A DNA stretch of 64,000 bases from Gammaproteobacteria bacterium (GTDB taxonomy: Bacteria; Pseudomonadota; Gammaproteobacteria; Eutrophobiales; Eutrophobiaceae). Positions 1-64,000 of the stretch are shown piece after piece. The first letter of the stretch is position 1. Each line of letters begins with the position of its first letter. The DNA lies in assembly GCA_965222155.1 (NCBI GenBank), contig CBDCTH010000012.1:2784001-2848000 (forward strand), read 5' to 3'. The position numbers and the translations under genes are program-made. The notes under the pieces are model-generated. The model had not been told where the DNA came from. It made no database searches and saw only the letters and a list, made by a program, of their open reading frames with translations.

Positions 1-1557
1 CAAAAAGCACCGGACAACACCGTTCCGGCGACACCGCTGATCACCAATTTTGAAGAGCTGGAAGATATTCAGTTCACAACGAATGCTGACATTCTCACGG
101 AAACACAAAAGATGAACGGTGCCTGTCCCGGATTTATCGCTGAAGACGCGCAACTGTATTGTATCGACCGCAGCGATCTGAACAAACACGAAGCCCTGGC
201 GTTGAATCAACTGATTAACCTCATCAGGGAGATACTTCATAAAGAACCTGTCATTCGCCAGACCACGCGTTCGGTATTCGAATCCTTCATCAATAAAAAC
301 AAAGAGATTTCACTGCAACAACAAACCCGGGAAAGCTCCAACCAGGTTAATGAGTTACTCGCTCAAGCCATAAACAATCATGCCACGGATATTCACCTGG
401 AAATCAGAAATAACAAAACTACCGTGTACCTGCGTATCTATGGCCGGCTCACAACCAGTCAATCCTTTGACAAAAGCCAGGGGATAAAAATTATCGCCGC
501 GGTCTGGAACATCTATGTCAACCAACCATTCAGCAACGGCGACGTCGCCAAGGACGGGCGTTTTAACTTCGATTATAAAGGACAAAAATGGCTGTGCCGG
601 GTGTCATACGGCTATTCAAAAGTCACCGATGAACGCAGCCTGGCTATTCGGCTGCGGGATATGAAGCATATCCCTGACATCACCACCCTTGGTTACCATG
701 ATAGCCAGTTGCATACCTTAAAGAGAATTTCAGCCGATAAAGGCATCACGCTGATTATCGGCGCGGTCAACTCCGGCAAATCGACCACACAAACCGCTAT
801 CATGAAGACCCGACCGGCACTGGAAAAGAATCTGGAGATCTCTGACCAGATTGAAGTTGAACTGGATAATTTTGTTCAACTCCAGTTGCCGATTGAAGGC
901 ACCGAAGAAATCATCCGGGAAAACAAGGAAAAACTCCGGCGGATTTCCACCCGGCACGACGTGGATTTTATCGCCATCAACGAAATACGCGACAGGGAAA
1001 CTGCCGTCATGGCCTCTTCCATGATGCTTCAGGGAACCACCGGGATTGCATCCATTCACGGTTCCGGTTGGGTTGACGCCATCAACCGGCTAGTCTCGCA
1101 AACCGATTTAGGCATCAGCTCTGACATCCTGTTCTCCGAATCTTTTCTGAGTTTAATCATCGTTCAATCCCTGATTGGCGTGCTCTGCCGGCATTGCAAA
1201 CTTAATACACACGTTGACCCGTTCTGGCAGGAGTATTACCGCACTGGTTTCGGTGCGGATATCAGTCAAAACGTTCGCTACCTCAACAACCGGGGTTGCC
1301 GCGCCTGCCGGCATTCAGGAATCGGGAAACTCACCCTTGTGGCCGAATGTATTCCGATTACTGAAGCGAACCGGCACCTGTTGATGAATACCGCCAATCC
1401 CCAGGCGATGCGTGACTGGATGCAGGAAAATGGCGCATTGAATATTCATCAGCATGCCTACACGAAGATCAGCAAAGGCGAACTGGACCCGTTGCTCACT
1501 CAGCGGAAGATAGGCAATTTCAACAAAGGAAATCTTTACGATGCGTGGCATCATTGA
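1..1557 (+). CDS. Type II/IV secretion-type extension ATPase (PilB/GspE/PilQ-like), 5' end outside the window
   Basis: Frame is open from base 1. ATDIHLE N-domain motif, Walker A GAVNSGKSTT, Walker B-like FIAINEIRD, Zn tetracysteine CRHC...CRAC. Confidence 0.85.
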   Translation, partial: QKAPDNTVPATPLITNFEELEDIQFTTNADILTETQKMNGACPGFIAEDAQLYCIDRSDLNKHEALALNQLINLIREILHKEPVIRQTTRSVFESFINKNKEISLQQQTRESSNQVNELLAQAINNHATDIHLEIRNNKTTVYLRIYGRLTTSQSFDKSQGIKIIAAVWNIYVNQPFSNGDVAKDGRFNFDYKGQKWLCRVSYGYSKVTDERSLAIRLRDMKHIPDITTLGYHDSQLHTLKRISADKGITLIIGAVNSGKSTTQTAIMKTRPALEKNLEISDQIEVELDNFVQLQLPIEGTEEIIRENKEKLRRISTRHDVDFIAINEIRDRETAVMASSMMLQGTTGIASIHGSGWVDAINRLVSQTDLGISSDILFSESFLSLIIVQSLIGVLCRHCKLNTHVDPFWQEYYRTGFGADISQNVRYLNNRGCRACRHSGIGKLTLVAECIPITEANRHLLMNTANPQAMRDWMQENGALNIHQHAYTKISKGELDPLLTQRKIGNFNKGNLYDAWHH

Positions 1558-2572
1558 AAATCTGCTACATAATCTCAAATCCTTTTATCTTCGTACGCTC
1601 CTGTTCAATAACGATACGCGGGTGTACTTTTATGCAACGTTGCGGGAGTACCTGAAAAGTCGTTTTCCATTGTTAACGGTTTTCAATCACATACAACAAC
1701 AAAGCAACAATCCGGCGATACATGATGTCGCCAAACTCAGTAAAAGAGCTATCCGCAATAATCAGCCCTTCGCCGCGTACTACTACCAGACCGGCCTGTT
1801 TACCGAGATGGAGAGCAACCTGTTGATATTGGGGGAACGCTATGATTGCATGGAAACCATCACGGACCTGTTGCTGGACCAGGACAACCAGGCCCCAGCG
1901 CTACTGCAAATCCTGTCAGGCAGTATTCAATGGATATTCATGACGTTGGTGATTACCGCCATGGCCATCTATACGCTACCTTACCTGCAAAATTACACTG
2001 AAGGTTACGTCCCGTTTTTTGACTACGTGATTTTTATCAAAACCTGGTGGCCGCACACACTTGGGCTGTGTGCCGGCGCCATGATCCTATACCACTGGTG
2101 TTGTTACCGTCTGACAGGGCCGGTCCGTGGGATTCTGACAGCCTGCGGATTTTTCCGGGTATATGCCATGTTAATCGAACGACGGTTCCTGAAAATCAGC
2201 GGCGCACTGATCTCCTCCCGCCTGCCCCCTGACGAATTCCTGCAGTTGATGGAGACAACGTTTGCCAAACATAGCTTGTTCAGGCTGTCATTACAGAAAA
2301 GCAGGGCCAGGCTCAAGGAGACCTCGTTACTGCAAGTCCTGCGCGGCGTGTTATCGCCGTATACCTATACCCACGTACTGGCCTGTACGCCTAACCAGAC
2401 CCCCAACGAAATTGCAAATGGTTTCAACATGGCGGGACGGATGTTGAACATCAGGTTGACGAAGACCATCAAAACCTACCGGGTTTTTTACACGATTGTG
2501 TTCTTGACATTAAGCATTGCCGTCACCATTCCCTTTGCACTGGTTTCCATGGGGATGGGAATTGATATCTAA
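1541..2572 (+). CDS. Type IV pilus/T2SS inner-membrane platform protein (GspF/PilC/PilR-like)
   Basis: 343 aa, overlaps the ATPase stop. About three TM segments including a C-terminal one. GLFTEMESNLLILGE resembles the GspF-domain signature. Confidence 0.7.
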   Translation: MRGIIENLLHNLKSFYLRTLLFNNDTRVYFYATLREYLKSRFPLLTVFNHIQQQSNNPAIHDVAKLSKRAIRNNQPFAAYYYQTGLFTEMESNLLILGERYDCMETITDLLLDQDNQAPALLQILSGSIQWIFMTLVITAMAIYTLPYLQNYTEGYVPFFDYVIFIKTWWPHTLGLCAGAMILYHWCCYRLTGPVRGILTACGFFRVYAMLIERRFLKISGALISSRLPPDEFLQLMETTFAKHSLFRLSLQKSRARLKETSLLQVLRGVLSPYTYTHVLACTPNQTPNEIANGFNMAGRMLNIRLTKTIKTYRVFYTIVFLTLSIAVTIPFALVSMGMGIDI

Positions 2573-2590
2573 CCACAGGAGGAAATTACC

Positions 2591-3034
2591 ATGAACCAGG
2601 TTGCTATCGTATTTGGATTAATCATCACAACTGTTGTGGGCCTCGGCGCATACACCGCGCTTGCGCCGCTAATCACCCAATCGGAAAACCGCAACATGGA
2701 GGCCGAGATCATAAACGTGATCAACGCAGCATCGGAATATCGTTGGGTTAATCGCAATGCTGATGACCTGGCAGATGCCGACTTTGAAGCCCTGGTGGAT
2801 AACGGCTACCTGGACTCGGAGTTGTATGGTGACGGCGCCGCTGAGAGTGTGATTGAAACGGATATCACGGCCACTCCAGGTGGTGAGTCTCCCGCTATTA
2901 CTTACGATGCCGGTGACAGTGAAAGTTGCAACTGGCTACTGAACCGGGTGACAACCGGCAAGTGGCCCAATGTGGATGCGCACAATGAGTCAAATGCCTG
3001 CAACGAAGCCGTCATTACCGTAGCCATAGAATAA
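2591..3034 (+). CDS. Putative major pilin-like protein (PilS-like), no class III leader
   Basis: Strong RBS AGGAGG. N-terminal hydrophobic helix, then an amphipathic helix, and a C-terminal Cys pair (ESCNW...NACNE). Follows the platform gene. Confidence 0.6.
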   Translation: MNQVAIVFGLIITTVVGLGAYTALAPLITQSENRNMEAEIINVINAASEYRWVNRNADDLADADFEALVDNGYLDSELYGDGAAESVIETDITATPGGESPAITYDAGDSESCNWLLNRVTTGKWPNVDAHNESNACNEAVITVAIE

Positions 3035-3037
3035 TCC

Positions 3038-3490
3038 ATGCAGGTTGTCTTATATAACTTTGCCCTGGCCGTTGTCTTCCTATTGGGAATCACAACGATG
3101 ATACAGCCGCAACGGCAGACTCATGGGTACCTGCAAACCCTGGAAGATATCCAGCGCGCGGGTATCGACTTCATCGGCGCCCACTGCGGCGCCTTGCCCG
3201 ATGCGGTAACCGACGAGCAGTTACAGGAGTCGAACTACCTGGCGCATAGCTTCGACAATCAAGGCATAGTGTTCACCTGGCGCCTGGCTGATCACCCCGT
3301 CGTCAGTGTCAATGCACGCGGTAATACCGACTACCTGGCGTTCCTGGCCAGGCACACTCTCGGAGAATTTGAAATGGACAATTCCTACTCATTCATCCCC
3401 AGTCATGATATGACCCTGTTCCGTGCGGCAAACAGCAGTTACAACCTGTTCGCCTACGCGGGTAACAACTTCGCCTGTGGCTCGTCATGA
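3038..3490 (+). CDS. Minor pilin-like protein
   Basis: 150 aa, N-terminal TM helix, two Cys, tightly coupled within the operon. Confidence 0.5.
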   Translation: MQVVLYNFALAVVFLLGITTMIQPQRQTHGYLQTLEDIQRAGIDFIGAHCGALPDAVTDEQLQESNYLAHSFDNQGIVFTWRLADHPVVSVNARGNTDYLAFLARHTLGEFEMDNSYSFIPSHDMTLFRAANSSYNLFAYAGNNFACGSS

Positions 3491-4137
3491 ACGTCCTTCC
3501 CACTGTTTATTTCATGCTGATATTCAGTCTGCTGTCGCTGGGTCTGAGTTTCCGGATAGAGGAACGGGCCCGTTCCCTGGTGCCGGACCGGGTCCAGAAC
3601 AGCATCATACAATTGGCCCTGGCTCAGCACCGTTATATCTCAGACCCGGACAATCCTCATGCCGGCAATTATGCCGGTGACATCAGCAGCTTGGATGATT
3701 ACCTGCCCATATGGGAAGCGGAGCCGGGCTTTGCCGAAGCGGTCTTTGATTTTCGCGTGACAGGCGGGTTTACCATCAGTTATCGCGCGACAAACAACGC
3801 AGAAGCCGGCCGCATTGCCGCACGCCTGGGCGCGATTGCCCGGGTCAGCGATAACGTGGTCACCGTCGGCTTTGCCGATCCCACCGATCTGGCCCTGCTT
3901 GATGAATTTGTTACGCAGGATGACGCAGAGGCTGAATTTGTCAGACGGGCAGGTGATGAAATGTCCGGGCCATTGAGCTTCAGCACCGGTCTGGGTGAAG
4001 CCATAGACATGAATCAGAATTCATTGACTGATGTGTTGCGGATCATTGCCCGGAATCCTGCCGCTAGCGGAACCGTGGAAGCAGATATTATCGTGGGAAC
4101 TACCGCCACCTTCAACGACATTCTCATCAACCCTTAA
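3487..4137 (+). CDS. PilV-like minor pilin/tip protein
   Basis: ATGA overlap with the previous gene. N-terminal TM helix; FVRRAGDEMSGPL...IDMNQNSLTDV resembles the PilV constant-region/fibre repeat. Confidence 0.5.
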   Translation: MNVLPTVYFMLIFSLLSLGLSFRIEERARSLVPDRVQNSIIQLALAQHRYISDPDNPHAGNYAGDISSLDDYLPIWEAEPGFAEAVFDFRVTGGFTISYRATNNAEAGRIAARLGAIARVSDNVVTVGFADPTDLALLDEFVTQDDAEAEFVRRAGDEMSGPLSFSTGLGEAIDMNQNSLTDVLRIIARNPAASGTVEADIIVGTTATFNDILINP

Positions 4138-4339
4138 AGACCGGAAAAATGCAATAGTCCGACAGGAGGAAAGACGCTACATAAGATTGAACAAAGCAAC
4201 AATATCTGTGGTAATTAAATGAATCATTCCCGCAACGCGGGATGATCGTGTCCCTGGTGGACATGACAACAGCAACTGACCCAAGGGCTGAAATACGTCC
4301 TTGGGCGTATTCCCCTTGTGGTCCAACCACAGGAGAAAT

Positions 4340-4636
4340 ATGATGAAGATAAAGCTGAAATATCTGGTGATTGTTTTTTTACTTCTTATCGTGGGCAGTC
4401 ACGTCGTAGCCAGCCCTTTTCTGGCAGAGGCAAGAGACGTGATGCTCAAATGCACATTGACGGAAGTAAAGCCGCAAATCATTTATCGTGCTTACGATAA
4501 GACCGGCAATACCACCCGCAAAAGCAGCAAAGTCGATAAGAATGAAAGCCTTGAAGACGCGTTGGTACGGAGTAACCTGGGTTGCATCGTCAAAACGATC
4601 GATTCAATGCTGACATACAAAAAACTCGTCCAGTAG
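4340..4636 (+). CDS. Small exported hypothetical protein
   Basis: AGGAG RBS before ATG 4340. Signal peptide MMKIKLKYLVIVFLLLIVGSHVVA, two Cys. Confidence 0.6.
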   Translation: MMKIKLKYLVIVFLLLIVGSHVVASPFLAEARDVMLKCTLTEVKPQIIYRAYDKTGNTTRKSSKVDKNESLEDALVRSNLGCIVKTIDSMLTYKKLVQ

Positions 4637-4656
4637 TTTCATTCAGTCTGCTGACC

Positions 4657-4684
4657 GAAAAGCCGATCTTCGGATCGGCTTTTC
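4657..4684. terminator. Bidirectional rho-independent terminator
   Basis: GAAAAGCCGATC-TTCG-GATCGGCTTTTC perfect hairpin between convergent genes. Confidence 0.85.
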
Positions 4685-4698
4685 TTTATTGACAGACA

Positions 4699-6168
4699 CT
4701 ATGTTCTTTCAACGATATTCGCACAGAATTCACGGACGCCTGTCCGGTCCGCGGCTGGAACTCTGCACGCATCAAATATCAACTCATCTATTCTTTGTAT
4801 GAACACTTGGGCCGCTTGAGGGTCCGGACGGATTTCATAAGCTTCTTGGACTATCCGGCTCAATGCCTTTCGTACTGCCGCCGGGATGGTCGGCAGAGGA
4901 ATCCTAGCGACGTAACCGGCCGTAATCATATTCGAGCGCAGCAGGACACCACGGACAAGATAGTTGCAGAGAGAACTGTTCAGGAAACCCAGGAGCCACC
5001 ATCGATCTTCCTCGGTTGGGAAGATGTTTGCATTGACGCCGAAAGCCGAGTTGCCGGGGAGAATCGCGGCCCCGAATGCCACGCCCATTGACGAACAGGT
5101 GATGCCGGGAAGACCGATATACGGCTTGTTCCTTATGATGAAATTCTGCCTGTTTCCCGCCACGTCTCGGTAATCATCGCGCAAATACGCATCAGGACAG
5201 GCAAAAAACCGGCGGTTTCCGGGATTCTTGTAGAACGGTACGGTAAAACCCTTCCTTCTTGTGGGAGACAGGTGCGCCTTGTCATTCCCGGTGGAAATCC
5301 CGGTCCTGCAGGGAAAGCGTTCCCCCAGGCGCGGCGCACTGAACAGCGCGCGAACCGCGTCAGGCACTTCTATAATAAATTCGTTGCGATCTTTGGGTGA
5401 TGAAAGAAAAACCTTTTCCGGCGCATAAGTTAGAAATGTATTCGCCCTGAGAATCCGTTCAAATTGCGTTGACGTTTCCGGCCTGCCCGCCACTTCAATC
5501 CGGTTCGTCCCCTGGTGACCCTTCTGTAAAATCAGGATGGATGTTCGCACGTCGGCTCCCTGTTTCCTGAATAAATCCGTCGGGCATAACAACAGCGAAT
5601 GGATCCGGCACTCCGCTCGTATGAACCTGCGCAGACTTTCATGTCCCCTTGCAGTCAAAAAGGAATCAAAGGTGATCAGACCGATCAGGCATCCGGGTTT
5701 TGCAACGCGGATGATTGCATAGACAAACAGTGAATAAAGATTGAGGACCGCGTTCCTGCCAAAGCACAAAGCAAGCCTTTGTTTATGTTTTCGCAGGTAT
5801 TCGTGCTCGTGGCAATTGTAAGGCGGGTTGGCTACGATCATATCGGCGTCAGCTATACCACCTGGAGTTGATGATCCATCCAGCATATCGACGGCCGACA
5901 GCAGGAAGTCGCGTTGCTCGAAATCAAAGAACTTATCAGGGCAAATATCGATAATGTCATAGCCGCACAGGCGTGCGCCGGTATGGCGAAACGGCGCCAG
6001 CAGTTCGCCATTACCCACACAGGGGTCATAGATAAGATTGGGGTCGGGCTTGAGGGATAATAATTTTCGTTTGAAGAACCCGGCGACAGGTTCAGGCGTT
6101 GAGTAATAACCCGAATCCCGCCTGTCGATTCCAGCGCTGGTCAAGACCGATTTTCTGTGCCTGCCCAT
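4699..6168 (-). CDS. N6-adenine DNA methyltransferase (gamma class, TaqI/Eco57I-like), orphan
   Basis: GYYSTP, motif I DPCVGNGELL, motif IV ANPPY, TaqI-like C-terminal TRD (LLGFLNS...LPLP). Confidence 0.85.
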   Translation of the reverse strand: MGRHRKSVLTSAGIDRRDSGYYSTPEPVAGFFKRKLLSLKPDPNLIYDPCVGNGELLAPFRHTGARLCGYDIIDICPDKFFDFEQRDFLLSAVDMLDGSSTPGGIADADMIVANPPYNCHEHEYLRKHKQRLALCFGRNAVLNLYSLFVYAIIRVAKPGCLIGLITFDSFLTARGHESLRRFIRAECRIHSLLLCPTDLFRKQGADVRTSILILQKGHQGTNRIEVAGRPETSTQFERILRANTFLTYAPEKVFLSSPKDRNEFIIEVPDAVRALFSAPRLGERFPCRTGISTGNDKAHLSPTRRKGFTVPFYKNPGNRRFFACPDAYLRDDYRDVAGNRQNFIIRNKPYIGLPGITCSSMGVAFGAAILPGNSAFGVNANIFPTEEDRWWLLGFLNSSLCNYLVRGVLLRSNMITAGYVARIPLPTIPAAVRKALSRIVQEAYEIRPDPQAAQVFIQRIDELIFDACRVPAADRTGVREFCANIVERT

Positions 6169-6237
6169 TAAAATTACAAATGTGCCGTTGGGAGCGATTT
6201 TCGAATGCTACCAGCCAGCCTGCTGTATCCCAGGGTT

Positions 6238-7959
6238 TCAGGGTTCTGAATTATAAACCTCCTGGCCAGACACCACCGTCAATACTACCTGCGTCTCGCT
6301 GATGTCTTCCAACGGCACCTGGAAAATATTCCTGTCCAGGACGATGAAATCGGCGGACTTGCCGACCTCGATAGTGCCCGTACGGTCTGCATGCTTTCCC
6401 GCGACGGCGCCGTTGATGGTAAATATCCGTAGCGCGTCCTCCAGGGCAATGGCCTGCTCCGGCCACAACTTACCGGGACGTACTCCATAGGGGTCCTGTC
6501 TCGTCACCATGGCTTCAATCCCCGGCCAGGGATTGGGGTTGGGCACCACAGACGGCCAGTCGGAACCGTAAATAAGGTGAGCGCCGGCGTCCTGCAGTGA
6601 TTTTATGGGCCAGAACCGGTTTGCTCTATCCTGTCCTATCACCTGCGCCATTACCTCAACCAGTAGTGACGGATACCACAGGATGGGGGAGAATTCCGCG
6701 GTCACGTTCAGTTGTTTGAAGCGGGGAATATCATCCGGGTGAATCAGTTCCGCATGGGAAATCTCGTGCATCATGCCTGAAGCGCCGTTTGCCTTACGCG
6801 CCGCTTCGATGGCATCCAGCGCAACCCGTACCGAGCGGTCGCCGGTCGCATGGATCTTGACCGTCAGGCCCTGGCCGTCCAGATAAACCATATCCTCGGT
6901 CAATTGTTCGGGAGTATGAATCAGCTTGCCAGAGAAACTGTCACCGAATTTCTCATCCGGCAGGTACGGGTCCAGCATGGCGGCGGTACGCGTCGGCGGG
7001 ATACCGTCAAGCATGATCTTAATGAACTCGGTCCCGACGTTCTCCGTAGCGTACTCGGCGCGCGTCCTGACGTTCCGCTCGTAATCGGTCCAGAACATTT
7101 TCCAGGCGATACTGGTGCTGACTTTCATGGTCAGCCGGCCGCTTTGGTCCAGGCTCCGATAGGCTTTAAGCGCATGCGCGCCGGCCAAGGCGTCCTTGAT
7201 CGTTGTCACGCCTACCTTGTTCATTTCATGCATCGACCAGGACAGCGCGGTCTCGTATTGCTCGGCGGTATAAGACGGCAACTTTTCAAGGATATTATAA
7301 GCGGCGTTATCGACCAGGACGCCCGTCGGCTCCATACTTCCCGGCTCCCTGATGATCACACCGCCCTGGGGGTCCGGCGTGTCCTGGTCAATACCCAGTT
7401 CGTCCAGCGCCCGGGAGTTGAGCCAGGCCCCGTGTACGGTCGAATCGCCCAGATAAATCGGGTGATCGCGGGTGATCGCATCCAGAATGTCCTTGTGCGG
7501 AACCGTATCGGTTTCCAGCAGTTCCATAGCCCACTGCCCGCCGCGAATCCACTCACCGGGCGGAGTGTCGGCCGCGCACTCCGTTATCTTTGCGACGATC
7601 TCATCCATCGTGAAGGTAAAAGGAAACGCGCACTGAAAGTTATATGTCTCGCCGGCCTCCATGGGATGGGCATGCATATCGTGTATTCCCGGCATCAACA
7701 TCCTGCCATTGAGGTCGACAACCCGGGTCTGGTCCGAAACCAGCGCCTGTACCTCCTGGTTGCTGCCCAGCGCGATGATCAACCCGTCTTTAACCGCCAG
7801 CGCTTCCGCCGTGGCTTGCTCGGGATTGACCGTATAAATAAACCCGTTGATGTAGACAGTATCCTGCGATTGAGCCTGTTTGTTCTCAGAACAGCCGCCG
7901 GCAAAAACCAGTGCTGCCGTAACGATAAATCCAGCAAATTTCAGTTCTCTAATTTTCAT
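6238..7959 (-). CDS. Amidohydrolase family 3 (YtcJ-like) lipoprotein
   Basis: MPGIHDMHAH metal motif, HATGD, GSDWP, GTIEVGKSADFIVLD, lipobox FAGGC. Confidence 0.9.
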   Translation of the reverse strand: MKIRELKFAGFIVTAALVFAGGCSENKQAQSQDTVYINGFIYTVNPEQATAEALAVKDGLIIALGSNQEVQALVSDQTRVVDLNGRMLMPGIHDMHAHPMEAGETYNFQCAFPFTFTMDEIVAKITECAADTPPGEWIRGGQWAMELLETDTVPHKDILDAITRDHPIYLGDSTVHGAWLNSRALDELGIDQDTPDPQGGVIIREPGSMEPTGVLVDNAAYNILEKLPSYTAEQYETALSWSMHEMNKVGVTTIKDALAGAHALKAYRSLDQSGRLTMKVSTSIAWKMFWTDYERNVRTRAEYATENVGTEFIKIMLDGIPPTRTAAMLDPYLPDEKFGDSFSGKLIHTPEQLTEDMVYLDGQGLTVKIHATGDRSVRVALDAIEAARKANGASGMMHEISHAELIHPDDIPRFKQLNVTAEFSPILWYPSLLVEVMAQVIGQDRANRFWPIKSLQDAGAHLIYGSDWPSVVPNPNPWPGIEAMVTRQDPYGVRPGKLWPEQAIALEDALRIFTINGAVAGKHADRTGTIEVGKSADFIVLDRNIFQVPLEDISETQVVLTVVSGQEVYNSEP

Positions 7960-8080
7960 ATTTCAGTCCGTCCAAGTGCTCCGTAAACTTCATATTACAA
8001 GCAGTTATATTGATGATAGCATCCCTTGCCGCCATACCGGCAAAAGACTACGTTAGTATGATGAAAGAAAACTTATCCGC

Positions 8081-9115
8081 TCAGGCGATTTTCAACTGAG
8101 GCATGACGTTTGTGGCAAATCGATCCAGGGAACGCATTTCCTCATCGTGTCCGATATCGCCGAACGCAGGTTGCAGCGCCAGGTAATTCACGCCGGTTAT
8201 CTCCACTTGCCGGGCCAGGGCGTCCACTACCCTGCTTGCGCTGCCGTGGACCATCATGCCGATATCTACGGCGGTTTCGAATTTGGATATGGGGCCGAGG
8301 TGGGGAGCCTCAACATTATTCTCGACCCACAATTTATGCAGTTTTATAAACCAGTCATCGTAAGCCTGGCGGGCAACCGCCTCCGCTTTCCGTTCATCTT
8401 CATTCACATAAACCAATCGCCAGGCGCCAATAAAAGGTTGTTCATGGCCTCCTGCGGGTCGCAGGGGATCATCTTTGCTGGCGTCCCACTCTGCCCGATA
8501 GTTTTCGCTGGCCTGGCGGATAACTTCAGTCGGGCCCAGGGAAATCGTATGCATGCCGCGCCGGGCTGCTTCGGCCTGGCCCGCGGGGGACATGGACGCG
8601 CTCCACAGGGGCAATGGCGATTGCTCGGCCTGCACGGCCATGGGTACGTCTTTGTATTGATAGTGTTTTCCTGTAAAGGTTAATGTTGTGCAATTCAACC
8701 CCTCAATGATCAGGTCCACACCCTCGATAAACATTTCCATGGCATCATCCGGGTCGACGCCGAAGAAAGCGACTTCGATCGGCGATACGCCGCGGCCCAA
8801 ACCCACCTCCAAGCGGCCGTTACTGAGATTATCCAACATGCAGATCTCTTCAATTAAACGTAACGGTATATAAAGAGGGACCAGGTATACCAGCGGTCCG
8901 ATGCGTATAGATGAAGTCGCCTGTGCCAGGGCGGCCAGAAATATCCCGGGAGACGGCGCGGCGCCTAGCGGTGTGCCATGATGCTCCGCCAGGTGGTATC
9001 CCCTGAAGCCAGCGGCCTCCGCCGCCTGAACAAATGTAATCCTCTCGGCGTAGGTTCTGCTCAATGGCTCCGCGCGCATATCCAGGTGATCAAAGATGCC
9101 GAATTCGATAGTCAT
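8081..9115 (-). CDS. LLM-class flavin-dependent oxidoreductase (luciferase-like)
   Basis: AEHHG, TSSIRIG and LDNLSNGRLEVGLGRG signatures. Confidence 0.9.
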   Translation of the reverse strand: MTIEFGIFDHLDMRAEPLSRTYAERITFVQAAEAAGFRGYHLAEHHGTPLGAAPSPGIFLAALAQATSSIRIGPLVYLVPLYIPLRLIEEICMLDNLSNGRLEVGLGRGVSPIEVAFFGVDPDDAMEMFIEGVDLIIEGLNCTTLTFTGKHYQYKDVPMAVQAEQSPLPLWSASMSPAGQAEAARRGMHTISLGPTEVIRQASENYRAEWDASKDDPLRPAGGHEQPFIGAWRLVYVNEDERKAEAVARQAYDDWFIKLHKLWVENNVEAPHLGPISKFETAVDIGMMVHGSASRVVDALARQVEITGVNYLALQPAFGDIGHDEEMRSLDRFATNVMPQLKIA

Positions 9116-9283
9116 TCCTTATTGCCATATATGGATTCTTCCACCTTACAGGCCGCATTCTACCTTCTTTCTGCGGAAAAATTGCCTCACTGTCGGAATT
9201 CCGTGTATTCTTATCACCTTTTAAAATCCCGGCAAGGTTTTTTTTGATATATTCACCCATTTGCGCTATTACGAGAATAAAGC

Positions 9284-10033
9284 ATGAAAATTCTGATTCC
9301 GATAAAACGTGTCATCGATTACAATGTCCGTATCCGGGTGAAAAAAGACGGCACCGGCGTTGAAACGGCTAATGTCAAGATGTCCATGAATCCGTTCTGT
9401 GAAATTGCAGTGGAAGAGGCAGTGCGGATAACGGAAGCCGGCAACGCGGATGAGATCATTGTCGTTACTATCGGCGGCAAACAGTGCCAGGATATCCTGC
9501 GCACCGCGCTGGCAATGGGCGCCGACCGGGCCATATTGATCGAGACGGACGTGGCGGTGCAACCGCTGGCCATAGCGAAACTGCTGAAAGCGACAGTCGA
9601 ACGGGAGGAGCCGGGACTCATCATCACCGGGAAACAGGCCATTGACGACGATAACAACCAGACCGGACAGATGCTGTCAGCCCTGCTCGGCTGGCCCCAG
9701 GCCACGTTCGCATCGAATATTGAATTTACCGACGCCGGTTTAAATGTTACCCGGGAAGTGGATGGCGGCCTCGAGACAATCGCCATAAAGCTGCCCGCCG
9801 TTGTCACCACCGACCTGCGTTTAAATGAGCCGCGCTACGTCAAACTGCCCAATATCATGAAAGCCAAGAAAAAGCCGCTCGACGTGATAACCCCGGCTGA
9901 CCTGGGCATTGACGTTACCCCGAGCATAGATATCCTCAACGTGGTTGAGCCGCCGGGCCGATCGGCCGGTGTAAAGGTGGCCGATGTACACGAACTGGTT
10001 GATAAACTGCGTAATGAAGCAAAGGTGATCTGA
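9284..10033 (+). CDS. etfB: Electron transfer flavoprotein beta subunit
   Basis: [42 protein letters not shown]. Confidence 0.97.
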
Positions 10034-10034
10034 C

Positions 10035-10976
10035 ATGAGTATCCTGGTTATCGCGGAACACGACAATAACGCCATCAAACCGTCCACGCTGAATACCGTC
10101 GGCGCAGCCGTACAGTTGGGCGGGGATGTGACACTGCTTGTCGCCGGCAACGACAGTGAATCGGTCGCAGAGGCCGGCGCAAAGCTCGCGGGTATAAGCA
10201 AGGTATTACATGCCGAGGCCGCGCACTATGAGCACGCGCTGGCCGAAGAGCTGGCGCCGCTGGTTGTTGCCTGCAGCGCAGGCGTAAGCCATATCCTGGC
10301 GCCGGCCAGTACTTTTGGTAAAAACCTGATGCCGCGGGTAGCGGCACTGCTTGACGTGGGTATGGTTGCGGACATTGTCAGGATTGAATCCGCCGATACG
10401 TTTGTGCGCCCGATTTATGCCGGCAACGCCCTTGCCACGGTCCGCAGCAATGACGCCATCAAGGTCATCAGCGTCCGCATGACAAATTTTGACGCAGTCG
10501 CCGCCGAGGGTGGAACAGCCGTTATCGAATCAGTCAGTATTTCTACTCCTGCCGGTCTTTCCGCTTTTGTCGGTCAGGAAAGTGTCGAATCGGAACGGCC
10601 TGAACTCACCAGCGCAAGCATTGTCATCTCCGGTGGCCGCGGTTTCGGCAGCGGTGAAAATTTCAAGCTGCTGGATGATATAGCAGACAAACTGGGCGCG
10701 GCCATCGGCGCCTCCCGGGCTGCGGTAGATGCCGGTTATGTCCCCAATGACTACCAGGTAGGCCAGACCGGCAAGATCGTCGCTCCTGACCTGTATATCG
10801 CCGTGGGAATATCCGGCGCCATACAACACTTGGCCGGGATGAAAGAAAGTAAAGTGATCGTTGCCATCAACAAGGATGAGGAAGCTCCCATCTTTGAGGT
10901 AGCCGATTACGGTTTGGTCGCGGATTTGTTCCAGGCCCTGCCGGAATTTTCCGCCGCGCTGGACAACCTCGATTAG
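10035..10976 (+). CDS. etfA: Electron transfer flavoprotein alpha subunit
   Basis: [35 protein letters not shown]. Confidence 0.97.
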
Positions 10977-11013
10977 TCGATAACATAAACCGGGCCTGAG
11001 CAAGCCCGGGTTA

Positions 11014-11898
11014 ATGATTGCAATGGAACGTCAACACCATCCCTACCTGGCGGCAGTCTACATGTTCATGGCGACGATTTTTTTCTGCGTGGCCGACGTA
11101 ATGGGGAAGTGGTTGACGGAAGTCTACGCGGTGATACAGGTGACCTGGCTGAGACACGTCGTCGGTATAATCGTCGTGTTCAGCATCATTGTTGCTACGT
11201 CAAACCTGGGAAAACTGAAAACCAAGCGACCGATATGGCATGGTTTGCGGAGCCTGGCCAGTGCTATTATGGTACTGTCCATTTTTTATGGCCTGAAGAA
11301 CATTCCGCTGGCTGAATTTGTATCCTTGACGTTTTCAATCCCTTTCTTCGTTGCCCTGCTTTCCCCCTGGTTGTTAAAGGAAAAAGTCACGCAACAGTCC
11401 TGGGTCGCTATCACGGTCGGTTTTGTCGGCGTCCTGTTTATATTGAGACCGACCCCCGACCATTTTCATTTTGCCCACTTGACGAGCCTGACGTTAGCGT
11501 TCCTGGCCAGCCTGGTGCTTATGAGCGCAAGGTATTTATCCACGACTGAGAACAGGTGGTCACTCAATTTTTACCTGCCTGTTGCCGGCATCATCCTGTT
11601 TGGCTACTGGGCATTAAGTTACTGGGTTAACCCGACAACGACGCACTGGCTGATGTTTGCTACCCTGGGGGTATCACAGACGGCCGCGCTGGCTTGTTAT
11701 ATAGAAGCCTTACGTTTGGCGCGCCCGTCAGTTATTGCGCCGCTGGACTATATACGCCTGATCTGGACGCTCATCGTCGGCTACGTCATCTGGCAGGAAA
11801 TTCCGGATCAATATACCTGGATTGGGATCATCATCATCGTTGCCAGCGGTATCTACATCGTGAGCCACGGCTACGTGAGTAAAACGGAACATCTGTAA
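11014..11898 (+). CDS. DMT/EamA family transporter
   Basis: About 10 TM helices; LLKEKV and APLDY...GYVIWQEIP patterns. Confidence 0.88.
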   Translation: MIAMERQHHPYLAAVYMFMATIFFCVADVMGKWLTEVYAVIQVTWLRHVVGIIVVFSIIVATSNLGKLKTKRPIWHGLRSLASAIMVLSIFYGLKNIPLAEFVSLTFSIPFFVALLSPWLLKEKVTQQSWVAITVGFVGVLFILRPTPDHFHFAHLTSLTLAFLASLVLMSARYLSTTENRWSLNFYLPVAGIILFGYWALSYWVNPTTTHWLMFATLGVSQTAALACYIEALRLARPSVIAPLDYIRLIWTLIVGYVIWQEIPDQYTWIGIIIIVASGIYIVSHGYVSKTEHL

Positions 11899-11905
11899 TT
11901 CACCC

Positions 11906-12637
11906 GTGGTAATTACTGACCGGCGTAATATTGATGTCTGTGGTATTGCCGTTGAAGTAGTGCGGAAGAATATCAAGAATCTCTATGTGGGTGTTTACCC
12001 GCCGAATGGCCGGGTGCGGGTGAGCGCGCCGTTGAGAATCGATAAAGATGCGGTTCGGATGGCTGTCATCTCTCGCCTGGGATGGATTCGCCGGAAACAG
12101 GAAGAATTCATACGTCAGGAGCGCCAGTCTCAACGGGAGTTTATTACCGGCGAGAGGCATTACTTCGAGGGAAGACCCTATAGATTGGATGTAATCGAGC
12201 AAAACGCCCCTCCTGTTGTTCGACTGCTCGACAATTCCACAATAGTGTTAGGTGTTCGTCGAGGCGCTGATCGCAACAGGCGGGCGGATGTGTTTCAGTG
12301 CTGGTATCGCGATCAGCTCCGCGAACGCTTGCCCGCAGTTGTCGATAAATGGGAACAGAAGATCGGGGTACGGGTAAGCGAAGTTCGCATCAGGAAGATG
12401 AAGACCCGCTGGGGCACGTGCAACCGGCGCGCCCGACGCATCTGGCTGAATCTTGAACTCATGAAGAAACCCGCGTCCTGTCTCGAATACGTTGTTGTGC
12501 ATGAACTGGTCCACTTAATCGAGCGCAGACACAATAATCGGTTTCGCGACCTGATGGACAAACACATGCCCCAGTGGCGCGAACACCGGGATGAGCTTAA
12601 CCGCGCAGCGCTCGTTCACGCAAACCGGGATTATTGA
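11906..12637 (+). CDS. YgjP/DUF45 (SprT/M48-like) metal-dependent hydrolase
   Basis: RKMKTRWGTC and EYVVVHELVHLIERRHN (HExxH); this family often trails type I R-M loci. Confidence 0.88.
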   Translation: MVITDRRNIDVCGIAVEVVRKNIKNLYVGVYPPNGRVRVSAPLRIDKDAVRMAVISRLGWIRRKQEEFIRQERQSQREFITGERHYFEGRPYRLDVIEQNAPPVVRLLDNSTIVLGVRRGADRNRRADVFQCWYRDQLRERLPAVVDKWEQKIGVRVSEVRIRKMKTRWGTCNRRARRIWLNLELMKKPASCLEYVVVHELVHLIERRHNNRFRDLMDKHMPQWREHRDELNRAALVHANRDY

Positions 12638-12807
12638 CAGTAGCCCGGACCAATATATCTGGATAAGGATCATTATCGCTGGCGGCGTCCACATCGTGCG
12701 CTACGGCTACGAAAGCAAAATGGAACACCTTTAAGCCCTCCGGCCAGATTGCTTATTCCGTAAAGAAGATAAAATCAGATTATGACCTCAGAAAATGCGT
12801 AAATTGC

Positions 12808-12849
12808 TTGAAAAATATTCTCTTTAGGCTATATTCCCTTAATGGAATA
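12808..12849 (+). promoter_or_regulatory. Putative sigma70 promoter and operator of the higBA-like operon
   Basis: TTGAAA-16 nt-TATATT ends 6 nt before the ATG. Inverted repeat TATTCC-N6-GGAATA overlaps the start codon. Confidence 0.45.
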
Positions 12850-13195
12850 TGAGGTCGAATATACGGACGAATTCGAGGAGTGGTGGATTACGCTGGATGA
12901 GAACGTGCAGGTTTCTATTGATGCAAAAGTCAGGCTGTTAGAAGCAAGAGGCCCCAATCTACCTTTCCCCCACTCAGCCGGGATTAAAAATTCACGGTAT
13001 TCTCATATGCGGGAGTTGAGAATTCAGCACAAAGGCGACCCTTACAGAGTACTTTATGCATTCGCTCCGAGGCGTGTTGCAATACTTCTTATCGGAGGGA
13101 GTAAAGTCGGGAAAGATGATTGGTATGAAAAGTACCTGCCGTCCACCGATAATTTATATGATGAACATTTACAAGAAATAACAGGTAAAACATAA
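12842..13195 (+). CDS. RelE/ParE-superfamily toxin (HigB/Gp49-like)
   Basis: GPNLPFPHS...MRELRIQHKGDPYRVLYAF...LLIGGSK; toxin-first gene order. Confidence 0.88.
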   Translation: MEYEVEYTDEFEEWWITLDENVQVSIDAKVRLLEARGPNLPFPHSAGIKNSRYSHMRELRIQHKGDPYRVLYAFAPRRVAILLIGGSKVGKDDWYEKYLPSTDNLYDEHLQEITGKT

Positions 13196-13196
13196 C

Positions 13197-13508
13197 ATGG
13201 CTAAGAAATTTTCTGAATTGCGGGCGAAAATGAATCCTGCAGCGCTTGAGAAAGCAGCCGGGCTGAGTCAAATAATGCTGAAAGAAATGCCGCTTCAAGA
13301 GTTACGCCAGGCACGCGCCTTGTCCCAGGAACAATTGGCCAGGACATTAGGAATAAAACAAGCCAGTGTTTCAAAGCTGGAGCGTCGAACGGATATGTAT
13401 ATACAGACCCTGCGAAACTATATTGAGGCTATGGGAGGGCAACTGGAGGTCATAGCCAGTTTCCCCGGCGGCAAAGTTAAAATAAACCAGTTTAAAGAGG
13501 TAAGTTAA
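13197..13508 (+). CDS. XRE-family HTH antitoxin (HigA-like)
   Basis: LRQARALSQEQLARTLGIKQASVSKLERRTDMY...YIEAMGG. Confidence 0.9.
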   Translation: MAKKFSELRAKMNPAALEKAAGLSQIMLKEMPLQELRQARALSQEQLARTLGIKQASVSKLERRTDMYIQTLRNYIEAMGGQLEVIASFPGGKVKINQFKEVS

Positions 13509-13642
13509 GCGGCGGATACCCGTTTTTTTATCATAACGACTCCGGGAAAGGCAGAGTCACAACCATAATCAAAGCCAGAGTCAAAGATAATTTTACCCTC
13601 GAAACTACCCCCTAAGCCGGCCCCGAAGTTTGGTCCTATTAA

Positions 13643-13881
13643 CCCGGATTTCTCACCAGGTGATACGATGATTGCACTGGATTTTTTGTGTTAGTGGGTG
13701 CCTGCGACCGAAAGCATAGCCGTAGCTGCGGTTGAGGAAGCACGTGCCCACTGGCGCAAAAAAGACAAGCAATGGCGTATCAAGCGCAGTCTGTCATGTC
13801 GATATAGTGAAAAGGTTTCCATCATGCATTGACAGCAAACATGTTTCCGATAGCAACAAGCGGCCTGGTGAGAAATCCGGG
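13643..13881. mobile_element. MITE, 239 bp, with perfect 18-bp terminal inverted repeats
   Basis: CCCGGATTTCTCACCAGG ... CCTGGTGAGAAATCCGGG, flanked by TTAA and TTAG. No ORF; long internal hairpin. Confidence 0.8.
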
Positions 13882-13891
13882 TTAGGATAAA

Positions 13892-15439
13892 TCAGATGAT
13901 GGCCTCTATCAGGTTCGGCCCCGGTTCGGCCAGGTAAGCGGCCAGTTGCCTGTTTAATTGATCTGTGGTCGTTACGCGGCAGGCGGGTACTCCCATGCCG
14001 TTTGCCAGCTTGACCCAGTCGATTTCCGGGTTGTCGATGTCCATCATGGAACGGGCTTTGGCGCCCGGCGATCCGGCGCCGACGCGCTGGTATTCGATGT
14101 TCAGGATCCGGTATTTGCGGTTGGCAAGGACAACGGTGGTCACGTCCAATGATTCCCTAGCCTGGGTCCACAGGGCTTGCAGGGTATACATACCGCTGCC
14201 GTCCGCTTGCAGGCACAGGACCTTGCGGTCAGGACAGGCCAACGCCGCGCCGGTGGCATTGGGCAGCCCCTGGCCGATGGCGCCGCCGGTCGTGAACAGC
14301 CAGTCATGGGGTTCTGTCGTGGCGGTGGCCGGTATCAGGTTCCCCCCTGAACTGATCGCTTCCTCGGCAACGACGGCATTTTCCGGCATCAGGGCGGCAA
14401 CACTCAGGCCGATGGTTTCAGGCGTTAAATCGCCCGCAGGCAGGGGCGGTTTTTTCAACGGCATCAGGACCGGGGAGACACGGCCGGCGCCAAGCTCGTC
14501 GATCACCCTGGCCAGGGCATCGACCACGTCGGCTCCGGCTCCGGCCAGGTGATGCACCTGGCAATCCGGGGGGACCAGGTAACTGGGCAGATTCGGGTAA
14601 GCAAAAAAGCTGACCGGTGGTTTTGTGCCGGCAATGATGAGATGCCGAATGCCCGTCAGCGTCTCGATAATCGCCTCGGGAAAGTACGGCAGGCGCTCGA
14701 TATTCGCCCGCCCGGCGCCGCGGGTGATGCGCGCGGTAAACGTATGGGAAAAGACCCGGGCATTTACGTGATTGCTGATCACACCGGCCAGTCCGGCGCC
14801 CTCCTCAAGCAATGCGTGATCACCCAGCAGCAGGGCAGCCGGTTCCCGCGTACGCAGCGCCTCAGCCACCTTTTTCACCGCCTCATCAGCTACTCTGGGA
14901 CGGCTGGGCACAGGGGCTTTTTGACCGGGATCGGCGGGACAAGGGTTCCAGGAACAATCCGCAGGGATGATCAGGGTGGCAACGTGTCCCGGCGGTTGCC
15001 GGGCGGCCGTGATCGCCGCCAGCGCGTCAGCCGGGATGTCCGCGGCCGTCGCGCTTTCCTTTATCCAGGCGGAAACCGGTTTGGCATAAGCGGCGACGTC
15101 CGAAGCCAGCGGTGCATCATATTGTTTGTGGCTGGTTGCATGATCCCCGACAATATTGACAATGGGCGCCCCGGCCCGCATGGCGTTATGGAAATTGGCC
15201 AGGCCGTTTCCCAGGCCGGGGCCAAGATGCAGCAGCGTTGCCGGCAGGGAGTCAGACATCCTGGAAAACCCGTCCGCGGCCCCGGATACCACGCCCTCTG
15301 CCAGACACAACACGCAACGCATGTCGGGAACCCGGTCTGCCGCCGCGACAAACTGCATCTCCGACGTACCCGGATTGGTAAAACAAGTAGTGATATCGTT
15401 GTTGACCAGTGTTCTTAACAGACTTTCCGCGCCGTTCAT
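13892..15439 (-). CDS. Thiamine-pyrophosphate enzyme, acetolactate synthase large-subunit-like
   Basis: [24 protein letters not shown] motif ADGSGMYT...N. Confidence 0.9.
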
Positions 15440-15590
15440 GATCCCGTTTCCTGATTATTATGAGCGGTTGACAGTATATCGCCGTCAGGGGATTAGTATG
15501 ATATATTATCGGATAGATATTTTAAGTGTGAAGGTATCCGCCTCTTTTCAGTACCAGTACAATCCAATTCAATCTATCAGGAGAATAACC

Positions 15591-17582
15591 ATAGCTTCCA
15601 GACGCCAACTTGCCAATGCAATCCGGGCAATGAGTATGGATGCGGTACAGCGCGCCAATTCGGGGCACCCCGGCGCGCCTATGGGCATGGCGGATATTGC
15701 CGAGGTGCTGTGGAACGATTTTTTCAGACATAACCCGACCAACCCCGGCTGGGTTGACCGGGACCGGTTCGTCATGTCCAACGGTCACGGTTCCATGTTG
15801 CTTTATTCCATCCTGCACCTGACCGGTTACGACCTGCCAATGGAGGAGTTGAAAAATTTCCGCCAGCTTCATTCGAAAACACCCGGCCATCCCGAATACG
15901 GTTATACCCCCGGCATAGAGACCACGACCGGGCCCCTGGGCCAGGGACTGGCCAATGCCGTGGGCATGGCCCTTGCCGAGCGCACCCTGGCCGCGCAATT
16001 CAACCGCACCCACATTGACATCGTCAACCATTACACCTATGCCTCCGTCGGCGACGGTTGCCTGATGGAGGGGATCTCCCATGAAGCCTGTTCGCTGGCG
16101 GGCACCTTGGGCCTGGGCAAACTCATCGTCATCTACGACAGCAATCAAATCTCCATAGACGGCGAGGTGAAAGGCTGGTTTACCGAAGACATCCCGCAAC
16201 GATTCAAAGCCTATAAATGGCATGTGATCCCCAACATTGACGGCCATGATCCGGAAGCCATCAGGCAAGCCGTCAGCAAAGCACGGGCAGCCTCCGATAA
16301 ACCGAGTATCTTATGCTGCAATACCATTATCGGCCTGGGCTCGCCCAACAAACAAGGCAAGGCTTCCAGCCACGGTGCCCCTCTGGGAGCGGATGAGGTT
16401 GCCCGGGTGCGGAAAAACATTGACTGGTCCTGGCCTGAGTTTGAAATTCCCGCGGAAATCTATCGCGGTTGGGACGCCCGGCAACGGGGGGCCCGGCTCG
16501 AAGCGGACTGGACAGAGAAGTTTTCCATTTATCAGAAACGATATCCGGAGGACGCCGCCGAGTTCCTGCGTCGGGTCGGGGGCGACCTGCCGGCAGACTG
16601 GCTGGATACCAGCCGGGCCTATATCGAAACCACTCAGCAGAAGGCGGAAACCATTGCCTCCCGCAAGGCGTCGCAAAACACCTTGAACGCCTACGGTCCG
16701 GTCTTGCCGGAACTGATTGGCGGCTCGGCGGACCTGACCGGCTCCAACCTCACTTTACGGCAGGATTCCACGGTGATTACCGATGCGGTTGCAGCCGGCA
16801 ATTACCTCTATTACGGTGTCAGGGAATTCGCCATGGCCGCCATCAATAATGGTCTGGCCCTGCACGGCGGGTTTGTTCCCTACGGCGGCACCTTCCTCAT
16901 CTTTACCGAATATGCCCGTAATGCCCTGCGTATGGCGGCGTTGATGAAACTGCGCAGTATTTTCGTCCTGACCCATGATTCAATCGGCCTGGGGGAAGAC
17001 GGTCCCACCCACCAGGCAGTGGAACAGGCCGCCACCTTGCGCCTGATCCCGAATATGTCGGTCTGGCGTCCCTGTGATGCGGTTGAAACCGCGTTCGCCT
17101 GGAAAACGGCCCTGGAAAACCGGGATAACCCCACCGCCCTGTTGCTGTCGCGCCAATCCTTACCCTGTATGGAAAGGACCGCAGAGCAGCTTGACGCCAT
17201 CGAGCGCGGCGCCTATATCCTGGTGGAGCCCGCAGGCGGGCCTGAGCTGATCATCATCGCCACCGGCTCGGAAGTCGCCATTGCCGCTGATGCCGCAAAG
17301 CAGTTAAACGCGGACGGCAGGCGCGTGCGCGTCGTATCCATGCCGGCAACGGACGTGTTTGACAGGCAACCCGAGCAATACCGCGAGCAGGTCCTGCCTG
17401 CTGCGTGCCGCCGGCGCATCGCCGTTGAAGCCGGCATACCCGATTACTGGCGCAAATACGTCGGGCTTGATGGTAACATACTGGGAGTCCCGACCTTCGG
17501 CGAGTCAGCCCCCGGCAGTGCCGTGTTCAACCATTTCGGCATCAACGTGGAGGGGCTGATCCGGCTGGTTCAAACACTTTAA
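15591..17582 (+). CDS. tkt: Transketolase (apparent ATA start codon)
   Basis: [62 protein letters not shown] lies 7 nt before ATA 15591. Confidence 0.95.
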
Positions 17583-17607
17583 CCATCAATACCTGGAGCT
17601 ATACATA

Positions 17608-18621
17608 ATGACTATCAACGTAGGAATCAACGGTTACGGCAGGATCGGCAGGAATATTCTACGCGCGCTGTATGAGAGCGGCCGCACCGACGAAATCCGC
17701 ATCGTTGCAGTCAACGACCTGGGGAATGCCGAGACCAATGCCCACCTGACCCGCTACGATACCGCCCACGGCAAGTTTCCCGGAACGGTTGCAGTTGACG
17801 GCGATTACATGCTGGTCAATGGCGACCGGATACGGGTCCTGTCGGAACGGGACCCGGCAAAGCTGCCCTGGGGCGAACTGGGCGTGGACGTCGTCCATGA
17901 GTCCACCGGTTTCTTCGCCAGCAAGGAAAAAGCCGGCGCACACCTGCAGGGAGGGGCAAAAAAAGTCATTATTTCCGCGCCCGGCGGCAAGGACGTGGAT
18001 GCAACCATCGTTTACGGCGTCAACCATGGCGTCCTGAAAAAAACGGACAGCGTCATCTCCAACGCCTCATGCACGACCAACTGCCTGGCCCCGGTCGTCA
18101 AGGTGCTGCATGACCACATAGGCGTGGTAAACGGCGTCATGACCACGATCCATGCCTACACCAACGATCAGGTGCTGTCCGACGTGTATCACACCGACTT
18201 GCGGCGCGCCCGTTCCGCCACCTTGTCCATGATTCCGACGAAAACCGGCGCGGCGGCGGCTGTCGGCCTGGTCCTGCCGGAATTGAACGGCAAACTGGAC
18301 GGTTACGCGGTACGCGTGCCGACCATCAACGTTTCACTGGTAGACCTGACTTTCCAGGCAGCCCGTGATACCTCGCACGAGGAAATCAACGAGATCATGC
18401 AGGCGGCGGCAGACGGCCCCCTGAACGGCATCCTGGCCTGCAACAATGCGCCGCTGGTTTCCATCGACTTTAACCATGATCCGGCGTCGGCGACCTATGA
18501 TGCCGCATTAACCAAGGTCATTGAAGGCAAAACGGTGAAGGTCGTTGCCTGGTATGACAACGAGTGGGGATTTTCCAACCGCATGCTGGATACGACGATT
18601 GCCCTGATGAATGCTGATTAA
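17608..18621 (+). CDS. gap: Type I glyceraldehyde-3-phosphate dehydrogenase
   Basis: [31 protein letters not shown]. Confidence 0.97.
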
Positions 18622-18696
18622 CATACTAACTGCCATTCCCACCAAGCATGTCCTCGAATGTTGTAATCCAGGGGCCGGAATCCCGCGCACAAGACA

Positions 18697-18792
18697 CCGT
18701 CATTCCGGCGCAAGCCGGAATCCAGTGGACAAATTATTCCTTATTACAAGGAAAGGCTATTTACTGGATTCCGGCTTGCGCCGGAATGACGG
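18697..18792. repeat. REP-like doublet (CGTCATTCCGGC..GCCGGAATCCAG family)
   Basis: Two inverted palindromic units separated by an AT-rich spacer. Related copies near 23101, 34112, 43246, 46564 and 60376. Confidence 0.85.
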
Positions 18793-18876
18793 CGGAGGCT
18801 CGGGAATGACGGCGGAGGCTCGGGAATGACGGCGGAGGCTCGGGAATGACAGCGGAGGCTCGGGAATGACAGCGGA
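18783..18876 (+). repeat. Tandem 20-bp repeat GGAATGAC(G/A)GCGGAGGCTCG, four full copies plus a partial
   Basis: Directly visible; each unit begins with the REP terminus GGAATGAC. Confidence 0.9.
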
Positions 18877-18889
18877 AACGCAATAACGG

Positions 18890-20089
18890 ATGAACCCTGA
18901 TTTCATTACTCTGGATGATCTGAATCTGACTCACAGGAAGGTCCTGATCAGGGCCGATTTCAACGTGCCGATCAACGCCGGCGTCATCCAGGATGACACG
19001 CGTATCCGGGCCTGCCTGCCCACCCTGAAGCGACTGCTTGACTCACAGGCAGCCGTGATCCTGATGTCCCACCTGGGACGCCCCAGGGAAGGACACTATG
19101 ACGACAAATACAGCCTGGCCCCGGTCGCCAGACACGTCTCTGCCTTGTTGAAACAGGATGTGTCCCTGTTACGCGCCTGGGAGGATGGGATTTCAATACG
19201 GCCCGGGGAGGTCGTGATGCTGGAAAACATCCGCTTTATGCCGGGCGAGACAAAAAACAGCGACGAGCTTGCCAGACGCCTGGCCGGCCTGTGCGACGTC
19301 TATGTAAATGACGCCTTCGCCACGGCGCACCGCGCCCAGGCTTCCACTCACGGCGTGGCGAAATATGCCCCCGTGGCCTGTGCCGGCCCCTTGCTGCTTG
19401 CTGAAATTGAGATGCTGACAAAAGCCCTGGAACAGCCCGGACACCCTATGACGGCTATCGTCGGCGGGGCAAAGGTCTCGACAAAATTGATGGCGCTGCA
19501 AAACCTGATAAAAAAAGTGGACCAGTTGATAGTCGGCGGCGGGATTGCCAACACTTTCCTGAAAGCCGCCGGATGCACTATCGGCGCCTCACTCCAGGAA
19601 CCGGATCTGGTTAACGCCGCGGCGGACATTCTCGCTTATGCCAAACAGCACAATAAGGAAGTGCCGCTGCCGGTAGACGTTGTCTGCGCCAAATCCGTGT
19701 CGGAAGATGCGCAGGCAGAGCTCAAAACCCTGGCGGAGGTTAAACCGGACGACATAATCCTGGATATAGGCCCGAAGACAATAGAGGTGAATAAACGCAT
19801 TATCCGGCGCGCCGCCACGATCCTGTGGAACGGCCCTCTGGGCGTATTCGAAATTGAACAATTCGCGGCCGGTACTGCCGCCCTGGCCCGGGCCGTCGCC
19901 GCAAATCCGGGATTATCGATTGCGGGGGGCGGAGATACCGTCTCAGCCATCACCCGGTTCGGCGTGGCGAACAGTATTTCCTGCATATCCACCGGCGGCG
20001 GCGCATTCCTGGAATTGCTGGAAGGAAAAACACTGCCTGCCGTTGCCGTTTTGCAGGATAATGACTCGCAAATCCGTTATCCGGCTTAA
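18890..20089 (+). CDS. pgk: Phosphoglycerate kinase
   Basis: RADFNVP, NDAFATAHR, GGAKVSTK, STGGGAFLE. Confidence 0.97.
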   Translation: MNPDFITLDDLNLTHRKVLIRADFNVPINAGVIQDDTRIRACLPTLKRLLDSQAAVILMSHLGRPREGHYDDKYSLAPVARHVSALLKQDVSLLRAWEDGISIRPGEVVMLENIRFMPGETKNSDELARRLAGLCDVYVNDAFATAHRAQASTHGVAKYAPVACAGPLLLAEIEMLTKALEQPGHPMTAIVGGAKVSTKLMALQNLIKKVDQLIVGGGIANTFLKAAGCTIGASLQEPDLVNAAADILAYAKQHNKEVPLPVDVVCAKSVSEDAQAELKTLAEVKPDDIILDIGPKTIEVNKRIIRRAATILWNGPLGVFEIEQFAAGTAALARAVAANPGLSIAGGGDTVSAITRFGVANSISCISTGGGAFLELLEGKTLPAVAVLQDNDSQIRYPA

Positions 20090-20113
20090 ACCGCTTAACC
20101 TGAACTGGTAACT

Positions 20114-21556
20114 ATGCGCAGGACAAAAATCATTGCCACCATGGGGCCGGCCACCGACAAGCCGGGAATGCTGGAAAAAATGGTCGATGCCGGTGTGGAC
20201 CTGTTTCGTATCAATTATTCCCACCAGACCCACCTGGAGCACCGGGAAAGGGCTCGGGTACTGCTGGATATTACCGGCAGAAAGGGCATTGAAATCGGCC
20301 TCATAGCAGATTTACAAGGTCCGAAAATCAGGCTCCAGCGGTTCCGGAACGGTACGGTCCTGCTGCATGAAGGAGATGACTTCACGCTCGATTCGTCTTT
20401 GCCGGATAACGCGGGTACTGAATCACAGGTAGGCGTCACATACCGGGCGCTGGCCCGGGATGTTAATCCCGGAGATACCTTGCTGGTCGATGACGGGCGC
20501 ATTGTCCTGGAAGTTGTCAGCGTGGTAAAGACGCGGGTGCGCTGCACGGTTGTCGTCGGCGGTAAGGTGTCGGATAACAAAGGCATCAATCTGAAAGGAG
20601 GCGGCCTTTCCGCGGGCGCCCTGACCAAAAAAGACCACAAGGACCTGCTGCACGGAGTTGAGATCGGCGCCGATTACTTTGCCGTGTCTTTTGCCAGTAC
20701 CGCCGCCGACATCAACCAGGCCCGTTCGCTGCTGAACAAGGCTGGTTCGAATGCGGGGATCATAGCGAAATTTGAACGGGTGGAAGCGCTGGAAAATGCC
20801 GCTTCCATTATCGAAGCAGCCGACGCCATCATGATCGCCCGCGGTGACCTGGGGGTTGAAATCGGCGATGCTTCCCTGCCCGCGGTACAAAAAAAACTCA
20901 TCAAACAAGCCCAGAACCTGGATCGGCCCGTGATCACTGCGACGCAGATGATGGAGTCCATGATCTACAACCCGGTCCCCACGCGAGCGGAAGTATTCGA
21001 TGTCGCCAATGCCATCCTGGACGGCACGGACGCGGTCATGCTGTCCGGGGAAACGAGTATCGGCATGTTCCCTGACCGGGTTGTCCAGGCCATGGCCCGT
21101 ATCTGTGAGGAAACGGAGAAACAGAAGGAAACCCGGGAATCACACCACCGCATCAACCAGGAATTCAAACGTATCGACGAAGCCATCGCCATGTCCACCA
21201 TGTATGCGGCGAACCACATTAAAGCCAGGGCGATTGCCGCGCTCACCGAAACCGGCTCAACCTGCCTGTGGATGTCGCGTATCAGTTCCGGGATACCTAT
21301 TCTGGCATTTACCCGCCATGCATCAACCATGCGCAAGGTAAGATTATACCGGGATGTCTATCCCATACATTTTGACATTACCCATACGGACCCACTGGAA
21401 GCCAACAAGGAGATCATCGCCATCCTGCTCAGGCGCAAGCTGGTCAGCGAAGGTGATATAGTCCTGGTCACAAAAGGAGACCTGAGGGGTCACCGCGGGG
21501 GGACCAATAACCTGAAAATCATTCGGGTGGGAGATACAACCGAGCAACAACTATAG
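20114..21556 (+). CDS. pyk: Pyruvate kinase
   Basis: RRTKIIATMGPAT, DLQGPKIR, MIARGDLGVE, DAVMLSGET. Confidence 0.97.
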   Translation: MRRTKIIATMGPATDKPGMLEKMVDAGVDLFRINYSHQTHLEHRERARVLLDITGRKGIEIGLIADLQGPKIRLQRFRNGTVLLHEGDDFTLDSSLPDNAGTESQVGVTYRALARDVNPGDTLLVDDGRIVLEVVSVVKTRVRCTVVVGGKVSDNKGINLKGGGLSAGALTKKDHKDLLHGVEIGADYFAVSFASTAADINQARSLLNKAGSNAGIIAKFERVEALENAASIIEAADAIMIARGDLGVEIGDASLPAVQKKLIKQAQNLDRPVITATQMMESMIYNPVPTRAEVFDVANAILDGTDAVMLSGETSIGMFPDRVVQAMARICEETEKQKETRESHHRINQEFKRIDEAIAMSTMYAANHIKARAIAALTETGSTCLWMSRISSGIPILAFTRHASTMRKVRLYRDVYPIHFDITHTDPLEANKEIIAILLRRKLVSEGDIVLVTKGDLRGHRGGTNNLKIIRVGDTTEQQL

Positions 21557-21569
21557 AGAGGTTAAAGAT

Positions 21570-21947
21570 ATGAACCAAACCGAAGAAGCGGCTCACGCAC
21601 GTGCGGTCATCCAGGAATATGTCGATGCCTGTGCTGCAGGCAGCGTCGAACGACTGCGGGCAATCTTTCACGAGGATGCCTTGATGTCAGGGTATATGAT
21701 GGGTAAATACCTGATGGGTTCACCGGAACCGTTTTTCCAGGCAGTGGAGAATCCACCTCCCGGCGCAGAGGCCGGTGGGGATTACCAAGCTGAAATCACC
21801 AGTGTTGAAATCTCCGGTCCGGTTGCCAGTATCACCCTTAAAGAAGCGGGGTTCATGGGAATAAACTTCACCGACTACTTCCACCTTGCCAAAGTAAACG
21901 GCGACTGGAAGATTATCAGCAAAACATTCAACCCGGAAATCCCCTGA
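21570..21947 (+). CDS. NTF2-like/putative lumazine-binding family protein
   Basis: LRAIFHEDA...FTDYFHLAKVNGDWKIISKTF. Confidence 0.8.
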   Translation: MNQTEEAAHARAVIQEYVDACAAGSVERLRAIFHEDALMSGYMMGKYLMGSPEPFFQAVENPPPGAEAGGDYQAEITSVEISGPVASITLKEAGFMGINFTDYFHLAKVNGDWKIISKTFNPEIP

Positions 21948-22056
21948 TAATGAAAGTACCGAATTGATCCTGGCGGCACCGAACCGTAATATATTATTTT
22001 CTCGGGATTTGCCTTACAATCCGATCAACCATTTTCAACCACTGGAGTAAGCCTGT

Positions 22057-23085
22057 ATGAGTGATTTGAAGACGCAGATGGCGCAAACGGCCGCAGCTAT
22101 GGTGGCGGAGGGCAAAGGTATCCTCGCCATAGATGAGAGCCAGCCGACCATTAAAAAACGTTTCGACACGATTGATATCGAGTCCACTGAGGAAAACCGG
22201 CGCGCATACCGGGAATTGCTGATCACCGCGCCCGGCACTGAACAATTCATCAGCGGCATGATTCTGTTCGATGAGACCCTGCGCCAAAAGACCCGGGAAG
22301 GCATCCCCTTCCCGGAGATCATGATCAAAAACGGGATCATGCCCGGCATCAAGGTGGACAAAGGCGCCAAGGACCTGGCAGGTTACCCGGGGGAAAAGGT
22401 GACCGAAGGCTTGGACGGCCTGCGCGAGCGGCTTGCCGAATATCGCGAGCTGGGCGCCCGCTTCACCAAATGGCGCGCGGTGATCACCATCGGTGATCAT
22501 ATCCCGTCCGACGCCTGTATCGAAGCCAATACCCATGCCCTGGCCCGCTACGCGGGTTTATGCCAGGAAGCCGGTATTGTTCCCATGGTGGAACCGGAAG
22601 TCCTGATGGACGCCGACAATGATATTGATACCTGTTACTGGGCCACGGAAAAAACCCTGAGATCGCTGTTTAATGCCCTCTACAACCAGGCCGTGGCGCT
22701 GGAATTTACCATCCTCAAGACAAATATGGTCATATCCGGGAAAAAATGTTCCCACCAAGCGGACATACAGGAAGTCGCGGACAAGACGGTACTGTGCCTG
22801 TTGAATTCGGTACCGGCGGCGCTGGCGGGGATAGTATTCCTCTCGGGTGGACAAAGTGCAACCCTGGCAACGGCCCACCTGAATGAAATGAACCGGCGCT
22901 ATGACGGCCTGCCCTGGCCCCTCAGCTTCTCCTACGGGCGCGCCTTGCAGGAACCTTGCCTGAAGACCTGGGCGGGCAACCCGAACAACTTCGATGCGGC
23001 GCAGACGGTTCTCCTGCACAGGGAAAAATGCAACAGCCTGGCCTGCCTGGGACAGTACTCGGACAGCCTTGAAAAAGCTGCCTGA
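22057..23085 (+). CDS. fba: Class I fructose-bisphosphate aldolase
   Basis: GKGILAIDES, GIKVDKG, KWRAV, VEPEVL, FLSGGQ, FSYGRALQ. Confidence 0.95.
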   Translation: MSDLKTQMAQTAAAMVAEGKGILAIDESQPTIKKRFDTIDIESTEENRRAYRELLITAPGTEQFISGMILFDETLRQKTREGIPFPEIMIKNGIMPGIKVDKGAKDLAGYPGEKVTEGLDGLRERLAEYRELGARFTKWRAVITIGDHIPSDACIEANTHALARYAGLCQEAGIVPMVEPEVLMDADNDIDTCYWATEKTLRSLFNALYNQAVALEFTILKTNMVISGKKCSHQADIQEVADKTVLCLLNSVPAALAGIVFLSGGQSATLATAHLNEMNRRYDGLPWPLSFSYGRALQEPCLKTWAGNPNNFDAAQTVLLHREKCNSLACLGQYSDSLEKAA

Positions 23086-23162
23086 GTCTGCTGGGTTCAT
23101 GCCATTCCCGCGCAAGCGGGAATCCGGTCAGATAATATGCCGCCCCCGGCTAACGACATACC

Positions 23163-23507
23163 GTGGCAGGCTCCGGCGGCTCATTGTTCCATCAGCTCCC
23201 TGCTCCAGTGTCAGCGCCCGTTACTGAAAATCTCAGCCCGGAAACCGAAGCTGCCTGGCAAGCCTACCAATCCATGTGCACCAGCAAGGATGACTATTTC
23301 TCATTGCTGCAGACCCTGGATGAAAAATCCAAAACCGGCGAAGGACCGAGCATCGCCGAAAGTCTGAAGCTGGAACAATTATTGAGTGAGCACGATCAAA
23401 AGGTAAAGCTGTTCAACAAGGCAAGGGCAGCCCTGACCGACCCCGACGCGAAACAGCAACTGCTGGGACTGTTGATAGCGGCAGCAGGCACTGAAGACAG
23501 GCATTAA
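23163..23507 (+). CDS. Hypothetical helical protein
   Basis: ORF fills the gap between fba and the island; start uncertain. Confidence 0.45.
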   Translation: MAGSGGSLFHQLPAPVSAPVTENLSPETEAAWQAYQSMCTSKDDYFSLLQTLDEKSKTGEGPSIAESLKLEQLLSEHDQKVKLFNKARAALTDPDAKQQLLGLLIAAAGTEDRH

Positions 23508-23517
23508 GAGATACGAA

Positions 23518-24677
23518 ATGACCAGGCTGAGAGTTGAAAACATCCAACCTGATATTCTACGCCAATGCCGTGAGCAGATTGGTTTGGATATTGAACAAGC
23601 GCAGAGAAAAGTGTCAATAAAGACACTTGATAAAATTGAGGAAGGTGAGGTTAAGCCTACTTTCAATCAACTGGCAAAACTGGCCAACCTGTATCAGGTG
23701 CCGCAGTGGGTTTTTTTGCAGGAGGAATTGCCCAGCAGATACCAATTCACCGCTTCCATTCAGGCATTTAGAAAGTTTGCCGACTCCGGCTCAGCTTTTG
23801 ATGACTACAAGGTGAGGTCTGTTACAGCTAATGTCACACGTTTCCGGGAATTGATACTTGAATTCAGGGAGGATATGGGAGAACCGATACAACCGTTTTC
23901 GCCACCGGATTGGAAGTCAACCATTCCAGAGCTTGCTTCGTCGGTGCGAAGTTGGCTGGGATGTCCCGAAACTACCCATCACCACTTCCAGGGTTGGAAA
24001 AAGCTGATTGAAGACCAAGGTGTTTTGTCTTTACGACCAGTAAGTATTCCAGCTGGTCAAAGGTTGATCCAAGTCTGTTTCGTGGATTATCCATCTATGA
24101 AGATACCCTTCCTGTCGTTGTCATCAATGATTCTGATGCACGTAAAGCGCAGTCTTTTACGCTATTTCATGAATTGGGACACCTGTTAAAAAAGCAAAGT
24201 GTATTCGATGTGGAAGACGCTGTAGATCAATCCGAGTCAGAGCAGTGGTGCGACAAATTTGCCGGCGAGATGTTGATGCCCCATGAATCCTTTCTTCGGG
24301 AAACAGCAACATGGTCACTAACGGGAAATAAACAGAAACAACTGGAGCAAATCGACGCAGTAGCGAGAAAGTTTTGCGTCAGCAAGTACGCTTGTGCAGT
24401 AAGAATGCGACACCTGAATATTGTCAACCGGCAACGATATAAGCAGATAGAAAGCTGGTTGAAAGAGGAATATCAGCGCATAAAAGAAATCCAAAGAAAC
24501 AGAGCAACTCCGATAAGCAGGGATATAGCCAAAGAAACCTTAAACCAGTACGGTGGTATTTATTCCAGGACGGTTATCCAGGCTTATCGGGAACAAGAAA
24601 TCGGTCTGCATAAATTATGTAAATTACTGAGAATTAAAAAAGCAGCAACAGCTTTGCAGCTGAAAGACATGCTATGA
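23518..24677 (+). pseudogene. XRE-HTH + ImmA/IrrE metallo-endopeptidase, split by a 1-nt frameshift near 24025
   Basis: N-terminal HTH (IEEGEVKPTFNQLAKLA). Restoring one T in GGTGTTTTGTC gives GVFVF...FRGLSI...VVINDSD...FTLFHELGHLL (HExxH), continuing into EQWCDKFAGEMLMP. Confidence 0.8.
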
Positions 24678-25177
24678 GCTATTGCGTAGATGCCAACGTA
24701 TTTATTACGGTTTGGAATCTTACTTATCCGAAGTCTGTCTTTCCGACGATGTATCGGGAAATGGAAGGAAAGTTACATGACCGGATAATTCTGATCAAAC
24801 CGGTTTTCGATGAAATAGAGCCTGTTTCCGGCAATATAGATCCGCAAAAGCTGAAGGAGCAACACCCTGTTCGTACTTGGTTGAAAAATGATTTGGGTAT
24901 CAGTGAAACACCGGTCGACGATTCGGTAAAACAAAAAGCATTAGAGTTAATGGGTAAATACGAAACAGATGAGCATTCAAAAGGAGCCAGTGAAATAGAT
25001 ATTACATTGATAGCTTATGCATCCTTACACGCTCACACAATAGTTACATTTGAAGCAGAACAAAATCAAAAACCGGCCAAAAAATCAAATTACAAGATTC
25101 CTTTGATTTGCCGGGAAGAAAGTGTTGAATGCATTAATTTTGTTGAATTGTTAACGCGGTGCGAGATAACAGTTTAA
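24674..25177 (+). CDS. DUF4411-family PIN-domain protein
   Basis: YCVDANVFI, DITLIAYA, IVTFE, KIPLIC; ATGA-coupled to the ImmA/IrrE gene. Confidence 0.8.
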   Translation: MSYCVDANVFITVWNLTYPKSVFPTMYREMEGKLHDRIILIKPVFDEIEPVSGNIDPQKLKEQHPVRTWLKNDLGISETPVDDSVKQKALELMGKYETDEHSKGASEIDITLIAYASLHAHTIVTFEAEQNQKPAKKSNYKIPLICREESVECINFVELLTRCEITV

Positions 25178-25243
25178 ATCGGAAAGTGAATAACCAATAT
25201 TTCAAGTGACATCAGGTTTCAGACCTTATTGGAGACAGGCGCT

Positions 25244-27250
25244 ATGGGTAACGCAAACAAGGCGAGACTGACTTCCATGGACGTTGTCGAACAAAGGCGT
25301 GAGGGATTGCAGAAATTGTTCCCGGAAGTTTTCTCGGAGGGATACATTGACTTTGAGCAGTTAAAGCGCGTTTTGGGGGAGTGGGTCGACCCGGGCAAAG
25401 AACGCTTCGGATTGAATTGGCCCGGCAAGGCTGAGTGTATGAAGATCATCCAACAACCCAGTATTGCCACCTTGAAGCCGGCTCGCGATGAATCCGTCAA
25501 TTTCGATGAAACAGAGAATTTGTTCATCGAAGGCGATAACCTGGAGGTGCTCAAACTGCTGCAGAAAGCCTATTTCGGCAAGATCAAAATGATTTATATT
25601 GATCCACCCTACAACACAGGTAAGGAATTCATCTACCCGGACAAATACAGCGAAACGTTGAATACTTACCTGGCCTACACCGGCCAGGTCGATGCCGAAG
25701 GACAAAAATTCTCTACCAATACTGATGCTACCGGTCGCTATCACTCCAACTGGCTGAATATGATGTATCCACGCCTATACCTGGCACGAAATCTGTTACG
25801 AGAGGACGGGGTAATTTTTATTTCGATTGATGACAACGAAGTAAAAAACCTTCGCAGTCTTTGTGACGAAATTTTTGGTGAAGAAAATTTTGTTGAAGCC
25901 ATTACCTGGAATAAACGAATTCCCAAGAACGATAAAGGTATTGGTAATATCCACGAGTATGTTCTGATCTATGTCGTAAACTCATCAATTCGCCATGAGT
26001 TCCACATGCCTAAAGAGGGTCTTGAAGAAATTAATAACTTACTGGCAAAACTTAAACGTAAAGCGCTTCCGTTAGATGAGGCTGAGAGGGAAGTACGTAA
26101 GCTGTACTCGAAGAAAGGTTATGATCGTGGGATCACACTCTACAATGCCTTAGACAAGAATTACAGGCTATGGGGAAAGATCAATGTAAGTTGGCCCAAT
26201 GCTGAAACTTTTGGCCCAAGGTACGACATTCTTCATCCAGTAACGAGAGTTCCTGTAAAAGTCCCGGACCGAGGGTGGCGTTGGAAGAAGGAAACTTTCG
26301 ATTCGTTATTGGATTACGATAACTGTGAAGAATTGTATGACGGCACATTTCGATGCGGCAATATCTGGTTTGACAAAGACGAAAATACTCAGCCCAGTTC
26401 AATTAAATATTTAGATGAAATCGAAGGGATCTTATTGAGGTCCATAATCAGCACAAAAAGCGACGGGGGTGTAGAAGTCGAAAAGCTATTCGGGACCAAA
26501 AATATTATGTCTTATCCGAAACCAACATCATTGTTGAAATTGTTACTGTCTTCAATCAGTCAAGCCAACGATATTATAATGGATTTCTTTTCTGGTTCTT
26601 GCACAACCGCACACTCCGTTCTCGACCTGAACAAAGAGGATAGAGGCAACCGTAAATTTATTATGGTGCAACTTCCTGAGCCGTGTGATCAGAAAAAAGA
26701 GGCTTACAAAGCTGGCTATAAAACCATCGCTGATATTGGCAAAGAACGCATTCGCCGGGCCGCGAAGAAAATCGAAACGGATCAAAATAGCCAGCTTAAC
26801 TTGGACAGTAATAGCATACCTGATCTTGGTTTCAAGGTCTTCAAACTCGCTCCGTCAAATTTCAAAGTGTGGCAAGGTGATGTTGAAACTCTTGAAGACC
26901 TCGAACAGCAGTTATTCAGTCAGGTTGATCATATAGGCAGTTCGAGTACACCGGAAGACGTTCTTTACGAACTGTTTCTGAAAAGTGGTTTCCCTCTCAC
27001 CACAAAAGTCGACAAAATTCAAATGGCTGGCAAAGAAGTCTTTTCCATCGAAGAAGGATCAATGCTTATTTGTCTGGACAAAAGTCTCAATGACGAAGTG
27101 ATCGACGCCATGGCGAAGACCAATGCGAAGCAGGTAATATGCCTGGACGAGGGTTTTCGATGTAACGACCAATTAAAGGCTAATGCCGTGCAGACCTTCA
27201 AGTCTCGCGCCCAACAGGAAGAAAGCGAAATCATCTTCAGGACGGTATAA
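25244..27250 (+). CDS. mod: Type III restriction-modification methyltransferase
   Basis: IEGDNLEVLK, IYIDPPYNTG, HSNWLNMMYPRL, YPKP, DFFSGSCTT; GGAG RBS before ATG 25244. Confidence 0.95.
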   Translation: MGNANKARLTSMDVVEQRREGLQKLFPEVFSEGYIDFEQLKRVLGEWVDPGKERFGLNWPGKAECMKIIQQPSIATLKPARDESVNFDETENLFIEGDNLEVLKLLQKAYFGKIKMIYIDPPYNTGKEFIYPDKYSETLNTYLAYTGQVDAEGQKFSTNTDATGRYHSNWLNMMYPRLYLARNLLREDGVIFISIDDNEVKNLRSLCDEIFGEENFVEAITWNKRIPKNDKGIGNIHEYVLIYVVNSSIRHEFHMPKEGLEEINNLLAKLKRKALPLDEAEREVRKLYSKKGYDRGITLYNALDKNYRLWGKINVSWPNAETFGPRYDILHPVTRVPVKVPDRGWRWKKETFDSLLDYDNCEELYDGTFRCGNIWFDKDENTQPSSIKYLDEIEGILLRSIISTKSDGGVEVEKLFGTKNIMSYPKPTSLLKLLLSSISQANDIIMDFFSGSCTTAHSVLDLNKEDRGNRKFIMVQLPEPCDQKKEAYKAGYKTIADIGKERIRRAAKKIETDQNSQLNLDSNSIPDLGFKVFKLAPSNFKVWQGDVETLEDLEQQLFSQVDHIGSSSTPEDVLYELFLKSGFPLTTKVDKIQMAGKEVFSIEEGSMLICLDKSLNDEVIDAMAKTNAKQVICLDEGFRCNDQLKANAVQTFKSRAQQEESEIIFRTV

Positions 27251-27276
27251 CCAGAAATCAGTTTCCCTGAAGTGAC

Positions 27277-30222
27277 ATGAAGCTTAAATTCGATCCGACA
27301 TTGGACTATCAGCAGGACGCTATCAGCGCGGTCGTTGGAGTGTTCGAAGGTCAACCGCTTGCTCAGTCGTCCTTTGAGATCAGCCCTGTTGCCGGCAATG
27401 GTCTGGAAATATCAGAACTGGGGATTGGCAATAAACTCACGCTGACGGACGCAGAAATTCTTGCTAATGTTCATCAACTGCAAGAGACGAACAACATCGA
27501 AAAAGTGACCGGACTCCAGGGCCGTGAATTTTCCATTGAGATGGAAACCGGCACTGGTAAAACTTATGTGTACCTGCGCACGATCTTCGAGCTTTCCCGG
27601 CATTACGGTCTACGAAAATTCATTATCGTTGTGCCCAGTATAGCTATCCGCGAAGGGGTGCTGAAAAATATCGAAATTACAAGGGAACATTTCCGCACGC
27701 TTTATGATAACGCGCCGTTCGATTGTTTTGTCTACGATTCCAAACGACTTGGCAAGGTTCGGCAGTTTGCAACCAGCAACCAGGTCCAAATTATGGTGAT
27801 CAATATTCAGTCTTTCCAAAAGGACGTGGTCAATAAAGATACCAGAGAAATGACGGATAACGAGTTAAAAAAACTCAACGTCATCAATCGGGAAAACGAC
27901 AGGATGTCCGGTCGCCGACCTATTGAATTCATTCAGGCAACCAATCCGGTTGTTATCATTGATGAACCGCAAAGTGTCGATAATACAGAAAAATCTCAGC
28001 ATGCACTTCGTAACCTTAACCCGCTGGTTACCTTGCGCTACAGTGCCACCCATCGGAATCCCCATAACCTGTTGTACAGACTCGACCCAATTAAGGCCTA
28101 CGACTTGCGTCTGGTGAAACGCATTGAGGTGGCCTCGGTGCGTTCCGATGATAACTTCAATGACGCCTACGTCAAGCTACTTGATACTGATAATAAAAAA
28201 GGCATCAGGGCGCGTGTGGAAATTCACCAGGAAAAGAATGGCGCAACCAGGCTTGTCAGATTGTGGGTTAAACAAGGCGATGATCTGTATGTAAAGTCCG
28301 GTAAACGAGGATTATATCGGGACGGTTATATTATCCAGAATATCGACTGCACGCCAGGTATGGAATACATTGAATTCAATACCGGAAAATACCTTGTATC
28401 CGGACAGGAGATCGGTGGTCTGAATGATGAGATTATGAAGACTCAGGTCTATGAAACCGTCGAGCAACACTTCAAAAAGGAGCGTCTGTTGAAAGGGAAA
28501 GGTATTAAAATTTTATCACTGTTCTTCATTGATCGGGTAGCAAACTACCGATTTTACAATGAAGACAATGTCTCCGAGCTTGGTAAAATCGGGCGGTGGT
28601 TCGAGGCGGCCTATCGTGAGGCTGTGACGAAACCCATTTACAAAAACCTGATCCCTTTCGGTGCAACCGAAGTCCACAATGGTTATTTCTCACAGGATAA
28701 GCGGGGACATGTTCAGGATACCAGCGGTAAGATCGCCGCTGACGGGGATACCTATAACTTGATCATGCGCGACAAGGAACGTTTGCTCGACCCGGATGAG
28801 CCGTTGCGCTTCATCTTTTCCCACTCTGCCTTACGGGAAGGCTGGGACAACCCGAATGTCTTCCAGATTTGTACATTGAACGAGACTCGGTCCTTCGAGA
28901 AAAAGCGGCAGGAAATCGGGCGGGGCCTGAGACTACCAGTCAACTGTAATGGTGAGCGCGTGCATGATGAAACAATTAACAGGTTGACCGTGATCGCCAA
29001 TGAATCCTATGAGGCATTTGCCCGCACCCTGCAAAGAGAGTTTGAAGATGATTTTGGTATTCAGTTCGGCAAGATCAATAAGATTGCCTTCGCCAAACTG
29101 GTTCGGACAACCTCGGATGGAATAGAACGGGAACTTGGACAGAAAACTTCGGCGAGGATATGGGAAGAACTGGTTTACAGCGGTTACCTGAATAATGTCG
29201 GTGAAATTATGGATAAATTCGAACCGAATAATCCGCATTTCCGACTTCAAACAACCGACGAGTTTGCTGATTTAGCGGTTGCGATTATCGATGAATTGAA
29301 TAAAAAGATTTTCAAGAATCGCGTGGTGGATGCTCGTAAACGAAAAGAACTGGTATTTCATAAACAAGTCCATTTGCGCGCTGACTTTAGGGCGCTTTGG
29401 GAGAAGATAAAACAACGCACACGCTATCGAGTGTCTTTCAATACCGAGGATTTGATTTCCAGGGCGGTCAAACGTATTAAGGAAATCAATTTTATGAAAA
29501 CACACCAAATTACCACGACGATTGTTGAAGTCGATATCTCCGAGGCTGGTGTCTCCGCGGACAGGCAGATTGCTATGCGAAGCCGCGAGATGAAATCATT
29601 CCAAGTCCTGCTGGATCTACTGGCTTTTCTTCAGAAAGAGACCGAGCTTACGCGTCACACACTGGGGGAAATATTGAAACAGTCCGGGAAATTGAATGAG
29701 TTCATGCTCAATCCACAAACTTTCATGTCAATGGTAGCAAAGGAAATTTCTCGCGCCCTACATGAATTAATACTCGAAGGGATACAATATGAGAAGGTTT
29801 CAGGCCGCTACTGGGAAATGAAACGGCTCGAGCGGGATGCAGAAAGAGGCATTCTCCGTTATTTGAACAATTTGTATGAGGTGCAGAACAAGAGTAAAGT
29901 TCTTTTTGATGCCGTTGAGTGTGATTCCGAGGTAGAGAAGAAGTTCGCTCAAGATTTGGATAGTCATGACAACGTAAAACTGTTCCTGAAACTTCCCTCC
30001 TGGTTCCGGGTGGAGACACCTGTTGGACCTTACAATCCAGACTGGGCTTTCGTTACCGAACAGAACGAGAAACTCTATTTCGTTCGTGAGACCAAAAGCA
30101 CTCTTGATTCCGAGGAGCGCCGAAACAAAGAAAATCAAAAAATTGTCTGTGGAAAAAAGCATTTTGAAACACTTGACGTAGATTATGACGTAGTGACTTC
30201 TCTGGCGGAAGTCGCGATATGA
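27277..30222 (+). CDS. res: Type III restriction endonuclease/helicase subunit
   Basis: EMETGTGKT, IIDEPQ, LRYSATH, ALREGWDNPNVFQIC, QEIGRGLRL, C-terminal YNPDWA...ETK nuclease motif. Confidence 0.95.
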   Translation: MKLKFDPTLDYQQDAISAVVGVFEGQPLAQSSFEISPVAGNGLEISELGIGNKLTLTDAEILANVHQLQETNNIEKVTGLQGREFSIEMETGTGKTYVYLRTIFELSRHYGLRKFIIVVPSIAIREGVLKNIEITREHFRTLYDNAPFDCFVYDSKRLGKVRQFATSNQVQIMVINIQSFQKDVVNKDTREMTDNELKKLNVINRENDRMSGRRPIEFIQATNPVVIIDEPQSVDNTEKSQHALRNLNPLVTLRYSATHRNPHNLLYRLDPIKAYDLRLVKRIEVASVRSDDNFNDAYVKLLDTDNKKGIRARVEIHQEKNGATRLVRLWVKQGDDLYVKSGKRGLYRDGYIIQNIDCTPGMEYIEFNTGKYLVSGQEIGGLNDEIMKTQVYETVEQHFKKERLLKGKGIKILSLFFIDRVANYRFYNEDNVSELGKIGRWFEAAYREAVTKPIYKNLIPFGATEVHNGYFSQDKRGHVQDTSGKIAADGDTYNLIMRDKERLLDPDEPLRFIFSHSALREGWDNPNVFQICTLNETRSFEKKRQEIGRGLRLPVNCNGERVHDETINRLTVIANESYEAFARTLQREFEDDFGIQFGKINKIAFAKLVRTTSDGIERELGQKTSARIWEELVYSGYLNNVGEIMDKFEPNNPHFRLQTTDEFADLAVAIIDELNKKIFKNRVVDARKRKELVFHKQVHLRADFRALWEKIKQRTRYRVSFNTEDLISRAVKRIKEINFMKTHQITTTIVEVDISEAGVSADRQIAMRSREMKSFQVLLDLLAFLQKETELTRHTLGEILKQSGKLNEFMLNPQTFMSMVAKEISRALHELILEGIQYEKVSGRYWEMKRLERDAERGILRYLNNLYEVQNKSKVLFDAVECDSEVEKKFAQDLDSHDNVKLFLKLPSWFRVETPVGPYNPDWAFVTEQNEKLYFVRETKSTLDSEERRNKENQKIVCGKKHFETLDVDYDVVTSLAEVAI

Positions 30223-30291
30223 TAACGAGAATGGAGACGCAATAATGGGGAAAATAGCTGGTCGCATCATTGATTCACCGGGATTTTAGTA

Positions 30292-31011
30292 ATGTCAACA
30301 CCGTCCGGAATTGAATGGACCGAAATAACATGGAATCCTGTTACTGGTTGCACGAAAATCAGTCAGGGTTGCAAACATTGTTATGCGGAACGTCTTTCCA
30401 AGAGATTACAAAGTATGGGAATGCAAAAATACCGAAACGGATTTGCGGTAACTATTCATGTTTCAACCTTGGAAGAACCGTTGAAATGGGTGAAACCACG
30501 GCTAGTTTTCGTGAACTCCATGTCCGATCTTTTCCATAAGTCTGTTTCCCCGGAATTCATCAAAGCAGTGTTCGATATCATGAACCGCTTGCCACAACAC
30601 ACCTTTCAAATCCTTACAAAACGACCGGATCGTGTAACCCAGCTTAATAGCGCACTAAACTGGACACCCAATATCTGGCTTGGCGTAAGTATTGAGTCGG
30701 AGCGGTGGTTCAGTCGCCTTGAAAAGCTAAAAAAAACAGACGCAGAAATCAAATTCTTATCACTGGAACCGTTGCTGGAACAATTGCCTGACTTATCTCT
30801 GACCGGTGTTGACTGGGTCATCGTTGGAGGGGAATCCGGGCCGGGAGCAAGGCCCATAGCGCCGGACTGGGTAAAAGCCATCAGGGACAACTGTGTGCAA
30901 TCAAGTGTGCCCTTCTTTTTCAAACAATGGGGAGGGGCACTCAAGAAACGGACAGGCCGCATACTGGACGGCAGGACTTGGGATGAAATGCCACGACTCA
31001 ATACAGTCTAA
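30292..31011 (+). CDS. DUF5131 (phage Gp37/Gp68-like) three-Cys, radical-SAM-like protein
   Basis: IEWTEITWNPVTGCTKISQGCKHCYA, FVNSMSDLFH, WVIVGGESG, FFFKQWGG. Confidence 0.9.
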   Translation: MSTPSGIEWTEITWNPVTGCTKISQGCKHCYAERLSKRLQSMGMQKYRNGFAVTIHVSTLEEPLKWVKPRLVFVNSMSDLFHKSVSPEFIKAVFDIMNRLPQHTFQILTKRPDRVTQLNSALNWTPNIWLGVSIESERWFSRLEKLKKTDAEIKFLSLEPLLEQLPDLSLTGVDWVIVGGESGPGARPIAPDWVKAIRDNCVQSSVPFFFKQWGGALKKRTGRILDGRTWDEMPRLNTV

Positions 31012-31096
31012 TCAAAAAATTTCATCAATATTCAGATTTTCCTCTGATTTTTATGAACAGTGAAATTTGTGTCTGTCTTACTTCCAACGTTAACGG

Positions 31097-32275
31097 ATGC
31101 AAAATTGTGATCTGACCAGATCTAGCCGAAGGATGGGCGCGGTACAGTCACCTGTCGTCCCCATTGTGGCAGACCTGATCAAGGCCACTCCGGGCACCAT
31201 TTCATTGGGACAGGGGGTAGTCTGTTACGGACCGCCGGAGGCAGCCCTGCGCAACGTTCTGGTGCGCAGAGATGATCTGAATCAGTTCTATGGCCCCGTG
31301 GAAGGCATCCCGGAACTCGCCGGCATACTGAAGCGCAAGCTGTCAGAAGAGAACCATATCACCATTGATGAAGACCGGTGCCTGGTCGTCACGGCCGGCG
31401 CCAACATGGGTTTTCTGAACGCGCTGTTTGCCATTACCGACCCGGGCGCTGAAGTCATATTACCGACTCCTTATTACTTCAACCACGAAATGGCCGTCAG
31501 GATGTTGAACTGTGAGCCGGTTTGCGTGGCGACCGACCGGCATTTCCAGCTTGACCCCGAAGCCGTAGCCGTAGCGATTACCCCGCGCAGCGCGGCGGTC
31601 GTGACCATCTCGCCCAATAACCCCAGCGGCGCCGTCTACCCGGAACAAACATTAACGGCAATCAACGAACTGTGCCGGGAACGGGGGATTTACCACATCA
31701 GCGACGAGGCTTATGAGTATTTCGTATTCGACGACCAGCGCCATTTCTCCCCCGCCGGCCTGGATGATTCAGCCCGACACACTATTTCCCTGTTTTCCTT
31801 ATCCAAGGCATACGGGTTTTCGTCCTGGCGCATCGGTTATATGTTGATACCCGCGCACCTGCACGAAGCCGTGAGGAAGGTACAGGATACCAACCTGATC
31901 TGCCCGCCGCTGGCTTCGCAATATGCAGCTATCGGCGCGCTTGAGGCAGGCCGGAGATTTTGCGACGACAAGATCAGACAGATCGCCCGCAATCGCCTGT
32001 TTGTGCTTGAGGAACTGAAAAAACTGGACTGTCTCACGCATGACATTCGCTCCGATGGCGCCTTTTATGCGTTTCCGCGCCTGGAAACGAACCAGACTGA
32101 CATGGATATTGTCAAACGCCTGATCCGCGAATTCGGGATAGCGGTCATGCCCGGCAGCGCCTTCGGCATGCAGGAGGACTGCTACCTGAGAATTTCTTAC
32201 GGCGCCCTGGATCAATCAACAGTAGAGGAAGGGATGCAACGGCTGATTAACGGGCTGAATGCAATTATATGCTGA
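31097..32275 (+). CDS. PLP-dependent aminotransferase class I/II
   Basis: SPNNPSG, DEAYE, SLSKAYGFSSWRIG. Confidence 0.92.
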   Translation: MQNCDLTRSSRRMGAVQSPVVPIVADLIKATPGTISLGQGVVCYGPPEAALRNVLVRRDDLNQFYGPVEGIPELAGILKRKLSEENHITIDEDRCLVVTAGANMGFLNALFAITDPGAEVILPTPYYFNHEMAVRMLNCEPVCVATDRHFQLDPEAVAVAITPRSAAVVTISPNNPSGAVYPEQTLTAINELCRERGIYHISDEAYEYFVFDDQRHFSPAGLDDSARHTISLFSLSKAYGFSSWRIGYMLIPAHLHEAVRKVQDTNLICPPLASQYAAIGALEAGRRFCDDKIRQIARNRLFVLEELKKLDCLTHDIRSDGAFYAFPRLETNQTDMDIVKRLIREFGIAVMPGSAFGMQEDCYLRISYGALDQSTVEEGMQRLINGLNAIIC

Positions 32276-32287
32276 ACAACGCGTTCT

Positions 32288-33079
32288 CTATCGCCTGCCC
32301 CGTTTCGACCAGCGCTTATAGGCGTTTTCCAACTGGTCATGCTGTCCGTCCGGCCAGCGGCTCACCCGCCTGGTCAAGCGTTTAGAGCCATGGGCTTTAT
32401 GGAACAGCGTGACGTTCCCGGTCTTGAAGAACGGGATCAGCGCCATGCCGGCGACAAAACCGCCTATGTGGGCAAACCAGGCCACGCCGCCGCCTTCCGA
32501 CGAAGTGAGCGCGGAGCTGATCAACTGCATGGCAAACCACAGGCCCAGTACCCATAAGGCCGGCAGCCTTACCAGTTGTATGAAGAACCCCAGGGGGATC
32601 AACACCAGCACCCTGGCGCGGGGATAAAGTATGAGGTAAGCGCCCAATACCCCTGAGATGGCGCCGCTGGCGCCGATCATGGGTATCTCGGAGTTCGGGT
32701 TCTGCAATACCTGGCCGAATACGGCCGCGACCCCGCACAGCAGGTAAAACACGATAAAGCGCCGGTGCCCCATCGCATCTTCCACGTTGTTGCCGAAAAT
32801 CCACAGGTACAGCATGTTGCCGGCCAGGTGCATGAAGCCGCCGTGCAGGAACATGGAGGTAAACACGGTTACGGTGGCGGGCACCACCGCTAGTTCCGCC
32901 GGCAACGTGACCTTGTTCAACAACACGGCAGGGATGACGCCCAGGGCATAGACGGATGCCTGGTAGCCTTGCGTACCCAGGGAAGCCTGCCACAGGAACA
33001 CCAGGACGCAGGCCGCTATGAAGGCTACGGTCAGTACCGGAAAAATCTTTGTGGGGTTATCGTCGTGAAGAGGGATCAT
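32288..33079 (-). CDS. Rhomboid family intramembrane serine protease
   Basis: [26 protein letters not shown]. Confidence 0.93.
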
Positions 33080-33968
33080 CTAATAATCTGGCCCGGGCCT
33101 CTTTGTATTTGGCGGAAGTGTGATTGATAACCTCATCAGGCAATGCCGGGCCCGGAGCTTTTTTGTCCCAGTCCAGGGTTTCAAGATAGTCCCTTACGTA
33201 CTGCTTGTCAAAACTGGGGGGACTGATACCCGTGCGGTAAGAAGCCGCAGGCCAGAAGCGGGACGAATCGGGCGTTACTACCTCATCGATCAGGAACAGC
33301 TCGCCGCTCCGATCAGTGCCGAATTCCAGTTTGGTATCGGCAATGATGATGCCTCGATCCCTTGCATATTTCGCTGCTTGTTGATAGATGGCCAAACTCA
33401 GCCTGCGAACTTTTTCCGCAAGGCCGCTACCCAACAGCGCGACGGCTTGTTCAAAACTGATATTTTCATCATGCTCCCCTGCCTCCGCCTTAGTGGAAGG
33501 CGTAAATATCAGTTCCGGCAACTGTTGCGCCTGTTGCAGACCGACCGGCAATGTTATGCCGCAGACCGCGCCGCTACGCTGGTAGTCTTTCCAGCCTGAG
33601 CCGATGATGTATCCCCGGACGATAGCTTCCACCGGCAGAGGGGTCAGTTTTTTAACAACGATGGCCCGGCCTTCGAGTTGGTTGACCTCGCCCTCCGTAA
33701 GACCGATGGAATCCAGGCTGCGACCGGTCAGGTGGTTGCCGATCAAATGTTCGGTCCGGGCAAACCAGAAATTGGATACCGTGGTCAATACCCTGCCTTT
33801 TCCGGGGATGGGATCGGGCAGCACCACGTCGAAGGCGGAGATACGGTCACTGGTGACGATCAGGAGGTGGCCGGCATCCACATCATAGATGTCCCGGACC
33901 TTGCCCCGATTCACCAGCGGCAAGGTGTCAATGGTTGAGCGGTACAGCGCGGCAGGCAAATCTGTCAT
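33057..33968 (-). CDS. purC: SAICAR synthase
   Basis: [38 protein letters not shown]. Confidence 0.96.
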
Positions 33969-34084
33969 ACAAGCTCCTCCGTATTACGTTTTTCCACGGC
34001 TACATGTCCGTCAAAGTGATTGATGATTAAATACCCTCCAGTCCCGGATTACAATATCCGCAAACTAATAGATACCTGACATAT

Positions 34085-34310
34085 CCCCGTCCGCCATGCC
34101 GGGTTTGACCCCCCGTCGCCATACCGGGCTTGACCCGGTATCCAGTCTGATGTTATATCGCCGGAGCCTGCCCCGGCATGTCGTAAGCCGGGGGCGACTC
34201 ATTGTTTCACTGGATTTCCATCCTTAGGTCCGTAAACGGCACATCCCCCTGCTTACAGCATGCAGGGGCAGGCTATGTGCCACTACTCTGCTTTCGCAGG
34301 AATGGTATGG
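34085..34310. repeat. Composite of nested palindromic repeats
   Basis: REP doublet (CCGGGCTTGACCCGGTATCCAG ... CTGGATTTCC...GCTTTCGCAGGAATG) interrupted by two copies of a ~30-bp hairpin and a GGCACAT..ATGTGCC palindrome. Confidence 0.75.
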
Positions 34311-34322
34311 GGCAGCAGCAAC

Positions 34323-35999
34323 TTACTTTTTGCTTATCTTCGCCCAGCTGTCGCGCAGCGTTACAATCCGGTTGAAGACCGGTTTGTCCGGCGACCAGTC
34401 TTCCCGGTCAGCGCAGAAGTATCCCAGACGTTCAAACTGAAAGCGTTGCTCCGGTTCTGCTTGCGCCAGGTCCGGTTCAATGAGACAACGTGTAAGCGTC
34501 TCCAGGGAAGCCGGGTTGATATGGCTCTTCCAGTCCTGCTCACCCCGGTCGGGATTGGCAATGGAAAACAGCCTGTCATAGAGCCTTACCTGCGCGGGAC
34601 GCGCGTGTTTTGCCGAAACCCAGTGGATCGTCCCCTTGACCTTGCGTCCGTCGGGGGCGTTACCGCCCCGTGTGGCCGGATCATAGCTGCAATGCAACTC
34701 AAGCACTGCGTCGGTTTGCTCATCCTTGACAACTTTGTTGCAGGTGATGAAATAAGCATAACGCAGGCGCACTTCCCGGCCGGGCGCCAGACGGAAGAAC
34801 TTCCTTGGTGCATCTTCCATAAAATCATCCTGTTCAATATACAACACCTTGCTGAACGGGACCCGGCGCGCGCCCATAGCCGGGTCCTGGGGATGATTGG
34901 CGGCATCCAGCAACTCCTCTTCTTCATCGGGATAGTTGTCGATCACGACTTTCAACGGGCGTAATACCGCCATGCGGCGCGGCGCGGCGACGCCCAGTTC
35001 GTTCCTGATAACATGTTCCAGCACACCCGCGTCAATATAGGTGTCGCTCTTGGTCAGGCCGATCAGCTCGCAAAAGTCGCGTATGGATTTCGGGGTAAAC
35101 CCGCGCCGCCGCAAGCCGGACAGGGTGGGCATGCGCGGGTCATCCCAGCCGTCCACGCTCCCGTCATCGACCAGTTCGATCAGCCTGCGTTTGCTCAGCA
35201 CCGTATACTCAAGGTTCAGCCGGGCGAATTCATACTGGCGCGGGCGCGCAGGCGTATTCAGGTTGTCGATAAACCAGTCGTACAAAGGACGGTGGTCCTC
35301 AAATTCCAGACTGCACAGTGAGTGGCTGACATGCTCCAGCGCATCCGACAGACACTGGGTAAAATCGTACATGGGATAGATGCACCAGTCATCGCCGGTG
35401 CGGTAATGGCGCGACCTGCGAATCCGGTAAATGACCGGATCGCGCATGTTCAGGTTGGCCGCCTGCATGTCAATTTTCGCCCTGAGCACGTGTTCACCAT
35501 CGGCAAATTCACCAGCTTTCATCTTGTGGAACAATTCCAGGTTTTCAGCAACCGGCCTGTTTCGATGGGGACTGTCAGTTCCCGGTTGCGTCAAAGTACC
35601 GCGATATTCCCTGATCCGGTCCGCGCTCATGCTGTCCACATAGGCTTTTCCCTGCTCAATCAGTTCGATTGCAAAACGGAACAGCCGAGCAAAATAATCC
35701 GAGGCAAAAAACAACCTGTCTTCCCAGTCGAAGCCCAGCCAGCGTACGTCTTCCTGTATGGCCTCAACGTATTTCATGTCCTCTTTTTCCGGGTTGGTAT
35801 CATCAAAGCGCAGGTTGCATTTCCCCCGGTACTGCGCCGCCATGCCGAAGTTCAGGCAGATTGCCTTGGCATGGCCTATATGCAGGAAACCGTTGGGTTC
35901 CGGCGGAAAGCGCGTGTAGACGCCTTCCGGGCAACGGCCCTGTGCCAAATCATCGTCGATGATCTTGCGGATAAAATGTGTCGGCGTTGAATTTTCCAT
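34323..35999 (-). CDS. glnS: Glutamine--tRNA ligase
   Basis: [37 protein letters not shown]. Confidence 0.97.
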
Positions 36000-36013
36000 C
36001 CGGTCGTATGGCC

Positions 36014-38503
36014 TCAGCCATTCTTTACAAAATCAGGTATATCGCCATCCAGGCCAGTGGCCCGGCGCATTGTGAAATTCTTCAGGTCCTGAAATGAATT
36101 ATACAGGCCCAGCCCGGCATTCCTTAACGGGGGAACGGGTAAAGTCTGGTTTTCAAACAGGTATTTTAAACTCTCCAGGGCCATCATGACCATAAAATTT
36201 TCACCTTTGCGCCATCTTTCATACTTTCTCAGCACTGCCGTACTGCCCGGATCGCGTCCTTTTGTCCCGGCTTCCCTGATCACCTGGAACAGACTGGCCA
36301 CGTCGAGCAGACCCAGGTTGGCGCCCAGCCCGGCCAGGGGATGAACACAATGCGCCGCATCGCCGACCAGGGCAATCCTGTCGGAGCAGTAATGGCGCGC
36401 CTGCGCTCTTTGCAGGGGGAAACTCTGCCTGACGCCGGCGTCGGTAACCGCGCCCAGGGAGTGCTCGAACGCCTCGGCCAGCGCCTGTTGAAATGCAGCC
36501 TTATCCATGGCGAGCAGCTCTGCCGCGTGTCCCGGGGCAGTCGACCAGACCACGCCACAGCGATTCGGTTCGGCCAGGGGCAGGAACGCCAGGGGGCCGT
36601 CGGTCATAAACCGCTGGCGGGCGACTTGCCCGTGGCTCATTTCCGTGCGGACGATACTCGCAACGGCCGTTTGCCGGTATTGACGCACGCGATACTCTAT
36701 TCCGGCAAGCTGCCTGATCTTCGAACCTGTTCCGTCCGCGCCGACAAGCAGTTTTGTCGACAGTTCGCGGCCATCACTCAGCGTCACCCTGACAGCCTTG
36801 TGATCGTTAATGAGACCGACCGGTTCCACGCCGGCGCACAGCGTAACACCAGGCAGCCCGGCGCGGACTGTTTCCAACGCATGCACCAATACATTTTGCC
36901 TCACCGTATATGCCAGGGTCGACTGGCCGATATCGGCGCTATCGAAGTGGAGGCTGCCGGCGCCGTTCTCATCCCACACCTGCATGTGTTTGAACAGGCC
37001 GGGCTGCTCCGCCAGTTGCTGCCAGGCCCGGACCACAGACAGAATATTCCGGGACGCCGGGGTCAGGGCCAACACCCGGGCATCCTCAGCCGCGGTCCCG
37101 GTTGCGCCCGGTGTGCTGCGCTCGACCAGGATACATTCCATACCGTTGGCTGCCGCCAATAACGCCATAGCGCCGCCGACCACGCCGCCGCCGACTATCA
37201 GGAGCTCCGTATCCACAGGCCGGGAGACGGAAACGCGGGTCCCGGTCGCTGCGGTTTGCCCTGTAATCCCGGCTATTGCGGGTTGGGCGCGGTTTGCCTC
37301 CCGTTGCATCGATCCCCTGCCGCGCGCCGTCCGGAGTCCTGTCGCCTGCCTGATAAATTCTTTTTTCAGGGGCGGCAGCGTATCGAGGATCAGCATTGCG
37401 CCGGTGCGCAGCGCGGCCTTCAGCGGGTTCGAATCGTTGAACGCCCTTTGCAGTAAATCGGTGAAGCGGATAACCTGCTGCTGATCCGCCTGCCTGGCTG
37501 AACTGTATGCGGCAAGGACCTCTGCGGCCCCCACGTCGCCGCCATTGCGCAGGGTCGCGCCAAGCTGATCGGCCAGTTGCGCCACGTCCCGCAAAACAAG
37601 ATTAAACCCCTGGGCGCCGTTGGGGTGGATAGTATGCGCGGCATTGCCCAGCAGCACGATGCGATCATGGGTCTGTTGTTCCGGCCGGAGTAAAAACAGG
37701 GGGTAGGATTTCCTCGCGCCCGCACCGGATAAGCTCCCCAGACGCTTGCCGAATGCCTGTTGCAGCAGATCGAGATAGGTCTCGTCGTCAAGCTGTAAAT
37801 AACTGTCCGCCTTGTCTGCCGGCGTTACCATGACCGAAACGCAACGGCGGCCCTGCAGCGGCAATAAGGCAACCAGGCCGCCGGGGGTAAATCTCTCGTA
37901 CGCCGTGTTACGGTGGTCCCGGGAAATCGAGACGTTGCTGACGATGGCCGCTTGCCGGTAATCATGGATTCTTGTTTTTATCCCGGCCAGTTCCCTGGTG
38001 TTTGAAAAAGCGCCGTCCGCTATCACGAGAAGTCTGCACTTCAGGACCGAATCCTCCCTGGCCTGCCTGATCCGTACGCTGACCGAGTGGGGGTCGCGCT
38101 CTATTGCGACAGCCGTTGCCGGGCAGAACGTGTCAATATTGGCGTGACCGGCCATCTCCCCGGACAGCGTGCGTCCCAGCTCATGGGCGCGCGCCACAAA
38201 CCCCAAAGCATCGACACCCAGCATATCGGCAGACATCCTGACACAGCCGAAGCGGCCCCGGGTACTGACGTGTATTCTTTCAACGGGACAAACAGACGAC
38301 CCCAGTTTCGACCACAGGCCTATCTCGTCCAGTAACCTCCAGGAAGAAAGGGATAAGGCGATGCCTCTCGCGTCTTCGTCCCGGCCGCTGTCATCCGGCG
38401 CCTGTGTCTGTTCAACCAGGGCAATGCCGGCCTTTTCTCCGGCCAGGGCACAGGCAAGACCGGCGCCGGCTAGGCCGCCGCCGATAACTGCAATATCATA
38501 CAT
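36014..38503 (-). CDS. Fused UbiH-UbiI(VisC) FAD-dependent ubiquinone hydroxylases
   Basis: 829 aa containing two complete modules: [26 protein letters not shown] and [27 protein letters not shown]. Lies downstream of pepP, where ubiH and ubiI normally sit. Confidence 0.88.
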
Positions 38504-38511
38504 CGCACAAA

Positions 38512-39822
38512 CTAACCATTCAGCGACATCAGCGCCTCGATTTCAGCAACGCTTTTGGGCGCTTCCCGGCTCAGCACCTCATGGCCGGCCTTCGTTACCA
38601 GCACATCATCTTCAATACGCACGCCGATGTTCCACCATTTCTTGGCAAGACCCGGTTGCGGCGGGAAATACAGTCCCGGTTCAATGGTCATAACCATACC
38701 CGGCTCCAGCATGCGCCACTCATCGCCTACCTTATATTCGCCGACGTCGTGTACGTCCATACCCAGCCAGTGCCCGGTTTTGTGCATGAAATAACGATTG
38801 TAAACCTTCTCCTTCATCAAGGTCTGCGGTTGTCCCTTGAGAATTCCCAACTCAACCAGGCCTTCGGTCAGCACTTCAACTGCCGCGTCATGGGGTTGCG
38901 CCCAGTGATGCCCCGGCCTCACTGCATCGATTGCAGCCTGCTGCGCGGCCAGGACAAGCTCGTACACCGATTTCTGCCGGCTGTTGAAGCGGCCGTTGAC
39001 CGGGAACGTACGGGTTACGTCACTCGCATAGCATTCATATTCAGCCCCGGCGTCAATCAATAATATGTCACCGTCTTCCAGTTCCCGGGTATTATCTGTG
39101 TAATGCAAAACGCAACTGTTTGCGCCGCTGCCTACAATGGAAGGATAGGCTGTGCTGTGCGCACCCTGGCGCATGAACTCGTGGATCAGTTCAGCCTCAA
39201 TCTGATATTCCGTCATCCCCGGATGACATGCTTTCATGGCGCGTACGTGGGCATTGGCCGAAATGGCAGCCGCCTTGCGTAACATGCTTATTTCATGGCG
39301 GCTTTTATACAAACGCATGTCATGGAGGATATGGTTCATGGAAACGAATTCCTCCGGTGCGTGGATACCGCTGCGCGCCTTGCCGCGCACTTGATTGACC
39401 CAGCCAAGCACACGTTGATCGAACACGGCGTTATTACCCATGGTGTAATAAATTCGCTCCCGGTTCTCCAGCAACCCGGGCAAAATATCGTCCAGGTCGG
39501 TAATCGGGTAGGCATCATCCGCGCCGTAATCATTACAAGCGCCTTCCAGGCCGGCCCTGGCGCCGTGCCAGACTTCCTGTTCCGGGTTACGTTCACGACA
39601 AAACAGGACAAATTCTCCCAGCCCCCGGCCCGGGATCAACGCGATAACGGCTTCCGGTTCGGCAAACCCCGTTAAATAATAAAAATCGCTATCGGGACGA
39701 TAGCGAAATTGCACGTCGCGGTTACGTGTCTTCTCAGGCGCGGCGGGCAGGATCGCAATACTGCCATCGCCCAGCATATCCATGAGTTTCTTGCGGCGCT
39801 TGTGAAATTCACTGTGTTTCAT
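38512..39822 (-). CDS. pepP: Xaa-Pro aminopeptidase
   Basis: [50 protein letters not shown]. Confidence 0.96.
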
Positions 39823-39888
39823 CCGGCATGCTCATATATTTCCAGGAGCTTCTACCGTACCGTGATACATTCCCAAAAGCAATGGGAG

Positions 39889-39932
39889 TTATGGGGACAA
39901 CAGGGGACGGATATTTAAATCCGTCCCCTGTT
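39889..39932. repeat. GGGGAC-type palindrome
   Basis: TTATGGGGACAAC followed by AACAGGGGACGGAT-ATTTAA-ATCCGTCCCCTGTT; sister copy at 45809-45832. Confidence 0.75.
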
Positions 39933-39940
39933 ACCGCTTC

Positions 39941-41630
39941 CTACCACGGGATAGTCGTGCGCAGCATCAACCCGTGTTCCGGTCGGGCAAGGGCCGTCTC
40001 ATGACGCTCACCGGCCAGGCTCAGGCTTAACGATTGACCCAACTCAAAGCGCCAGCCCAGGCGCGTGGTACGGCTGCCGCCGCCGGCCAGCTCAACGCTG
40101 CCGTACGGCGTCAGCAGCCCATGGGTCCACGGCACGTCCAGCCCATAGCCCCACTCCGCCTTGATGCGGCCCCGCGGGGTCGTCAGCCCCGGCCCGCGCG
40201 CCAGCCCCGCCGTGTCCTGCCGCTGCCATAACGCATCCGCACCGCTGTCCGCCCGGCACACCTCGATGCGGAAGCCCTGCAGCTTCGAGAGGTTCAGCGA
40301 CTGGTCGGAGTTGAAGGCGTTGTACGGCCGCACCCAGATCACCTCCGCGCGGCTGCTGTCGGTGGCCGCCACCCTGAGGTTCTGCGGCGCGGTCGGGATC
40401 TGGGTGATCTCCAGCGACGGCAGGCCCGTGACCAATGCCGCATTCCCCCGTCCGTGCGCGTTCACCGCGCGCACCTCGAAGGTGTACTCCGTGCCGTTGG
40501 CGAGCTCCTCCACAGTGTGCGTCGTCGCCAGGGCGACGTCCGTCCAGCTGCCGAACGACGTCGCGTCCGATTCCTTCCAGCGCACCTCGTAGCTGGTCAC
40601 CGGGCCGTCGTCGTCCTGTACCGTCAGCACGGTGCGGGCGGGGTCGCCCTCGGTCACACGCTCCGGGCGCGTGCCGAAGGTCAGGGTCAGGGTTTCGTCG
40701 GACTCCTTGTCGAGCAGACCGACGGCGCCGGGTTGCCGACGAATAGAGCAATTGAACCGTTCGAGACCGACGCCAGAGAGATCGTGACCGCGCCGTCCTC
40801 CGCCTCGTTTTCCGAATCGACGTCGGTGGCCACCGTGAAGTCTCCCGACGCCTGGCAGGCGACCATGTCCACGCCGCCCGAGGCCGCGTCCAGATACCCG
40901 CCCGGATCCGACGCCGACCAGTTCAGGCCGGCGGGGAAAGTCGCCACGCAATCGGCGTTGCCGGAGTCGTCCAGCCGTGCCAGGCGGAACTCGGCGTTCT
41001 CGCCCTCCTCGATCGAGGGCGGCTCCGTATTCGCCAGCAAGCCGCGCGGCGTCAGTTCGAACCAGTAGCGGACCGGGGTGACGGATGACCGCGACTCAGG
41101 GCCTTCGCCCCCCGCGGCGTTCTTCGCCCCCCGCGCGAACTCGTAGCCCGCCGGCAGGTTCTCCGCGCGATCCTTATGCACGTATGTCGTGATCGGCAGA
41201 CCGGTCGCGGGCCACTGCCGCCGGCCTCCCGACCACGGGTTCAGATCGTTGCTGGCGATGTCGATAGTAAAGGTCTTGACGTCGAGAGCGCTGCCGTCCA
41301 CCTCGTCGTTGTACCCGACAAACTGGTTGATGCCCAAATCCCGAACCGTGACGTTTCCCGTCCAGATCGGGTCCGTCATGGCGTCGGTGCTGCAGGCAAT
41401 CACCGAGCCGCTGGTCTCCATAACGACCGTGGACGCCGTCCCCGTCCCGATACTGTTGATGGCCGAGACCCGGTAGTGCCGCGTGCTTCCCGCCGTGAGC
41501 ATCGTGTGGCTGTAGGCCGTGTCCGTCGACATCGTGTCGGCAACCAGGTCGGTTCAGGTGACGCCGCTGTCCGTAGAGACCTCGATCTTGTAACCGGTCA
41601 CGTCCGCGCCGCCACTCGTAGACGGCTCCC
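39941..41630 (-). pseudogene. Decayed fibronectin type III repeat surface protein with a beta-barrel-like C-terminus
   Basis: FN3 motifs (VTGYKIEVS...YRVSAINSIG; SYEVRW...YTFEVRAVN) and a C-terminal AEWGYG...LTPYG...W segment. In-frame TGA at a conserved Trp (41554-41556), a frameshift near 40750, 5' end missing; visibly GC-richer than the flanks. Confidence 0.75.
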
Positions 41631-41832
41631 CCCCAGGACAGGCAGTCATGGGCTCGGCTCGGCTCTTAATGAGCTTGTGCCCGGCGTCGGCCCGTGTCAA
41701 GCCGGTTTTTTCATGCTCCGGGGGGAACGGAACCTGCGTTTCACTCAGTATCGTTGCCGGTAACGTCATGCTGCGTATCTCTCCGAATAAACAGGTTTTT
41801 CTTAACCGCGACGATGAATTATGGGGACACGG

Positions 41833-41875
41833 AATTATGGGGACACAATACTTAATTCGCGGTGTCCCCATAATT
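41833..41875. repeat. 19-bp repeat copy A (GGGGACACAATACTTAATT, 41839-41857) within a hairpin
   Basis: Identical 19-mer also at 42645-42663 (rc), 43207-43225, 43289-43307 (rc) and 45775-45793. Confidence 0.9.
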
Positions 41876-41907
41876 CGCGAATTTTTAATTGTAGTTACAG
41901 CGTAGTC

Positions 41908-41944
41908 TTGACCGTAGACACGGAAACGTTCATACTGTAGTCAA
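41908..41944 (+). promoter_or_regulatory. Putative sigma70 promoter/operator of the phd-vapC module
   Basis: TTGACC-17 nt-CATACT, bracketed by TTGAC...GTCAA. Confidence 0.5.
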
Positions 41945-41967
41945 TTAGAACCACCAAGAGGTTTTTC

Positions 41968-42222
41968 ATGGAATTTGCACTACGTCAGGCAAAAGCGCGC
42001 CTTTCCGAACTTGTCGCTGCTGCCCAAGGTGGTGAGCGCGTTGTTATCACGAAACATGGAGAGCCAGCGGTCGAACTCGTTCGCTTTCGCAAGCGTGGCG
42101 GAATCGACTTCGACAAACTGGATGAGGCGCGTCACCGCTTTGGGATTGTGAACGACGATACAGAGTGGCCCGAGGAATTTGATGACCCGGCATTCAGTCG
42201 CAAGGTTCTTGGGATTAACTAG
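41968..42222 (+). CDS. Phd/YefM family antitoxin
   Basis: QAKARLSELVAAAQGGERVVITKHGEPAVEL. Confidence 0.9.
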   Translation: MEFALRQAKARLSELVAAAQGGERVVITKHGEPAVELVRFRKRGGIDFDKLDEARHRFGIVNDDTEWPEEFDDPAFSRKVLGIN

Positions 42223-42237
42223 GCCATACCCGGTCTC

Positions 42238-42633
42238 ATGCGGATTCTGCTCGATACTTCATATATCTATCGATTGATGATGCAACCCGCGCGTTTATCT
42301 GACGCTGAGCGGTTGATCCTCACGAATCAGGCAATACAACTCTATGTGAGCGCCGTGTCGATCTGGGAGATGAGACTGAAATTCCAAAGCCGGGACTCGT
42401 CGGGTAGACGAAAGAGTTTTTTCGACCCGAATGTTGTGATCAAAATGCTTGAAGATCAGGATGTCATCTTCCTGCCAATAACCCCGAGCCACGCGGCCAG
42501 GTCGCTGGAGACTCCCATCGCCCATAAAGATCCATTTGATGAAATCCTGCTCGTTCAGGCTCAGGAAGAGGGGCTCAAGCTCCTTACCATCGACCGCCAA
42601 CTAATCGAACATCCACTGGCAGTCAGGGCATAG
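42238..42633 (+). CDS. VapC (PIN-domain) toxin
   Basis: ILLDTS, VSAVSIWE, HKDPFDEILLVQA, LLTID. Confidence 0.9.
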   Translation: MRILLDTSYIYRLMMQPARLSDAERLILTNQAIQLYVSAVSIWEMRLKFQSRDSSGRRKSFFDPNVVIKMLEDQDVIFLPITPSHAARSLETPIAHKDPFDEILLVQAQEEGLKLLTIDRQLIEHPLAVRA

Positions 42634-42644
42634 GGGTTATGGGG

Positions 42645-42663
42645 AATTAAGTATTGTGTCCCC
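42645..42663 (-). repeat. 19-bp repeat copy B (inverted)
   Basis: AATTAAGTATTGTGTCCCC immediately after vapC. Confidence 0.9.
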
Positions 42664-42679
42664 AAAATTTTTAAAAGCA

Positions 42680-43189
42680 TATGAAAAATATGCTGCACCA
42701 AAAGAATGCTTGATCGACTTAACCCCAGATAATGATTCTCTGCTTAATGCAACTCATTTGGAGAGCTACATTTCTTAGCTGGCAGCACGTTACTCACGGC
42801 CTGCACTACCCACGGAGTTCAACAACAGAATATCTGCCGTTGACCCAAAAGAGAAACTAAGAAAAAAAGCTAAAGGGGCTAATGAACAGCTATTAGGCAT
42901 CTATGTGGAGATAATTCCCGATGCAGAGATACCCAGAGAAAATGCCTATAGGGTTAACTTGTTAGGGCTAGTGTCCGCAGGCTTCGAAGGCGACTTGGCT
43001 GAAGCTGAACTCGCCCTGAACGAATATGCTGAAATTATGAGGCTGGCAAATGTGGACGTTGCCGCAGTGCTTCGACAAGAAAACGAAGTGTCCATTGCAG
43101 AGATAAAAAGATTCAAACGATTCTATTACGACGATTTGTCTTTCAAGGGAGGCACTCCACTTCCTGCAGAAGTGGAAACAATATTGTAG
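42680..43189 (+). pseudogene. 5'-truncated fragment of a hypothetical gene with an internal TAG
   Basis: The frame of ORF 42905-43189 extends upstream as ...LESYIS*LAARYSRPALPTEFNNR...; no start or RBS after repeat B. Confidence 0.55.
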
Positions 43190-43206
43190 TCGTTCATTGG
43201 CGTTAT

Positions 43207-43307
43207 GGGGACACAATACTTAATTGCCTGGCGGCTCCTTGTTTCACTGGATGCCGGGTCAAGCCCGGCATGACGACGGGGAGCGGGGAATTAAGTATTG
43301 TGTCCCC
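43207..43307. repeat. Inverted pair of 19-bp repeats (copies C and D) enclosing one REP unit
   Basis: GGGGACACAATACTTAATT - 63 bp containing CTGGATGCCGGGTCAAGCCCGGCATGACG - AATTAAGTATTGTGTCCCC. Confidence 0.88.
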
Positions 43308-43332
43308 TTAATTGAATTGCCCGGAGGTCACC

Positions 43333-43361
43333 TTGACCGGCTTTCAACTGCGTTCTATATT
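43333..43361 (+). promoter_or_regulatory. Putative sigma70 promoter of the TIGR02449-zapA-ssrS unit
   Basis: TTGACC-17 nt-TATATT upstream of ATG 43413. Confidence 0.5.
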
Positions 43362-43412
43362 GATAGGGTACGCTTGCGTTATGAGGGGAAACCAACCGCG
43401 GAAATTTTAACT

Positions 43413-43637
43413 ATGTCTGAGAAAAAATTAGAAAATGTAGATTTGGGGGTGCTTGAAACACGGGTTGATGATCTTATCCGAACGGTTGATGCGCTGAAAA
43501 ACGAGAATTCCGCTTTGCGTCACCAGCAAAAAAACCTGATAAGTGAACGGGCCTTGCTCATTGAAAAAACCGAGCAGGCAAGGTTTCGCATTGAATCCAT
43601 GATTGCCCGGCTGCGGGCTATGGAAACACACCCATGA
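43413..43637 (+). CDS. TIGR02449-family/ZapB-like coiled-coil protein
   Basis: LETRVDDLI...LKNEN...LIEKTEQARFRIESMIARLRAME; directly upstream of zapA. Confidence 0.85.
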   Translation: MSEKKLENVDLGVLETRVDDLIRTVDALKNENSALRHQQKNLISERALLIEKTEQARFRIESMIARLRAMETHP

Positions 43638-43933
43638 CACGAGTCAAACCGGTTCCCGTATCAATTCTTGACAAGGAATACCTGATATCCTGTCCGGAAG
43701 ATGAGCGGGAACAGTTATATGCCGTGGTGGAATTTGTCAATGAAAAACTGCTTGAGGTGAAAAGCAGCGGTAACGTGATCGGCACGGAGCGCATCGTGAT
43801 CATGGCCGCCCTGAATATTGCCAATGAACTGATTGCATACAAACGGCGGAATAAGGACTATACTGAATCTGTAGGCTCTGTGGTTCAGCGCCTGCAGACA
43901 AAAATTGACGGCATTCTGACCAAGGATGAATAG
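43634..43933 (+). CDS. zapA: Cell division protein ZapA
   Basis: VSILDKEYLISCP, ERIVIMAALNIANEL. Confidence 0.93.
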   Translation: MTRVKPVPVSILDKEYLISCPEDEREQLYAVVEFVNEKLLEVKSSGNVIGTERIVIMAALNIANELIAYKRRNKDYTESVGSVVQRLQTKIDGILTKDE

Positions 43934-43947
43934 AAGTTTTGCAGTTT

Positions 43948-44136
43948 TGGGTATCTTCTGTCGCGTGCGTGAGCAGGCCGACAGAAACTTGAGCTTATTT
44001 CCTGTTATGAAGGGGACTGACCGCGTTATTGTGTGCAAGCCCACTTGAGGTGGGAAGCCTGATGTAGCGCTCGCTGTTCCCACTTGAACCTCTGGTTCAA
44101 GTTTAACGCCTGTAACGGCGCGGCGGTTGATACCCA
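43948..44136 (+). ncRNA. ssrS: 6S RNA
   Basis: Syntenic position after zapA; paired ends TGGGTATC/GATACCCA; about 189 nt; conserved CTTGAACC..GGTTCAAG hairpin. Confidence 0.85.
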
Positions 44137-44165
44137 CCTATAATTGGCATATTTTATATTTGGGG

Positions 44166-45686
44166 TCAGCTCAGGAACATCTTGTATACGGGGTTGTTGG
44201 TCTCTTCCGAATAGTCAATTCCCAGGCTGTCCAGGAATAGCTGGAACTCGTCGGCCTGGGGCGGCGGCACCTGTATGCCCATCAGCACCCGGCCGTTGGC
44301 GGCGCCGTGATTGCGGTAATGGAACAGGCTGATATTCCAGCGCTCGCCCATTTGTGTGAGAAAATGCAGCAGCGCCCCGGATCGCTCGGGAAATTCAAAC
44401 CTGTACAACAACTCATCGGTTATTCCGGCTGCATGGCCGCCTATCATGTAACGGATATGCATCTTCGCCACTTCATCATTGCTCAGGTCGATGACCTTGT
44501 AACCCTTGCTCTTCAGGTTTGCCAGCAACTGGTTTTTCTCGCGCACGCCACGACGCAACTGCACGCCAATGAAGATATGCGCTGCATCGGTATCACTGTA
44601 TCGATAATTGAATTCCGTGATCTGGCGGGCGCCCAGGTCATGGCACAGGGTGCGAAAGCTGCCGGGACGCTCGGGAATCGTGGTGCAGATCAATGCTTCG
44701 CGCTGTTCACCCAGAGCCGATAGTTCGGCGATGTGGCGCATACGATCGAAGTTCACGTTGGCGCCGCTGACAATGGCGATTAGTTGCCTGTTTTTTATCT
44801 TTTCCCGCTGCACATACTGTTTTAACCCGGTCAGGGCCAGGGCGCCGGCAGGTTCAGGGACGGAGCGGGTATCTTCAAATATGTCCTTGACTGCCGCGCA
44901 GATCTCATCGACGCTGACAGTCAGGACCTCGTCAACAAGTTCCCGGCAAATCCGGAATGTTTCTTCCCCGGCCTGGCGCACCGCGGCGCCATCGGCAAAA
45001 ATATCGACGTGGTCCAGCACTACCCGTTTCCCGCTTGTCAGCGCCTGGTACATGCTGGCGGCCCCGTCATGCTCTACGCCTATGATCTTTATCCCGGGGT
45101 TGCCTGCTTTCACGTGCAAGGCGACACCGGCGATTAAACCGCCGCCGCCGACCGGCACAAAGATGCAGTCGGGTTGCCGTTCACACTGTTGCAGCAGCTC
45201 CACGGCCACGGTGGCCTGGCCGGCGATAACCAGCGGGTGGTCATAGGGCGGGATGAAGGTCCTGCCCTCGGCAGCGGCAAGCTGTTCGGCAAACAGCCGG
45301 GCTTCATCGTAGGTATTGCCATGCAGCACAACCCTGGCGTTGAGACGCCGAACCGCACTGACCTTGATCTCCGGCGCCGTCTTCGGCATCACGATGGTTG
45401 CGCTGATATCCATTTTGCCGGCAGCCAGGGCAACGCCCTGGGCATGGTTGCCGGCGGACGCGGCGATCACGCCATTTTGCTTCTGCTCATCGCCCAGCGT
45501 GGCGACCAGGTTATAGGCGCCGCGTAATTTATAGGAAAATACCGATTGCTGATCCTCGCGCTTCAGCCAGACATGGTTGCGCAACACGGCCGAGGCCTGA
45601 TCGGCATAATCCAGAGCGGAGCGGCGCGCTACGGCGTATACCCTTGATGCCGCCGCGCTGATTAATGATTGGTATTCTTCAAACAT
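44166..45686 (-). CDS. ilvA: Threonine ammonia-lyase, biosynthetic
   Basis: KREDQQSVFSYKLRGAYN, ASAGNHAQG, C-terminal ACT-like repeats (FPERSGAL, SLFHYRNHG). Confidence 0.96.
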   Translation of the reverse strand: MFEEYQSLISAAASRVYAVARRSALDYADQASAVLRNHVWLKREDQQSVFSYKLRGAYNLVATLGDEQKQNGVIAASAGNHAQGVALAAGKMDISATIVMPKTAPEIKVSAVRRLNARVVLHGNTYDEARLFAEQLAAAEGRTFIPPYDHPLVIAGQATVAVELLQQCERQPDCIFVPVGGGGLIAGVALHVKAGNPGIKIIGVEHDGAASMYQALTSGKRVVLDHVDIFADGAAVRQAGEETFRICRELVDEVLTVSVDEICAAVKDIFEDTRSVPEPAGALALTGLKQYVQREKIKNRQLIAIVSGANVNFDRMRHIAELSALGEQREALICTTIPERPGSFRTLCHDLGARQITEFNYRYSDTDAAHIFIGVQLRRGVREKNQLLANLKSKGYKVIDLSNDEVAKMHIRYMIGGHAAGITDELLYRFEFPERSGALLHFLTQMGERWNISLFHYRNHGAANGRVLMGIQVPPPQADEFQLFLDSLGIDYSEETNNPVYKMFLS

Positions 45687-45705
45687 GCGTATAAGATAAC
45701 ATCAG

Positions 45706-45741
45706 CCCGGATTTACCACAAAAAAGCTTGAGAAATCCGGG
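45706..45741. mobile_element. 36-bp minimal relic of the CCCGGATTT-ended MITE
   Basis: CCCGGATTT-18 nt-AAATCCGGG; the right end TGAGAAATCCGGG is identical to the end of the 13643-13881 element. Confidence 0.55.
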
Positions 45742-45748
45742 CTATAAG

Positions 45749-45832
45749 CGAGTTCTGGGGACACAACGAGTTCTGGGGACACAATACTTAATTCTCAATT
45801 CCACGACCGGGGACAGATTTCAAATCTGTCCC
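45749..45832. repeat. 19-bp repeat copy E with a tandem partial duplication, plus a GGGGACAGATTT palindrome
   Basis: CGAGTTCTGGGGACACAA twice, then TACTTAATT; GGGGACAGATTTCAAATCTGTCCC at 45809-45832. Confidence 0.85.
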
Positions 45833-45859
45833 TTTTTCTCAAAGGAGACATTGCATTAC

Positions 45860-46513
45860 ATGAGCCAGCAAAATAAACAACGGGTCGCCCGGGCCGCACT
45901 GGAGTTTATCGAAGATGATATGGTCGTGGGCGTCGGCACCGGCAGCACGGTAAACTGCTTTATCGATGAACTGGTCCGGATCAGGCATCGCATCGACGCC
46001 GCGGTGGCCAGTTCGGTCGCAACTGAAGCGCGGTTAAGACAACATAATATCCCCATCATCGACCTGAATGGCGTACGCGAACTCTCTGTTTACGTGGACG
46101 GCGCCGATGAGGCCACGCGCCACCTGCAACTGATAAAAGGCGGCGGCGGCGCCCTGACCCGGGAGAAGATCACCGCAGCCGTCAGTAACCGGTTTATCTG
46201 CATTGTCGATGACACAAAGATGGTGGACGTCCTGGGTTCATTTCCGTTACCGGTTGAGGTCATTCCCATGGCGCGCAGCTACGTCGCCCGGGAAATCGTG
46301 AAGCTGGGTGGCCAACCGGTGTTAAGGGAGAACTTCAGCACCGATAACGGCAACGTTATCCTGGATATCCACAACCTGTCCATCGTCAACCCGGTTGAGA
46401 TGGAGGGGAAAATCGACGATATAGTCGGTGTGGTTACCAACGGCCTGTTTGCCCGGCGGCGCGCCGATTTGCTGCTAATTGCCGATGACCGGCAAGTGGT
46501 AAGGCTAGGTTGA
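45860..46513 (+). CDS. rpiA: Ribose-5-phosphate isomerase A
   Basis: [24 protein letters not shown]; divergent from ilvA as in many Gammaproteobacteria. Confidence 0.96.
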
Positions 46514-46563
46514 TCCTGCATGAACGGCGCGGGGGATGGATTTACAATCCGTACCCTGATCTC

Positions 46564-46681
46564 CCGTCATTCCGGCGTATGCCGGAATCCAGTTGAAAAC
46601 ATTATTCCTTGTATAATGATGAAGGTTAATTACTGGATTCCTGCCCCTGCTCAACAGCATACAGGGGTAAACTTTCGCAGG
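46564..46681. repeat. REP-like doublet whose right arm is interrupted by a ~30-bp hairpin
   Basis: CGTCATTCCGGCGTATGCCGGAATCCAG...CTGGATTCCTG[CCCCTGCTCAACAGCATACAGGGGTAAA]CTTTCGCAGG. Confidence 0.75.
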
Positions 46682-46702
46682 TGCGGGGCGGGTTCGCGGG
46701 TG

Positions 46703-47665
<963 letters not shown>

Positions 47666-47701
47666 CTACACACCTGCTTGATATTTTACCCTGGAAACGA
47701 C

Positions 47702-48298
47702 ATGAGTAATGAAAGACAGGCCTTGCAGAAAAGGTCGACAAAAGAAACGGACATATCCGTCGGGCTGAAGCTGGACGGTACGGGCGCGGCTGATTTGCAC
47801 ATCGGCGTCCCGTTTCTCGAACACATGCTTGACCAGGTTGCCCGGCATGGCATGTTCGACCTGGACATCAAGGCCCGGGGCGACCTGGAAATCGACGCGC
47901 ATCATACCGTTGAGGACGTGGGCATCACCCTGGGGCAGGCCTTCAGGCAGGCGCTGGGGGACAAGCGCGGGATCCGCCGTTACGGACACGCTTATGTGCC
48001 CCTGGATGAAGCCTTATCCCGGGTAGTACTGGATTTCTCCGGCAGGCCCGGCCTGGAATACCAGGTTGACTATCCCCGGGCCCGGGTGGGAGAATTCGAT
48101 ATCGACTTGCTGCGCGAGTTTTTCCAGGGATTTGTCAACCATGCGATGGTCACCCTGCATATAGATAATATGCGCGGCAGGAATTCGCACCATATCGCCG
48201 AAACGATCTTCAAGGCATTTGGCCGGGCCTTGCGTATGGCCGTGGAGCCGGACCCGCGCATGGAGGGCATCCTGCCTTCAACAAAAGGCAGTTTATAA
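47702..48298 (+). CDS. hisB: Imidazoleglycerol-phosphate dehydratase
   Basis: [31 protein letters not shown]. Confidence 0.96.
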
Positions 48299-48314
48299 CC
48301 GGTATACGCCAACA

Positions 48315-48965
48315 ATGGCGCAGCTTAAAACCATCGCTATCCTAGACTATGGTTCCGGCAACCTGCGCTCTGTAGCCAAAGCGCTCGAGTACGTCGCGGG
48401 TAATGATTATGGCGTGCTGGTCAGCAGCGACCACGACGCGGTCATGGACGCCGAACGTATTGTTTTTCCGGGCCAGGGCGCCATCGGCCAATGTATGCAG
48501 ACCCTGATCGGAAAAGGCTTTCCGGAACTGCTCAGGGAGTGCATCTACAGTAAACCGTTTCTGGGTATCTGCCTGGGCTTACAGACTCTGATGGACTTCA
48601 GCGAAGAAGATAACGGAACTGAGGGCCTGGCGGTGCTGCCCGGCAAGGTGCGCCGGTTTCCGGCGGCTGTCCGAGACGAAAACGGCGACCTGTACAAGAT
48701 TCCGCACATGGGTTGGAACGAGGTGAGACAGGCGAAGCCCCATCCCCTGTGGAAAAACATCCGGGACGATGAGCGGTTTTATTTTGTTCACAGTTATTGT
48801 GTGCAGCCGGAGTGTGAGTCCGACTCTGCCGGGACGACGGATTATATTGTTAATTTCACATCCGCCGCGGCGCGGGACAATTTATTCGCAACGCAATTTC
48901 ACCCGGAAAAGAGCCAGCGCGCCGGGCTTACCCTGCTGAGGAATTTCCTGGAATGGCAGCCCTGA
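48315..48965 (+). CDS. hisH: Imidazole glycerol phosphate synthase, glutaminase subunit
   Basis: DYGSGNLRSV, GICLG, PHMGWN, YFVHSY, QFHPEKS. Confidence 0.96.
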   Translation: MAQLKTIAILDYGSGNLRSVAKALEYVAGNDYGVLVSSDHDAVMDAERIVFPGQGAIGQCMQTLIGKGFPELLRECIYSKPFLGICLGLQTLMDFSEEDNGTEGLAVLPGKVRRFPAAVRDENGDLYKIPHMGWNEVRQAKPHPLWKNIRDDERFYFVHSYCVQPECESDSAGTTDYIVNFTSAAARDNLFATQFHPEKSQRAGLTLLRNFLEWQP

Positions 48966-49032
48966 CCTATACAGGCCGCAACGCCGCTGACACGAGCCGG
49001 CACAAGGATACACGTATAGGAAGTTACAAAGA

Positions 49033-49059
49033 CCGGGGGCAGATTTAGCCTGCCCCCGG
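49033..49059. terminator. Hairpin terminator between convergent hisH and HU genes
   Basis: CCGGGGGCAG-7 nt-CTGCCCCCGG with A/T-rich flanks. Confidence 0.7.
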
Positions 49060-49069
49060 CTTGTGTTTT

Positions 49070-49402
49070 CTACGAAATTGAATCTTTAAGCGCTTTTAAT
49101 GGCGTTGCCCTTACAGCAACGGTTGCCGGTTTTGCCGGGATGGTTATTTTCTCTCCTGTGGCCGGGTTTATACCGGGACGTTCGGAACGGGCAGGTTTTA
49201 TCACCCTGCTCAATTTAACGCCCATCGACGGCACGGTAAATTCCCCGGAAGCTCCATTTTGCAGATGACGCACCGCCAGGCCGGCAATTGAATCCAGCAC
49301 AGCTGCTACCTGTTTTTTGGTCAGTCCCGCATCTTCAGCAACATGTGCCAGAATTTGTGATTTGGTTTGCTTATCAGCAATAGCTTGAGGTTTGTCAGCC
49401 AT
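49070..49402 (-). CDS. HU family DNA-binding protein
   Basis: TKSQIL...GLTKKQV, GINPATGEKITIPAKP, KALKD. Confidence 0.9.
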   Translation of the reverse strand: MADKPQAIADKQTKSQILAHVAEDAGLTKKQVAAVLDSIAGLAVRHLQNGASGEFTVPSMGVKLSRVIKPARSERPGINPATGEKITIPAKPATVAVRATPLKALKDSIS

Positions 49403-49708
49403 ATCTGCCCCTCATTTTGGATATGTATGGTTAAAGTTTTATAGTTAGTTAAATCCGTCACTTCCTGTTCCGAGTAGTCCCAGACAAAGCAAATCAAAGG
49501 TCCCCGCGTCTGAGGAAAGTTCCCTCCCAGGTTGCGATTATATTATAAAATCAAATGAGTTAAAGTTAAATGAGCATTTTTTTTTCTTATTGTTATGGAA
49601 AGTCGCCGTACTGACTTGATCGCGCCGGTCTGCTACCGCCAAATCGATAAAATTCAGGACAACATCCTGGTTTTTGGCGCTGGTAAATTTGGCGGGGATA
49701 GCTTTGCG

Positions 49709-51016
49709 TTACCGGTACGGCCTCAGGTAGCCGGGCGCTGCTTCCCGCGCTACTGCCCGGTAGCCGATATCGCTGCGGTAAAACAGGGCTTCACAATCTA
49801 TCGCCCGCACTGCTTCGTATGCCTTGTTCCTGGCGCTGGTAACGTCGTCGGCCAGTGCCGTCACGCACAGCACCCGGCCACCGCTGGTGAGGATTTCATC
49901 GGCGTCTTGCCGGGTTCCGGCATGGAAAACCTTTACCGGCCCGGTTATCTTGTCGAGGCCGTTGATCGCCCTGTCCCGGGTGGCGCTGTCCGGATACCCG
50001 GACGAGGCCATTACCACGCCGACCGCCGCGCGCGGGTCCCAGGAAACGGCGGCAGCGTGCAGGCGCCGGGTCAGGGCCATGTCACATAATGCCGCTAAAT
50101 CCCCTTGCAGGCGCATCATGACAGGCTGGGTCTCAGGGTCGCCGAGACGGCAATTAAACTCAAGGACCTGCACATCACCGCTGGCGTCGATCATGAGTCC
50201 GGCATAGAGAAATCCCAGGTAGGGACTGCCATCCGCACGCATTCCCGCCACGGCCGGTTCTATGACCCGGCGCATGATCCTGTCATGCAGGGCTTGATCC
50301 ATTATGGAAGCCGGGGAATATGCGCCCATTCCACCGGTATTAGGACCTGAATCACCATCGTCCCTGGCTTTATGGTCCTGGGAGCTGGCCAGCGGGACGA
50401 CATTCTCACCGTCGCTGATGACGATGAAGCTGGCCTCCTCCCCGGCAATAAAGTGCTCTATCACGACCCGTTGTCCCGCTGCACCGAATTTCCCGCCGGA
50501 CAACATGTCGCTGACGGCGCGCCTGGCGTCGGCCAGGGTCCGGGCAACGATCACCCCCTTGCCCGCGGCCAGGCCGTCTGCCTTGACGACCAGCGGCAGG
50601 CTCCTTGATCGGAGGTAATCCAGGGCGGCCCCGAGGTCGGTAAAGGTCTCATAATCTGCCGTGGGAATCCCGTGGCGGCGCAGAAAGACCTTGCTGAAAC
50701 TCTTCGAGCCTTCCAGCCTGGCAGCATCTTTCGATGGGCCGAAACAGCGCAACCCTGCATCGGTAAACGCATCTGCAATGCCGGAGACCAGGGGCGCTTC
50801 GGGCCCCACGATGGTGAGTGACACGGCCTGGCGCCGGGCAAATGCAATCAGGCCCGGCGTGTCCGCGGGCGCCAGCGGGATATTTTCGACTTTATCCTCC
50901 AGCGCCGTGCCGGCGTTGCCCGGCGCAACGTAGACCTTGTCCACATCGGGCGATTGGGCCGCCTTCCAGGCCAGGGCATGTTCGCGCCCGCCGCCGCCGA
51001 TGATCAGGACGTTCAT
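49709..51016 (-). CDS. purD: Phosphoribosylamine--glycine ligase
   Basis: [40 protein letters not shown]. Confidence 0.97.
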
Positions 51017-51020
51017 ATTC

Positions 51021-52583
51021 TCAATGGCGAAAATGTCTCATTGAGGTGAACACCATTGCCATGCCGTGTTCATCCACCGCCGCGATCACCTCTTTATCGC
51101 GCACCGACCCTCCCGGCTGTATGACAGCCTTGATACCTGACTCCGCAGCGGCATCGATGCCGTCCCTGAATGGAAAAAACGCATCCGACGCCATCACCGC
51201 GCCGGCAACCTGCAAGCCCGCGTCGGCTGCCTTGAGCGCGGCGATACGGGCGCTGTAGATCCGGCTCATCTGGCCGGCGCCGATCCCTATAGTCCGGCGC
51301 CGGCCGGCATAGACAATGGCATTGGACTTGACGTATTTCACCACTTGCCAGGCGAACAACATATCATCCAGTTCCGCGGCATCCGGCATACGGCTGGATA
51401 CCACCTTTAATTGTTCCGGCTTGAGCATTCCCGTATCAGCGTCCTGGACCAATAAGCCGCCACTGACGCGTTTCAGCTCAAGCTGCCCGGGCTGGCGCGC
51501 CCGCGCGCCGGTAACCAGTACGCGTATCCCGGACTTTGTTCCTGTTATCGGCAGGACGCCGTCTTCCAGGTCCGGCGCCAGGATGACTTCCACGAATTGC
51601 CGCTCAATGATGGTTTGCGCGGTCTCCTTATCCAGGCTGTGGTTGAAGGCGATGATGCCGCCGAACGCGGAAACCGGATCGGTGGCGTAGGCCGCGTTAT
51701 AAGCATCGAGCAGCGAACCGCCTGCCGCTACACCACAGGGGTTGGCGTGCTTGACTATGACACAGGCAGGATCGTTAAAACCCAATACACATTCCAGGGC
51801 GGCATCGGCGTCGGCAAGATTGTTGTAGGAAAGCGCCTTGCCCTGCAACTGGCGGGCGCCGGCCAGGGTTCCGGCGGGGGGTTTCGGTTCCGTGTAGAAG
51901 GCCGCGGTTTGATGGGGATTCTCCCCATAGCGCAACTGTTCGGCAAGGTTAAACTGCATTGAGTAGGTGTCGGGGTAATTCCTGGCGCTGCCCTGGTGGT
52001 CCGTTGCGCCCAGGTAATTTGCCACGTTGGCATCGTAGTTCGCGCTATGGGAGAAGGCTTTCTGCGCCAGCCTGAAACAGGTCGGGACACTCAGCCGGTT
52101 GTCGTTTTCCCGTAACTCTTTCAATACACCGGCGTAATCTTCGACGTCAACGAGGACCCCGGTGTATTCATAATTTTTGGCCGCCGCCCTGAGCATGGTC
52201 GGCCCGCCTATATCGATATTCTCTATCGCTTCGGCCAGGCTACAGTCAGGGCGCTTGACGGTCGCTTCAAACGGATACAGGTTGACGATAACGAGATCGA
52301 TCGGCGCAATATCGAGCTGTTCCATGATCGCGTCGTCCCGGCCGCGTCGCCCCAGCAGGCCGCCGTGAATCTTCGGGTGCAGTGTTTTTACCCTGCCGTC
52401 CATTATCTCGGGAAACCCGGTATAGGCCGATACATCCGTCACCGGAATACTATGGGATTGCAGCAGTCTGAAGGTGCCGCCGGTAGAGATGATGACGATG
52501 CCCAGTCGCTCAAGATCGCGACTGAATTCCACGATGCCGGATTTGTCCGAGACGCTGATCAGTGCGCGCCTTACACTCACCAT
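51021..52583 (-). CDS. purH: Bifunctional AICAR formyltransferase/IMP cyclohydrolase
   Basis: [38 protein letters not shown]. Confidence 0.97.
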
Positions 52584-52584
52584 A

Positions 52585-52857
52585 TCAGCGGACTATACCG
52601 TATTTCTTCAATCGTCCCAGTACCGTACCCCGGTTCAAGCCCAGTGCTTGTGCGGTACGGCTTATGTTGCCGTTGTAGTGATTCAATACAACTTCAAACA
52701 GCGGTTTTTCGGCTTGGGAAATGACGAGTTCATACAGATCGGAGGTATCTTCTCCCTCCAGATCGTTAAAATAATTATGCAAGGCCTGTTCCACGCATCC
52801 ACTCAGGGATTGAGCAGTGGAATTTCGCTTTGTTGAATCCTGTTTGGTCGACGTCAT
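52585..52857 (-). CDS. fis: Fis family DNA-binding protein
   Basis: [29 protein letters not shown]; upstream of purH. Confidence 0.88.
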
Positions 52858-52968
52858 TTATATTTTGCTTCGGTATAAGATTTTAATCCTTATCTATACC
52901 TTTTTTCCCCTGATTTTCACAATAGCAACCAATGCGCGTTCATGCAATCCCTTTTGGCGAACAACCTG

Positions 52969-53898
52969 TCAATGAAACTGAAATTCAAAACTTACGGCCT
53001 GTTGTGCGGCGCCGGCCAGTTCCAGGACAAAGTGAATCGGCATGCCGGGAGGCATGCCGGCAGCGGGATTGGCAGCCAGCCCAAGGTAGCCGGCAGGTTT
53101 GAAACGCCCTTGGGAAATCACCTGTCCGTTGGTCGCATAGATAACCAGTTCAATCTGCGGGTAGCGCTGGATATATTCGGCCTGGTTGACCAGGGTAGCG
53201 CGCACCAGCAGGGCATCCCGGAAGCGCGGGTGCAGCCGTACTTCCCGGTTCAACAGCTTGATGGCCGACAGGTCGCGAAAACGGATCACGTCACACTGTA
53301 ACCTTTCACAGAGCCGTTCCGCCCAGAGTGTCAACGCCGGGTACTCGCGCAGCAGGCAGTCCCGGTTGAACCAGGCGACCTGCGCAAGCGCGATCATTGA
53401 CAGGAGAATAATCATGCCGGCCCAGATGAAGCGTGAGGACGAAGCGGTGGTTTTCTCAGCTTCGTAGTCAAGGGCCGGCGACAACTCTGCCGGCAGTTCG
53501 CGGTCTTGCCCGGCATCCGCCGTTTCGGCCTCAGTCGCCTCCTGCTGCGGCTCAGTTGCCTCATCCGCTAATTGAACGCCCGGCGCCGGCGCGTGTTCCG
53601 GTTCAGCGCCTGCAAGGGGGGGTTGATCTTGCTGCGCGGCTGCCGCTTCGGCTTGCGCCTCGTCCTGTTGCTCTACAATTACATCATCAGGCTGTTGAGT
53701 TGGCTTAGCCGGGGCGCTCTTCTGTTCCGTATCGGAGTGTGCCGGCGGCGCTTGTTTTACAGGCGCATCGTGGAGTCGCTCCAGTGCATAAAACGTTTCT
53801 GCACAGTAACCGCATCTTACCCAACCGTCGGCTGCCTTCAGTTGCGCGGCGCGGATACGAAACAGGCGCTCACAGGATGGACAATCTGTAAACATCAC
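52969..53898 (-). CDS. Zinc-ribbon + DUF3426 membrane protein
   Basis: CPSC...WVRCGYC zinc ribbon, low-complexity linker, TM helix, LCERLQC. Confidence 0.85.
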   Translation of the reverse strand: MMFTDCPSCERLFRIRAAQLKAADGWVRCGYCAETFYALERLHDAPVKQAPPAHSDTEQKSAPAKPTQQPDDVIVEQQDEAQAEAAAAQQDQPPLAGAEPEHAPAPGVQLADEATEPQQEATEAETADAGQDRELPAELSPALDYEAEKTTASSSRFIWAGMIILLSMIALAQVAWFNRDCLLREYPALTLWAERLCERLQCDVIRFRDLSAIKLLNREVRLHPRFRDALLVRATLVNQAEYIQRYPQIELVIYATNGQVISQGRFKPAGYLGLAANPAAGMPPGMPIHFVLELAGAAQQAVSFEFQFH

Positions 53899-53912
53899 GC
53901 GTGTGCCGGTCT

Positions 53913-55256
53913 TTATGTGAGACCGAGTTTGTTTTCCAGGTAGTGGATATCGGTGCCCCCGGCAATGAACGCCGCGTCATCCAGCAATCTTTGCAGCACA
54001 GGAATATTGGTGCTGATGCCTTCTATGACCAATTCCGATAGTGCGGTAGACATCCGCGCCAGGGCCAGTTCCCGGGTCTCCCCGTGCGCAATCAACTTTG
54101 CGATCATGGAATCGTAGTGAGGTGGTATGCGATAGCCGTCATAAATATGCGTCTCCATGCGGATCCCCGGTCCACCGGGCTGGTGGAAATGGCTGATCCG
54201 GCCGGGTGACGGCATAAATGTATTCGGATCTTCCGCCTGGATACGGCATTCAAGCGCGTGACCGCGCAACTGGATGTCATCCTGTTGATAACCAAGCGTT
54301 GCGCTGGACGCAATGCGCAGTTGTTCCTTGACGATATCAACGCCGGTCACCATTTCAGTGACGGGGTGTTCCACCTGGATGCGGGTATTCATTTCTATAA
54401 AATAAAATTCTCCGTCCTGATACAGAAATTCCACCGTACCGGCGCCGCGATACCCCATCGCCTTACAGGCAAGGACACAGGTATTGCCGATTTTCTCGCG
54501 CATTTCATCTGTAATTCCAACCGCCGGCGCTTCTTCAATAATCTTCTGGTGACGCCTCTGCATAGAGCAGTCCCGTTCTCCCAGGTGGATGACGTTGCCG
54601 GTTCCATCCGCCAGAATTTGTATCTCGATGTGGCGCGGATGGTCGAGAAATTTTTCCATGTACAAGGTGTCATCGCCAAAGGCGGCAGCCGCCTCCGCGC
54701 GGGTCACCGCCACGGCATTGCGCAGGGTTGCCTCACTACGCACTATCCGCATTCCGCGTCCGCCGCCGCCGGCGGCAGCCTTAATCATGACCGGGTAACC
54801 CAGCTCCCTGGCAGTCCTGCCAATCTCGTCAATATCATCACCGATACTGCCGCTGGAACCGGGGACGCAAGGTATCTTGAATTTTTTCATCTCTTCCCGG
54901 GCCGAGATTTTACTTCCCATCAAACGGATGGTTTCAGCACGGGGCCCGATGAATATAAAACCGCTTTCCTCAACCCGTTCGGCAAAATCAGCATTTTCAG
55001 CCAGGAACCCGTAACCCGGATGAATCGCCACGGCATCGGTGACCTCAGCCGCACTGATTACGGCAGGGATATTCAGGTAACTGCCGGCAGCCGCGGCCGG
55101 ACCGATACATACGGCCTCATCAGCCAACAGCACGTGCTTCTGCTCCCGGTCCACTTCGGAGAAAACCGCTACGGTTTTTATGCCGAGCTCGCGACAGGAA
55201 CGCAGGATGCGCAGGGCAATCTCGCCGCGGTTGGCAATGACCACTTTTCCAAGCAT
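53913..55256 (-). CDS. accC: Acetyl-CoA carboxylase, biotin carboxylase
   Basis: [35 protein letters not shown]. Confidence 0.97.
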
Positions 55257-55315
55257 GGTTATTTATCTACAAACTCAGCCACAGGACTCAACAGGCCTGC
55301 CATGGAAACACGGTT

Positions 55316-55786
55316 TTACTGATTACGGATAATGAACAAGGGTTGACCATACTCAACCGGATCGCCATTTGCGACCATGATACGACTGACGACACCGGCT
55401 TTTTCGGATTCAACCTGGTTCATGATCTTCATCGCTTCGATGATACAGAGTACGTCGCCCTTATTTACGGTCTGACCCAGTTCGACAAAAGACGGTTTAT
55501 TCGGCGCCTGGGCCTCGTAGAAGATCCCCACCATGGGCGAACGCACCAGGTTATCCTCGGGCTCGTCCGCTTCAGACGCTTCAGCGCCCGGCGCAGCTTC
55601 CGTTACGGCGGCATTGTGTTGACCCGCGGCCGCTATCTCCCTGGCCGGTACAGTGGCGGTACCCTGCGCAGGCGCGTGCCTGTTGCGGCTGACTCTGACT
55701 GAATCCTTGTCCTCGTGAATCTCGATTTCATCAATAGCGGATTCTTCCAGCATCTCAATCAATTTTTTAACTTTTCTTATATCCAT
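55316..55786 (-). CDS. accB: Biotin carboxyl carrier protein
   Basis: MDIRKVKKLIE, SPMVG, IEAMKIMN. Confidence 0.97.
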   Translation of the reverse strand: MDIRKVKKLIEMLEESAIDEIEIHEDKDSVRVSRNRHAPAQGTATVPAREIAAAGQHNAAVTEAAPGAEASEADEPEDNLVRSPMVGIFYEAQAPNKPSFVELGQTVNKGDVLCIIEAMKIMNQVESEKAGVVSRIMVANGDPVEYGQPLFIIRNQ

Positions 55787-55791
55787 GCCGG

Positions 55792-56232
55792 TTACCCTGG
55801 TAATTTTTCCGCAGCCACCTGCAACGCCAGATGATAACCTGCCGCGCCGGCGCCACTGAGCACTGCTGTTGCCAGGTCCGACAGGTAGGAATGGCGTCTG
55901 AATTCCTCCCGGGCAAACACATTGGACAGGTGGACTTCAATGAACGGGATGGAGACCCCGGAAAAAGCATCCCGCAAGGCGATGCTGGTATGGGTAAATG
56001 CGCCGGGATTGATAATGATGAACTCGACCCCTTGCTTTTTTGCCTGATGGATTCTGTCAATCAGGTCATGCTCGGCATTGGACTGATAGCAAACCAGGCT
56101 GTGACCCAGTCGTGCGGCGTCCGCAACCAGGTCCTGGTTGATATCTTCCAGGGTCGCCGTCCCGTAAATCTCCGGCTCCCGCTCCCCAAGCAGGTTCAGG
56201 TTGGGCCCATGCAATACCAATAGTTTCGCCAT
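55792..56232 (-). CDS. aroQ: Type II 3-dehydroquinate dehydratase
   Basis: [32 protein letters not shown]. Confidence 0.97.
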
Positions 56233-56354
56233 AACAGTTTTATTTTCAGATGAAATCAGGAATTTTCGCTACATTTTGCCACATAATAGCAGAATATAGC
56301 CGAATTTAAACATAAAAAGGGGTGGCTGTTATTTCAGCCCTTTATCGGAACGCC

Positions 56355-56927
56355 TCAGAGTAGGCGGTTGATGATGGCTTCCGCTTCTTCAGTCGGCAGG
56401 ATACCGGGCTTGACATGGGCCACTTGCCCGTTCCTGTCGATGATCACGGTATACGGCAGGGCGCCGATGTGGTTGCCATAGGCCTCGGCCAGTTTGATTA
56501 CCTCCAGTTCGCCCGCCAGCACCGGGTAGTTCATCCCGTTCTCCGCTACGAAGTCGCGCACCTCTTCCGGCCGCTGCAAGGCGATGCCGATGAATTGCAG
56601 TCCCTGCGCCTGGTACCTGGTTTGCAATACGACAAACTCCGGGACCTCCTTTAAACAGGGTGGACACCAGGTCGCCCAGAAATTCAGCGCGATCACTTTG
56701 CCGTCCCACTCACTGATTGATCGCATCTTTCCGTCCAGGTCCGGCAGCGTGAAATCCGGCCTGTGCCGGCCCAGCACCAGGGAGGCTGTGGTGGATTGTA
56801 CGGCTTTGCCGTTTTGTTCGGGAGATGTGCGGGCAACCTCGTCCTGCTGAAAGTGATACAGGCGCGACCCCAGGTAGGCGGAAACGAAAATCAGCCCTGC
56901 CAATGCCACCCATCCCGGTCTGTTCAT
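56355..56927 (-). CDS. TlpA-family disulfide reductase
   Basis: N-terminal TM helix; NFWATWCPPC. Confidence 0.92.
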   Translation of the reverse strand: MNRPGWVALAGLIFVSAYLGSRLYHFQQDEVARTSPEQNGKAVQSTTASLVLGRHRPDFTLPDLDGKMRSISEWDGKVIALNFWATWCPPCLKEVPEFVVLQTRYQAQGLQFIGIALQRPEEVRDFVAENGMNYPVLAGELEVIKLAEAYGNHIGALPYTVIIDRNGQVAHVKPGILPTEEAEAIINRLL

Positions 56928-58750
56928 GAGGTCAGTAACTTTGCCAGGTGCTGCAGGAACTGTTCCGGCTTGACGTAACCGATCAGGCGGTATTCCTGCA
57001 GTTCCTGCGCGTCCGTTCCGAAAAACAGGATGGCCGGTGGTCCGAACAGTTGAAAGCGTTCCAGCAGTTGCTGATCTTCGCTATCGTTCCGGGTCACGTT
57101 CGCCTGCACCAGGATGACGTCAGACAGGACCCGTTTTACCTCCGGTTCGGTAAACGTGTCGTGTTCCATCTCGATGCAGGTAACGCACCAGTCCGCATAA
57201 AAATCAAGCATCACGAATTTACCCGTCGTAGCGGCGGCAGTCAGCGTCCGGTCCAGGTCTGCGGCGCTCTTGATACGCTGGAATTCCAGGCTGCTTGAGG
57301 CGGCGGGCTTTCCGGCCAGGTGGGCAAGGGGACGTAACATATCGTCGGAACCCGACAGCGCGCCTGTGATCAAGGCGGCGGCATAGATCAGGCCGGCAAT
57401 GCCGACAGCCCTGAATACCTTGCCGCTGTGCCGGGTCCGGTCCAGCGCGCCCATGAGCAGCGCCGCGAGGATAACCAGCAGCGCCCACAATAACATGGCT
57501 ACGGCGCCCGGTATGACTCGTTCCAGGAACCAGATTGCCACGCCCAGCATAATGATGCCGAAGCCTTGCTTGACCTTCTCCATCCAGGGGCCGACCCGGG
57601 GCAGCAATGACCCGGCGGACGAACCGATGACCAGCAACGGCACGCCGAAGCCCAGACCCATCGAAAACAATGCCGCAGCGCCCAGTAACGCATCTCCGGT
57701 CTGGCTGATATACAGCAAGGCGCCGGCCAGGGGCGGCGCGACACAGGGGCCGACGATAATGGCGGACACCGCGCCCATCAGCGCGCTGGAATACAGGCCG
57801 GACACCTGCCCGGGCTGTGACAGGGAGGACAGCCGGGTCTGTATGGCTGCCGGCATGCGTAATTCATAAACCCCGAACATGGACAGGGCCAGGATGACAA
57901 AAACCAGGCTGAACGCACTGATCGCCCAGACATTCTGGGAAGCAGCCTGCAGGTTCACCTGGAAAGAACCGGCCAGCACCCCCAGCAAGGCGTAGGTCAG
58001 CGCCATGGCGAGGACGTAGGCAAGGGATAACGAAAATCCGCGCCGGGACGTCACGGTACCGGACTGTCCAACGATGATGCCGGACAGGATAGGGATCATC
58101 GGAAATACACAAGGGGTAAGCGACAGTAAGACACCGAAGGCAAAAAACGCGAGGACATTCAGGATGAGGCTGCCCTGTTTCAGCCGCGCGGTAATCCTGT
58201 CCTGGACTGAAAGCTGTGCCTGGCTCACCGGTTGTACGGTGGCGGAAAGGGTTTGGCCCAGGTCAACGGCGATCTCCTTTTGTTGCGGCGGGTAGCAGAC
58301 CGATCCCTCCTTGCAACCCTGATAACCCACCTGGAACAGGGCATCGGGGGTCACCGCCCTGCCGGGGACAAGCGCCACTTCAACAGCGACCAGTCCGGTG
58401 TTGACTTCAATCTCGCCAAAGGACTCATCCTGCTTGACCTGGCCGCGTGGTATCCGGATCGCTGTCTCATCAATCCTCACATCATCTGTCAGGGAGGCGA
58501 ACGAAAACTTGTCCCGGTAGAGGTAATATCCCTCTGCCACTACCCAGGTGAATTGCACGGTATCCGGATTGAGCGGCTCCGCGGTCAGTCGGAAAGCCTG
58601 GTCGGGATCCAGAATCCCATAATGGCTGAAACTGTCGTTATCGGATCCGACCAGGTTTTTCAGGCGTTCTCCGATGGATTGCGCGAATGCGGCAAGGGCA
58701 ACCAGGCACAGTAGCAGCGGGATTATCTGTCGTGGTTCAGGCATCTTCAT
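56924..58750 (-). CDS. dsbD: Protein-disulfide reductase DsbD
   Basis: GYYLYR, YQGC..CYPP, TPCVFPM, GPCVAPPL, DFYADWCVTC; start placed at ATG 58750 before the signal peptide. Confidence 0.95.
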   Translation of the reverse strand: MKMPEPRQIIPLLLCLVALAAFAQSIGERLKNLVGSDNDSFSHYGILDPDQAFRLTAEPLNPDTVQFTWVVAEGYYLYRDKFSFASLTDDVRIDETAIRIPRGQVKQDESFGEIEVNTGLVAVEVALVPGRAVTPDALFQVGYQGCKEGSVCYPPQQKEIAVDLGQTLSATVQPVSQAQLSVQDRITARLKQGSLILNVLAFFAFGVLLSLTPCVFPMIPILSGIIVGQSGTVTSRRGFSLSLAYVLAMALTYALLGVLAGSFQVNLQAASQNVWAISAFSLVFVILALSMFGVYELRMPAAIQTRLSSLSQPGQVSGLYSSALMGAVSAIIVGPCVAPPLAGALLYISQTGDALLGAAALFSMGLGFGVPLLVIGSSAGSLLPRVGPWMEKVKQGFGIIMLGVAIWFLERVIPGAVAMLLWALLVILAALLMGALDRTRHSGKVFRAVGIAGLIYAAALITGALSGSDDMLRPLAHLAGKPAASSSLEFQRIKSAADLDRTLTAAATTGKFVMLDFYADWCVTCIEMEHDTFTEPEVKRVLSDVILVQANVTRNDSEDQQLLERFQLFGPPAILFFGTDAQELQEYRLIGYVKPEQFLQHLAKLLTS

Positions 58751-59105
58751 GCGTATTTTCGTCAATCCAGGATAAATATTCAGGCAAACCTCTATTGACA
58801 GGGACTCCGATGATTTCCGGAAGTTCATAAGGATGTAATTCCCTGATGCGCCGTTCCAGCGCCGGGTAGCTTGCCGAAGACGTCTTGATCAGCAGCAGGT
58901 GTTCATCCGTGCAATCCACTTTGCCCGCCCAGTGGAAATAGGATCGCAATCCGGGCAGCACCTGTACGCAGGCAGCCAGCTTGTCCTCTACCAGGTCAGC
59001 CGCGATGCGGCCAGCCGTCTCGGAGTCCGGACAGGTATTCAAGACCACCAGATATTCGGGTAACTCAGCGATGACTGTCTTTCCTGGATTATTGCGCATG
59101 CCCAA
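58737..59105 (-). CDS. cutA: Divalent-cation tolerance protein CutA
   Basis: LAACV, SYFHW, HPYELPEII, YLSWI; start uncertain. Confidence 0.93.
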   Translation of the reverse strand: MGMRNNPGKTVIAELPEYLVVLNTCPDSETAGRIAADLVEDKLAACVQVLPGLRSYFHWAGKVDCTDEHLLLIKTSSASYPALERRIRELHPYELPEIIGVPVNRGLPEYLSWIDENTHEDA

Positions 59106-59190
59106 ACATGCAGGTGAAAAAGGTATATAATAACCTACACTGGGTGGAACCTGCTTGAAAAATCATTTTTCTGCCAATACATTGATAATC

Positions 59191-59619
59191 ATGTTCAAGA
59201 TCCTTTTCCTGCTGTTTCTAACCATCCCCCTCATTGAAATTTATTTTCTCATACAGGTGGGACAGTACATCGGCGCATTGTCGACGATATTACTGTGCAT
59301 CCTGACCGCCGCCCTCGGCGCCATACTGCTGCGTATCCAGGGCCTGCTGACGCTGCTGCGGGCGCGCGAGAAACTGCACCAGGGTGAAATACCGGCTGAT
59401 CATCTACTGGAGGGGTTGATCCTGCTTATCGCCGGCGTCCTGTTACTGACCCCGGGCTTTGTCACCGACGTGATCGGCTTCCTGTGCCTGGTCCCTTCCC
59501 TGCGCTCACGACTGGCCCTGAAAATGCTCCACCAGGCATTTCATTCCGGTATACGGGAAAAAAATATCATCATCGAGGGAGAATTCCGGGAAGAGGACAA
59601 TCACCGGCGGCTGCATTAG
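59191..59619 (+). CDS. fxsA: FxsA family membrane protein
   Basis: PLIEIY, LLLTPGFVTD, IIEGEF. Confidence 0.92.
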   Translation: MFKILFLLFLTIPLIEIYFLIQVGQYIGALSTILLCILTAALGAILLRIQGLLTLLRAREKLHQGEIPADHLLEGLILLIAGVLLLTPGFVTDVIGFLCLVPSLRSRLALKMLHQAFHSGIREKNIIIEGEFREEDNHRRLH

Positions 59620-59656
59620 TGCGCAGGTGCTGCCCCGGCATGTTGTAACCAGCAGC

Positions 59657-60349
59657 GTGACAACGGAAAAACAACAAAACATCATCGATTACCTATCCGG
59701 GTTCATTAACGAAGAGCGCCGGGAACGTTTGAGAAATATCCTCCATCAGAGAACCCGTCATATCACCGTCGTGCTGGAAGACATCTACCAGTCACAAAAC
59801 GCCAGTGCGGTCGTGCGTACCTGTGAATGCCTGGGCATACAGGAAATCCACGTCATCGAGAACCGGCATGAATACCGCCTCAATCCCGCCGTGGTGCAAG
59901 GGGCATCGAAATGGATCGACCTGATAAAACACAACCGGGCTGGGCAGGACAATACTCATGCCTGTATCGAACAACTCAAACAACGGGGTTATCGCATCAT
60001 CGCCATGGCGCCGGCGCCGGCCGCCAAGACCGTGGAACAACTGGATATCAGGGACAAACTCGCGCTCTGCTTCGGCTCGGAAGAACCGGGGCTTTCGGCA
60101 AACCTGCAAGCCCTTGCCGATGAAACCGTGAGAATCTCGATTCACGGTTTCACCCAAAGCTACAACCTGTCAGTCAGCGCAGGAATCAGCCTGTACACCC
60201 TGGACAGAAACCTGAGAAACTCCGGCATCAACTGGCAACTTGATGAGCGCGACGCCACAGACCTCTTTATCAAATGGCTGGCACGATCAACGCCTTCCGG
60301 TGAGCAGTTGCTGGAGAATTACCTGAAGCGACTGGAGGATTCGTCGTAG
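59657..60349 (+). CDS. TrmH/SpoU-family RNA methyltransferase
   Basis: VVLEDIYQSQNASAVVRTCE, FGSEEPG, GFTQSYNLSVS; GTG start uncertain (59627 or 59657). Confidence 0.88.
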   Translation: MTTEKQQNIIDYLSGFINEERRERLRNILHQRTRHITVVLEDIYQSQNASAVVRTCECLGIQEIHVIENRHEYRLNPAVVQGASKWIDLIKHNRAGQDNTHACIEQLKQRGYRIIAMAPAPAAKTVEQLDIRDKLALCFGSEEPGLSANLQALADETVRISIHGFTQSYNLSVSAGISLYTLDRNLRNSGINWQLDERDATDLFIKWLARSTPSGEQLLENYLKRLEDSS

Positions 60350-60374
60350 CTGGATACTGTGGAGCTACGGCGCA

Positions 60375-60431
60375 CCATTCCTGCGCAGGCAGGAATCCAG
60401 TCAAAGTAGTCATTCCTTAAGATAAGTAAGA
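60375..60431. repeat. Left half of a REP doublet, truncated at the mobile-element junction
   Basis: CCATTCCTGCGCAGGCAGGAATCCAGT plus a partial ATTCCTT spacer; no right arm follows. Confidence 0.65.
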
Positions 60432-60477
60432 CTAGCATTCCTTGTTTCACAATATGATCGACAAAAAGGTCAAGTTT

Positions 60478-62089
60478 TCAGGCGGCGATTTTGGCGCATT
60501 GGATGTGCTTCTCTATCATGTTTTCCACCCGTTTGACAGCAGCCACCAAGGGTCGGGACGGACTGAGGTCGGTCGGGTCGAACAACTGTGACAACCCGCC
60601 GCGCAGGAGCTGGCTGTGCATCTTGGTAAAGAACAGACCGATACGCAGCCCCGCACTCGTCACCCGATAGCGCCGGCTCGATGGTATCCGTTCAATCAAC
60701 CCGTGCAGTCGTAAGCGGCGCAGGTCATAGGTCATCTGTCCGCTACGGTACTACTGGGGTGTCTTGCCCAGGAGGTGGGCCACGTGCTCACGTAAGCCGG
60801 CGTGACGGAAGCCCTGCGGCAGCAGGGAGAACAACAGCAGGGCCTGGAGCAGCGCCATCACCCGCGGGGCCCCGAACTTCAGGGCCGCGGCAGTTTGCCC
60901 GGCTACCGTGCGCCGGCCTGTGACCCGGTCAAACACCCGCGCCCCGATGCGGCAGTCCTGGCTCAAGGTGTCGACGTGCAGTAAGCGTCGGTTGGCCGCA
61001 AAGCCGACCTCCCGCAGGGCGGGGAGGTTCACCAGTTTCTTGCCAATGCCAAAGTTGCGGGTATTATTGACCGTGGTTTCCGTGCGCAACGCCCGGTCTT
61101 CCTTGAAGTACTGTTTGATCTTCGAGTCCTGATAGCTGATATGCAGCGCCGGCGTGACGCCGGCCGTCACCACGCGGGTGCGCAACGCGCCCGGCGTGCG
61201 CCGGGTCACCCGTCGGTTGAAGAGCAAACTCACCTGGCTGGGGCGCCCCAGGTCCAGGTTCTCCCGAATCACTTCTTCAAAGAAGCAGCGGCCCGACAAG
61301 GGCCGGTCAAACACCTGGGTCCGGGCAAATTCCGCCTGCAGGATGGATAAGTCATAGTCAAACCCCGCCGCACGGTCCTCGGCCGTGAACGGCGCCGGCA
61401 GCCGTGCCAACCACTTGCGTACCACGCCCGCAATGCGTCGCTCGTCCAAGCCGTCGGCTAACGCCTGTGCCAGGTGGGGTTGCTCACACACAGGACAGCA
61501 AGCCGTTATCCAGTGCCCGACAGCCCACCCCGCGCTTGGCCAACTGTCGCTTGAGATACTCGCGACCGTTCAAACACACCCGCGCCGTGTACGGGAAGTA
61601 GCCAGCGAACTTGATGAACAGCGGGCCAAAGTCAGCCTCCACCAGGTAGACGTAGTACTGGTTGCACCTCACCGTCGTTCGACCCAACCAGGGAAATACC
61701 TGACCGCTCGCCGGGTTGAGTTTCTTCTCGACCCGGAAGCTGGCACACTGCTCCTGCGCCACGCCGATGTAGAGCACCCCTTCGTTCCCCTGAAACGACG
61801 ACAGGTAACCCTGCGTCACGTCATCCTTGCGTACCCCTTTCTCAAACCGTTCAATCACCACGCCCTCGGCCCGGGCAAACTGACGAATATGCTTGACAAA
61901 CGTCCGCGACAGGGGCGCCATCAGCGTCGTCGAGGCCACCTGCGCGCGCCGGTGCTGCTTGAAAAAATACGCCACCCCGGCCCCGGTCTGCAGCCGCGGT
62001 TGATACGCATTCAGGTACAGACGGTCAATGCACTCGATATCCAGTGTCACCTGGTCTTGTAGCAGATTACCTACGGTTTGCGTTATCAT
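60478..62089 (-). pseudogene. ~535-aa transposase-like protein with Rep_trans-like motifs and a C-terminal winged helix; frameshift near 61487 and in-frame TAG at 60751-60753
   Basis: Three ORF pieces join into one protein (TLDIECIDRLYLN...NQYYVY..DFGP..IKF..YFPY...LNG; KIKQYFKEDRALRTETTVN; MTYDLRRLRLHGLIERI...YRVT). Confidence 0.7.
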
Positions 62090-62434
62090 AGTCTCCGCTC
62101 CGGTTGCCATGGGGCGTAAGCCCCCCCCCACCGCCTGCGCGGTCATAACCAAAGTCTACCCGACTTCGGAGGTCAGCCGGCGCTCTTTTCATGGCTTGTC
62201 GGTATGAGGCGAAGCTTCGCTAGATACTGGTTTCACGTGTCGGTCAGAAAGACAAAAGTCTCCTGATAAAAAAACGCGTTTGCCTGTTCGAAAATACTGC
62301 TCATAAAAAATATAACTTATAATCAAAATATTATGAATCATCATAAAAAAATTATAATTATAAATATGACGGCTTTTCACACGTTTCCGGCATTGGTACC
62401 AAGCTGAGTTTTTCTTCGGAGGTCTTTCACGGCG

Positions 62435-62605
62435 ATGCCCGATAATTCCACCCCTCGTCCCGGGATGCTTGCCACGGTACGCAACCGGCGCGGCGTCATC
62501 GCCGCCGTCAACCCCTTCGACGGCGAGACCGGGCGGCTGCATCTGGTCCACGTCGAATACAATGAACAAAACTATGAAGCGGGACAATCAGATATGTTCG
62601 AGTAA
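62435..62605 (+). pseudogene. 56-aa remnant resembling the N-terminus of DrmD-like SNF2 defence helicases
   Basis: MPDNSTPRPGMLATVRNRRGVIAAVNPFDGETGRLHLVHVEY, then an abrupt compositional switch and a stop. Confidence 0.35.
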
Positions 62606-62675
62606 CTATAGGCGAGGTCAACCAAACTAGTTCTCTGCGTGGTATCATGCCGCAGTTCAGGGCGGGGTAATATCT

Positions 62676-63599
62676 ATGACTATTCATAAACAGCGTACAA
62701 TCTCGTATTTACGAGCTGTTTGGCCGCAACACATTTCTGTACCGATGACGCTGGAAAGTTGCTTGAGAAGTTGCTTACAAACATTTCCATACGCAGATGA
62801 TAGCCGCCTGAGTTTAGCAGATGGATCAGCAGAAATTCGCCATAGGAAAGATAGACCCGGGTTTCTTTGCCTTCACATCGCATCGTGGACCGATGGGGAG
62901 GAAATATCTACTGTTCCTCATCCCCCACCCCCGATGCTGATCTGTCTGCTCAAGCACCTGGAATTGACTGGGACTTTCTCGATGGCGACGGCATGGTGCT
63001 TGTAGCATCTGACCACTGTTTTTTAATGCCTAGCGGTCTACATCCTAAGTCGATTGAGCGCTATCTTCGTTTGCTGATTGTAAATGCAAGAAGCTATGGC
63101 GCACATATTCCTGATGAAATGGATCGCTTTGATCTACTCCCAATCGCCAACGACCGCGCCGTTCAAGAAGTGTTCTCAGGAAGAGGCATCAAAAACATTC
63201 ATCTAAACAGCGAGGCAAAATAATCACGTTAAATCAGAAAACATCGTTCAACGTCTTGGCCGCGAGATACTTTCAACATTAGTACATGCTGATGATGACC
63301 GACGACGAATAGAAGAGGCTGACAACGTGAATGCAAAGTTAATTATCTCTATCAACAGACGTAAGGCAGGCTTGAAACCAGAGGAACTCATACCAATTGC
63401 TCGTCAAGTTGTATCAGAGAGCGAGGATGATATTGAATTTGAGACGGTTGATGGAACACGCGTGAAAGCCGGACAATTAATCCTTAAGAAGACTGTTAAT
63501 GTTCACGCTTTCGCAAAGACCGTACGATACCAACATGCATGGGAAGAGATGGAAGTCTATTTCAGAGAACTCAATAATAATGGAGCGTTAGAACAGTGA
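62676..63599 (+). pseudogene. Fragmented hypothetical protein
   Basis: Three consecutive same-strand ORFs in different frames; one shift lies at the C-rich run near 62925. Confidence 0.55.
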
Positions 63600-63662
63600 A
63601 GCGATGGATAGCCTATTCGCGTGTAGCCCTGCTACTTATTGGCATAGTCACAGGTCTAGTTA

Positions 63663-64000
63663 GTCGACCCTGAAAAACCCTGTTTCAGGTTGGCATTGAG
63701 GGGGCCGGTAGGGGCGGCAGACAGACAGGCTTGTGGCTCAACAGCGTGCTGGCGCCTGACAGACGAACAGACGCTCTGCGGCAGCCAACCCGCGTAGCCA
63801 AGCCAGTATAAGTATCCTTTTTTTGAGACAAAAAAACCTGAGTCGCCGCAGGATCAAGCGCAGGTTGTGGCCGGCACAACTCAACAGCACATTCAACTGG
63901 TCCCCGTCTGTCCCGTTCAGGTGATTGCGCCCCAACAGCCCATCGGCTTTCAAATGACCGATGACCGGTTCAATTGCCTGGCGGCGCTTGAGCGACCGTT
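63663..64000 (-). mobile_element. IS5-family element, right end and transposase C-terminus (continues beyond the window)
   Basis: KRRQAIEPVIGHLKADGLLGRNHLNG..GD..N.LL..AGHNLR motif; terminal sequence GTCGACCCTGAAAAA at 63663-63677. Confidence 0.85.

Follow-up and report, generated by a model that had tools for sequence, protein, structure and literature searches.

An inactivated CTAG-targeting insertion sequence from a large unclassified family encodes a putative Rep_trans-like transposase

The window, the whole 64,000-nt stretch of a gammaproteobacterial genome that was analysed, carries on its minus strand a dead, pseudogenised copy (60432..62223; 1,792 bp counting the CTAG at each end) of an autonomous insertion sequence from a very large unclassified family, probably moved by a Rep_trans-type nuclease that would act by one-strand-at-a-time transposition. 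The family inserts at the palindrome CTAG, leaving CTAG on both sides of the insertion. Its protein is predicted with high confidence to consist of an N-terminal two-lobed TBP-like domain followed by a C-terminal winged helix; the catalysis and a rolling-circle or single-strand mechanism are inferred.

The mobility of the element, proposed in a preliminary description of this stretch, is borne out by its occurrence in multiple copies, by a miniature derivative and by an exact empty site. Copies of 1,740-1,807 bp that are 99.8-99.9% identical recur two to four times per genome in four genomes, which is not the pattern of single-copy, syntenic homologues. At least six copies break the assembly of the sister genome G016, and the element is carried by 3 of the 23 genomes of the genus. 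The source genome contains a miniature derivative of 108 bp with both ends intact. Where G016 has CTAG-element-CTAG, the sister genome G022 has a single CTAG, and the flanks of the two genomes are otherwise letter-for-letter identical on both sides in the displayed stretch of the junction. At another insertion of G016 (contig C48), G022 has an identical left flank that runs into a single CTAG, but no contig matching the right flank was found there; two further flank searches returned no close relative. Since the left-junction CTAG is already present in these two empty sites of G022, it can be assigned to the target. An occupied site thus has CTAG on both sides and an empty site has one, and because the CTAG is identical on both sides, a target duplication looks the same as a flanking CTAG plus a CTAG belonging to the end of the element. 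Two other candidates were rejected. The source genome (G000) has CTGA at the position of the G016 insertion and therefore does not provide an exact empty site. The miniature copy (contig C1) had been placed inside an aminotransferase gene, the reading frame of which would have revealed the number of CTAGs, but its flanks lie ~16-40 kb apart in relatives.

The same observations bear on whether the encoded protein moves the element at all. It could be a regulator, or the replication initiator of an integrated plasmid or phage remnant, while an enzyme from another locus moves the element. A single distant homologue carries the annotation 'ArsR family transcriptional regulator', and the known TBP-fold nickases described in PMC5714925 and PMC13107129 act in replication or conjugation, not in transposition. 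We give this explanation very little credence, however, as the 535-aa protein is encoded by the sole gene of the ~1.8-kb unit, which is too small to hold a second-strand origin and other plasmid functions. Moreover, the same ends always accompany the gene across proteins 44-89% identical and several phyla, the copies occupy unrelated chromosomal sites with exact boundaries, and the ends alone are retained in miniature derivatives.

The boundaries of the window copy were set by comparing copies within other genomes, together with an 86%-identical full copy in the sister genome G007 and contig-end copies in G016. The left (5′, coding-strand) junction CTAG lies at 62220..62223 on the minus strand, as do all features given below; the end at 62230 proposed earlier is 7 nt beyond the true end. 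Next come the left-end hairpin (62206..62218, element positions 6-18), which is GAAGC-TTC-GCCTC in this copy, and the conserved motif ATACCGACAAG followed by the structured leader (62090..62205). The reading frame extends from an ATG at 62089-62087 to the natural stop TGA at 60480-60478. Its first part (61488..62089) codes for lobe 1 of the TBP-like domain (residues 1 to about 201) and holds D22, Q112/E113, Y146/Y148/D151 and N174/H176. Residues about 202-445 (60754..61483) correspond to lobe 2 and the start of the winged helix and hold QAEFARTQ, KIKQYFK (Y326 codon at 61108-61110) and LRTETT, while the C-terminal part (60478..60750) completes the winged-helix DNA-binding domain and adds the terminal helices. 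The landmarks named in the preliminary description, QAEFARTQ, KIKQYFKEDRALRTETT and the C-terminal MTYDLRRLRLHGLIER helix, were all found in the window, and its reconstruction of a protein of ~535 aa matches the intact relatives, which encode 535 aa. The right-end non-coding segment, AAACTTGAC-N-AAGGAATG-CTAG (60432..60477), reads AAACTTGAC...CAAGGAATGCTAG on the coding strand after the stop and finishes with the CTAG at 60432-60435.

Comparison with intact copies revealed the two lesions, a TG-run frameshift and a TAG, to which the inactivation had been attributed. The TG run contains 4 extra nt (61484..61487) that the intact copies L079 and L011 lack; this insertion causes the frameshift and gives rise to a TGA at 61484-61486, and an in-frame TAG (60751..60753) stands where intact copies have CAG. 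Because of this frameshift and this stop, the window copy is inactive. The source genome has no second coding copy of the element. Compared to the intact 535-aa protein P0001, the window pieces are 87% identical over residues 1-202 and 91% identical over residues 200-535. Thiocapsa marina 5811 is one organism that carries a natural intact copy. The window copy marks a variable, mobile-element-rich region, and its local interest is limited to that.

Across the family, the left end is organised as CTAG-C-hairpin-AGACCGACGAG and the right end as AAAYTTGAC...CTAG. The CTAG terminus first suggested for a single copy begins 19 of 23 left ends and finishes all 17 extracted right ends. The element had also been described as lacking terminal inverted repeats, and indeed, of 89 inverted-repeat pairs, the 25 longest include none that joins the termini, the sequence common to both ends being CTAGC only. 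The left hairpin, which is GAGGC-TTC-GCCTC in most relatives, has 91.5% of 106 cells paired and two pairs with compensatory changes when read on the coding strand, on which its covariation score was reached by 0 of 500 shuffles. On the complementary strand, 100% of the 106 cells are paired, including nine G-T wobbles; these nine cells come from two or three related clades, and the corresponding strand comparison for the leader is 9 versus 3 cells. The right-end motif (45-47 nt, 18 copies) is conserved in sequence, but RNAalifold found 0 consensus pairs in it, and single-sequence folding z-scores were −1.8 to +1.8 on both strands. A right-end hairpin seen by eye, TTGAC...GTCAA, was not supported by these results.

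The 134-nt leader folds into internal hairpins within a closing stem, the 3′ arm of which, CAACCGGAGC, contains the ribosome-binding site, GGAG, a short distance 5′ of the ATG. RNAalifold predicted 19 pairs, 12 of them with compensatory changes, and 280 of 304 cells are Watson-Crick. Covariance analysis therefore upholds the structured 5′ element that had been suspected, through these 12 pairs of the leader and the two of the left hairpin. The leader has no Rfam match, and no sigma-70-like promoter was found within the left end of the window copy. The structure probably masks the ribosome-binding site from read-through transcripts.

At least 7,936 proteins are homologous to the encoded protein, and at least 10,659 clusters at 50% identity were recovered at E≤1e-3. 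Databases label the members of the family 'hypothetical protein'. The three fragments of the window matched 0 Pfam families at E≤1 and no NCBIfam family. Three intact homologues searched against Pfam at E≤10 returned no PF02486 but sub-threshold noise only (AbiEi_4, E 2.1; DUF6733, E 0.011; and others), and a search for PF02486 across the whole genome gave 0 matches. Likewise, no Pfam or NCBIfam match was obtained for DDE, HUH Y1/Y2, DEDD (IS110/IS1111) or serine-recombinase (IS607) domains, in agreement with the original remark that the protein has no recognisable DDE, HUH or serine/tyrosine-recombinase motif. Alignment of an N-domain profile to a four-sequence Rep_trans alignment with hhalign gave a probability of 0.1%, and for this reason the resulting residue mapping was discarded. 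Searches of the PDB returned one irrelevant match with a single protein sequence (E 0.55) and 13 weak matches with a profile (E 0.052-1.3), nine of them on the winged-helix region and four to ribosomal protein S2; the ESM Atlas gave no usable match. The family was initially called poorly classified, and its intact relatives have no Pfam, NCBIfam or PDB sequence match. In the freely accessible literature, we found no publication on a Rep_trans-like or TBP-fold transposase or on this element.

AlphaFold models of the protein (pLDDT 86.1 and 91.8) show the two-lobed TBP-like domain at the N terminus and a winged helix at the C terminus, the latter as anticipated, and structural matches delimit these domains to residues 1-376 and 381-512, respectively. 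Since fold searches with the whole protein were dominated by winged-helix matches, the N-terminal domain was folded and searched alone. Its whole-domain structural matches were TBPs and three Rep_trans initiator structures, and nothing else. The structural matches listed include neither an RNase H-like nor a PD-(D/E)xK fold, nor that of any other nuclease. Foldseek, which scores local structure and residues, matched 4cij with a probability of 0.94-0.99 (E 2-3e-3) and ranked Rep_trans above the cellular TBPs; the best 50 PDB rows contain no TBP. In a library of viral structures, 23 matches at E≤1e-3 included viral TBPs, and A0A345MNV4, named as a Rep_trans inovirus initiator in PMC13107129, came lower (E 6.5e-3).

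Conservation points to a candidate active site within this domain. When 10 sequences are aligned, one of them a homologue of 23% identity, D22, Q250, E252, K324, Y326, K328, R334 and E336 are invariant, a set that contains every residue picked out beforehand (Q250/E252, K324/Y326 and R334/E336). D22 and E252 are invariant in all alignments, and K328 and E336 are nearly invariant (≥90%) in alignments of 23 and 29 sequences. All lie on predicted beta strands, D22 on 14-29, Q250/E252 on 245-259, K324-x-Y326-x-K328 on 321-328 and R334-x-E336 on 332-339. Rep_trans motifs described in PMC4797284 and PMC5714925 are N′ (D46), I (R-x-D142-x-A), III (R-x-Y191-x-K) and IV (R-x-E214), and the motif order, i/i+2 spacing and strand pattern of the invariant residues repeat those of this active site. 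The structural alignments begin at model residue 15 for RepDE residue 39 and at model residue 14 for RepSTK1 residue 1; judging from these alignment ranges, D22 would fall on the metal ligands D46 and D9, given an ungapped first strand. Motif order and strand topology suggest that Y326 is equivalent to Y191, and D22, E252 and E336 are candidate carboxylate metal ligands. The Rep_trans-like reading put forward in the preliminary description is thus supported by the predicted fold and the motifs, but not by the sequence profiles (no PF02486 match; hhalign).

Lobe 1 contains a second invariant cluster (E113, Y146, Y148, D151, N174, H176 and N195) without a Rep_trans counterpart, and its acidic and histidine residues lend themselves to another interpretation. 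The TBP-like domain may bind DNA only, with catalysis of a different kind, for example metal-dependent hydrolysis in which D22, E113 and D151 form a DDE-like triad on a scaffold of a new kind; in that case, repair would have produced a genuine target-site duplication of CTAG or of its central TA. The lack of sequence similarity to Rep_trans is compatible with this idea, and CTAG is also targeted by DDE elements of the IS5 type. Nevertheless, we consider it improbable, since nuclease folds such as RNase H-like or PD-(D/E)xK are absent among the matches, the element is devoid of terminal inverted repeats and Foldseek places Rep_trans before the cellular TBPs. Furthermore, the four motifs D / x-E-x-A / K-x-Y-x-K / R-x-E follow one another as in the Rep_trans site and lie on the equivalent strands.

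We favour the hypothesis that the TBP-like domain acts as a metal-dependent tyrosine nuclease of the Rep_trans type. Y326 in K-x-Y-x-K would attack the phosphodiester at CTAG to form a 5′-phosphotyrosine link, D22, E252 and E336 would bind the metal, and the winged helix would recognise the end sequences. Cleavage and rejoining would take place one strand at a time, with the ends presented as a hairpin or as single-stranded DNA, in a mode akin to the 'peel-and-paste' or rolling circle of the IS200/IS605 and IS91 HUH transposases. The active strand would likely be the complement of the coding strand because the left-end hairpin pairs perfectly there. Against such single-strand chemistry, a palindromic target found on both sides suits a symmetric, staggered double-strand cut at least equally. 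The same TBP-fold tyrosine chemistry, carried out by a dimer or by the two lobes with Y146 and Y326, could cut duplex CTAG with a stagger in a cut-and-paste reaction resembling that of type II topoisomerases, after which cohesive CTAG (or TA) ends would be religated and CTAG regenerated on both sides. Although we rate this scheme as rather unlikely, several observations speak for it: the target is a 4-bp palindrome present twice when occupied and once when empty, the two invariant tyrosines (Y146 and Y326) sit on pseudo-equivalent strands of the two lobes, and the right end has no supported hairpin. In addition, Rep_trans proteins are described as dimers in PMC4797284, in which Carr et al. liken their site of a tyrosine and three carboxylates to that of type II topoisomerases. 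Conversely, the left hairpin, unneeded for duplex cutting, is kept by compensatory changes and is better paired on one strand, and the two ends are quite unlike, which is hard to square with symmetric recognition. To our knowledge, no Rep_trans enzyme produces double-strand breaks.

The Rep_trans proteins (PF02486) used for comparison were RepC/RepD of pT181-type plasmids, RepSTK1, inovirus initiators and NicK of ICEBs1. Like the family, for which fold and strands are predicted, they have a two-lobed TBP-like catalytic domain, a conserved beta-strand tyrosine in [K/R]-x-Y-x-K, carboxylates that are conserved where each lobe has its first strand, R-x-E on the post-tyrosine strand, and a DNA-binding domain after the catalytic domain; they act beside a hairpin, as the family presumably does. 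In contrast, they share no detectable sequence similarity with it, their domain has about 200-250 residues compared to ~376, with long inserts and the extra invariant lobe-1 cluster in the family, motif I is R-x-D instead of Q-x-E, and 21 residues instead of 8 separate the tyrosine from R-x-E. They also reside in a replicon or conjugative element, whereas the family belongs to an insertion sequence of the chromosome that has defined ends and targets CTAG. Rep-Arvir/DUF7845, as described in PMC13107129, resembles the family in its architecture, a TBP-like nuclease domain at the N terminus with a winged helix after it (predicted for the family), in a kinship with Rep_trans seen by structure only, in a K-x-Y-type tyrosine motif and in its need for a hairpin DNA element nearby. 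However, according to the same source, Rep-Arvir belongs to archaea and functions in the replication of viruses and plasmids, while the family is bacterial and transposon-borne. PF25227 (Rep-Arvir/DUF7845) gave no match at E≤10 in a Pfam copy that may lack it.

With IS200/IS605 and IS91, the family has in common the absence of terminal inverted repeats, a hairpin at an end, miniature derivatives and a fixed tetranucleotide next to which insertion occurs and which in the family would likewise be where the end of the element is cleaved, and it would share their tyrosine-nuclease chemistry. Unlike these elements, it has a predicted TBP-like rather than HUH/RRM fold, no Pfam Y1_Tnp or Y2_Tnp match, a protein of 535 aa, compared with about 150 for Y1 and about 400 for Y2, a tetranucleotide that is palindromic and identical at both ends, and a supported hairpin at the left end only. 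IS5/IS1182-type DDE elements also target CTAG and have CTAG on both sides of the insertion, but their transposase is of the DDE type (PF01609) and they are bounded by terminal inverted repeats; the family has neither.

Because it is abundant yet left as 'hypothetical protein', the family constitutes a blind spot in insertion-sequence annotation, and contigs often break at its copies. Tool builders would also take an interest in a small enzyme that places DNA without a seam at one fixed site of 4 bp. Transposases are currently assigned to a small number of catalytic types: DDE, DEDD, HUH, serine recombinases, tyrosine recombinases and Cas1. We lean slightly towards the view that the family represents a new mechanistic class, in which a TBP-fold Rep_trans-like tyrosine nuclease with a winged helix, possibly using two tyrosines per chain, drives a seamless CTAG-specific insertion sequence found in more than 10,000 protein clusters and many bacterial phyla. 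In PMC13107129 and PMC5714925, the Rep_trans lineage is known only from nicking in plasmids, phages and conjugative elements. If our view is correct, this TBP-fold lineage would be a further transposase type; a second, non-HUH lineage of rolling-circle nickases would thereby also be a transposase lineage, completing the parallel between two unrelated folds.

The element occupies 1,792 bp of the window on the minus strand, from a CTAG at 60432-60435 to a CTAG at 62220-62223. Three consecutive minus-strand ORFs (62152-61484, 61491-60751 and 60735-60478) read jointly as one protein that starts with MITQTVGN (ATG, 62089-62087) and ends at a TGA (60480-60478), and whose pieces share 87% and 91% identity with P0001, an intact 535-aa relative. 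Alignment with two intact copies, L011 and L079 (the latter from the sister genome G007), revealed one indel only, 4 nt inserted into a TG run (61484-61487), as well as a TAG (60751-60753) where the intact copies have CAG. Given these ORF pieces, the single TG-run indel, the TAG for CAG and the identities to P0001, the preliminary description, in which a copy with a CTAG terminus is inactivated by a TG-repeat frameshift and a TAG, was correct as to sequence, motifs, flanks and lesions. The copy is a dead relic, and no second coding copy was found in the genome that holds the window (G000). The reported lack of terminal inverted repeats was also borne out: the termini have only CTAGC in common, and they are not connected by any of the 25 longest inverted-repeat pairs.

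A REP-like palindromic repeat (CATTCCTGCGCAGGCAGGAATCCAGTC..., 60375-60430), for which about 25 short genome matches were listed on several contigs, adjoins the right end of the element. Just past the left end, the stretch 62224-62420 is very AT-rich, and two sigma-70-like promoter matches on the minus strand (62380-62351 and 62337-62309) are directed into the element; this stretch could be a source of read-through transcription. An open-ended minus-strand ORF (...AIEPVIGHLKADGLLGRNHLNGTDGDQLNVLL...) at 63738-63998 resembles the C-terminal part of an IS5-type DDE transposase, and the final 2 kb of the window seems to be a patch rich in mobile elements.

A word-seeded search in which 8,000 candidates were scored returned at least 7,936 homologous proteins at E≤1e-3, mostly of exactly 535 aa and on contigs of ~1.8-2.5 kb. 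An exhaustive HMMER search, run over 1.84 billion cluster representatives, yielded 10,659 hits at E≤1e-3, of which 5,191 remain at ≤1e-10 and 1,086 at ≤1e-30. Fifty-five loci were found in species-representative genomes of lineages that, as read from record titles, include Gammaproteobacteria, Desulfobacterota, Acidobacteriota, Planctomycetota, Verrucomicrobiae and Actinobacteria-type bacteria. Relatives on 25 plasmid records (15 from Rhodococcus, 3 from Burkholderia, and others) are unannotated or labelled 'hypothetical protein', and once 'ArsR family transcriptional regulator'. Copies within a genome are 99.8-99.9% identical across 1,740-1,807 bp, beyond which homology ends abruptly. The element is present in 3 of the 23 genomes of the window's genus; the sister genome G016 has 12 matches, each reaching a contig end (6 left ends and 6 right ends). 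Contig C1 of G000 carries a CTAG-flanked, 108-bp miniature derivative in which an intact left end is joined to an intact right end (85986-86093, equivalent to 1501-1608 of the extracted loci L004/L068). Its flanks lie ~16-40 kb apart in sister genomes, and its position is therefore the junction of a deletion or rearrangement, at which an aminotransferase-like gene is truncated. A second miniature, 81% identical to the first, lies on contig C12 (2664793-2664894), along with a 92-bp relic of the right end in which CTAG has decayed (2258184-2258275). The near-identical copies within genomes, the miniature derivatives and an empty site in the sister genome G022 uphold the claim of mobility, and we conclude with high confidence that this is a real, widespread, single-gene mobile element. 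Two homologues have unusual architectures: P0003 (652 aa) contains an internal duplication of ~115 residues covering the tyrosine motif, and P0032 passes from family protein into a DDE transposase (PF01609/PF13751), so that an insertion sequence probably inserted into a family element.

Comparison of copies within genomes placed CTAG at the boundary in 25 of the 26 junctions displayed, the exception being the truncated right end of L023; at the left end of L041, CTAG is present and the following two bases are missing. A second set of junctions showed CTAG in 13 of 14 cases, the left end of L081 reading CCAG. Among loci whose proteins are 44-89% identical to P0001, the left end starts with CTAG in 19 of 23 and with CTAA or TTAA in four, and the bases that follow are CGAGGC-TTC-GCCTC-AGACCGACGAG; all 17 extracted right ends, 45-47 nt long, have the form AAAYTTGAC...CTAG. 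The CTAG terminus that had been proposed from the window copy is thereby recovered in its homologues. The left (C7) and right (C43) flanks of a single G016 insertion bounded by two contig ends are contiguous in G022, joined via one CTAG, in which the upstream gene has its TAG stop codon, and match G016 letter for letter within the displayed junction stretch. The left flank of another insertion (G016:C48) recurs unchanged in G022, where a single CTAG follows it; no right partner contig was found for this insertion. Since the junctions and the G022 empty sites agree, the element targets CTAG, which lies on both sides once the site is occupied. Judged by sequence, this arrangement would fit duplication of 4 bp, duplication of 2 bp (TA), or a target plus an element-borne CTAG equally well. 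A 23%-identical, 504-aa homologue on the Paraburkholderia plasmid pOLGA1 (L121, 1153-2667), annotated as an ArsR regulator, keeps all putative catalytic residues, yet it is flanked differently, by CTAAG- or CTTAG-like sequence, and has its own hairpin; a sister subfamily of this kind may have another target.

A hairpin occupies positions 6-18 or 6-20 of the element's left end. On the coding strand, 91.5% of 106 cells are paired, two pairs show two-sided changes (A-T to G-C in one sequence, C-G to T-A in four), and six sequences have an additional C-G pair. None of 500 shuffles attained its covariation score, and shifting the partners gave 19-48% pairing. Pairing reaches 100% on the complementary strand because nine A-C mismatches, which stem from 2-3 clades only, turn into G-T wobbles, a hint that the form in which the hairpin acts may be single-stranded or extruded DNA of the non-coding strand. 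For the 134-nt leader, a closing stem around internal hairpins is predicted; compensatory changes in 12 of its 19 predicted pairs, with 280 of 304 cells Watson-Crick, bear out the structured 5′ element suggested earlier. Its non-Watson-Crick cells lean weakly toward the non-coding strand (9 versus 3). The GGAG ribosome-binding site lies in the closing stem, on its 3′ arm, so that masking translation of read-through transcripts is a plausible role for the leader. The right end is conserved in sequence, and consensus folding found no supported structure there. The loop of the first leader hairpin (alignment A6) contains a conserved TA-n-n-C-T hexamer (TAGACT, TAAACT, TATGCT; window about 62140-62146) that looks like a −10 box without proper −35 spacing.

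Searches of Pfam, NCBIfam and PDB sequences with the protein gave no match, and the family profile found just weak MarR-type winged-helix matches at the C-terminus. AlphaFold2 modelled the protein from a 23-sequence alignment with a pLDDT of 86.1 and a pTM of 0.81, and the N-terminal 381 residues alone from 29 sequences with 91.8 and 0.88. In the model, residues 1-376 form two β-α-β4-α lobes that make a single curved sheet, and the prediction of a TBP-like domain plus a winged helix for the protein carries high model confidence. Foldseek comparison of the whole domain with the PDB matched the Rep_trans entry 4cij (probability 0.94-0.99, E 2-3e-3), and comparison with a viral library gave 23 matches at E≤1e-3; the viral matches comprise giant-virus TBPs, VETF-like factors and unnamed proteins. 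The best six structural matches cover both lobes, most lower-ranking ones a single lobe. The viral list also contains, at E 6.5e-3, A0A345MNV4, described as the Rep_trans-domain initiator of an inovirus (PMC13107129); the unnamed entries A0A345M and A0A345N might, at a guess based on their accession series, be further inovirus initiators. Rep_trans enzymes are described as having a TBP-like fold (PMC13107129, PMC13595969). Side by side with these fold matches, a profile-profile search against a small set of aligned Rep_trans sequences gave nothing (probability 0.1%). The archaeal Rep-Arvir initiators share the domain layout of our family, and their relation to Rep_trans is, according to their authors, likewise unrecognisable by sequence (PMC13107129). 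A pT181-type RepC gene on a 2.2-kb contig of a genome of the window's class (L119; G182 contig C184) probably comes from a staphylococcal plasmid contaminating that assembly.

In the Rep_trans enzyme RepDE, the nucleophile is described as the β-strand tyrosine Y191 within R189-x-Y-x-K193, and the metal ligands of Rep_trans enzymes as three carboxylates on separate strands, in RepDE D46 (motif N′), D142 (R140-x-D-x-A144-x-D146) and E214 (R212-x-E) (PMC4797284, PMC5714925). Our family has four invariant or nearly invariant motifs: D22-R23 (C-I-D-R-L-Y-L, strand 14-29), Q250-x-E252-x-A (strand 245-259), K324-x-Y326-x-K328 (strand 321-328) and R334-x-E336 (strand 332-339). All four remained invariant after addition of the 23%-identical homologue. 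They follow one another as in Rep_trans, with the same every-second-residue pattern, and they occupy the same strands as there: the first one in each lobe and the final two in lobe 2. The structural alignments start at model residue 15 with RepDE 39 and at residue 14 with RepSTK1 1; D22 would coincide with D46 and D9, respectively, if the first strand is ungapped. From motif order, strand placement and alignment starts, we infer that these motifs correspond to the Rep_trans active site. An additional invariant cluster in lobe 1 (E113, Y146, Y148, D151, N174, H176 and N195) is without Rep_trans counterpart.

By this correspondence, Y326 would be the nucleophile and D22, E252 and E336 would bind metal, the winged helix would read the element ends, and, by analogy with HUH transposases, cleavage and rejoining would proceed strand by strand at CTAG. 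In the main rival the chemistry is the same, and staggered cuts in duplex CTAG would be made by a dimer or by both lobes; the palindromic target speaks for it. A lesser rival is that the TBP-like domain merely binds DNA and catalysis falls to other residues. For a Rep_trans-like transposase, as the preliminary description had it, the fold match to 4cij and the motif order are favourable, whereas sequence membership in Rep_trans failed, as it did for all known insertion-sequence families that were tried. Within the openly accessible literature, ISfinder not included, no transposase with a TBP fold or of Rep_trans-like type came to light. The original observation is confirmed, and computation, as far as it reaches, supports the way it was interpreted; the high interest lies with the family, not with the dead copy in the window.
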